A stretch of 63,403 nt of DNA, the filler included, from Octopus bimaculoides (Eukaryota): assembly GCF_001194135.2 (NCBI RefSeq). It is 8 parts of 6 records of this genome, joined end to end, with 100 filler letters (N's around TTAATTAATTAA, not from the genome) between each part and the next. Parts side by side here need not be neighbours in the genome. Positions count along the whole stretch, not along the records: positions 5,850 to 26,748 come from NC_069003.1; 7 more parts are not named here. One strand, written 5' to 3'. Under the pieces are notes generated by a model. It worked only from the letters and a program-made list of their open reading frames with translations, was not told where the DNA came from and ran no database searches. Shown piece after piece: positions 1 to 63,403 of the stretch. A program made the translations under genes and the position numbers. The first letter of the stretch is position 1; the number at the start of each line of letters is the position of its first letter.

Positions 1-193
1 AAAACACCAGGACTTACAAATATATATAACATACAGAAAATTGCACTACTGGGTACTGCACACATTCTACGCAAAACACTTGCAATATAGTAAACATAAG
101 AGCACCACAGCAAACCACAGCACATACCCAAGGTGCATAGAGCTGCGCTCGGTAGTGAAGTGAAAGCACGTTATAAAAATAAAACTACTGAAC
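1..193 (+). mobile_element. R4/Dong-type non-LTR retrotransposon 3' end (RLE C-terminus + 3' UTR), followed by (AAT)n
   Basis: Frame 1 reads KTPGLTNIYNIQKIALLGTAHILRKTLAI* (stop at 88-90), the typical LQK.ALLGTA.ILRK.L terminus of R4/Dong RLE ORFs; (AAT)n tail from ~194. Confidence 0.8.
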
Positions 194-227
194 AATAATA
201 ATAATGATAATAATAATAGTAATAATA

Positions 228-693
228 TACACCAGAAAAGGGGAAGGCAAAAATTCTCTGGGACTTTGACTTCCAGACAGACAAGGTATTATAGCACTGA
301 AGGCCGGATATAGTAACCTTCATGAGGGACAAACAAGAGTGCCTAATAATTGACATGACAGTGCTAGGAAACCAACATATATCATCATGAAAGAAAGACA
401 AAATGGTTGATAAATATGGAGACCTGGGAATTGAGATTGCTAAGATATAGCAGCTATGTGAGTCAAACATTAGGTTCAATACCACCCAATCTGAAGAAAC
501 ATCTTAAAACTTTAGAAATACCCTACAATCTAGGTGTATTGCAAAAATTGGCATTACTTGGAACTGCATGCATATTGTGTAAAGTACTGTCTGTCTGAGG
601 TCCTTGTTGTGACTTGACAAACAGTACAAACCCCTGGTAGACACAATATCTTCAATCAACAACCTCATGATATTATACACTGTGCGACGTCTA
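228..693 (+). mobile_element. Decayed R4/Dong RLE endonuclease fragment + 3' UTR
   Basis: Translates as KILWDFDFQTDKVL*H*RPDIV...CLIIDMTV...KMVDKYGDL, then LQKLALLGTACILCKVLSV; PD-(D/E)xK-type RLE motif with stops and frameshifts; TAA-rich tail at ~694-740. Confidence 0.8.
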
Positions 694-740
694 TAATAAT
701 AATACTACTAAAATTAATAATAAAGATAATAATAATAATA

Positions 741-928
741 ATTTTAAAACAAACACATAATTTTCTTATGGTTTCTTAAACATTCTCTAGATCAACACTA
801 TGTACAAATCCAAATATATGGTACCCTAGGCATAACACTTACATGAACTTCTAACTTGTTGTCCCTTGAGGTCTCTGGGTGAGACTTGGATCCAACTTGT
901 ACAAATGCAAAGCAAAAGTCAAACATAA

Positions 929-930
<2 letters not shown>
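741..930 (+). mobile_element. R4/Dong 3' UTR fragment (same subfamily as 1280-1567)
   Basis: Closely matches 1380-1567 (aaacacataattttcttatggtttcttaaac...caaacataaaa); followed by (TAA)n at 931-992. Confidence 0.7.
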
Positions 931-992
<62 letters not shown>

Positions 993-994
<2 letters not shown>

Positions 995-1193
995 GGAACA
1001 AGGCCTGAAATTTTGTGGGAGAGGACTAGTTGATAAAATTGACTCCATTGTTACACTGCTACTTTATTTATCAACTCTGAAAGGGTGAAAGACAAAGTCG
1101 ATCTCAGCAGAATTTGAACTCAGAGCAATGTGGTGGATGACATGTCACTAAGCATTTCACCTGGCATGCTAACAATTCTGCCAACTATCCACC

Positions 1194-1195
<2 letters not shown>
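993..1195 (-). mobile_element. tRNA-derived SINE fragment (family of 3379-3612)
   Basis: Contains gcagaatttgaactcag (reverse B box) and the ggcaaagtcgac-like core. Confidence 0.6.
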
Positions 1196-1278
<83 letters not shown>

Positions 1279-1279
1279 C

Positions 1280-1565
1280 CTAGATCAAATTCCAGGAAAC
1301 CCCAAAATGGCTGAAGTTCAAAAGAGTGCTCATGGGAACTGCCCATATCCTACGTAAAATACTGTCTATGTGATCTCAAATTTTAAAGCAAACACATAAT
1401 TTTCTTATGGTTTCTTAAACATTCACTTGAACAAAACTGTACAAATCCAAATATATGGTACTCTAGGCATAACACCTACATGAACTTCTAACTTGTTGTC
1501 TCTTGAGGTCTCTGGGTGAGACTTGGATCCAACTTGTACAAATGCAAAACAAAAGTCAAACATAA

Positions 1566-1567
<2 letters not shown>
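1280..1567 (+). mobile_element. R4/Dong 3' end
   Basis: NLDQIPGNPKMAEVQKSA/MGTAHILRKILSM* terminus plus 3' UTR; preceded by (TAA)n(AAC)n and followed by (TAA)n. Confidence 0.75.
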
Positions 1568-1649
<82 letters not shown>

Positions 1650-1650
<1 letters not shown>

Positions 1651-1955
1651 TCAAATTTTGGTACAGGGCTAGTCATTTCAGAGGAGGGGTTAAGTTGATT
1701 ACAATAATCCCAGTGTTCACCTGGTACTTATTTTATCGGCCCTGTAATAATCCTTTCTACTATAGTCACAAGACCTGAAATTATTGGAGAAGGGGCTAGT
1801 TGATTACATCGACACCAATGCTCAACTGGTACTTATTTAATTGACTCTCGAAGGACAAAAGGCAACATTGTCTTCAGTGGAATTTGAACTCAGAATGTAA
1901 AGGTGGACAAAATGCTTGGCAGCATATTGTCCAGTGTGCTAGCACTCACCACATT
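1650..1955 (-). mobile_element. Two tRNA-derived SINE fragments (family of 3379-3612)
   Basis: Repeated ctggtactta.ttt..tcg core and ggaatttgaactcagaatgtaaag. Confidence 0.6.
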
Positions 1956-2699
1956 AATAATAATAATAATAATAAATAATGATGATGATAATAACAATAA
2001 TGATAAAACAACAATAATTGTAATGGCATCAAATCTTTATCTTTTATCACCCATATTATGAAGAAGTATATAGTGCATGGTTTAGCTATTATTTTCTCCA
2101 AATTGATTTATCCATTCTGTGACTCAGTTGGCAGTATTTCTTTAAGTTATTTAATTTGGTGAACAGACTGCGAGAATAACAAAGACAAAAAAAAAAAAGA
2201 CAAAAAAAAAGACAGAAAAAGAAAAATTTACTTAACATTTCAGTTTCTCTTTCTCTCTTTTTTATCATTATTATTATTTATTTTTTTTGTCTTTTCGTTT
2301 CCATAAAAAAAGTATAAATCTATTTCTATTCATTAATTGTTCTGATGTAAAATTCTTTCTAGGTATTCCTCCCCCTCCCTTCGTCTCTTCCACTTTCTGT
2401 CTTTTACCATTTAGTGTGTGTGTGTGTGTATGTGTATGTGTTGTGTAATACATAATGCTTTGTGTTTATTGTCTTTAAACACACTCTGTTTATGTATTTG
2501 TGTGAGTGTATATCCTGTACATGTGTGTGTGTACAAACACACATGCATACATAGACACACACACACACACGCGCGCATACATACAAACACGGTGGTAGTC
2601 TCTTGTAGTCCAAGAGAGACAGTTCCACAATTTCTTGCTGAAAAATCTGCACAAATAATTTGTTTATTGTGATCAAATGTTTGTACTGCACACTAACTT

Positions 2700-2890
2700 A
2701 CTCTCTCCATCAAACTGACACCACCTGAACAGGTGCGCAGTGTACCATAAGTCAGGTGTTGAAGTGATTGCTGAGCAATGTGAGACGAAGCATTTTGCTC
2801 CAGAACACAATACATCACCTGGTCCAAGAATTGAAACCACAATTCCACAGCTGTGAGTGCAACACCCTAACCACTAGGCTATGCGCCTTC
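2700..2890 (-). mobile_element. tRNA-derived SINE (family of 41225-41625)
   Basis: Minus strand starts gaaggcgcatagcctagtggttagggtgttgcactc...ggtttcaattc (A and B boxes). Confidence 0.65.
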
Positions 2891-2917
2891 ACACATACAT
2901 TCATATATACATAAATA

Positions 2918-2975
<58 letters not shown>

Positions 2976-3169
2976 CATATATAAATATATATCGTTCAAA
3001 TTTACTGGAAGCAAAAGACAAAGACAGGTAATGGAAGAAGCAGGTGTATTAGTTTGATGCTTGGGAAGAAAGGAGAAGTCTTTGATGTTTCGAGTCTATG
3101 CTCTTTGACAGAAAGGGCTGAGAAGAAAAACAAAATGGAGAGAGAAAAAAATGTGTAGGGTTACTCTCA

Positions 3170-3335
3170 CACACACATATAGTCCACAATGTAAAGTGGT
3201 TGGCATTAGGAAGAGCATCCAACCAGAAAAGCCATGCCAAAACAGTGTGGCTTGGTGCTGTCCTTTGGCTTTCCAGCTTCTGTCAAAGCATCCAATATAT
3301 GCCAACATGGAAGACAGACATTAAATGATGATGAT
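3170..3335 (+). mobile_element. RTE-type 3' tail with (GAT)n
   Basis: ggttggcattaggaagagcatccaacc...catggaagacagacattaaatgatgatgatg; same tail type as 4745-4985. Confidence 0.55.
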
Positions 3336-3378
3336 GACACACACATGCACACACACACGCGCGCGCGCGCGCATGTAT

Positions 3379-3612
3379 AAGGCGGTGAGCTGGCAGAAAC
3401 GTTAGCATGCCGGGTGAAATGCTAAGCAGAATTTCGTCTGCCGCTACGGTCTGAGTTCAAATTCCGCCAAGGTCGACTTTGCCTTTCATCCTTTCAGGGT
3501 CGATTAAATAAGTACCAGTTATGCAATGGGGTCAATGTAATCGACTTAATCCGTTTGTCTGTCTTTGTTTGTCCCCTCTGTGTGTAGCCCCTTGTGGGCA
3601 GTAAAGAAATAA
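3379..3612 (+). mobile_element. tRNA-derived SINE, near full length
   Basis: aggcggtgagctggcagaaacgttagc (A box) ... ctgagttcaaattccgcc (B box) then a conserved body; at least 8 related copies in this window. Confidence 0.8.
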
Positions 3613-4023
3613 CACATGCATGCATGTAGGCACGTGCACGTGCATTGTCATCATCTTCATTTCAATGTCCAATGTTAGCCTCATTGTAATAGCTAAAAAA
3701 CAATGATTGCTTCAGAGATTTTATCGATCCATGAAGTAGGTGCAGGCATTGGCATGTTGTTGGGACAAACATGTATGCTGCCTGCTGTGTTCTGCTGACT
3801 GCACACGCCCTCTCTTGGTGGCACTCACTCAAGAATGCATATGGCCAGTGGTATCATCCATGAGGTGACATCACACTTCTCATTTTTGTTTTGTTTTGCT
3901 TTTCCTTTTCCTCGTCCACCAAGATCTCTCTTCCCTAATACACTCTAGCCAACCAAACTCTTGTAAATGGATTTGGTTGATTGAAAACAAAAGAGATCCA
4001 TTGTATGTGTGTGTGTGTGTGTG

Positions 4024-4642
4024 TGGACCAAAACAGTTCGATTCAATTCGTTGATACTCCGAGTTTCAAGCCTGATGCTGATCTTCAGCCATTTTGAATT
4101 TGAAAGAGAGAAGGTGATTGTTATTACTGTAAGGTGGGCTGTAATTGGTTGAGGAAGGTTATGTGGTGTCTCGGTTTGATGTTGGTATATCAGCGACAAC
4201 AGTTACTTGGAAATTTTCACATGGTGAACAGGAAATTGATCATGTGGTGGACAGGAACTCAGTCAGCATGGTGGACAGGCTTGTGGTTGAAGGGGAAGTA
4301 CATGGGTGTATATGTAAGTGTATGGTGTATGCAAGTATATAAGTGTATATCTAACTGTATATACTTTCACACACTGCCCCTACTTCCCCTCCAACCATAT
4401 GATCAATTTCCTATCCACTATGTGTTCAATTTCCTGTTCACCATGTGGTATTTTCCAAGTAACTGTTGTCGCTGATATACCAACATCAAACTGTGACACT
4501 ACATGGCCTTCCTCGACCAATTGCAGCTCAGCTTATGTTAATAACAAGCAACTCCTCTCATTCAAATTCAAAATGGCTGAAGATTAGCATCATACTGGAA
4601 ACTCGGAGTGCCAACAAATTTGAATCAAACTGTTTTAATCCA
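4024..4642. mobile_element. Foldback/MITE element with ~270-bp inverted arms
   Basis: ~4028-4300 is the reverse complement of ~4378-4640 (roughly 80% by eye); the mirrored pseudo-ORFs MSLIYQHQT... at 3945-4199(-) and 4466-4651(+) show the symmetry. Confidence 0.8.
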
Positions 4643-4744
4643 CACGTGTAACTCCCAATATATGTGTTGTGTGCCCTTCTTTCATTTGTTCACTCACTCT
4701 CTATATATATGCGTGTATATATATGTGTGTGTGTGCCTGTATTG

Positions 4745-4985
4745 TTTTTGTCTACTCTTTTCTTGACATTACATGATGATTGTGAATGAGGTTCACCGTG
4801 ATACAAGCAATGTTGCACATCTCCAGTCTTCCATGGAAAAACCTACCTGGTCATGGGGAAAATATTACCTTACTTGGAAACAGGTGAAGGTTGGTGACAG
4901 AGAGAGACATCCAACCATAGAAAATCTGCCTCAATAAATTCTGTCTGACCTATGCAAGCATGGAAAAGTGAATGCTAAATGACAG
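4745..4985 (+). mobile_element. SINE/LINE 3' end with RTE-type tail and (GAT)n
   Basis: ggtcatggggaaaatattaccttacttggaaacaggtgaaggttggtgacag...gcaagcatggaaaagtg followed by (gat)n. Confidence 0.6.
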
Positions 4986-5635
4986 TGGCGATGATGATGA
5001 TGATGATGATGAAGACGATAATGATGATGATGACTAGAAGAAGTAGGGCTGATGATGACTAGAAGAAGTAGGGCTGATAAAACTATTGTCTAATTTTGCT
5101 AGATCTTCAGCAGAGAAAGATAACCCATCTTTTGTCCTCTGAGAGTTTAAAAGCTTATCACTATTGAATAATGAATTGATAAATTTGCTGATATTAAAAT
5201 GTACTATTAAATAAAAAAAGATCAATCAGTTTAGGTGAGTTCTAGATTGTATAAACTATAAAGCAATGCATATGAGCATACACATGTGTTAATATGTATG
5301 CATGTGTGTGTGTGTAAGTGCATGCATATTGATATGTGTGAGTGTGTATATGCTTGTATATATATATGTATGTGTGTTTGTGTTACTTCATCTTGACATT
5401 TGCATGTTGATTCTCAACGAAGTCACCATTCACATAAAAACAGTGTCATTTGTCTGTAGCCTTTTGTTTGAATATGGTCCAGCCATTGAGCTGTTCATGT
5501 TCAAAAGACTGGAAGAAATATTACCTTGCTTCAAAACAAATGAGGGTTTGAGCATCTGGCCATAGGAAATCTATGTCTGAGACATTCGAATATAGAAAGA
5601 AATGCAGTTGTAAAATACAATTTTTATGATAATGA

Positions 5636-5682
<47 letters not shown>

Positions 5683-6234
5683 CACACGTGCACACACACA
5701 CATACACACAAAAAGTGGTGGTTATAAGTTTTACTATGTAGAACATGTCNNNNNNNNNNNNNNNNNNNNNNNNNNNNNNNNNNNNNNNNNNNNTTAATTA
5801 ATTAANNNNNNNNNNNNNNNNNNNNNNNNNNNNNNNNNNNNNNNNNNNNGGTAGAAGTGGAAAGCATCATGCAGGATCCAGACAAGCCATTCGCGTGGTT
5901 GAGACAGCCGGTCTTGAACCATAGAGCTACCTAAACCAAGCTCTTTTAAGGATTGCTTTGACGCCAGCCCGAATAACGGAACCACAGCTCCATCAGCCTA
6001 CTGTTTCGAGGTTCTTGACAGGCCTTCATATATATACATGCATAAAAATAAAAATACCCTGTTGTTGATGTTGAAATTCCAATGAAGGAGACTTGGATCT
6101 GGGTTGGAAACCGGTTCTTCCTCTATTGGCAGGAAATCTTAGAATAAACTGAATAACGACATACACACATACGCACATACGTACATACATACGTACATAC
6201 ATACATACATACAAACAAACAAATGCAGTGCTAA

Positions 6235-7082
6235 AAAGTGAAGTGAGCAACATTGTACGAGTAGGCAGTGAGCTCCTCAAGAAGCACTCTCTTCCTGACG
6301 ATCTTCTATACAGTCCCAAAACAGCTGGGCTCTCTTACCTTAGAGAAGACCTGGAAGGAAAGCACTCAGCATACAGAAAAAAATAAAACTATGCATGGGT
6401 ATGTTGCCCAGAAGCTTGAAGAAGACAGTAGAATTGACACAAAGCATAGCTGCTCTTGGACACAAGACCACTACATCACATCACACTTTGAAGACTATGC
6501 GCTTGCAGTCAAGGAATCGATTGCCACAAAGAAACAGTGATGCTCTTGTAATCCCAAGGTGCAACCGCATGTGTAGGCTATGTCATGTTTCTGTGGAAGA
6601 CATCATGCATGTGATTAGCAGCTGTCCTAAAATGTCACAGCACTACCTCCTTATGCAACATAATGCTGTTGCTAAAACAATTTACAATGCTGTCTGCTAA
6701 AAAGACTGCCCTGAAATAAACTTAGAAAATCCCTCTGTTATGGAATACATTCATAAACACCAACTCAAGGAATGATGGTGGAATATTCCCATCAAAACTT
6801 CTGTCAAATGTAAACATAATAGGTCAGATAGTATTGTTTGGGACAGAGGAGCAAAGGTATGTACCATCATAGAGGTCAGCTGCCCTGCAGATATAAATGT
6901 CTCTGAAAATCAAAGGAAAGGAGGATATCTATGGAGAACTGCTTCGAAACTTCCAGCTTCTATATCCAGACTATGAATTCATATTCATACCAATAAAAAT
7001 TGGAGCACTAAGTTTTGTCAGTAAATGCTTAAAGGAGAATCTGGATAAACTGGGATTTTCAGAAAGAGAAATCAACAATTAG
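6235..7082 (+). mobile_element. R4-clade LINE 3' half (post-RT, CCHC knuckle, RLE), decayed
   Basis: MHGYVAQKLEEDS..., CRLCHVSVEDIMHVISSCPKM (CCHC), WWNIPIKTSVKCKHNRSD, IIEVSCPAD, KEDIYGEL, IGALS; internal stops. Confidence 0.85.
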
Positions 7083-8780
7083 AACTAGTCACAACATCCT
7101 CACGAAGTATAGAAATGGAGTTCGGACAAGATAAATGCTCATACGTGATAGTCAACCGAGGAAAGACTGCCGACCAGGCAGCGAAAATTTTTTTTTTCTT
7201 TCACACGGAGTTCCGGACCCCAGTTACAAACTCATTTGCATACAACCAATAAGAGCTCAACTAACAAACTAATGTATGGGCGCATAACAAGTGATGGGCG
7301 ATAAGATAAGGTCACTTGGGTAAGGAATGACCATGCTTCTTTTCCCTTTATCTCTTTTAATAGTGCTTGTTGTTCTTATTAGAGCTGAACGGCACCTTTC
7401 CTTTCACACTTTTCAAACAATACTTCAATGGTCTGCCAGCACCAATGCTGTTTCTGTCACCAGCAACAACCTTTATTAACTTGACAACACGATCAAGGTG
7501 AGCTCTGATTGGATGTATGCAAATGAGTTCATTACTGGGCTCCAGAACTCTCGTGGGAAAAAATTTTGCGACCAGGCAGAGAACATGTATATCAGTGGCT
7601 TACCTATCTCCCCTATCTCTAATGATGAAAGCTACAAGTACCTCGGAATCAATGTGAACCTTGTATGCGTTGGTGCTGAGACTAAAGCCAGAATAACAAA
7701 AGAGTATTTCTGTAGACTCCGGAAAATATGGAGTTCAGCGCTGTCAGCATTTAACGAGATCTTATCTCACAACGCTTTTGCAGTACCAGTGCTAGTGCCA
7801 ACATTTTGGATATTGGACTGGATACTCGATGAGATACGCAGCCTGGACATCAAAACCAGAAAGGTACTGACCACCACTAGCAACTTACACATTAACAGTG
7901 ACACCAATAGGATTTATATGAGACGGAGTGATGACGGTGGAGTCATAAGGTCGGTCCAAACAGCCTTTGAATGTCGTATTGTATCACTCAGACAACACCT
8001 GCTGAACAGTAAAGAAAGAAAGGAGTACACTCCATGCATACTCAAAAGTGGGAGCATCAACATCTTCAGAGTTGGAGAACTACTATGCAAGTACTCTGAG
8101 AATACGGTTGTCCCATGCGGCCCAAAGGAAAGCTGGACTGGCTTACTTAAACAAAAGCTTGGAAGAGAAGCAGGCATCATACCAACAAAAAGCAATGCAT
8201 GAGTATATATCTCGTAAGCTAGGGAGCAACATCAGCATTGATACGAAGAATAGCCTTTCTTGGACCTGTGATAAATGCATTAAACAAAAGCTTGGAAGAG
8301 AAGCAGGCATCATACCAACAAAAAGCAATGCATGAGTATATATCTCGTAAGCTAGGGAGCAACATCAGCATTGATACGAAGAATAGCCTTTCCTGGACCT
8401 GTGATAAATGCATTACATCTCACCAAGAAGGAAATGCCTTCGCTATCCAGGAAGAGGAGATAACTACTAAATTCCTGATAAACAAAAGAGACTAAGATAC
8501 CACCAAACCTCTACGTTGGGATAAAAAATGTCGGGTCTGCTATACCAGTGTGGATGATATTACCCACATCATCAGCACCTGCACCAAAATGTGTACGAGA
8601 GACTACCTGCCCCTGAAGCATGATATAGTTGCAAAGACTATTTAAAATGCTATTCGTAGGAAGGTCTACCCTGATGTATATGTCAAAGGCATGTTAGAAC
8701 CAGCAGGTATTCACACCTTTAAAGACAAGGAATACTGATGGAACACCCAAATAATAACATCAATTCGGTGCAAACATGTG
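7083..8780 (+). mobile_element. Second R4-clade LINE fragment (RT C-terminal half to RLE start), interrupted by a MITE and a 133-bp duplication
   Basis: MEFGQDKC, YKYLGI, NAFAVPVL, RIYMRRSDDGG, CRVCYTSVDDITHIISTCTKM, WNTQI; related to 6235-7082. ORF 7498-8202 derives from it. Confidence 0.85.
7181..7569. mobile_element. Mutator(MULE)-like MITE, ~70-80 bp TIRs, 9-10 bp TSD
   Basis: GACCAGGCA(G) is duplicated at 7172-7180 and 7570-7578; the termini gcgaaaattt... and ...aaattttgc are long inverted repeats; removing it rejoins the R4 RT. Confidence 0.85.
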
Positions 8781-8797
8781 TGTGTGTGTTTAGGGGC

Positions 8798-8986
8798 GTA
8801 TTCTTTTCTACTCTAGGCACGAGGCCCGAAATTTTGGGAGAGGGGTCAGTCGATTAGATCGACCCTAGTTTGCAACTGGTACTTAATTTATCGACCCCGA
8901 AAGGATTCAAGGCAAAGTCGAACTCGGCGGAATTTGAACTCAGAACGTAAAGGCAATGCTGACGTTTCTACTAAGCTCGCCGCCTT
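8798..8986 (-). mobile_element. tRNA-derived SINE (family of 3379-3612)
   Basis: ttcttttctactctaggcacgaggcccgaaatttt...ggaatttgaactcagaacgt...gctcgccgcctt. Confidence 0.75.
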
Positions 8987-9729
8987 ACCAACAACCTAAT
9001 AGCTGAAGGGAGATTACTCGAGACGTACGATTTTTTTTTTCTCTGCGTTTAATTTAAGTTCTCGAGAGAATTCGTGCCAGTTGCCAGCAGAGCAACAAGA
9101 CTTTTGAGTTAAGAGAGTTGCCGGTGTTTGTGAATATGTGGTTGAGTTGGTGTGTTCATTGAACTGTCGATGCATACACCCGTGTGTGTGCATTTATTCA
9201 CAATGCAAAGGAGGTGACGCGAGACTTGCGTTTACGTAGTTACTGACCTGGTTCACAAGATTAGGGAAAAGATTAAAATTCAGGATTAGCTTTCGAATTT
9301 ACACTTCTGACTTAGTGTTTAAAGTATATTAGAAATATATCGTCTGGACTGCCATGTGTGGAATACCATAGGTTTTATTCGTTTACTCTTTCACTTGTTT
9401 CAGTCGTTTGACGGCGACCATGCCACAACGTCACTTTTGCCTTTGTCTCGGAAATCGACCTCAGAGAACTTCTTTTCTTTTTCGTTTTTTTTTTCTTTTA
9501 TTTTTAAAAATTTGTTTTAGTTTTGTTGTTGTTTATCTGTTATGTTGTAGATAGGTAAACCAGTACCGGTTGTCAAGTGTTGAGTAATTGTGAACTAAGT
9601 CAGTAACCACGTAAGCGTAAGTCTCAAGTTACCTCCCTTGCGTCATTTATTTCTTGAATGTCCTCCGTCAATATGGCCATATTCATACGTCCATACATGC
9701 ATGCATGCATGCAACATACATACATACAT

Positions 9730-10037
9730 GAGGCTGACAACATTATAAGACTTGGAAGGCAGCTCCTTGAGCAATGCTCTTTTTCTGACAACCTAGAATA
9801 CATGCCCAAAGAAGCAACGTATCATCAGATGAAAGGATGGGCCTATATGAGCAGAAGACTATACATGGATATATTAGTAGAAAGCTCCGTGATGATAGTA
9901 ACATCAATCATCAGAGCAGTTTATCATGAACAATAGAGCTGCCTAAACCAAGATCTTTTAGGGATCGCCTTGGCGCCAGCCTGAATAACGGAACCAGAGG
10001 TCCTTCAGCCTACTGTTTCGCGGTTCTTGACAAGCCT
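9730..10037 (+). mobile_element. R4-related fragment joined to a retroelement 3' tail, flanked by (CATA)n
   Basis: 9740-9930 is homologous to the HGYISRKL..SW region of the R4 copies; 9930-10037 matches 5905-6030. Confidence 0.6.
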
Positions 10038-10287
10038 TCATATACATACATACATACATATATACTGTAAAAAATCACATGAACGGAAGGTTTGCGCGGA
10101 AGCCTCAAGCTGTATATCGCAGTATAAAAGGTAATATCATCAAGGCAGTAAATGCTCCTCCCTAAGAAGACCTAGAGTCATTCTGGTGGTGGATCTGGAA
10201 TGTAAACAAACAACTCAGGCGCGATGCAGTGTGGTTAAACGACCGAAGAACTGAGTGCTGTGCAAACGCCTCCTGCAAAACATATAA

Positions 10288-10788
10288 ACCGTCGTCCACC
10301 CTAATAAAAATCACGCGAATGGCCTATCTGGACCCTTAACATCTACTTCTTGTCCAACGGTGATGTCCCCATGGATGATGAAAATAAACTTGGTACGCTG
10401 GAAGCGTCTAGCTTGTGACCACACACTGGCGACGTTTTCTCCGTGAAATAGCGGTGATGCAGGATTTTAGCAGCTGTGTACGTGACACGACTGGTCTATT
10501 TAGGAGCAGCACTGCGGTGCTCTCTGTACGAGGGGCCTTGGGACCAAGTGCATGGGCGTCAGACACGCGAACCGTCGTTCACCCGAAAGAAAACCACGCG
10601 AATGGCTTATCTGAACCCTGCATAATGCTCTCAATCTCTACTTCTTGTCCAACGGGGATGTCCCCACGGATGACGAAAGCAGGTTTGGTACGTTTTCTCC
10701 GTGAAATAGCGCTGACGTGGGATTTTGGCAGCTGTATACGTGTCACGGTTGGTCTATTTAGGAGCACTGCGGCCCCCTTTGTACGAGG
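10288..10788. repeat. Diverged two-unit direct repeat (10288-10533 and 10571-10788, offset 283 bp)
   Basis: Shared blocks cacgcgaatggc.tatctg, ctacttcttgtccaacgg.gatgtcccc, ttttctccgtgaaatagcg, ggtctatttaggagca and tgtacgagg; the reverse complement matches 5851-5900. Confidence 0.8.
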
Positions 10789-10859
10789 AAAACCCTATAA
10801 AAAGTGGGAGTAAATATCGTCTGGCTGGTTTATTGTGACTGGCGGACACTCATCTCAGC

Positions 10860-11035
10860 AGTAGAAAATTTCGATAAGTCGATTGCATCGATCCCAGTTT
10901 TTCACTGGTACTTATTTTATCGACCTCAAAAGGATAAAAAGGCAAACTCAGAACGTAAAGCAGGAAGAAAAGCCACTGAACATAACGCCGTAACGATTCT
11001 GCCATCTCGTCGCCTTGCCACCATCAGCGATATTT
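10860..11035 (-). mobile_element. tRNA-derived SINE, decayed (family of 3379-3612)
   Basis: ctggtacttattttatcgacc...aactcagaacgtaaag...acgattctgccatctcgtcgcctt. Confidence 0.65.
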
Positions 11036-11178
11036 ATTTCGAACACAGATGGCAACGAATTTGCTGAAGGACAGAGTCAATAAGATTGACTCTGGTATAT
11101 AACTGATACTTTATTTCAACGACCCTTGAACGATGAGACGAAAGAGATATGAGATGAAAAACTTCGGTGAAATTGACT

Positions 11179-11184
11179 TTTATT
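11179..11184 (-). promoter_or_regulatory. Candidate polyadenylation signal AATAAA of CFAP57 copy A
   Basis: Lies ~150 nt after the stop, in a block conserved with the copy B 3' flank (18159-18164). Confidence 0.45.
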
Positions 11185-11336
11185 AGCAATAACAATATTA
11201 TATGTAAGAAAAAAATTCTTGCTTCACACAGCACGGTTTTTATCACTCAGAGTAAAAACGGACGTATGACAATATGCGATTCGCTTCGTCACATTAAAAT
11301 GGTAAAACTCCAACGATCAACAAATAAATTCCATTT

Positions 11337-14300
11337 TCATTTCTCTCTCTCCATTTTCGAAAGCAGACGACGGCTGTTCTCTTGTCTCCTCAACTGCAAC
11401 TCTGCTGCTAAGTTATTACGTTTGCTGTTCAGGTGTTGATTTTTCTGATTGATGCGTTTGGTGGTGGAGTTCAACGTATATTTCAGTTTGAGTATGGCAT
11501 ATTCGAAATGGTTCCGCTGCCGACCCCATTCGATCTGTAAATTGGGGTCTGAACTGGCGATCTTATCGACATTCTTAACAACATATTTTTCATAAAGAGT
11601 TTTTATGCAGTTCTTCAATTGGTGTGGATCTTGTATTTTAAAAGACATGAGGTTGTTTAAATCGGAGCAGAACCTGTCCCACAAATCTGTCTTTTGCTTT
11701 AGCTTTCTACGTACATCATCCAGCTCTTTAAAGGTGGCTCCTAATTTCATTTTCATTTCTGCTGTATTATAGTCCATTACGAAAAACTGCGTGGTGAAGT
11801 TTTCCAACTGGTTTCGCATACCAGCCATTTGTTTCTTCGTTTTATTGATTTCCGTCTCCCTCTCATCCACAAGCTGTCTGAGTTCGATAATCTTTTCCCA
11901 TTCCAATTTACATTTCAGTTTCGTGACACTTTGATTCATCAGCTTCAGTTCACAGAAACGTTTGTCTTCCTTAGTTAATCCTTGACATTGGAGCTTCACT
12001 TCTTCTCTTAAGATTTCTATGTTTTCCTCTAGATTATTTTTAACAATCTTTAGTCTTTCTAATTCCATCTTTAACTTCCAGCATTCATCTTCGTTTTCTT
12101 TTAATTGGTTGGGGAAAGCAAAGAGTTTCTTCCGCAAAACGTTACGTTCGAATTTTCTTTTAGAATAGGTAGATCTCTCGACATACAAAAGCTTTTCATA
12201 TTTGACTTTTGTGGAGAGGGATTCCATTTCGGCATCCTCTTCACTCAATTTCTCTGATTTTTCGCATTCTTTCCGCAACGTCAATAACTTTTCATCACAC
12301 TCATAAATTTTCTTCTCCAAATATTCGGTTTTCTTTTCATACTTATCTGCCAATTGTGTTTCTAAACTCTCTTGCATTAAATCCAATTTCTCTATCTCTT
12401 GTTCATGTTCATTTTCTAGTTGGATTAATTTCTCTTCAAGATATTTGATCTTTTCACATTCTATCATTAACTTTTTATTAGTAGTACACTCGAGGGATTT
12501 TATTTTTGTACAGTGATCGTTAATAGTTTCTGTCATTTTTTCATCATAACTAGATTTTTCTCTGACTTTTTCACCCTCTAAAATTTTATTTTTGTTTTTC
12601 AAATTTTCAATTACTTGATTATAATTTTCGGATACCTCTTTTACCTTGTCGTTGAAGTACTTGTCTCTGAGGTGCAGTTTATACTCGTTTTTCTTGGAAA
12701 GTTCTTCCACACGGGATTTCAGCTTCGAAATTGAACACATTTTTTCTTCTAACTCATTCACCGGCATTAAAATGTCTTCAGACCAAATGGTACTGTGGCC
12801 AAATTCTGTACTCTGATTCTCAGTATCATCAACCTTCCATATTGCAATCGAAAAATCTCTTGATGTTGAAATTAAGTATCGATCATCAGTCGTAAAAATC
12901 ATGTGTGTAGTTTCGAGACTATGACAAGGATAATTACGCCAGTTTTCACCTCGTATTGGAGGGCACGCCATGCTTCTTATATAACCATCATTAGTTCCTA
13001 CAAATAACATTGTATTGGACCAAGACAGAGCAACTGATGTGTAAAGAAACTCACTCGGTGGAAACGTTCGCAATATATTCGATTTGTGGATTTCGTTCAA
13101 AGAATGATCCGAGCTTACCACATATAGTTTCTTGTTATCAGTGTTAACTGCAACATCGTTACAGGCGCAGGATTTCAAGACACACTCACCGATTCGCTTC
13201 TCGGTTTTTATGTCCCATTCATAAATTGCCCCATCCAAACCGCATGAGATTAGATTATTGTCATCCATACACCAGGAGGTAGCTTGAACTTTACCGTTGT
13301 GACCTTTCAGGTTGGCGAGCATTTCGAAAGTTATCGACGAGTATACCTGTATAAAGTTGTTGTTGACCGCCGCGAACATGTGACCACCTCGACTGAAATT
13401 GCAATGTGTACACCTGCGGATGTTGATATCTTTAAACGGTTTGAAGTCGTCCCTAAGAATATACATGAAACTTAATCTGTCGAAGAAACCTGCCAGAAGA
13501 AATAGTCCCATTGGGTGCATAGATATACTATAGACTTCTTCTGAAAAGTTTTTAGAAAATTCTAAGCTAAACGTTTCGTGGTTCCACAATTTTATGGAAC
13601 CATCGAGGGAGCTTGTTGCAATGAAAGGTTTCCACAAAGAGACACAACATCCAGTGATATGTTTATAATGGAAAGGCTGTACTAAAACATCAAACACGTT
13701 TGATTCACTCTGTTTTGTTTCCGATGGATTAATTTGTGTAGAATACATTTGTTTCATATTGGTGCTAATAACGAGAACCTCCTCCGATGGATCCACCACC
13801 ATCCATTTTATAATTTGGTTACACAGGTCACTGTTTTCCAAAACATCTAACGGAAGCCAAACATTCCTAACAGACTTGTAAGTATGCCAGACTTCATCTC
13901 TTTCAAAAAACTGTACACATTTCTTACCACACGCTGTAATAAATCCTTTAGAATAACTGGTAACAGCCGTTACTCCGCACGACTTGATGGATTCGTCGGA
14001 AATATTCGAATATTGGAATACATTAAAATCAAGTCTTAAATCCGTATCTTCGATAAACAACACTCGGCCACTGCCTGTACCCACCAAAAGACGTTGTTTC
14101 GCATCCCAGCAATAGCATTTGAAATCTTGAGGTACGATCTTAGGAAAATTGAACTGTTTGTTTTTGCTTCCTTCGAAGCGGAACAATTTAAGAAACTTGT
14201 TGCCAAATACATACACGTTGAGATGTGTTTGAGGGTTGAAACTAACGCAATGAAGAATCTCCGGTGCAACAGAAACTGTCACTTTGGTCGAGAGAAGTAG

Positions 14301-14425
14301 TTTCGATCTTTTCCATGACCAGTAAAGTAAGGTTCGTGATGGGTCGTCACATATGGCCACAAGATATCGAGAAGTAGATGAAAAAGACAAACTAACGATC
14401 TTACAATGCAATACTTGACAAACTA
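11337..14425 (-). CDS. CFAP57: CFAP57/WDR65-like protein, copy A; intronless over the visible part, 5' end hidden in the N gap
   Basis: Open ORF of >1024 aa, open up to the gap edge. Motifs recalled from CFAP57: PSEE.L..ST...Q.YS, KPFIATSSLDGSIKLWN, SISMHP.G, GGHMFAAVN.N.IQVY, LKGHNGKV, ECVLKSC, then a coiled coil (ELxxxNEYKLHLRD; WGRQRNHFE). The given start at 14411 is an internal TTG. Confidence 0.92.
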
Positions 14426-15188
14426 NNNNNNNNNNNNNNNNNNNNNNNNNNNNNNNNNNNNNNNNNNNNNNNNNNNNNNNNNNNNNNNNNNNNNNNNNNN
14501 NNNNNNNNNNNNNNNNNNNNNNNNNNNNNNNNNNNNNNNNNNNNNNNNNNNNNNNNNNNNNNNNNNNNNNNNNNNNNNNNNNNNNNNNNNNNNNNNNNNN
14601 NNNNNNNNNNNNNNNNNNNNNNNNNNNNNNNNNNNNNNNNNNNNNNNNNNNNNNNNNNNNNNNNNNNNNNNNNNNNNNNNNNNNNNNNNNNNNNNNNNNN
14701 NNNNNNNNNNNNNNNNNNNNNNNNNNNNNNNNNNNNNNNNNNNNNNNNNNNNNNNNNNNNNNNNNNNNNNNNNNNNNNNNNNNNNNNNNNNNNNNNNNNN
14801 NNNNNNNNNNNNNNNNNNNNNNNNNNNNNNNNNNNNNNNNNNNNNNNNNNNNNNNNNNNNNNNNNNNNNNNNNNNNNNNNNNNNNNNNNNNNNNNNNNNN
14901 NNNNNNNNNNNNNNNNNNNNNNNNNNNNNNNNNNNNNNNNNNNNNNNNNNNNNNNNNNNNNNNNNNNNNNNNNNNNNNNNNNNNNNNNNNNNNNNNNNNN
15001 NNNNNNNNNNNNNNNNNNNNNNNNNNNNNNNNNNNNNNNNNNNNNNNNNNNNNNNNNNNNNNNNNNNNNNNNNNNNNNNNNTTAGAGAAAAAAAACCAAA
15101 GTTCTTTTTTTTAATTGAGTTTTTACCTGTAAATTTGGATTTTTATCCCTAATATAATAATAATAATAATAATTATTATATATATATA

Positions 15189-15345
15189 TTCGACGGGCTT
15201 CTTTCAGCTTCCGTCTACAAAATTCACTCACAAGGCTTTGGTCGGCCCGAGGCTATAGTAGAAGATACTTGCCCAAGGTGAGACTGAACCTAGAACCATG
15301 TAGTTGGGAAGCAAACTTCTTACCGCACATCCACACCTGCGTCTG
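15189..15345 (-). mobile_element. tRNA-derived SINE head (family with the gacggaaactgaaagaagcccgtcg core)
   Basis: Minus strand reads gcggtaagaagtttgcttcccaactacatggttctaggttcagtc...ccttgggcaag...gaagcccgtcg. Confidence 0.7.
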
Positions 15346-15399
<54 letters not shown>

Positions 15400-15579
15400 C
15401 ATGCATGCATGTATGTATGTATAAAGCATTTTGCTCGGCGTGCTAATAATTCTGCCAACTCACTACCTTTAGAAAGAGAATTATTAATATATAAATCCAA
15501 ACAACATATGAAAACTTGGCGGAGGAAAAGAGTGGGTTTCCTAGATCAGTAAGATTAATGATAATCATGTTTGTTGTGC

Positions 15580-17760
15580 ACTGTTGTGAACTAACACTTG
15601 CAGTAAAGATATGAGGGCAAAGAGAAAACCAGAGAGCCGATGTTCGTGGAGGAAGTTACTGGGTGAAGGTTCTTGGTGAGTTTGGACATAACAAAAGTTA
15701 TGAGAAGAGGAGATTTGGGTGTGTAGGTCATGCCTGGACGGAAGTGGCATGACTCCAGCAGCTCTGAGATAGACAAAGCAGAGAAATGAGACAGCGCATG
15801 TGGGCCATAGCCAAGAGAATGTTAGTGGCCTTATGTTTATCAATGGGCTGGTCATTTTTAGGATGGGCTGTCTTTGTGCGTCACAATCAGCAGTAGTGCC
15901 GTCCTAGATGTGAAAACAATGCCCCACTGTTGGCTCCGCCAGAACTTTGTAGAGGATAAATTATTGTTGGAGGTGGTGGGGGAGTGAAGTATCTTTTGGG
16001 TCGTTATGATCTGATTTGAGTTATGTTAATGATGTTTTTTAACCAGATCCTCGGTGATAGTAAAGCCCAACATTTGGAACAGTTTTGAGGTTAGACATGT
16101 GTGGTGTGGTGAAGTTTTCTTAGTCTTATCTTTTCAATAGCATAGAAAACACAAAGTAGAGCTTGCCTTTCCTTGCTGTTGAAAATGGGGTCAATGACGG
16201 TTCGACTTATGGCATCTAGTTTGTGAGTGGATGACGCATGTTTTGGAGAAGGTTAAGGAAGAACGAAATGTAATGCCATCTCCGAAAAGGGTGAACATTG
16301 TTAGACGTGCCGATACAGGAGATAGAAAATGGCGTTGTGGGGCGCGAGAGGGGCAAAAGTATTGCACTGGGGTACGCCGAAGTTGATAGAGTGAAGGTTA
16401 GAAAGGACTTCGTTAATACACGTTGCGATAGGGTGAGCTGATAGAGAAAGGACTTCGTTAATACACGTTGCGATAGGGTGAGCTGATAGGGAGCTACCGG
16501 TCTAAGAGATGAATGACGAGCGGAGCCCATAGGTGGGAAGTTTCGAAAGATTTGCTTGCTAAATAATGAGGAAAACTTTGCTGATGCCGAAATCAACAAT
16601 GTAGCCTTCGCCAAAGTTCTTCAAGATATAGCCTTCGCCAAAGTTCTTCAAGATATAGGAGAGCAAGTGACTAGCGGGTCTGTCTTCACGGAAGCCGTTG
16701 TGGTGATTGTTCAGAAGGGATGGAAATTCAAGGTTTGGGGGCCGGTGTTGTTCTGGGCAACAGTACCATCCTCCAGGGTGATTCAGAGAGTGGTCTTGCA
16801 TGAGCTACGCCCCTGGATAAAAGACGTCCGGATTTCTGAGGGTGGGTTTTCTTCTGCTGCTGATGTAAGGCTTGCTTCTCGTTTAAACCGCTTCAGCACA
16901 ACTCTGAGTGTATAGATTCGAGGTCTTGAGACATTGCGATTTTGTTGTATTCGAGATGTCAAGGGACAAACCTAAAAGGGAGTTTGTAACTTAGCTGATG
17001 GGTGGTCAGCAGGAATGATATATGAGCTCATTCGGAGGTCTTGTATTGTCGTTGGATGCGAATGTTGGAGACGTTGTGTATGTTATGTCTAAATGTGATC
17101 CTTAGTTACAATGAAGCAATGGTCAGACGACGCAGTAGGTGCCGAGACAGTTGCAGTTCGGTAGAGATTAGGTTTAGCAGTGAGGAAAGAGATCAAGAGC
17201 GTTTGGCGTATGTGTGTGTTGATCTGCGATACAAGTTGGAGATGAGACAAATTGATGCAATGAGTTGAAGATTGCAAAGGATTCGGTTTCTGCACCAATG
17301 ACATCACCGTGAGATGAATGAGACAACCATGAGATGTGAGTGTTGAAGCCACCAAAGACGATGACTTTGAGGATGGGTGAAATAAGATTTATGTCCCTAA
17401 TGCAAGACTTGATTTGGTTGAAGGTCTAGTTGGTAGTCTGCGAAGTTCGGAAAACGCTAGAAGGACGAAATGCATTTGGGTGAGTGAAAGAGGTAGACTG
17501 CGAGTCAAAGTAACTTGATGGCGTTCATATTTGAATCTACGAGAGAGAGAGATAAGTAAGAGGGAGAACGGAGTCTATGTAATCATAGACACCATCTTTC
17601 GTGGTGAAGTTAAAATTAAAAAATATAGCCCGGACAGCTGAGATGGGTTGGAGACGGAGATACAGAGTGTTCTGGATTTCGGAGAGGAATACGATATTTG
17701 ATTTTCGAGTAAGTATTGATGAATTGATTTAAGTTGAGACGAAATTCAAAGATATTGGAG
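15580..17760 (-). mobile_element. Decayed CR1/L2-like LINE (RT region)
   Basis: Minus-strand fragments LLNNHHNGFREDR, INFGVPQCNTFAPL (GVPQG), LFGDGITF (FADD) and LGFTITEDL; many stops. Confidence 0.7.
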
Positions 17761-18158
17761 AACAGGAGATAAAATTGCAGAAATGGAATTGGTGTAAAGA
17801 GATATTTATGAATGTCCCAGTGACATCAGTGATTAATTTAACCTCAGTACTTTACTGATGTTATATTTTATCGAGCCTGGAATATAAGAAAGACAAGGTT
17901 GATTTCGGCAAGATTTGAACTCAAAGTTAAGGTAACACAACCAAATCTGCAAGGCATTTCGTTTAAATGTTTACTGAATCTGCCAATCCACCGTGCCCAT
18001 TACCATTTGTGGTGACATCTATTTTTGAAATAAGGAAAGTGTACCAAAGAGTAAAGTCAATGACACTGACTTCGGTATTTGAGTGGTACTTTATTTCATC
18101 GACTCCTGAACGATGAGATGAAATATAAATGAAATGAAAGACTTTCGATGAAGTTGAC

Positions 18159-18164
18159 TTTATT
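18159..18164 (-). promoter_or_regulatory. Candidate polyadenylation signal AATAAA of CFAP57 copy B
   Basis: Homologous to 11179-11184 (gctAATAAAagtcaa context in both copies). Confidence 0.45.
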
Positions 18165-18349
18165 AGCAATAACAATATTATAAAAAAAAAGAATTCTTGC
18201 TTCACAGCATGGTTTTTATCACTCAATGTAAAAACGGACATGTGACAATACACGAATCGTTTCGTTTCATTTCGTTCGCATGATTAAAATCCAACGATCA
18301 ACAAATAACATCCATTTTCATTTCTCTCACTCCATTTAAAAGACCCCCC

Positions 18350-18640
18350 CCCCACCAAAGAAAAAAATTTCTTTTCTCTCTCTAATATTCCTTGCATCTT
18401 ATTGCTTTTGGTTGCTAGCTGACAATTCAACAGAGAGGCCTTTTAAGACAGTAAAAGACGGTTCTTTTCCCTCTCCAGCGAAAACTTTCCTTGAATTTTA
18501 TTGCTTTCGGCTGTTAGCAGACAATTCTACTGAGAGGCTTTTCAAGGCAGCAAAAAACGGTTCTTTTCTCTCACCAACGACAACTTTTCTCGAATTATAT
18601 TGCTTCTGGTTGTAAGCACACAATTCTGTAGAGTGACCTT
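18350..18640 (-). repeat. 99-bp tandem repeat (~2.9 units) of the CFAP57-B terminal coding segment
   Basis: Units are 18542-18640, 18443-18541 and a partial ~18360-18442; the plus-strand pseudo-ORF 18412-18615 shows the 33-codon period. Confidence 0.9.
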
Positions 18641-21600
18641 TTCCACAGTGTCCTTTGTTATAATCTTCAGTTTGTGTACCATGTATTCGAAATTATAACG
18701 CTGCCGATTCCATTTCTTATGTATGCTGACGTTTCTGTTTTTGTATGATGCGATGATCTTCTTGATATTCTTCTGGTTGTATTTTTCATAAAGAGCTTTG
18801 ATGCTGCCCTTCAGTTTCTGATGATCATCTATGAAAGATATGCAGTCTACAAGGTCGGAGTAGAACGTGTATAACAAGGCCGATTTTCGGTCCAGTCTTG
18901 TACGTACTCTGTCCAGTTCTCGAGAGGTAGCCACTAGTTTCTGTTTCGTTTCCTTTGTCGAGCAGTCCCTATTGGTTAACTGATTTGTTAATTTCTCCTG
19001 TTGACGTTGCATAATCTTCATTTCCACCCTCATGGTATTGATTTCATCTTCCCTCTCTTGTAAACACTGTCTCAATTCGATAATATGTTTAAAATCCAGG
19101 TCAGTTTTCAATTTCATGGTTTCCATGTTCTTCTGCACCAAATCATAGAAATGTTTCCCTTCACCTCGTGGCTTTTCCTCTCGAATATGCAGAACTTCCC
19201 CTAAATGCTTTATCCAATCCTCCTTCCTATTTATGATAATCTTCAATCTCTCAATCCCCAGTTTGTAATTGTTACATTCTTCATCACTTGCTTTTAGTTT
19301 TGTGGAGAATTTTAAGACCTTTTTCTTCAAAACACTATTTTCGTGTTTTAGTTCAGAAGTAAAATCTCTTTCTTGAAACAATAGTTGTTCGAAATTAGTT
19401 TTTCTAGAAACGAGCTCCATTTCGGCATCAACTTCGATCCGTTTCTGCATTTCCTCACATTCTTTCTGCTGCAGTAAAATATTTTCAGTGCACTGTTCCA
19501 TTTTCTTCTCTAAATCTACAAGCTTCTTTTCGTACTCTTCTATCAACTGGTCGAATAGAATTTCTTGCTTTTCTTCCAGTTCTTTTATCTCTTGTTTGTT
19601 TTTCTCTTGTACTACTATTAACATGTTTTCAAGATTCTTACAATTTTCGTCTTCTTCTAGTAACTTCTTATCGGTAACAGATTCGATTAATTGCAACTCT
19701 TGGCTGTGATTTTCGTTAATATGTGATATTTCTTCAATGCATTCCGCTTCTTGTTTGCTTTTATCCTTCTCTAGAATTTCATTTTTGACTTTCAAAATTT
19801 CAATTTTTTGATTATTTTCGGATATCTCATTTATTTTGTTGTAGTTCATAGTTTTAAGGCGCATTTTGTATTCCATTTCGTTTTCAAGTTCTTCAATGTG
19901 GATTTTCAACTTTGAAATTAAACAATTTCTTTTTTCCACATCAGATTTTGGAATTAAAATCTCGTTAGGATAAACGGTACCCTGGTCGCTTTTCAAATTC
20001 TCATCTTCAGCATTATTAACCTTCCATATTGCAATTGAAGCATCTCTTGATGTTGAAATTAAGTATCGATCATCAGTCGTAAAAATCATGTGCGTTGTTT
20101 CAAGACTATGACAAGGATAATTACACCATTTTCCACCTCGTATTGGAGGGCACGCCATGCTTCTTATATAACCATCATTAGTTCCTACAAATAACATTGT
20201 ATTGGACCAAGACAGAGCAACTGATGTGTAAAGAAATTTTCTCGATAGAAACGTTTGCAATATATTCGATTTGTGGATTTCGTTCAAAGAACGATCCGAG
20301 CTTACCACATATAGTTTCTTGTTATCAGTGTTAACTGCAACATCGTTACAGGCGCAGGATTTCAAGACACACTCACCGATTCGCTTCTCGGTTTTTATTT
20401 CCCATTCATAAACTGCCCCATCCAAACCGCATGAGATTAGATTATTGTCATCCATACACCAGGCGGTAGCTTGAACTTTACCGTTGTGACCTTTCAGGTT
20501 GGCCAGCATTTCGAAAGTTATCGACGAGTATACCTGTATAAAGTTGTTGTTGACTGCCGCGAACATGTGGCCACCTCGACTGAAATTGCAATGTGTACAC
20601 CTGCGGATGTTGATATCTCTAAACAGTTTGAAGTCGTCCCTAAGAATATACATGAAACGTAATTCGTCGCTGAAACCTGCCAGAAGAAATAGTCCCATTG
20701 GGTGCATAGATATGCTGTATACTTCTTCTGAAAAGTTTTTAGAAAATTCTAAGTTAAACGTTTCGCGGTTCCACACTTTTATGGAACCGTCGAGGGAGCT
20801 GGTTGCAATGAAAGGTTTCCACAAAGAGACACAACATCCAGTGATATGTTTATAATGGAAAGGCTGTACTAAAACATCAAACACATTTGATTCAGTCTTA
20901 TTTTTTGTTTCCGGTGGATTAACTTGTGTAGAATACATTTGTTTCATATTGGTGCTAATAACGAGAACCTCCTCCGATGGATTCACCACCATCCATTTTA
21001 TAATCTGGTCGCATAGTTTGTTATTCTCCAATGTATCTGACGGCAGCAAAACATCCCTAACAAACTTGTAATTATCGTTATCAATGCTTTCAAAAAACTG
21101 TACATATTTTGTACCACACGCAGTAATAAATCCATGAGAATAACTAACAATTGCCGTCACTCCATGCATCCTTGCGGCATCGTTTGGAAGATTCAAATAT
21201 TGGAATACGTTAAAATCAAGTTTTAAATACCTACCTTCAATACATAACACTCGACCACTGCCTGTACCCACCAAAAGACGTTGTTTCGCATCCCAGGAAT
21301 AGCATTTGAAATCTTGAGGTACAATCTTAGGGAAATTGAACTGTTTGTGCTTGTTTCTTACGAAACGGAACAATTTAAGAAGACGATTGCCAAACACATA
21401 CACGTCGAGATGATTAAGAGGGTGAAAGCTCACATGATGAAGAGTCTCTGGTTCTTGTGAAACCGTCACCTTGACCGAAATGGGTTCTTTCATTTCTTCC
21501 CATGACCAGTAAAGTAGGGTTCGTGATGAGTCGTCACATATGGCTACGACACATCGAGAATCAGATGAAAAAGACAAACTAATGATCGAACAAGTGTTTA

Positions 21601-21907
21601 ATTCTTGGCAAAATAAGGTCTTCCTTTTCCGTAACCTGAATAAATCAAAAATATTTACAAATGGTTTCTCGCATTTATAAGCAACAGCTGAAAAGTTACG
21701 ATTCGGACTTAAAGTCATGGCAGTTATTTCACATCCTTTCTCTGATACATTGAGCATCCTCATTGTTTTGTGTTGGGTGTTATAAAAAACACAGTAACAA
21801 CCACATGGATAAAGGATCGTTTGTTCGTCGAAATAAAAAACATTGTTAGAAATATCCGAACTGATTCCAATCAAATATTTTAAAATCGCTTTTGAAGAGA
21901 TAGCCAT
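18542..21907 (-). CDS. CFAP57: CFAP57/WDR65-like cilia/flagella protein, copy B, complete single-exon ORF of 1121 aa
   Basis: N-terminus NNVFYFDEQTILYPCG matches the CFAP57 NNIFYFDEQ.I.FPSG start; WD40 core as in copy A; coiled coil with ENEMEYKMRLKTMNY and WNRQRYNFE; no in-frame stop over 3366 nt. Confidence 0.95.
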   Translation of the reverse strand: MAISSKAILKYLIGISSDISNNVFYFDEQTILYPCGCYCVFYNTQHKTMRMLNVSEKGCEITAMTLSPNRNFSAVAYKCEKPFVNIFDLFRLRKRKTLFCQELNTCSIISLSFSSDSRCVVAICDDSSRTLLYWSWEEMKEPISVKVTVSQEPETLHHVSFHPLNHLDVYVFGNRLLKLFRFVRNKHKQFNFPKIVPQDFKCYSWDAKQRLLVGTGSGRVLCIEGRYLKLDFNVFQYLNLPNDAARMHGVTAIVSYSHGFITACGTKYVQFFESIDNDNYKFVRDVLLPSDTLENNKLCDQIIKWMVVNPSEEVLVISTNMKQMYSTQVNPPETKNKTESNVFDVLVQPFHYKHITGCCVSLWKPFIATSSLDGSIKVWNRETFNLEFSKNFSEEVYSISMHPMGLFLLAGFSDELRFMYILRDDFKLFRDINIRRCTHCNFSRGGHMFAAVNNNFIQVYSSITFEMLANLKGHNGKVQATAWCMDDNNLISCGLDGAVYEWEIKTEKRIGECVLKSCACNDVAVNTDNKKLYVVSSDRSLNEIHKSNILQTFLSRKFLYTSVALSWSNTMLFVGTNDGYIRSMACPPIRGGKWCNYPCHSLETTHMIFTTDDRYLISTSRDASIAIWKVNNAEDENLKSDQGTVYPNEILIPKSDVEKRNCLISKLKIHIEELENEMEYKMRLKTMNYNKINEISENNQKIEILKVKNEILEKDKSKQEAECIEEISHINENHSQELQLIESVTDKKLLEEDENCKNLENMLIVVQEKNKQEIKELEEKQEILFDQLIEEYEKKLVDLEKKMEQCTENILLQQKECEEMQKRIEVDAEMELVSRKTNFEQLLFQERDFTSELKHENSVLKKKVLKFSTKLKASDEECNNYKLGIERLKIIINRKEDWIKHLGEVLHIREEKPRGEGKHFYDLVQKNMETMKLKTDLDFKHIIELRQCLQEREDEINTMRVEMKIMQRQQEKLTNQLTNRDCSTKETKQKLVATSRELDRVRTRLDRKSALLYTFYSDLVDCISFIDDHQKLKGSIKALYEKYNQKNIKKIIASYKNRNVSIHKKWNRQRYNFEYMVHKLKIITKDTVEKVTLQNCVLTTRSNIIREKLSLVREKNRFLLP

Positions 21908-21930
21908 TCGAAAACTTTTCCCTAACTTAC

Positions 21931-21972
21931 CTGATAGCTGTTCCTAGGATGATGTGTTATGGTGATGGCAGT
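21931..21972 (-). other. Candidate 42-nt exon (acceptor cctcgctttcAG, donor CAG|GTAAGT) just upstream of the CFAP57-B ATG
   Basis: AG at 21974-21973 after a pyrimidine tract; perfect donor with GT at 21930-21929; the ATG is 23 nt downstream of the donor. Confidence 0.4.
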
Positions 21973-22525
21973 CTGAAAGCGAGGCTTTAAATAATGCTGG
22001 TCACGTGATCCAAATGACGGCATTTTTATATTTTTTCGTGTCTTTATTCATTCCTTATTTTCTCTACTTTTTTTTTTTTGGTAATTTCGTCATACTACAC
22101 ACACGCACACAAACATACACATATAGAAAGAAACACACAAATATAGAAACACACACGTACACACACATATGCAAACTTGAATGCATTGCAAATGCAACAA
22201 TAAAATCATTGTTAAACGATTCCAAAATAAAATATTTTTGATTTATTCAAGTTCAGAAAAAGAAGACTTTAATTTATCAATAATTATATATTTGTAAGGT
22301 CGTTTGATTGTTTTTCATCTCATTATCGATGTATCATAGCCATAAGCGGCTATCCATCAAAAACTCTTATTTATTGATTATTGGGAGAAAAACAACAACA
22401 ACAACAACAACAACAAAGAACACCATTTTAGCCAAAGTGACGGTTTCCTAAGTATTAGAGACTCTTTTCCATGTTAACTTCTACACCCAGATTTCTCTCC
22501 ACGTTCGTATTCGTGTATCTCAGAT

Positions 22526-35458: not shown

Positions 35459-36480
35459 CTAAAAGGTTTATTTGGCAAGTAACTTGGTAGTTTTCGACAA
35501 TGTAAACTTTTGCTATTTTGAATTTCATGTAGTTACATGTTATCTTTTGCATGCAATTTCTTTTTGTATTTTTTTTTCTATTTTTTTTTGTTGCTATATT
35601 TTGTATCTGCCGGTTCTTAAATTGTAAGATTGAGTTTTGCATTCGGATAACTGCACCAATCTTCCGTTATGAATCTGGCCTTTTAGACTGAAAAACTCTT
35701 GAAAAAAAAAAAAAAATGAGTAACTAAAACCCTCCTAAGAACTGGTTCTAGAATTCCGTCTTACGTTTCTAGAATGAAAGAAACATCGCTGGGTGTATTT
35801 TCCTAATACTCTGGTAAAATACTGCCGTTTGCATGATTCATCGTATATTTATCGAAAGGAACGAAACGTGCACGCTGGGACATAAATGTACTTTTGGGAA
35901 AAACGCTTATCTTCTTTTCAGTCGAATGTTGAATAACAGACGTCGAAGGACAGCTTGCTTATAATAATGTTACATGAATTTAAACATAACTTAAGGGAAG
36001 AAATGGAATTTTTTTTTAAATAAGGATTATGANNNNNNNNNNNNNNNNNNNNNNNNNNNNNNNNNNNNNNNNNNNNNNNNNNNNNNNNNNNNNNNNNNNN
36101 NNNNNNNNNNNNNNNNNNNNNNNNNNNNNNNNNNNNNNNNNNNNNNNNNNNNNNNNNNNNNNNNNNNNNNNNNNNNNNNNNNNNNNNNNNNNNNNNNNNN
36201 NNNNNNNNNNNNNNNNNNNNNNNNNNNNNNNNNNNNNNNNNNNNNNNNNNNNNNNNNNNNNNNNNNNNNNNNNNNNNNNNNNNNNNNNNNNNNNNNNNNN
36301 NNNNNNNNNNNNNNNNNNNNNNNNNNNNNNNNNNNNNNNNNNNNNNNNNNNNNNNNNNNNNNNNNNNNNNNNNNNNNNNNNNNNNNNNNNNNNNNNNNNN
36401 NNNNNNNNNNNNNNNNNNNNNNNNNNNNNNNNNNNNNNNNNNNNNNNNNNNNNNNNNNNNNNNNNNNNNNNNNNNNNNNN

Positions 36481-36742
36481 CTAAGAATTTCGCCCAGCGC
36501 GCTAACGATTCTGCCAGCGCTTGTTGCGGGTAATATTCTTTTCTACTCTCGGCACAAGGCCCGAAATTTTGGGGGAAATTTTGGATCGACCCTAACATGC
36601 AACTGGTTCTTAATTTATCGACCCCGAAAGCATGAAAGGCAAAGTCGACCTCAGCGGAATTTGAACTCAGAACGTAATGACGGGCGAAATACCGGTAAGC
36701 ATTTCACCCAACATGCTAACGATTCTGCCAGCTCACCACCCT
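36481..36742 (-). mobile_element. Two tandem tRNA-derived SINE pieces (family of 3379-3612)
   Basis: ttcttttctactctcggcacaaggcccgaaatttt...ggaatttgaactcagaacgt...gattctgccagctcaccacc. Confidence 0.75.
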
Positions 36743-37213
36743 TGTGGCGAATAATATTTTGATATGAAAGTTTCCAGTGACTTCGTTTCATTCTAAAATA
36801 ATTAAGAGCGATGAAAGACCACCTTTTCACTTTCACATCTTAATCCTTCCTTTCAGGCATCAGCTTCTGTTATCTAATACAGATTTCAATGATATACAGT
36901 ACGTTATCTGATAAATATTTGGATGTCAGCGCTGTCACGTGGAACCAAGCATAGATGCTTCTTTGTTGGTTCCTTTACTATCATTGTTGGTGCTGTCATA
37001 TAATTAGCAATCATAGATTATCACTTTATTTTCGGAATTATAGCAGGTAATTATCCATTCTAACAGTATGAATAGGTCCTGTTTCAAGAATGTGATAATA
37101 TATCTTTTATTGGATTATTACTAGATTTCAACATCATAAATGTGGTTCAATATTATTTATACTACCTTATAAATATAGAATATGCCACCGAAGGTGATAC
37201 TCAGATGTAGACA

Positions 37214-37287
<74 letters not shown>

Positions 37288-38624
37288 CACATATATATAA
37301 CTCTGTCACTCTCTCCCCCTCACTCCTACTCCCTTGCTCACGTGGTTCCCACGTGACCATCGGCCATCTTTCTTTCTTACAACTTATGTTTCTTTCTTTC
37401 TCTCCGTTGTAGCTGGTTCAAGGATGATGTGTTTTTGTTTGTCTCGTGTCCAAGTTTGATTTACGCGTTCGCCACCACAACCCCGTTTAGGCTTAGAAGC
37501 CCTTCCTGTTTGTATTACCTATTTTGACCCTCCGCAAAATCCTGAATTTTATTTTATTTGGTTTGCGGAAAGTGTATATTGTTGTTAAATGCTCGAAATA
37601 CGAGACTAGTAATACAGCCAACAACTGATAAAGGGTCGTTCGTTATGCTGATTGTTTTGTTTTCCATTTGTTTGTTTCGTTGTTCGAGAGAATAGCTCAT
37701 GTTCTATGTACTCGAGCATCGTATTTTTTTGTACACGTTTCGTGACATCCTGAGCCCACTTACATATATATATACGTATAGGTGTATGTACATATACGTA
37801 TGTCTATATGAACATATATATATATACATATATATGTGTATATATATATATATATATNNNNNNNNNNNNNNNNNNNNNNNNNNNNNNNNNNNNNNNNNNN
37901 NTTAATTAATTAANNNNNNNNNNNNNNNNNNNNNNNNNNNNNNNNNNNNNNNNNNNNATATATATATATATATATATACATACATACATACATATATGTG
38001 TATATGTATGTATGTCTATATACACACATATTTATCATGTGTATACACGTGTGTATAGTGCAATATTGATCATTCAAATATAAGACAGATATTAATGTTG
38101 ATTGTAACGATGGGAGATGGAGGGAGGCAAGTTTTTTTTTCGATATTTCACAAATCGTGCTGGTATGCTGATGTCGTCCATGTTGTTACATTGTCCCTAT
38201 ATCGTGCCGTTGGCTTTGACAGTTCGCATTCACTCTAATGATGCTACGCAGTCGCTGACAATAACTTTTATTTAACATAGACTCAATCGCAGCAACACAG
38301 TTCGCCTTAGCTATAAATATGTTCCGTATGTGAGCTGTCAGATACAAGTGTGTTTGTGTTACTCCAGCTCTCCTTTGGAGCGTATGTGTGCGTACCTCTG
38401 TGTTAGATCGTGTGTTTGTGTGGACACATCTTTGTATGTGCTTGCTTGTGTGTGGTTATGTGTGCGCAAGCGTGTGAGTGTGTTTGTATGTGTGTCTTTG
38501 TGAATGTGTGTGCGTGTGTATGCATGTTGTATGTATTGGAGCTTATGTATGTATGCGATCTTTCGGCACACATGTTTTTGTACGGTATGTGTCCATTTCT
38601 CCGTTAGGATGTAAGTGTATTTTT

Positions 38625-38830
38625 ATTACTTCAGTCATTAGACTGCGGCCATGCTGGGGCACCGCCTTGAAGAATTTCTTAGTCGAATGTGTTGACCCCA
38701 TAAGTTATTTCTATTAAAGCCTGGTACTTATTCTATCAGTCTCTTTTGCGGAACTACTAAGTTAAGGTGATATTAACACACCAGCACCGGTTGTCAAGCG
38801 GTGGTGAGAAGAATAAACAAAGACACAAAG
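38625..38830 (-). mobile_element. SINE 3' half
   Basis: tcagtcattagactgcggccatgctggggcaccgcctt...acaccagcaccggttgtcaagcg. Confidence 0.7.
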
Positions 38831-39212
38831 ACACGCTCACACATATATATATGATTGGACCATGTCAGGTGGGGGAGAAGAGCCATGCGAGGAACGTGAA
38901 AATTATGGTGGTGCACCAGCATGACCGCAGCCACTTGGCTGAAACACATAAATAAATAAATAAATAAAAATACANNNNNNNNNNNNNNNNNNNNNNNNNN
39001 NNNNNNNNNNNNNNNNNNNNNNNNNNNNNNNNNNNNNNNNNNNNNNNNNNNNNNNNNNNNNNNNNNNNNNNNNNNNNNNNNNNNNNNNNNNNNNNNNNNN
39101 NNNNNNNNNNNNNNNNNNNNNNNNNNNNNNNNNNNNNNNNNNNNNNNNNNNNNNNNNNNNNNNNNNNNNNNNNNNNNNNATATATATATATATATACATA
39201 CATACATACACA

Positions 39213-39350
39213 CGACGGGTTTCTTTCAGTTTCCGTCCACTAAATCCACTCACAAGACTTTGGTTGACCCAAGGTACCACGCAGTGGGACTGAACCCTGA
39301 AACATGAGGTTGGAAAGCAAACTTTTTCGTATACAACCACGCCTGCACCT
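39213..39350 (-). mobile_element. SINE head (family of 15189-15345)
   Basis: cgacgggtttctttcagtttccgtc...gcagtgggactgaacc. Confidence 0.7.
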
Positions 39351-39879
39351 GTACGTTTCTGTATATGTGTGCGTGTTGGGGCTTATGTATGCACTCGTGT
39401 TGGCAAGCACGTGCGTGCATGATCTATGTGCATTTGTCTGCTGGGAAATGTGCATATAGTTATGCATGCATTTCTGTGCATGCGTGAGTATGTGTGATTG
39501 CGTGTAAGGGGTTGTTTATAAGTGTTTGTTTGTAACAACGTTTGCTTATTTGTATTTGTGTGTGTGTATGCATGGGTGTGTTATACATATGTATGTTTCT
39601 GCTATGGGTTGTGCACACGTATGTTAGCGTTCATCTGCTTCTGTTTCAATAACAAGAACCCAATATATTTCTTACTGCGATGAAGGTTTAAATTCGAAAC
39701 GTCAGAAATTCTGCCACCAACACCTCTGAAGAGCATTACACTGACTTAAGTAATACTACTTTTGTAGCAATAAATACAATTTCTGCTGATATACGCCGCA
39801 GCAGACCGTAAATGTGAATGTGTGTCTATGTGTTGTGCGTATGCATACATACAGATATACATACATACATATTAGTAGC

Positions 39880-40800
39880 ACCGACAGAGAGCTCCTTCAA
39901 ACGCAGTCGCCGTATGCGAGACTGCCACTTCTGTATTGCCCTTCTCTTCGACTCATAGGTCTACACTTAGAGAGGTACCATCCACTCTTGTCATTTTCGT
40001 AACTTTCACCCATTTTTCTATAAACTCGGTCGAGGATAGCACTTCTCTCTCCACTCTCAATTTCCTTTTCAAGTGAAACTTGACGAAGTCAATGACAGCT
40101 CTACAAAAGAGGAGTGTATCTATCCTCATGCATTTCAGCCTTGTCCACGAGGACAGCACTGCCTTCTCCACTCTCAATTTCCCTTTCAAGTGAAACTTGA
40201 AGAAGTCAATGACATCTCTACAAAAGAGGAGTGTATCTATCCTCATGCATTTCAGCCTTGTCCGCCAAACAACCTCTTTCGCCACAGCCATCAGGCAAAG
40301 GAAAACTGCTGTGCCTGCCCGATTGAGGGAGGGCGGCGGTGCGATCATCACTACAGACTCGGACGATAGACTAATCCGTCCCACACGTGACAGCAACTGT
40401 TCGACATAACCCCACAAGAAGTCAGTAATGCCCGGATAATGAACGAGGGCGTGCTGAAGGGTTTTGTCATTTTGCGCTCACCTCGGATAAGTCCGTCTGA
40501 CAACACATCCGTACCTATAGAGTTTATCTCGAACCAGCAGCATTGCCAGGCCAAGGACATCTGGAAATTGTCCATGATAGTTCCCGACCGGAAAGTCCTT
40601 CGGAACAGACTAGCCAGTTCGTTCTTGTCAGAGCCCAGAGTCTCCCCGAGAACGTCGTTTCACTTTCCCGCCACTAATCCTTTATAGATTTCTAAATTGG
40701 AACATCCACCGATCCCATTGCCCGACTGACGATATTCTAGGTGCCAGAATCCATAACAAGAAAAGTAGTCCAGGTACTACAAAAAATGACGGATATGGCA
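39880..40800 (-). mobile_element. Tx1/L1-like LINE 3' end with a 117-bp in-frame duplication
   Basis: LWGYVEQLL...FLCLMAVAKEVVWRTRLK...FFKFHLK, preceded by a Cys/His knuckle-like region; duplication at 40030-40263. Confidence 0.65.
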
Positions 40801-40859
40801 AGATTCTCAACTTCCGGTTAAAATATTTCACAGGAATACATAAGGAGAAAGCAGAGAAT

Positions 40860-42265
40860 TTTAATGAAATGCTGACTGAACCAGACAGTACCCGAGTGAT
40901 TCACTGTATAGAAAGCCATCTTAATTACTAAACTTACAGAAACCACAAATCCCAAAACTACGGACCCATTCAAAGCCTTGACTTCGATTATATTGCAGAG
41001 AGTGAACAAACGTCTGGAAGAAAACAATCTGTTTCCAGAAGAGCAAAACAGATTCAGCAAATGCCTATACGGCTGTAAAGATCAATAATTGATCAACAGA
41101 GCTATAATCGAAGATTGCCAAAAGAAAAGGAAGGGCCATATCATGGGATGGATTGACTACCGGAACGCTATTTATAATACTCCTTCACACATGGATCCTG
41201 GAAACACAAGACATAAAACATCTCATGAAACATATGTTGTTGGCACTCCGTCGCTTACGACGTCGAGGGTTCCAGTTGATGCGATCAACGGAACAGCCTG
41301 TTCGTGAAATTAACATACAAGTGGCTGAGCACTCCACAGACACATGTACCCTTAACGTAGTTCTCGGGGATATTCAGCGTGACACAGAGTGTGACAAGGC
41401 TGACCCTTTGAATTACAGGCACAACAGAAACAGGAAGTAAGAGTGAGAGAAAGTTGTGGTGAAAGAGTACAGCAGGGTTCGCCACCATCCCCTGCCGGAG
41501 CCTAGTGAGGCTTTTAGGTGTTTCCGCTCAATAAACACTCACAACACCCGGTCTGGGAATCGAAACCGCGATCCTATGACCGCGAGTCCGCTGCCCTAAC
41601 CACTGGGCCATTGCGCCTCCACCATGAAACATATGAATAAANNNNNNNNNNNNNNNNNNNNNNNNNNNNNNNNNNNNNNNNNNNNNNNNNNNNNNNNNNN
41701 NNNNNNNNNNNNNNNNNNNNNNNNNNNNNNNNNNNNNNNNNNNNNNNNNNNNNNNNNNNNNNNNNNNNNNNNNNNNNNNNNNNNNNNNNTTTTTTTTTTT
41801 TTTTTTTTACATGGATGATCTCGAGGCGTATGCTGCAAATGCTACGCAACTCGATACATTACTGCAGCCAATACCAAAAGTAATAAATATGAAATTCGGC
41901 TTAGAAAATATGCCGAAATGACGTTGAAGAGAAGCAGATTTAAAGTACTAGTATCATATTAGATAAAGAAACTGAGATAGCTAACTTAGATTAGAGCAAA
42001 ACAGTTGTACAAATATTTTGGAATCGATGAACTAAATAGTGCACAACACGCGAATGAAAGAAAAGATTGAGACAGAATATTATAGACAGATTGATATTTA
42101 AATTAAGATTACAAGAGTAGTTCCGGTAATAAGCTACAGTTTTAATATCGGACGCTAAACGAAGTAGCTCAGCTAGACAGGAAAAGAAGGAAAATAATGA
42201 CAGCATTTAAAATACACCAACCATAATCTAATATTGATAGATTATACTTATCAAAAATAAAAACC
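40860..42265 (+). mobile_element. R4/Dong RT fragment, interrupted by a SINE and a gap
   Basis: LFPEEQNR...YGCKDQ*LINRAIIEDC, WIDYRNA, YMDDLEAYA, MKFGLE. Confidence 0.8.
41225..41625 (-). mobile_element. Full-length tRNA-derived SINE
   Basis: ggtggaggcgcaatggcccagtggttagggcagcggactcgcggtcataggatcgcggtttcgattccc (A and B boxes) plus a long body. Confidence 0.8.
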
Positions 42266-42347
42266 GTACAGATATTATACAATTAGACGGACGAAATGCT
42301 GCCACGCGCTTTGCCCGGCGTGTTAACGTTTCTGACAGCTCACCGCC

Positions 42348-42417
<70 letters not shown>

Positions 42418-42465
42418 TAATATTAATAATAATAATATTATTTATAATAATAATAATAATGCCAC

Positions 42466-42765
42466 GATGCAGTACCAAGCAGTGGCTCTCATGGCTTCTC
42501 ATCTTAACTGATTGGAAGTGTTATCATGTACATGTTTTTGTTTTGGTATAAAAGATGGGCTACAGCAAATATTCTGATCAATACCACAGATTTGCTTGTC
42601 AGTTGTTTGTCCTTAACCAGTTGAGCATGTCCCTTAGTGGCTGTCGATATATGCATCTCTGATCACGAGCAGAAGTAGTAGGGGAGTATCATGATGGATA
42701 TATTGGGCTTCGTATATTTGTACCCCAGTGTCACTTTGATGACATGCGCTGCTCTCTCGCTCAAT
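42466..42765 (+). repeat. Interspersed SINE-like repeat (second copy at 48590-48780)
   Basis: Both copies share agcaaatattctg..caataccaca.atttgcttg and catctctgatca.gag.agaagtagt.gggg. Confidence 0.65.
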
Positions 42766-42804
42766 AATAACAAGAATAATTTATTATTATTATTATTATC
42801 ATCA

Positions 42805-42844
<40 letters not shown>

Positions 42845-42899
42845 GATTATTATTGTAATCATTATTATATCACCTTACAAAGAAGAGACAAAGGAACAC

Positions 42900-44380
42900 T
42901 GGAGAGATATTTGACGCCAAGAAGTGAAACACAATGGCGATGCAGAATGGTTGAAAATGATAAAGGCAAATAGCGAAGATTTGACAAAACAAAGAGACAC
43001 AGGGTTCACAAGAGAAAAGTTCCGTAATATGGTGCAAGGGATGCCAAATTTGAAATTTCTAGGACCAGATTTGGTCCATGGGATTTTGACTGAAACGTTT
43101 CATTGCACTTCACGACAGAATGAGTACATAGCTAAATAGATATATTGAGAGAATTGATGTTTCCGAATGGGTGGCGAAGGCAGGACGCGGTGCTGATAGG
43201 GAAAGATCAAAACAAATGAAATAAAGCAAGTGACTACCGATCAAGGACATGTTTCCCACTGATGTGGAAGTCGTTAACAGCCGTTATTGCAGGAGTGAAA
43301 GTTATAAGAGGCAACGCAAGTATTAAATTTTGAATAGATAAGTGTTCAGTGCTAGTAATAAGGGGAGGGGGAAATATCCAACTCAGAAAGGAATAAACTC
43401 ATTGATGAAACAACAGTCAAATAGAGGCGACAGTACCTGTGATGTATTGAGGGCAGATAGAACTCTCTGTCAAGAAATTAAGAAGGTGAGAAATTAATAT
43501 TTCAGGATATTGGAAAGGGTGCTTTGCTCAAAACTGAATGGAAATGAAGGCATTTCTGTCGTAAACACATGGGTGGTGTATCTAATACAATATTTTGCTG
43601 CTTTCTTGAGCTGGATTAGGGAAGAACTAAGAGACACAGGCTGTAACACCACAAAGACATGGACCATGTATAAGTCGTTACATCCTAGAGACAACGTTGA
43701 TAGGTTACCCCTACCACAGAAACGGGGAGAGAGAGAAAGAGAGAGGACTGGTGCCGATAGAAGACTGCGTGGAGATGGCAGAATGTAATATAGAAGTGTC
43801 TGTGAGGAAATAGCACGAAGCTTCCAGAGGAGAGGAGAAAGAAGCTGGGGAGAGAGCGAAAGGATAAAAGAAAATAAGAAAAGAGGGGCGAGAAAGAAAT
43901 ATCTGGGAAAGAGAACTGCACGGTCAGCGTCTCAGATAAACGCAGGACCTCGCAGCAGAGGAATCTTGGTTATGGCTGAAAACTGGAGAACTTATAAAAG
44001 AAACGGAAGGTCTCATTATGGTTGATCAATGCCAGGCGTATTGCAAACGAATGTTATTAAGGCAAGAGTAGACAGAAGCGTGGAAAGTGCCAAGCGAAGA
44101 ATGTGTAACAAAAAGGATGAAGTCGACTGTGCGTTTAGGTTTTTGTATCTCTTTGCCGCAGAAAGAGTATAGACGCATACACGGTTGTGTAACCAACCAT
44201 TACATTGGGGCATATTATTGTGAAGGGGGTTTCAAGCTAGAGAGAAAATGGAACGAAACACTAGCCGGAGAGTATGACAGACAATTATCAATTTAATGTC
44301 TTTTGAGACAGCATTGTTCCTCAGACCGGTCATGAAATTCAGGGCAGACGATCAAGTATCAAGGGAGGGGTGCATCATCA
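42900..44380 (+). mobile_element. R4/Dong LINE remnant flanked by (TTA)n and (TAA)n
   Basis: HNGDAEWL, MPNLKFLGPDLVHG, PLMWKSLT, SKLNGNE...NTW, HPRDNVDRL, WLKTGELIKETEGLI. Confidence 0.8.
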
Positions 44381-44622
44381 GAGATGTGGCTGTGCATCCC
44401 ATATAATAGTAATAATAATAATAATAATAATAGTAATAATAATAATAATGATAATGATAATAATATCAGAATATCTCAACCAGAATCTGTCACCATCACA
44501 TCAAGTTTTGAACAGACCCACAATACAGGATCTATGGAAGATATGAAAAGGAAAACACATTATGTCAGGATGACTGGAACTAACAAAGACCGAACACATA
44601 CACTGTGCCTAGTGCCTACGTA

Positions 44623-44669
<47 letters not shown>

Positions 44670-45902
44670 TATATATATATATATATANNNNNNNNNNNNN
44701 NNNNNNNNNNNNNNNNNNNNNNNNNNNNNNNNNNNNNNNNNNNNNNNNNNNNNNNNNNNNNNNNNNNNNNNNNNNNNNNNNNNNNNNNNNNNNNNNNNNN
44801 NNNNNNNNNNNNNNNNNNNNNNNNNNNNNNNNNNNNNNNNNNNNNNNNNNNNNNNNNNNNNNNNNNNNNNNNNNNNNNNNNNNNNNNNNNNNNNNNNNNN
44901 NNNNNNNNNNNNNNNNNNNNNNNNNNNNNNNNNNNNNNNNNNNNNNNNNNNNNNNNNNNNNNNNNNNNNNNNNNNNNNNNNNNNNNNNNNNNNNNNNNNN
45001 NNNNNNNNNNNNNNNNNNNNNNNNNNNNNNNNNNNNNNNNNNNNNNNNNNNNNNNNNNNNNNNNNNNNNNNNNNNNNNNNNNNNNNNNNNNNNNNNNNNN
45101 NNNNNNNNNNNNNNNNNNNNNNNNNNNNNNNNNNNNNNNNNNNNNNNNNNNNNNNNNNNNNNNNNNNNNNNNNNNNNNNNNNNNNNNNNNNNNNNNNNNN
45201 NNNNNNNNNNNNNNNNNNNNNNNNNNNNNNNNNNNNNNNNNNNNNNNNNNNNNNNNNNNNNNNNNNNNNNNNNNNNNNNNNNNNNNNNNNNNNNNNNNNN
45301 NNNNNNNNNNNNNNNNNNNNNNNNNNNNNNNNNNNNNNNNNNNNNNNNNNNNNNNNNNNNNNNNNNNNNNNNNNNNNNNNNNNNNNNNNNNNNNNNNNNN
45401 NNNNNNNNNNNNNNNNNNNNNNNNNNNNNNNNNNNNNNNNNNNNNNNNNNNNNNNNNNNNNNNNNNNNNNNNNNNNNNNNNNNNNNNNNNNNNNNNNNNN
45501 NNNNNNNNNNNNNNNNNNNTATATATAAGGAATAAAAGTTTTGAATGGTACAACAATGCACTATAATACAAAAAAATGGACTATATACCTGTTGTAATTT
45601 AGTTATCTATAGTCCGATGATATTTCGGAATACAATTCCTTCTTCAGATATTCTTAGATGGAGTCTCAGCCGTTGGAAAACAGTGTATCTATATCGGACT
45701 ATAGATAACTAAATTACAAGAGGTATATAGTCCATTTCTTGTATTGTAGTGCATTGTTGTACCATTCAAAACTTTTATTCTTTACAAGCAATACAGAATG
45801 CTTCAAGCTAACTACAATACTCTCATATATATATATATATATATANNNNNNNNNNACATGCTCGCATGCATACATACATACATACAAACAAACAAACAAA
45901 AA

Positions 45903-46210
45903 CAACTTGTTGATGTTGAAATTCCAATGAACAAGCCTTGGATCTAGGTTAGAAACCGGCTCTTTCTCTATTGGCAAGAAATCTTGAAATAAAACTGAAC
46001 AATGACATACACACACATACATACATACATACATGCTCTCATACATACATATATACATACATACATACATACATACATACATACATGCATACATACAAGA
46101 CTGCTCTGTTTGATGTTGTCTAAATTCCAACGAAAGAGACTTGTTTCTAGGTTAAAAGTCGACTCTTTTTTTCTCGTGATGTGAAATAGAAGAAGAAAAT
46201 AGTAAAGCCA
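45903..46210 (+). mobile_element. Two short retroelement-like 3' tails embedded in (CATA)n
   Basis: 45903-46010 matches 6055-6160 (tgttgatgttgaaattccaatgaa...ttggatct.ggtt.gaaaccgg); 46098-46210 is a more diverged relative. Confidence 0.55.
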
Positions 46211-46479
46211 CATACACACACACGTACACATATACGCACAAGCACACACATACCTACGTACATACACACAATCTTACATATACATACATACAAACATTCA
46301 TACACCGTTCGAGTGTTCGTACGTACAGTCATACGTATATACATCAATGCACACATACGTAAGTGATGTGTGACAATGCACTTAACAGAGAGTTAAGTGC
46401 ATTGGCTTGAAACTTTCCTATTCATTCCGTTACTGTTTCTCCTCTTTGTTAAAAAAAAAGACATTTCTGCGCATTTATA

Positions 46480-46514
<35 letters not shown>

Positions 46515-46630
46515 ATCAATGTATATATATNNNNNNNNNNNNNNNNNNNNNNNNNNNNNNNNNNNNNNNNNNNNTTAATTAATTAANNNNNNNNNNNNNN
46601 NNNNNNNNNNNNNNNNNNNNNNNNNNNNNN

Positions 46631-46666
<36 letters not shown>

Positions 46667-46708
46667 TGGAAGAAAATTTAAAGAAAGAAAAAAAACAACA
46701 ACAACAAC

Positions 46709-46802
<94 letters not shown>

Positions 46803-47381
46803 TACATTTTAGATCCTGGGTGGAGAAGTGAGAAGGTAAAGTACATCGAGAGGGAAATAGAAAGTGTTAAAGAGAGTTAGACAGCGAAAGTCTGAAGTAA
46901 TAGACATAGTGAAGGGGCGGGTGGGCGTCAGAGAGAAAGAGAGAGAGAGAGGGAAAGAGAGAGAGAGCTAATAGATACGATATGTAGTCAGTGCGGATTA
47001 GACATGAGGCAATAAAGGCTGAACAGAGATACAGACTTAGTACGTAGATGTGTATACATAGACAATGTTATCTACAATGTGTTCGTTGTATTTTTCAGAT
47101 AATTAATCAAACGCAACGTATTAAACAAACAACAGAAATAGCTAGCTTATGTTATGAATGGAGCAAGGCGAAATGTAGACATAAATTATTAGTAACGGTG
47201 TTCAATGTATCTCATTCGTTTTGATACACGCATACACATACATACATGCATACACACTCTCTACACTGAAATACTCGTTCACGCGCATACATATATATGT
47301 GTATAGATACTGTAGTGTGTGCGTTTCTATACAGATGCATACATATACATACATATATACATAGACATATATGTATACATG

Positions 47382-47414
<33 letters not shown>

Positions 47415-47523
47415 GTATATATANNNNNNNNNNNNNNNNNNNNNNNNNNNNNNNNNNNNNNNNNNNNNNNNNNNNNNNNNNNNNNNNNNNNNNNNNNNNN
47501 NNNNNNNNNNNNNNNNNNNNNNN

Positions 47524-47561
<38 letters not shown>

Positions 47562-48162
47562 AATATATATAAATACACATACATATATATATACATGTAT
47601 AAATATATATATATATACATATATACACATATACATATATACTCACACAAACACGTTAATATATATACATGTGCATGAATGTATGTATACGTATTATGCA
47701 TGTACATGTATGCATAAATAAAAACGAACGCGCAAACATCAGACAAAGCTATAAAAATTTACAGCATGATCTCAGGTCGTATTCCTGGTAAATTAAAACA
47801 GTGTAAAAACCTAGCAAAAGCAGCGGGATATCATCGAATCATATCCAAAAAATATTCTATTGAATAACTCATCTATTTTTAAGAAGTGAATACGTGTCGT
47901 CCTGTTGTGCGTATGTCGACCTGGAACCGACATGAGTTACAATACAACTATTGATTATTATTAGACAAAGCTAACAAAGAACGGATAAAAACTTCAAAAG
48001 GGAAAGTCTTTGTGAAGAATAGAAATAAATCGCTTTGTGATAAATGCTTCAATGGGAAATAATCTGTGCTATTTCTCATTATTTAGTCAATATGCATAAA
48101 TAATGTTCTCATAAGTGGGCATAAAGCCTGAAGGAACGATCCTTTCAAGATAATCCTTTCAG

Positions 48163-48239
48163 AAATCGCAAACATTTTGCATGCTTTGTAATGATTAGCC
48201 CGGTTTTTCTAGCATGTTGGGGTTTCAGTTTCGAAAAGG
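48163..48239 (+). other. Candidate 77-nt exon (NRKHFACFVMISPVFLACWGFSFEK)
   Basis: cctttcAG acceptor, AGG|GTAAGT donor, one open frame with a hydrophobic stretch. Confidence 0.22.
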
Positions 48240-49054
48240 GTAAGTCACTAGTTTGCCGCTGCAAACTTTTGCAAAAGGCAACAGAAATATAAGAAAATAT
48301 TTGCATGAGGTTCCCGAACAGAAAAAGCTGATTCATCGTGTCGGTATATTAAAACATCACTTGCAGCCAACTGAAAAATCAATAATACATTACATATAAT
48401 GGTAAGAGTACATCAAATTGCTTTAAATACTGTATAGCAAAATTCATATTTCTGTTTGTCTTTGCTCAGTAAGTGATATTTCCTATTGGCTTCTATTTAG
48501 AAATCAAAACGAATGACTGCTATTCCCTCGAAAGTTTGCTTTTGGACACCAATGTTTCGATATTGGCCTTTCCATTACATTTCGGACAGTTTCAGCACTG
48601 AGTTGCTGAAGCAGAAATATCGTTAAAGCAAATATTCTGTCCAATACCACAAATTTGCTTGCTAGTTCCTTGACCTTAACTACGTGAGTATGTTTATTAG
48701 TCGCTACATCTCTGATCATGAGGAGAAGTAGTGGGGGAGCACAATAACCGTGGGATGAGAGGGATTCTTTGGGAATTGAATAAATGTAACAAAAGTAAAG
48801 TTTGAAGGAAACATTAGCCATTTTTCATACATTCTAGGAATAAAAATCGTGTTGTACAGAGTAATCGATACAGATAGATTAACGCTCAGAGTAGATCAAA
48901 TAACCAAAATTCAACAGCAAGCGAGAGATGACGCAATACAGGCAAACAAGAAATGGCTGCAGGAAACATAGCGATCGAGTTAAGAAAGCCAGAATAACAT
49001 AAAAGATGAACAGATGTTTGTTAATGTCAAAATGATATATAAATTAGCGTATAC

Positions 49055-49410
49055 AATGGCTGTGTGGTAAGAACCTTGCTTCCCTAACATGTGGCTCCAA
49101 CTTGAGTTCCACTGCGTGGAAACTTGGACGAGTGACTGCTTCTATAGACTCGGGCCGATCAAAGCCTTGTGGATAGATTTGGTAGACGGAAACTGAAAGC
49201 CCGTCAGGTATGTATATATACATGTGTGTGTGTGTGTATGTCCATTACCACTTGACAACCGGTGTTGGTGTGTCTACGTCCCCTAAAGAGACCTATACAA
49301 TAAGTATGAAGCTTAAAAAATAAGTCTTGGGGTCGATTCATGCGACTAAAAATTTAAGGCGGTGCCCCAGCATGACTGCAGGTCTAATGAGTGAAACAGG
49401 TAAAAATCAA
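49055..49410 (+). mobile_element. Near full-length tRNA-derived SINE (family of 15189-15345)
   Basis: ggctgtgtggtaagaaccttgcttccc...gacggaaactgaaagcccgtc...cttgacaaccgg...ggcggtgccccagcatg. Confidence 0.75.
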
Positions 49411-49599
49411 AAGTTAAAGAAAAGTAAATAAGGAAGCATAAAGACGGGAAAATGAAAGTGATAATAAGTTCCTCATAGGTAGGTAGATATCTGGAGGGTT
49501 GATATTACTACTATAGCTACACTGTTGTCTCTATCATCTATGTATTCTATCGCTTGGGTATTCTGTCATCTGCGTATTCTTCTTTCACTCCCCTTTTTC

Positions 49600-63356: not shown

Positions 63357-63403
63357 AGTGGATTAGTGGAGGGAAGGTACGACGACGATCTCGGGGCGAA
63401 CCT

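What the first reader, a model, noticed from the sequence alone, without database searches (positions are those of the whole stretch)
11337..21907. Tandem pair of intact, intronless, fast-evolving CFAP57 genes
Seen: two long uninterrupted ORFs (3366 nt and >3089 nt) about 7.2 kb apart on the same strand, amid heavily decayed repeats. Known: CFAP57/FAP57 is normally a multi-exon axonemal WD40/coiled-coil protein needed for inner dynein arm assembly. Inference: a retrocopy was duplicated in tandem and both copies were retained, plausibly as sperm-flagellum variants. Both appear to end earlier than the vertebrate protein as I recall it.
Basis: partly seen in the sequence, partly recalled or inferred. 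Interest (0 to 1): 0.75.

Follow-up and report, generated by a model that had tools for sequence, protein, structure and literature searches.

The report
Fast-evolving intronless CFAP57 paralog pair, octopus
The two long ORFs are real neighbouring genes from a five-copy, single-exon CFAP57-like cluster in Octopus bimaculoides; selection keeps both open, yet their amino acids change about as fast as random mutation, and even the octopus's ordinary CFAP57 gene has no introns.

Summary
B (18542-21907, minus strand, 1121 aa) is complete. A (11337-14425, minus strand) stays open up to the assembly gap. Both are full-length CFAP57 homologues (human CFAP57, E 1.6e-196).

- There is no intron-bearing parent. 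The canonical CFAP57 of O. bimaculoides, O. vulgaris and Argonauta is itself single-exon, as is a cuttlefish short copy. Scallop has at least 19 coding exons.
- A and B are two of five short paralogs in a 151-kb cluster, 1.07 Mb from the canonical gene. They share a promoter-like block, so they arose by DNA duplication, not fresh retroposition.
- O. vulgaris has intact, syntenic orthologues of both genes.

Orthologue dN/dS is 0.80 (A) and 0.99 (B), against 0.11 for neighbour P0002 and 0.04 for the canonical gene. Even so, 15-17 stop codons are expected per gene and none is seen, and nearly all indels keep the reading frame.

The beta-propeller half is homogenised by gene conversion (A with B, A with P0005, B with P0002). 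The coiled-coil half diverges freely.

Expression and function are untested. The gap probably hides A's promoter and first ~97 codons.

The parts
18542..21907 (-). Copy B: complete single-exon CFAP57-like gene, 1121 aa (stop at 18542-18544). Residues 1-632 form tandem beta-propellers (about 20012-21907). Residues 654-1119 form a long helical coiled coil (about 18551-19948).
   Evidence: The O. vulgaris orthologue is an intact ORF, 78.6% aa identical.
11337..14425 (-). Copy A: single-exon CFAP57-like gene. It is open from the gap edge to its stop (11337-11339), 1028 readable codons. The first ~97 codons are not in the assembly.
   Evidence: The O. vulgaris orthologue is intact and full-length, 76% aa identical.
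14426..15081 (.). Assembly gap (656 N, estimated length). By collinearity with O. vulgaris it should hold (TA)n/(TG)n microsatellites, A's promoter-like block, its start codon and about 97 codons.
21981..22020 (-). Conserved promoter-like block upstream of B. It has an E-box CACGTG (22002-22007) and a TATA-like TATTTAAA (21986-21993), 79-100 nt before the ATG. The block is shared with the B and A orthologues of O. vulgaris, with P0005 and, more loosely, with P0002. It is absent from the canonical and cuttlefish genes.
   Evidence: promoter function is inferred, not tested
18055..18337 (-). B's 3' flank, probably its 3' UTR. It is homologous to the 3' flanks of all five short paralogs and carries AATAAA at 18159-18164 and 18090-18095.
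11075..11336 (-). A's 3' flank, probably its 3' UTR. It is about 81% identical to B's and carries AATAAA at 11179-11184 and 11110-11115.
18388..18641 (-). A 99-nt tandem repeat (2.6 copies) spanning the end of B's coding sequence. It places B's stop about 210 nt before the ancestral stop position. A 1-nt indel at 18567 relative to O. vulgaris changes the last residues.
14024..14425 (-). Gene-conversion tract in A. It has 0 mismatches to paralog P0005 over 14230-14423 and 8 over 400 nt. P0005 lies 130 kb away on the opposite strand. Similarity fades by about 13850.
   Evidence: Because the tract adjoins the gap, a mis-join is not fully excluded.
12824..13823 (-). Gene-conversion tract in A, shared with B (B 20018-21004, residues about 302-630). 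Nucleotide identity is 93-99% and dS 0.02-0.17, against dS above 1 in the coiled coil.
20018..21004 (-). B's side of the A/B conversion tract (central propeller). Just upstream, about 20918-21211 is 97-99% identical to P0002 in patches.
22231..22374 (+). Inverted fragment of a CFAP57-like coding sequence (residues about 81-133, 44-46% aa identity), 320-470 nt upstream of B. It is probably a rearrangement relic.

Best explanation
A and B are adjacent members of an octopus-specific cluster of five single-exon, C-terminally shortened CFAP57 paralogs. The cluster spans 11.663-11.814 Mb of O. bimaculoides chromosome CM046623.1, 1.07 Mb from the canonical CFAP57, which is also intronless.

Shown here:
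- The ancestral mollusc gene has many exons. Every coleoid copy examined has none. So one old complete intron loss, most simply retrogene replacement, came before the split into canonical and short lineages, which itself came before the octopus-cuttlefish split.
- The short lineage then expanded by DNA-level tandem duplication that carried the promoter along.
- The A/B pair is older than the O. bimaculoides-O. vulgaris split and is intact and syntenic in both species.
- Evolution is modular. The N-terminal double beta-propeller is repeatedly homogenised by gene conversion among cluster members. The ~480-residue coiled coil shows no conversion. Its residues change about as fast as random substitution would change them. 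Selection still keeps its reading frame, length and helix-friendly composition.

Inferred, not shown:
- The proteins are still axonemal CFAP57-type subunits. Their propellers would dock near inner dynein arms and regulatory hubs, and their coiled coil would dimerise and lie along the doublet microtubule.
- The divergent coiled coils may set dimer-partner or site specificity, possibly in sperm flagella under sexual selection.
For: Identity and fold:
- Sequence match to human CFAP57 at E 1.6e-196 over the full length. The model has two propellers plus long helices, and the top fold matches are all CFAP57/FAP57 chains.

Cluster:
- P0002, P0005 and P0004 are single-exon genes on the same chromosome. 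The canonical P0121 is single-exon at 10.59 Mb.

Intron history:
- Single-exon genes: O. vulgaris canonical, Argonauta canonical, cuttlefish-type short copy. Pecten maximus has at least 19 coding exons over 10.4 kb.
- The tree puts all cephalopod copies in one clade (100% bootstrap), with the short clade including the cuttlefish copy (100%).

DNA-level duplication:
- The unit shared among paralogs runs from about -110 nt through the ORF to about +270 nt. It includes a conserved E-box/TATA-like block.

Conservation:
- O. vulgaris has full-length open orthologues of B and A in the same order and spacing.

Rates (Nei-Gojobori estimates):
- Orthologue dN/dS is 0.80 (0.63-1.09) for A, 0.99 (0.77-1.28) for B, 0.11 for P0002 and 0.04 for the canonical gene.

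Selection on the ORF:
- Random placement of the observed substitutions predicts 15-17 stop codons per gene, 9-10.5 of them in the coiled coil alone. None is observed.
- CDS indels occur at 2.1-2.3 per kb and 11 of 14 are multiples of 3; two of the other three are an adjacent, compensating 1+2 pair. Non-coding DNA has 10.1 per kb and 10 of 46 multiples of 3 (Fisher p = 2e-4 and 4e-8).
- Proline changes in the coil are fewer than expected (1 against 6.1 for A), while total amino-acid changes equal the random expectation.

Gene conversion:
- dS is 0.02-0.17 in the central propeller against more than 1 in the coil.
- Nucleotide identity is mosaic along the genes.
- Segment trees disagree, each with 98-100% support.
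- Within-species A/B identity (94.3% and 93.2%) exceeds orthologue identity (89.3% and 90.7%) over residues 301-640.

Literature:
- FAP57 has a WD half, a coiled-coil half and a disordered tail, and spans the 96-nm axonemal repeat (PMC6761771).
- Tetrahymena has four CFAP57 paralogs and uses an A/C heterodimer (PMC10504270).
Against: - No expression or protein evidence was obtainable. None of the five short paralogs has a transcript-assembly (Logan) member in its protein cluster, whereas the canonical gene and the cuttlefish short copy do.
- dN/dS near 1, and amino-acid change equal to random expectation in the coil, are also what a relaxed or dying gene shows.
- Of 353 positions invariant in 14 canonical CFAP57 proteins, A and B keep only about 70% in the propellers and 41-46% in the coil. 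The ancestral axonemal contacts may therefore be lost.
- Public gene models are inconsistent. B is annotated from an internal Met. A carries a non-homologous first exon bridging the gap. The O. vulgaris orthologues are annotated as C-terminal halves only.
- A's 5' end is unread.
- Retroposition cannot be separated from in-place, cDNA-mediated intron loss: no poly(A) tail or target-site duplication survives, and synteny of the canonical locus was not examined.
- The dN/dS figures are pairwise approximations. In the propeller half they are blurred by gene conversion.
Confidence: 0.75

Rival explanations
1. A and B are unexpressed, decaying duplicates (pseudogenes in waiting). Their ORFs are open by chance, or because gene conversion from functional neighbours keeps repairing them.
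For: Orthologue dN/dS of 0.80 and 0.99 cannot be told apart from 1. Coil amino-acid changes equal the random expectation. Many residues that are otherwise invariant are lost. No transcript-assembly members occur in their protein clusters. Conversion from P0002 and P0005 into the propeller half is real.
Against: No stop codons are seen where 15-17 are expected per gene (P about 1e-7 each). The coiled coil shows no conversion, yet has no stops where 9-10.5 are expected (P about 1e-4 to 3e-5 per gene). This holds in both genes. Nearly all CDS indels preserve the frame, and they are five times rarer than in the flanks. Proline is avoided. Full-length ORFs are kept in two species.
Confidence: 0.07
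2. One reading: a recent retrocopy of an intron-containing CFAP57 parent landed here and was then duplicated in tandem.
For: The coding sequences have no introns. The homologous unit among paralogs is roughly transcript-sized, about -110 to +270 nt. CFAP57 has many exons in another mollusc.
Against: The canonical orthologue is itself single-exon in three octopods. No other CFAP57 is annotated in them. A cuttlefish-type short copy is intronless too. The paralogs share a promoter-like block upstream of the likely transcription start. Five copies sit within 151 kb. No poly(A) tract or target-site duplication was found.
Confidence: 0.05
3. The proteins are functional but have taken on a new, non-axonemal role. 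They would keep the propeller-plus-coiled-coil scaffold while losing the CFAP57 docking contacts.
For: A and B have lost about 30% of invariant propeller positions and 54-59% of invariant coil positions. They lack the conserved C-terminal ~95 residues. Their rate is 20-25 times that of the canonical gene.
Against: The closest sequence and fold relatives are all axonemal CFAP57 chains. Extra CFAP57 paralogs in ciliates and kinetoplastids are axonemal (PMC10504270). The slower short paralog P0002 (dN/dS 0.11) and the cuttlefish short copy show that the short lineage has been constrained for a long time.
Confidence: 0.13
4. The stretch of A next to the gap (14230-14425, identical to P0005) is an assembly chimera and not a recent gene conversion.
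For: Identity is perfect exactly at a contig end that borders an estimated gap flanked by microsatellites.
Against: Identity declines gradually (100, 99, 97, 95, 90, 80%) and does not switch abruptly. The O. vulgaris A orthologue, which has no gap, is also 93% identical in DNA to O. bimaculoides P0005 over this stretch, and 88% identical in protein to the O. sinensis P0005 orthologue.
Confidence: 0.1

Closest known systems
Canonical CFAP57 / FAP57 / WDR65 (human 8j07 i4/i5, Chlamydomonas 8glv Cp/Cq)
   Same: The architecture and order are the same: about 630 residues of tandem WD40 beta-propellers, then about 480 residues of coiled coil. Homology is full-length (E 1.6e-196) and these chains are the top fold matches.
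   Different: A and B are paralogs, not the orthologue. The octopus orthologue is P0121, which is 60-62% identical to other molluscs, while B is 36-39% identical to canonical CFAP57 proteins. A and B lack the last ~95 residues. They have changed 30-59% of otherwise invariant positions. Their dN/dS is 0.8-1.0 against 0.04.
Lineage-specific CFAP57 paralog sets: Tetrahymena CFAP57A-D (8tid W/w), trypanosomatid CMF5/CMF6, Chlamydomonas FBB7
   Same: Several CFAP57-type genes occur in one genome. In Tetrahymena two paralogs form the heterodimer that spans the 96-nm repeat (PMC10504270). FBB7 may stand in for FAP57 (PMC6761771). These chains are among the hits for B.
   Different: Those are old, well-diverged paralogs in protists. 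Here the copies form a young animal tandem cluster with concerted evolution in one half and near-neutral-rate divergence in the other. No evidence yet shows that the octopus copies assemble into axonemes.
Retrogene replacement (for example amphioxus SYCP1, PMC5803294)
   Same: A gene with many exons in relatives is represented only by single-exon copies, with no intron-bearing parent left.
   Different: The mechanism is inferred only. No poly(A) or target-site duplication remains, and whether the canonical gene moved to a new locus was not tested. The replacement was followed by a six-member family expansion.
Rapidly evolving tandem gene families with domain-restricted gene conversion (a general pattern in reproductive and immune gene clusters; from general knowledge, not tested here)
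   Same: Tandem paralogs, dN/dS near 1 with preserved ORFs, and a mosaic of conversion tracts.
   Different: Neither tissue of expression nor positive selection has been demonstrated for A or B.

Membership tests
CFAP57/FAP57 protein family | Full-length sequence homology to CFAP57, with CFAP57 as best hit | tested here: met
   Human CFAP57 at E 1.6e-196, covering residues 10-1146. All top database hits are CFAP57 or CFAP57-like.
CFAP57/FAP57 protein family | N-terminal tandem WD40 beta-propellers (about 620 aa) followed by a long coiled coil (about 500 aa) | tested here: met
   The model of B is all-beta over residues 1-632 and has long helices over 654-1119. The best fold matches are CFAP57 chains. 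The domain plan follows PMC6761771.
CFAP57/FAP57 protein family | C-terminal tail beyond the main coiled coil (canonical residues about 1160-1255) | tested here: not met
   A and B end at canonical residues 1156-1162 of 1255, as do all short paralogs.
CFAP57/FAP57 protein family | One-to-one orthology with metazoan CFAP57 | tested here: not met
   The orthologue is P0121/P0072. A and B sit in a separate coleoid 'short' clade.
CFAP57/FAP57 protein family | Retention of residues invariant across canonical orthologues | tested here: inconclusive
   A keeps 71% (propeller) and 46% (coil) of 353 invariant positions. B keeps 70% and 41%. No threshold defines membership.
CFAP57/FAP57 protein family | Axonemal localisation, docking of inner dynein arms g/d, dimerisation along the A-tubule | not testable with these tools
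   This needs proteomics, localisation or cryo-ET.
Retrogene (processed copy) | Intronless coding sequence where the ancestral gene has introns | tested here: met
   A and B are single ORFs. The scallop gene has at least 19 coding exons.
Retrogene (processed copy) | An intron-containing parent gene elsewhere in the genome | tested here: not met
   The canonical gene is single-exon in three octopods. No further CFAP57 is annotated. A whole-genome tBLASTn was not possible.
Retrogene (processed copy) | Poly(A) remnant and target-site duplications at the copy's ends | tested here: inconclusive
   None is seen at the 3' ends of A or B. None would be expected to survive at this age.
Retrogene (processed copy) | The copy lacks the source gene's promoter (applied to A and B as individual copies) | tested here: not met
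   A conserved E-box/TATA-like block lies upstream of B, P0005, P0002 and both O. vulgaris orthologues. The cluster copies therefore arose by DNA duplication.
Concerted evolution by gene conversion | Mosaic similarity, with synonymous divergence dropping sharply within tracts | tested here: met
   dS is 0.02-0.17 in tracts against more than 1 elsewhere. Nucleotide identity is 93-100% in tracts against 50-80% outside.
Concerted evolution by gene conversion | Within-species paralogs more alike than between-species orthologues, and discordant segment trees | tested here: met
   Over residues 301-640, A/B identity is 94.3% (O. bimaculoides) and 93.2% (O. vulgaris), against 89.3% and 90.7% for orthologues. 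The segment trees conflict at 98-100% bootstrap.

The most novel reading that the evidence does not exclude
Octopuses have turned a single axonemal 'ruler' protein into a small diversifying family. Conversion-homogenised propellers would keep docking to dynein and regulatory hubs. Rapidly diverging coiled coils would create alternative homo- or heterodimers, giving sperm-specific or doublet-specific inner-arm docking, with sexual selection driving the coiled-coil divergence. The whole coleoid family would descend from a retrogene that replaced a gene with at least 19 coding exons.
Probability: 0.25. Interest if true: 0.65.

Novelty: new member of a known kind. Interest (0 to 1): 0.42.

Why it matters
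CFAP57 is a conserved, usually single-copy animal gene. Its loss causes ciliary dyskinesia and sperm flagellar defects (PMC7444499, PMC9977434).

In octopus it exists only as single-exon genes. It has spawned a cluster whose members range from well constrained (P0002, dN/dS 0.11) to evolving at the random-substitution rate (A and B) while still being kept open.

This offers a natural experiment on two questions. First, which parts of the 96-nm-repeat scaffold tolerate change: the coiled-coil sequence does, while its length and helicity do not. Second, how gene conversion can hold one domain constant while another runs free.

It also matters for annotation. The public models of A, B and their O. 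vulgaris orthologues are truncated or chimeric.

The phenomena themselves are well known: retrogene replacement, tandem expansion, concerted evolution, fast-evolving paralogs. This is an interesting case, not a new kind of system.

Tried and rejected
- Looked for A's missing N-terminus beyond the gap by tBLASTn in all frames. Nothing was found.
- Looked for poly(A) tails and target-site duplications at the 3' ends. None was found.
- The whole-protein tree placed A, B and P0005 together without resolving their order. I set it aside because gene conversion confounds it, and used segment trees instead.
- A homologue search with A's coiled-coil half was saturated by low-complexity word matches and returned only one hit. 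That hit was the useful O. vulgaris A orthologue.
- The look-up of the Pomacea gene was not on record. Pecten was used instead.
- Considered claiming positive selection. The coil diverges about twice as fast as the flanking non-coding DNA (13.5-14% against 7.5%, p about 1e-11 to 1e-13). However, dS in the coil and in neighbour P0002 (0.13-0.17) is also above the non-coding value, and the canonical gene's flanks differ by about 13%. So I claim only dN/dS of about 1.
- Rfam and tRNA scans of the piece found nothing.
- The 234-aa ORF at 7498-8202 gave no significant PDB match, so its retroelement nature is unverified.
- Literature searches for CFAP57/WDR65 together with octopus or cephalopod found no papers.
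- Expression could not be tested with the tools available.


Full report
**Observation.** The piece carries two long minus-strand ORFs. B runs 18542-21907 (3366 nt, ATG to stop, 1121 aa). A is listed as 11337-14411, but its frame stays open through 14423 to the gap edge at 14425, giving 1028 readable codons. The stops are 7205 nt apart. The products are 62% identical and the DNA 77% identical. B matches human CFAP57 (8j07_i4) at E 1.6e-196 over residues 10-1146 of 1250. A model built on a 25-sequence alignment is all-beta over residues 1-632 and long helices over 654-1119. Its best fold matches are the CFAP57/FAP57 chains of human, Chlamydomonas, bovine sperm, Tetrahymena, Trypanosoma and Leishmania axonemes.

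**The gap.** A's first readable codon aligns to B residue 98-100. No sequence homologous to residues 1-97 lies beyond the gap in any frame. The public model of A (P0003, 1085 aa) bridges the gap with a 64-residue N-terminus that has no CFAP57 homology. In O. vulgaris the orthologous interval has no gap. After a shared repeat element (O. bimaculoides L002 12128 = O. vulgaris L009 7914) come (TA)n, (TG)n, the promoter-like block, a start codon and the ~97 missing codons. That interval is 570 nt, against 96 nt plus 656 N here. A's 5' end is therefore probably inside the gap, and the microsatellites explain why assembly failed there. This is inference, not proof.

**Source and gene family.** The window is Octopus bimaculoides chromosome CM046623.1 (GCA_001194135.2); locus L002 contains the piece exactly. 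Five short CFAP57-like genes lie within 151 kb:
- A at 11,663,037-11,666,125 (minus strand)
- B at 11,670,242-11,673,607 (minus strand)
- P0002 at 11,686,000-11,689,377 (minus strand)
- P0005 at 11,795,212-11,798,580 (plus strand)
- P0004 at 11,810,727-11,814,098 (plus strand)

All are single exons. The canonical 1255-aa CFAP57 (P0121) lies at 10,587,602-10,591,369, 1.07 Mb away, and is also a single exon. It is 60-62% identical to other mollusc CFAP57 proteins, whereas B is 36-39% identical to canonical CFAP57 proteins.

**Intron history.** The canonical genes of O. vulgaris and Argonauta hians are single-exon. So is a 1093-aa short copy that clusters at 90% or more with Acanthosepion pharaonis. 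Pecten maximus CFAP57 spans 10.4 kb with at least 19 coding exons. No other CFAP57 appears among annotated octopod proteins. In the tree all cephalopod copies form one clade (100% bootstrap). That clade splits into a canonical clade and a short clade, and the short clade includes the cuttlefish copy (100%). The simplest history is one complete intron loss before the canonical/short duplication, which itself predates the octopod-decapod split. In other words, a retrogene replaced its parent. I could not separate retroposition from in-place cDNA-mediated intron loss.

**How the pair arose.** Homology among the five short genes covers about -110 nt, the ORF and about +270 nt. The upstream part contains a conserved block, GGATCACGTGAC...TATTTAAAGCCTCG, with an E-box at 22002-22007 and a TATA-like element at 21986-21993. 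The block is shared by B, both O. vulgaris orthologues, P0005 and, more loosely, P0002. It is absent from the canonical and cuttlefish genes. Copies that carry a promoter arise by DNA duplication. The 3' flanks share two AATAAA signals. Intergenic DNA beyond these limits is unalignable, as expected for coil dS near 1.

**Conservation in a second species.** O. vulgaris (OX597836.1) has full-length open reading frames orthologous to B (L009 747-4151) and A (about 8174-11569). They are in the same order and spacing, within a collinear alignment that runs through the intergenic DNA. Only the C-terminal halves are annotated there (532 and 522 aa). In coil-only trees the topology is (B,(A,(P0005 orthologues))) with 98-100% support. 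A and B therefore predate the species split.

**Rates.** Nei-Gojobori orthologue comparisons give the following:

| Gene | dN/dS | 95% interval |
|---|---|---|
| A | 0.80 | 0.63-1.09 |
| B | 0.99 | 0.77-1.28 |
| P0002 | 0.11 | 0.07-0.16 |
| Canonical | 0.04 | 0.02-0.06 |

In the coil, amino-acid differences equal what random placement of the observed substitutions gives: 139 against 139.7 for A, and 136 against 133 for B. A and B keep only about 70% (propeller) and 41-46% (coil) of the 353 positions invariant in 14 canonical CFAP57 proteins.

**The ORFs are nonetheless selected.** The same simulation predicts 15-17 stop codons per gene, 9-10.5 of them in the coil alone. None is seen. Between the two species, CDS indels occur at 2.1-2.3 per kb and 11 of 14 are multiples of three. 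Of the other three, two are an adjacent compensating 1+2 pair. The third is a 1-nt indel eight codons before B's stop. Non-coding DNA has 10.1 indels per kb, and 10 of 46 are multiples of three (p = 2e-4 and 4e-8). Proline changes in the coil are rarer than expected, and the coil stays 50-53% E/K/Q/L/R. Selection thus preserves frame, length and helical character, but hardly any specific residue.

**Modular evolution.** Synonymous divergence between A and B is 0.02-0.17 over residues 345-640 but above 1 over residues 715-1014. Nucleotide windows show three tracts:
- A is 97-100% identical to P0005 next to the gap (no mismatch over 14230-14423).
- A is 93-99% identical to B over residues 302-630.
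- B is 97-99% identical to P0002 in patches over residues 233-330.

The coil is 50-80% identical to every paralog. Segment trees conflict at 98-100% support. Over residues 301-640, within-species A/B identity (94.3% and 93.2%) exceeds orthologue identity (89.3% and 90.7%). This is concerted evolution by gene conversion in the propeller half, acting independently in both lineages, with none in the coil. Because the stretch identical to P0005 touches the gap, a local mis-join is not excluded. However, the decline in identity is gradual, and the gap-free O. vulgaris A orthologue is also P0005-like over this stretch: 93% DNA identity to O. bimaculoides P0005, and 88% protein identity to the O. sinensis P0005 orthologue.

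**C-terminus.** All short paralogs stop at canonical residues 1156-1162 of 1255. They lack the tail that in Chlamydomonas FAP57 is variable and low-complexity (PMC6761771). In B a 99-nt tandem repeat (18388-18641) spans the end of the gene and puts its stop about 210 nt before the ancestral stop position.

**Mechanism (inferred).** CFAP57 lies as a dimer along the A-tubule and spans the 96-nm repeat. It stabilises inner dynein arms g and d and contacts N-DRC-associated proteins. Tetrahymena uses a heterodimer of two of its four paralogs (PMC6761771, PMC10504270). The octopus short paralogs most likely still act as axonemal scaffold subunits. Their propellers are held similar by conversion, and their coiled coils are free to change partner or site specificity. 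A sperm role under sexual selection is plausible but untested. None of the short paralogs has a transcript-assembly member in its protein cluster, unlike the canonical gene. That is weak negative evidence.

**Verdict.** This is a real and fairly interesting gene pair: two members of a lineage-specific CFAP57 expansion descended from an ancient intronless ancestor. Its evolution combines dN/dS near 1, strong preservation of the ORF, and gene conversion restricted to one domain. The literature searches found no paper on it, but each component phenomenon is well known.

Noticed in passing
window 22231-22374 (+ strand): An inverted fragment of CFAP57-like coding sequence (residues about 81-133, 44-46% aa identity, 75% nucleotide identity to P0002) lies 320-470 nt upstream of B's ATG. 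It is probably a relic of a partial inverted duplication.
   Followed up: partly
window 18388-18641: A 99-nt tandem repeat (2.6 copies, 80% matches) spans B's stop codon. B's last residues are encoded by the repeat, and a 1-nt indel at 18567 gives O. bimaculoides and O. vulgaris different C-terminal tails.
   Followed up: yes
L002 10001-15968 (= window 17304-11337), L002 5812-8763, L009 2553-4151 and 10001-11569: The public gene models look wrong. A (P0003) has a non-homologous 64-aa first exon spliced across the gap. B (P0001, 983 aa) starts at internal Met139. The O. vulgaris orthologues are annotated only as C-terminal halves (532 and 522 aa), although the full ~1130-aa ORFs are open.
   Followed up: yes
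window 21925-21945: A canonical-looking splice donor, ATCAG|GTAAGT, lies 25 nt upstream of B's ATG. It is conserved in B of both species and, in weaker form (GTATGT, GTACGT), in the O. vulgaris A orthologue and P0005. The ATG is too close for a normal intron, and its meaning is unknown.
   Followed up: partly
window 7498-8495: A 234-aa ORF, followed by a 99%-identical 133-nt tandem duplication (8147-8415). It looks like a decayed mobile-element remnant, but it gave no significant PDB match.
   Followed up: partly
window 15177-15339, 8802-8955 and 25659-25942: Interspersed repeat copies (SINE-like) recur near the other CFAP57 paralogs and the canonical gene. One copy (25659-25942) is 97.5% identical to a copy in L003. 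The copy at 15177-15339 is orthologous in O. vulgaris.
   Followed up: partly
window 15350-17850: The B-A intergenic DNA has a strong G-over-C strand skew (+0.3). It also holds two perfect short tandem duplications: 45 nt x2 at 16400-16489 and 27 nt x2 at 16602-16658. The region aligns with O. vulgaris as part of the collinear non-coding DNA, which is 92.5% identical overall. The cause of the skew is unexplained.
   Followed up: no
L004 1-2446: A tubulin-tyrosine-ligase-domain (TTL) gene lies about 7.5 kb upstream of paralog P0005. It is another cilium/tubulin-related gene next to the cluster, possibly by coincidence.
   Followed up: no
L009 8174-8197 (O. vulgaris A orthologue): The ancestral start codon position reads CAG (Gln), and an in-frame ATG six codons upstream appears to serve as the start. 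This is a start-codon shift in an otherwise intact ORF.
   Followed up: partly

What the first reader, a model, noticed from the sequence alone, without database searches (positions are those of the whole stretch)
12831..21005. Sharp mosaic between paralogs: homogenised WD40 core, divergent coiled coil
Seen: A 12831-13815 and B 20018-21005 are about 90% identical in protein, with long runs identical even at third codon positions (e.g. A 13081-13200 versus its B counterpart). Identity falls abruptly after ...IAIWKV to roughly 35-45% in the coiled coil and is roughly 60-70% in the N-terminal repeats (by eye). Inference: recent gene conversion keeps the propeller core uniform while the tail that lies along the doublet diversifies.
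Basis: partly seen in the sequence, partly recalled or inferred. Interest (0 to 1): 0.7.

Follow-up and report, generated by a model that had tools for sequence, protein, structure and literature searches.

The report
Block-wise gene conversion, octopus CFAP57 paralogs
Two neighbouring intronless copies of the ciliary gene CFAP57 in Octopus bimaculoides have repeatedly overwritten each other's second WD40 propeller by gene conversion, while their coiled-coil tails diverged long ago; this is a clean but ordinary case of domain-limited concerted evolution.

Summary
A 12831-13815 and B 20018-21005 are 95.2% identical in DNA and 91.8% in protein. The coiled coil is 41% identical and the N-terminal part 68%.

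The window is Octopus bimaculoides chromosome scaffold C23. A and B belong to a cluster of five intronless, fast-evolving CFAP57-like genes (A-E). A sixth, canonical-type copy (F) lies 1 Mb away.

- **Synonymous divergence:** A-B dS is 0.07 in the block and 1.08 in the tail. Between orthologues, dS is uniform along the gene (about 0.1-0.15).
- **Trees with orthologues:** with O. sinensis and O. vulgaris copies, A and B group by species only in the block. There, 43 sites group by species and 3 by orthology. Elsewhere the counts are 1/57, 0/41, 1/43 and 4/287.
- **Both lineages:** shared-derived changes occur in each lineage (15 and 14 sites). The block edges coincide between lineages, and the right edge falls on the last strand of propeller 2.

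A's N-terminus and part of its 5' flank exchange with E, which lies 130 kb away in inverted orientation. B carries an older C-like tract.

An assembly artefact is unlikely, because two independent long-read assemblies show the same mosaic. The gap is collinear with the orthologous locus.

This is a new member of a known kind.

The parts
11337..14425 (-). Copy A: intronless CFAP57-like ORF. Its 5' end (about 107 codons) is lost in the assembly gap; the stop codon is at 11337-11339.
   Evidence: ORF and translation. PDB CFAP57 hits and Pfam propeller hits. Orthologues As/Av are intact 1131-aa ORFs.
18542..21907 (-). Copy B: complete intronless CFAP57-like ORF of 1121 aa.
   Evidence: 8j07_i4, E 1.6e-196. 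Orthologues Bs/Bv are intact 1134-aa ORFs.
12810..13814 (-). A side of the A/B conversion block (last blade of propeller 1 plus propeller 2).
   Evidence: By-orthology sites stop at alignment column 1008 (A 13815) and resume at column 2024 (A about 12808). 44 by-species sites lie in between. dS is 0.07.
19997..21004 (-). B side of the A/B conversion block (B aa about 302-630).
   Evidence: The AF2 model puts the last beta strand at aa 625-632 (..SIAIWKV), followed by the linker and helices.
14154..14425 (-). Visible part of the A/E conversion block (propeller 1). It is 100% identical to copy E for the first 209 nt next to the gap.
   Evidence: Quartet sites in N1 are 13 by species and 1 by orthology. 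By-species sites span columns 327-606.
14426..15081 (.). Assembly gap hiding A's start codon, about 107 codons and proximal 5' flank.
   Evidence: Collinearity with O. sinensis: 517 nt there against 752 nt here. A likely cause is near-identity with E, which is an inference.
15501..15725 (-). A's 5' flank segment, 96% identical to E's 5' flank. It occurs only twice in the genome.
20902..21219 (-). Older B/C-like tract in B (end of propeller 1). It predates the species split.
   Evidence: B-C dS is 0.17-0.22 there against 0.35-0.96 elsewhere. The B clade joins the C clade in N2, with orthology kept. Quartet sites are 2 by species and 13 by orthology.
11340..12809 (-). A's linker plus coiled-coil tail, with no exchange with B.
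   Evidence: A-B dS is 0.48 (link) and 1.08 (tail). Quartet counts are 1/43 and 4/287.
18545..19996 (-). B's linker plus coiled-coil tail.
   Evidence: Same calls as the A tail. Helices span aa 654-1117 in the model.
11075..11356 (-). A's 3' flank, homologous to B's 3' flank (18055-18337) at 81.6% identity. It is 68-75% identical to the 3' flanks of C, D and E.
18388..18641 (-). 99-bp tandem repeat (2.6 copies) spanning B's stop codon. It accounts for B's altered, shorter C-terminus.
   Evidence: alignment.

Best explanation
A and B are two members of a five-gene cluster of intronless, fast-evolving CFAP57 (WDR65/FAP57)-like genes on Octopus bimaculoides scaffold C23. The two genes are old: tail dS is about 1, and in the tail A is sister to E while B stands apart.

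An internal block of about 1 kb has been copied between them by non-reciprocal, non-allelic recombination, that is, interlocus gene conversion during double-strand-break repair. The block encodes the last blade of propeller 1 and all of propeller 2. An exchange before the split from O. vulgaris/sinensis put a B-type block into A. Further exchanges followed independently in both lineages, so that A and B now group by species inside the block.

The block edges are the same in both lineages. I infer the cause is that the flanks are only about 60-75% identical, too diverged to support heteroduplex, so the block persists as a self-maintaining island of homology. Its right edge coincides with the end of the propeller domain.

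A also exchanges its 5' flank and propeller 1 with E, which lies 130 kb away in inverted orientation. B carries an older C-like tract. The family is therefore a multi-donor mosaic whose coiled-coil tails evolve independently.

Shown: the mosaic, its boundaries, the by-species grouping and the intact ORFs. Inferred: the repair mechanism, the homology-island reason for the stable edges, and any functional benefit.
For: Family and organism:
- PDB CFAP57 hit at E 1.6e-196. NCBI names of the same proteins identify O. bimaculoides.
- Six single-ORF copies are present.

dS:
- A-B is 0.07 in the block against 1.08 in the tail.
- Orthologue dS is flat along the gene (E-Ev 0.08-0.16; D-Dv 0.07-0.23).
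- Within-species paralogue dS (A-B 0.07, As-Bs 0.09) is below orthologue dS in the block (A-As 0.18, B-Bs 0.13).

Trees and tests:
- Orthology groups get 100/100 support in the tail and link.
- In the core, (A,B) has 99/99 support and (As,(Bs,Bv)) 100/99.
- In N1, As joins Ev (99/95), while A and E sit in an unresolved fork of the same four-member clade (99/99).
- The AU tests reject orthology in the core and in N1, and reject A+B in the tail.

Quartet sites:
- Core: 43 by species and 3 by orthology. Flanks: 1/57, 0/41, 1/43 and 4/287.
- Replicated with O. vulgaris Av/Bv: 42 and 2.
- Polarised with outgroups: 15 shared-derived in the O. bimaculoides pair, 14 in the O. sinensis pair, 15 ambiguous, spread over all three codon positions.

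Other support:
- Block edges are shared by both lineages.
- Permutation test gives p <= 0.0005.
- The block is flanked on both sides by unexchanged sequence, so the exchange was non-crossover.
Against: - No reads, population data or pedigree are available, so no conversion event is seen directly.
- The O. bimaculoides assembly is highly fragmented (713,915 contigs). The 100%-identical A=E stretch abuts a gap and could partly reflect gap filling.
- There is no rise in GC at four-fold sites in the block (0.34-0.38 against 0.41-0.56 in the tail), so there is no GC-biased conversion signature.
- Post-split exchange between A and E in O. bimaculoides rests on near-identity plus only 1 polarised site, against 7 in the other lineage.
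- Expression and function of A and B are unknown.
Confidence: 0.9

Rival explanations
1. Assembly artefact. The block was collapsed, chimerically joined or mis-polished between copies in the fragmented O. bimaculoides assembly, and the true A and B differ there as much as elsewhere.
For: The assembly has 713,915 contigs. A gap sits inside A, and the sequence next to it is 100% identical to E. A 263-bp unplaced contig duplicates part of B.
Against: A and B still differ at 44 scattered sites in the block, so it is not a collapse. No third block sequence exists anywhere in the genome. The same block, with the same edges, is seen for As/Bs in the PacBio-based O. sinensis assembly and for Av/Bv in the ONT-based O. 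vulgaris assembly. As and Av agree at 99.1% in the block.
Confidence: 0.03
2. Selection only. Strong purifying selection on the propeller keeps A and B alike, with no sequence exchange.
For: The propeller is the more conserved half across all CFAP57 homologues. dN is lower in the block.
Against: Synonymous divergence drops 15-fold (0.07 against 1.08), while orthologue dS is uniform along the gene. Paralogues group by species in the block. Omega between orthologues in the block is 0.56-0.69, which is not strong constraint.
Confidence: 0.01
3. Unequal crossing-over or duplication produced chimeric genes once (A = E head + B middle + own tail), with no later exchange.
For: A and B are tandem, in the same orientation and 7 kb apart. 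In both species lineages the A/B core forms a clade apart from E, so a first exchange predates the species split.
Against: The block is internal, with unexchanged sequence on both sides. A single crossover cannot do that. Gene order C-B-A and copy number are the same in all three species. There are 15 and 14 shared-derived sites in the two lineages after their split, which needs later exchanges in both.
Confidence: 0.05

Closest known systems
Domain- or block-limited interlocus gene conversion in tandem gene families (for example the tandem, sperm-related Sdic family of Drosophila, PMC7475035, and primate X-linked ampliconic testis genes, PMC13616518; globin, opsin and RHD/RHCE cases from my own knowledge)
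   Same: Non-reciprocal exchange between nearby paralogues. Sharp tracts, low dS inside and high outside, and paralogues that group by species only in the tract. The genes evolve fast (omega about 0.8-1 for A, B and E).
   Different: One gene (A) has two different partners for two adjacent structural modules. One partner is inverted and 130 kb away. The block edges have been stable since a split dated at about 34 Myr in PMC10700109. No GC-biased signature is seen. The two papers were only listed in a search and not read.
CFAP57 / WDR65 / FAP57 (human 8j07, bovine 9fqr, Chlamydomonas 8glv)
   Same: Two N-terminal WD40 propellers plus a long coiled coil. Full-length homology at E 1.6e-196 to 1.5e-135.
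   Different: A-E form a divergent octopod clade separate from the canonical-type copy F. They are about 100-130 aa shorter at the C-terminus and intronless. Most evolve with omega near 1.
CFAP57 paralogue heterodimers in ciliates and kinetoplastids (Tetrahymena CFAP57A/C, PMC10504270; PDB 8tid W/w; Trypanosoma CMF5/CMF6, 9e5c)
   Same: Several CFAP57 paralogues in one genome. In Tetrahymena two of them pair through the coiled coil and span the 96-nm repeat. Pairs of paralogous chains occur in the same PDB entries.
   Different: Whether the octopus paralogues dimerise with each other, or are even co-expressed, is unknown. No conversion has been reported for those systems in the papers I read.

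Membership tests
CFAP57/WDR65/FAP57 protein family | Significant full-length sequence homology to experimentally placed CFAP57 chains | tested here: met
   8j07_i4 at E 1.6e-196, 9fqr_Hy at 5.9e-194, 8glv_Cp at 1.5e-135 with alignment 8-1087 against 7-1089.
CFAP57/WDR65/FAP57 protein family | Architecture: tandem WD40 beta-propellers followed by a long coiled coil | tested here: met
   Pfam Beta-prop_EML, Beta-prop_EML_2 and WD40 hits. The AF2 model has beta strands to aa 632 and helices at 654-1117 (pLDDT 69.9).
CFAP57/WDR65/FAP57 protein family | One-to-one orthology with canonical CFAP57 | tested here: not met
   Copy F (1255 aa, 10.59 Mb) groups with the O. vulgaris and Argonauta F-type proteins, next to the chiton outgroup. 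A-E form a separate long-branched clade. A and B are CFAP57-like paralogues, not the orthologue.
CFAP57/WDR65/FAP57 protein family | Location on the doublet's 96-nm repeat and a role in docking inner dynein arms | not testable with these tools
   This needs proteomics or cryo-ET of octopus cilia or sperm. Known only for other organisms (PMC10504270).
Interlocus gene conversion / concerted evolution | Sharply bounded tract with much lower synonymous divergence than its flanks, not explained by local mutation rate | tested here: met
   dS is 0.07 against 0.42-1.08. Orthologue dS is flat. Permutation p <= 0.0005.
Interlocus gene conversion / concerted evolution | Paralogues group by species inside the tract and by orthology outside | tested here: met
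   Trees, AU tests, and quartet sites 43/3 inside against 6/428 outside.
Interlocus gene conversion / concerted evolution | Non-crossover: unexchanged sequence on both sides, with copy number and order unchanged | tested here: met
   N2 and link/tail keep orthology. Gene order C-B-A is the same in three species.
Interlocus gene conversion / concerted evolution | Direct observation of events (polymorphic tracts, sperm or pedigree typing) | not testable with these tools
   No reads or population data are available.
Interlocus gene conversion / concerted evolution | GC-biased signature (frequent, but not defining) | tested here: not met
   GC at four-fold sites is 0.34-0.38 in the block against 0.41-0.56 in the tail.
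Retrocopy-derived gene family | Intronless copies of a gene that carries introns in outgroups | tested here: met
   All six octopus copies are single ORFs. The chiton CFAP57 gene spans 11.5 kb and does not translate colinearly.
Retrocopy-derived gene family | Poly(A) remnant and target-site duplications | not tested
   The duplications are old (tail dS about 1), so such marks are not expected to survive.

The most novel reading that the evidence does not exclude
The conversion blocks are structural modules with specific partners: A shares propeller 1 with E and propeller 2 with B, and the edges have been stable since the split from O. vulgaris. On this reading they are kept by selection, not merely by residual homology. 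The paralogues would then assemble as heterodimers, or compete for the same axonemal docking sites, as Tetrahymena CFAP57A/C do. Conversion would keep the docking propellers interchangeable while the tails set different registers or doublet or cell-type specificity, for example in sperm flagella.
Probability: 0.12. Interest if true: 0.6.

Novelty: new member of a known kind. Interest (0 to 1): 0.38.

Why it matters
It gives a well-controlled example of domain-limited concerted evolution in a cephalopod, replicated in two lineages. The gene family encodes a structurally mapped axonemal ruler/adaptor protein.

It matters in practice for annotation and phylogenetics of octopus CFAP57-like genes. 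Whole-gene trees would mislead. Current gene models for A, B, Av and Bv are truncated or carry a spurious N-terminus.

If the paralogues prove to be sperm-specific and to heterodimerise, the family would be a natural experiment on which CFAP57 modules must stay alike and which may diverge.

No paper holding both 'CFAP57' and 'octopus' exists in the searched library.

Tried and rejected
- **GC-biased conversion:** no GC4 rise in the block.
- **A's 5' flank as a transposon:** rejected. The 15500-15810 segment occurs only twice in the genome. The stretch directly after the gap (about 15177-15423) is microsatellite plus SINE-like sequence.
- **The unplaced contig C66098 as a third variant:** it is 100% B, so it is only redundant.
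- **Hidden extra copies of the block:** none. Five genomic copies plus that contig.
- **Higher intrinsic synonymous rate in the tail:** rejected by orthologue dS.
- **Pseudogenes drifting neutrally (omega about 1):** rejected. In simulation, 0 of 1000 neutral replicates keep the ORF open even at d = 0.06, and the ORFs are intact in three species.
- **Ongoing B/C conversion:** not supported. Orthology is kept, at 2/13 sites in N2, so the tract predates the split.
- **A/E exchange across the whole 5' flank:** the flank quartet is mostly orthologous (39 against 3). Only about 15501-15725 is A=E-like.
- **First homologue search:** it did not list the O. sinensis/vulgaris A and B orthologues. They were reached by walking from the C orthologue.
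- **Pomacea protein look-up:** found nothing.
- **Pfam on the other window ORFs:** only one weak zf-RVT hit.
Full report
**What is there**

The piece (window 5850-26748) is G000:C23:11651701-11678504 of a 2.34-Gb assembly with 145,327 sequences. NCBI names attached to the same proteins identify Octopus bimaculoides. The size and scaffold count match GCA_001194135.2 as tabulated in PMC10700109.

Two long minus-strand ORFs dominate the piece:
- A is at 11337-14425 and is cut by the gap.
- B is at 18542-21907 and encodes 1121 aa.

Both are full-length homologues of the axonemal protein CFAP57/WDR65. The human chain 8j07_i4 hits at E 1.6e-196 and Chlamydomonas 8glv_Cp at 1.5e-135. Pfam finds the EML-type propellers and WD40 repeats. 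An AlphaFold2 model of B (mean pLDDT 69.9) has beta strands up to aa 632, a linker at 633-653 and helices at 654-1117.

A 13081-13200 matches at 119 of 120 bases. Protein identity is 68% N-terminal to the block and 41% after IAIWKV.

Sliding-window dS is 0-0.25 in the block and 1-2.4 in the coiled coil. A permutation test on polymorphic sites gives p <= 0.0005 for the A-B fragment, also with third positions alone.

**The gap**

The intergenic DNA and A itself are collinear with the O. sinensis locus on both sides of the gap. Window 15177 corresponds to L012 17022, and window 14425 to L012 17539. That is 517 nt in O. sinensis against 752 nt here, of which 656 are N. The orthologous ORF runs through this stretch uninterrupted. 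The join is therefore sound. About 107 codons of A are simply missing, and the frame across the gap cannot be checked.

**The family**

The genome holds five intronless CFAP57-like genes within 150 kb:
- A, B and C are on the minus strand at 11.663, 11.670 and 11.686 Mb.
- E and D are on the plus strand at 11.795 and 11.811 Mb.

A canonical-type copy F (1255 aa) lies at 10.59 Mb.

Orthologues of all five cluster genes are intact single ORFs in O. vulgaris and/or O. sinensis, in the same order. I reached them by walking from the C orthologue.

A protein tree of the tail places F with the canonical proteins. A-E form a separate clade in which C and D have Argonauta counterparts, while A, B and E are long-branched.

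**The decisive test**

*Orthologue dS.* It is flat along the gene. E-Ev is 0.08-0.16 and D-Dv is 0.07-0.23. The tail therefore has no higher mutation rate.

*A-B dS by segment*:

| Segment | A-B dS |
|---|---|
| N1 | 0.42 |
| N2 | 0.61 |
| Core block | 0.07 |
| Link | 0.48 |
| Tail | 1.08 |

In the block, within-species paralogue dS (A-B 0.07; As-Bs 0.09) is below orthologue dS (A-As 0.18; B-Bs 0.13).

*ML trees by segment*. The link and tail give clean orthology groups at 100/100, with A sister to E and B apart. In the core, (A,B) has 99/99 support and (As,(Bs,Bv)) has 100/99.

*AU tests*:
- In the core they reject A+As (p 1.7e-4), B+Bs+Bv (p 4e-9) and A+As+E+Ev (p 6e-8).
- In the tail they reject A+B (p 1.8e-83).

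*Quartet site counts for A, B, As, Bs* (by species / by orthology):

| Segment | By species | By orthology |
|---|---|---|
| Core | 43 | 3 |
| N1 | 1 | 57 |
| N2 | 0 | 41 |
| Link | 1 | 43 |
| Tail | 4 | 287 |

With O. vulgaris Av/Bv the core count is 42 by species and 2 by orthology.

*Polarisation with the other paralogues.* 15 sites are shared-derived in the O. bimaculoides pair, 14 in the O. sinensis pair and 15 are ambiguous. They are spread over all three codon positions. Exchange therefore went on in both lineages after their split. PMC10700109 dates that split at about 34 Myr.

*Block edges.* By-orthology sites end at column 1008 (A 13815, B 21005) and restart at column 2024 (A about 12808). 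The edges are the same in both lineages.

**A wider mosaic**

A's visible N-terminus is 100% identical to E for 209 nt next to the gap and about 97-98% identical for the next 300 nt.
- In N1, As joins Ev (99/95), and A and E sit unresolved in the same clade (99/99).
- Quartet sites are 13 by species and 1 by orthology.
- AU tests reject A+As (p 0.0045) and E+Ev (p 0.006).
- A 225-nt piece of A's 5' flank, present only twice in the genome, is 96% identical to E's flank. Further upstream, orthology returns.

B carries a C-like tract at about 20902-21219 with dS of about 0.2. It predates the species split.

So A has an E-type head, a B-type middle and its own tail.

**Mechanism**

An internal tract flanked by unexchanged sequence, with gene order and number conserved in three species, is non-crossover interlocus gene conversion.

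The stable edges are best explained by the flanks being only about 60-75% identical, which is too diverged to extend heteroduplex. This is an inference. The right edge also coincides with the last strand of propeller 2, so selection on a whole domain cannot be excluded. There is no GC-biased signature.

**Rivals**

- *Collapse or mis-polishing* is unlikely. There are 44 scattered A-B differences and no third block copy in the genome. The same mosaic appears in a PacBio-based and an ONT-based assembly of sister species.
- The 100% A=E stretch beside the gap is the one place where an artefact remains possible. The likeliest reason for the gap itself is that near-identity.
- *Selection alone* is refuted by dS and by topology.
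- *A single chimeric origin* is refuted by the shared-derived sites in both lineages.

**Selection regime**

Whole-gene omega between species:

| Gene | Omega |
|---|---|
| A | 0.83 |
| B | 1.04 |
| E | 0.88 |
| D | 0.48 |
| C | 0.11 |

Tail omega for A and B is 1.0-1.4. Yet in simulation, 0 of 1000 neutrally evolved copies keep the ORF open, and the ORFs are intact in three species. The genes are therefore functional and fast-evolving, a pattern typical of reproductive proteins (my own knowledge). Expression was not testable.

**Verdict**

The finding is real and correctly interpreted in its main point. It is richer than described, and it belongs to a well-known kind of process.

Noticed in passing
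G000:C23 10.59 Mb (L006) and 11.66-11.81 Mb (L001-L005); L013: All six octopus CFAP57-type genes, including the canonical-type copy F, are single uninterrupted ORFs. The chiton (Liolophura) CFAP57 gene spans 11.5 kb and does not translate colinearly. This suggests the octopod or cephalopod gene was replaced by a retrocopy before the expansion.
   Followed up: partly
whole genes A, B, C, D, E against their O. sinensis/vulgaris orthologues: Very uneven constraint. Omega is 0.11 for C and 0.48 for D, but 0.83-1.04 for A, B and E, with ORFs intact in three species. Neutral simulation never keeps them open.
   Followed up: partly
window 14426-15810 and protein P0005: The public gene model for A (1085 aa) begins with about 65 residues that have no counterpart in any paralogue or in As/Av. 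They appear to be spliced in from beyond the gap, so the true N-terminus is unknown in this assembly.
   Followed up: partly
window 21494-21907; L010 21329-22927; L014 17449-19017: Other gene models are truncated. B is modelled from an internal Met (983 aa against the 1121-aa ORF with a conserved N-terminus). O. vulgaris Bv and Av are called as 532- and 522-aa fragments although the ORFs are 1134 and 1131 aa.
   Followed up: partly
window 18388-18641: A 99-bp tandem repeat (2.6 copies, 80% match) straddles B's stop codon. B ends ...REKNRFLLP, shorter than the ...RRLLSIMERAK-type ends of the other copies.
   Followed up: partly
G000:C66098:1-263 (L007): An unplaced 263-bp contig is 100% identical to B (aa 505-591) and 97% identical to A. 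It starts inside the 106-nt stretch where A and B are identical. It is probably an assembler leftover at a repeat boundary.
   Followed up: yes
L012 17178-17260; L014 15571-15650: In O. sinensis and O. vulgaris the A orthologue has Ile where the other copies have the start Met (..QIASSK..). Its ORF starts 7 codons further upstream (MFGELSQ...).
   Followed up: no
window 11075-11356 and 18055-18337: The 3' flanks of A and B are 81.6% identical, against about 68-75% between the other copies' 3' flanks. That is more similar than the adjacent coiled-coil coding DNA (about 60%). It may be another, older exchange, or constraint on a 3' UTR.
   Followed up: partly
window 15177-15423; L005 780-1000: A (CA)n/(TACA)n microsatellite and a SINE-like element lie directly beside the gap in A's 5' flank. 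E has a different SINE-like insertion at the corresponding point.
   Followed up: partly
window 15350-17850: Strong positive GC skew (0.30-0.37) lies across the A-B intergenic region. Two perfect short tandem duplications (45 bp x2 at 16400-16489; 27 bp x2 at 16602-16658) lie inside it. The cause is unknown.
   Followed up: no
window 8147-8415 and 6395-6700: A 133-bp unit is repeated twice at 99% identity. An ORF has a weak zf-RVT hit (E 6.8e-4, below the Pfam cut-off), probably retroelement debris downstream of A.
   Followed up: no
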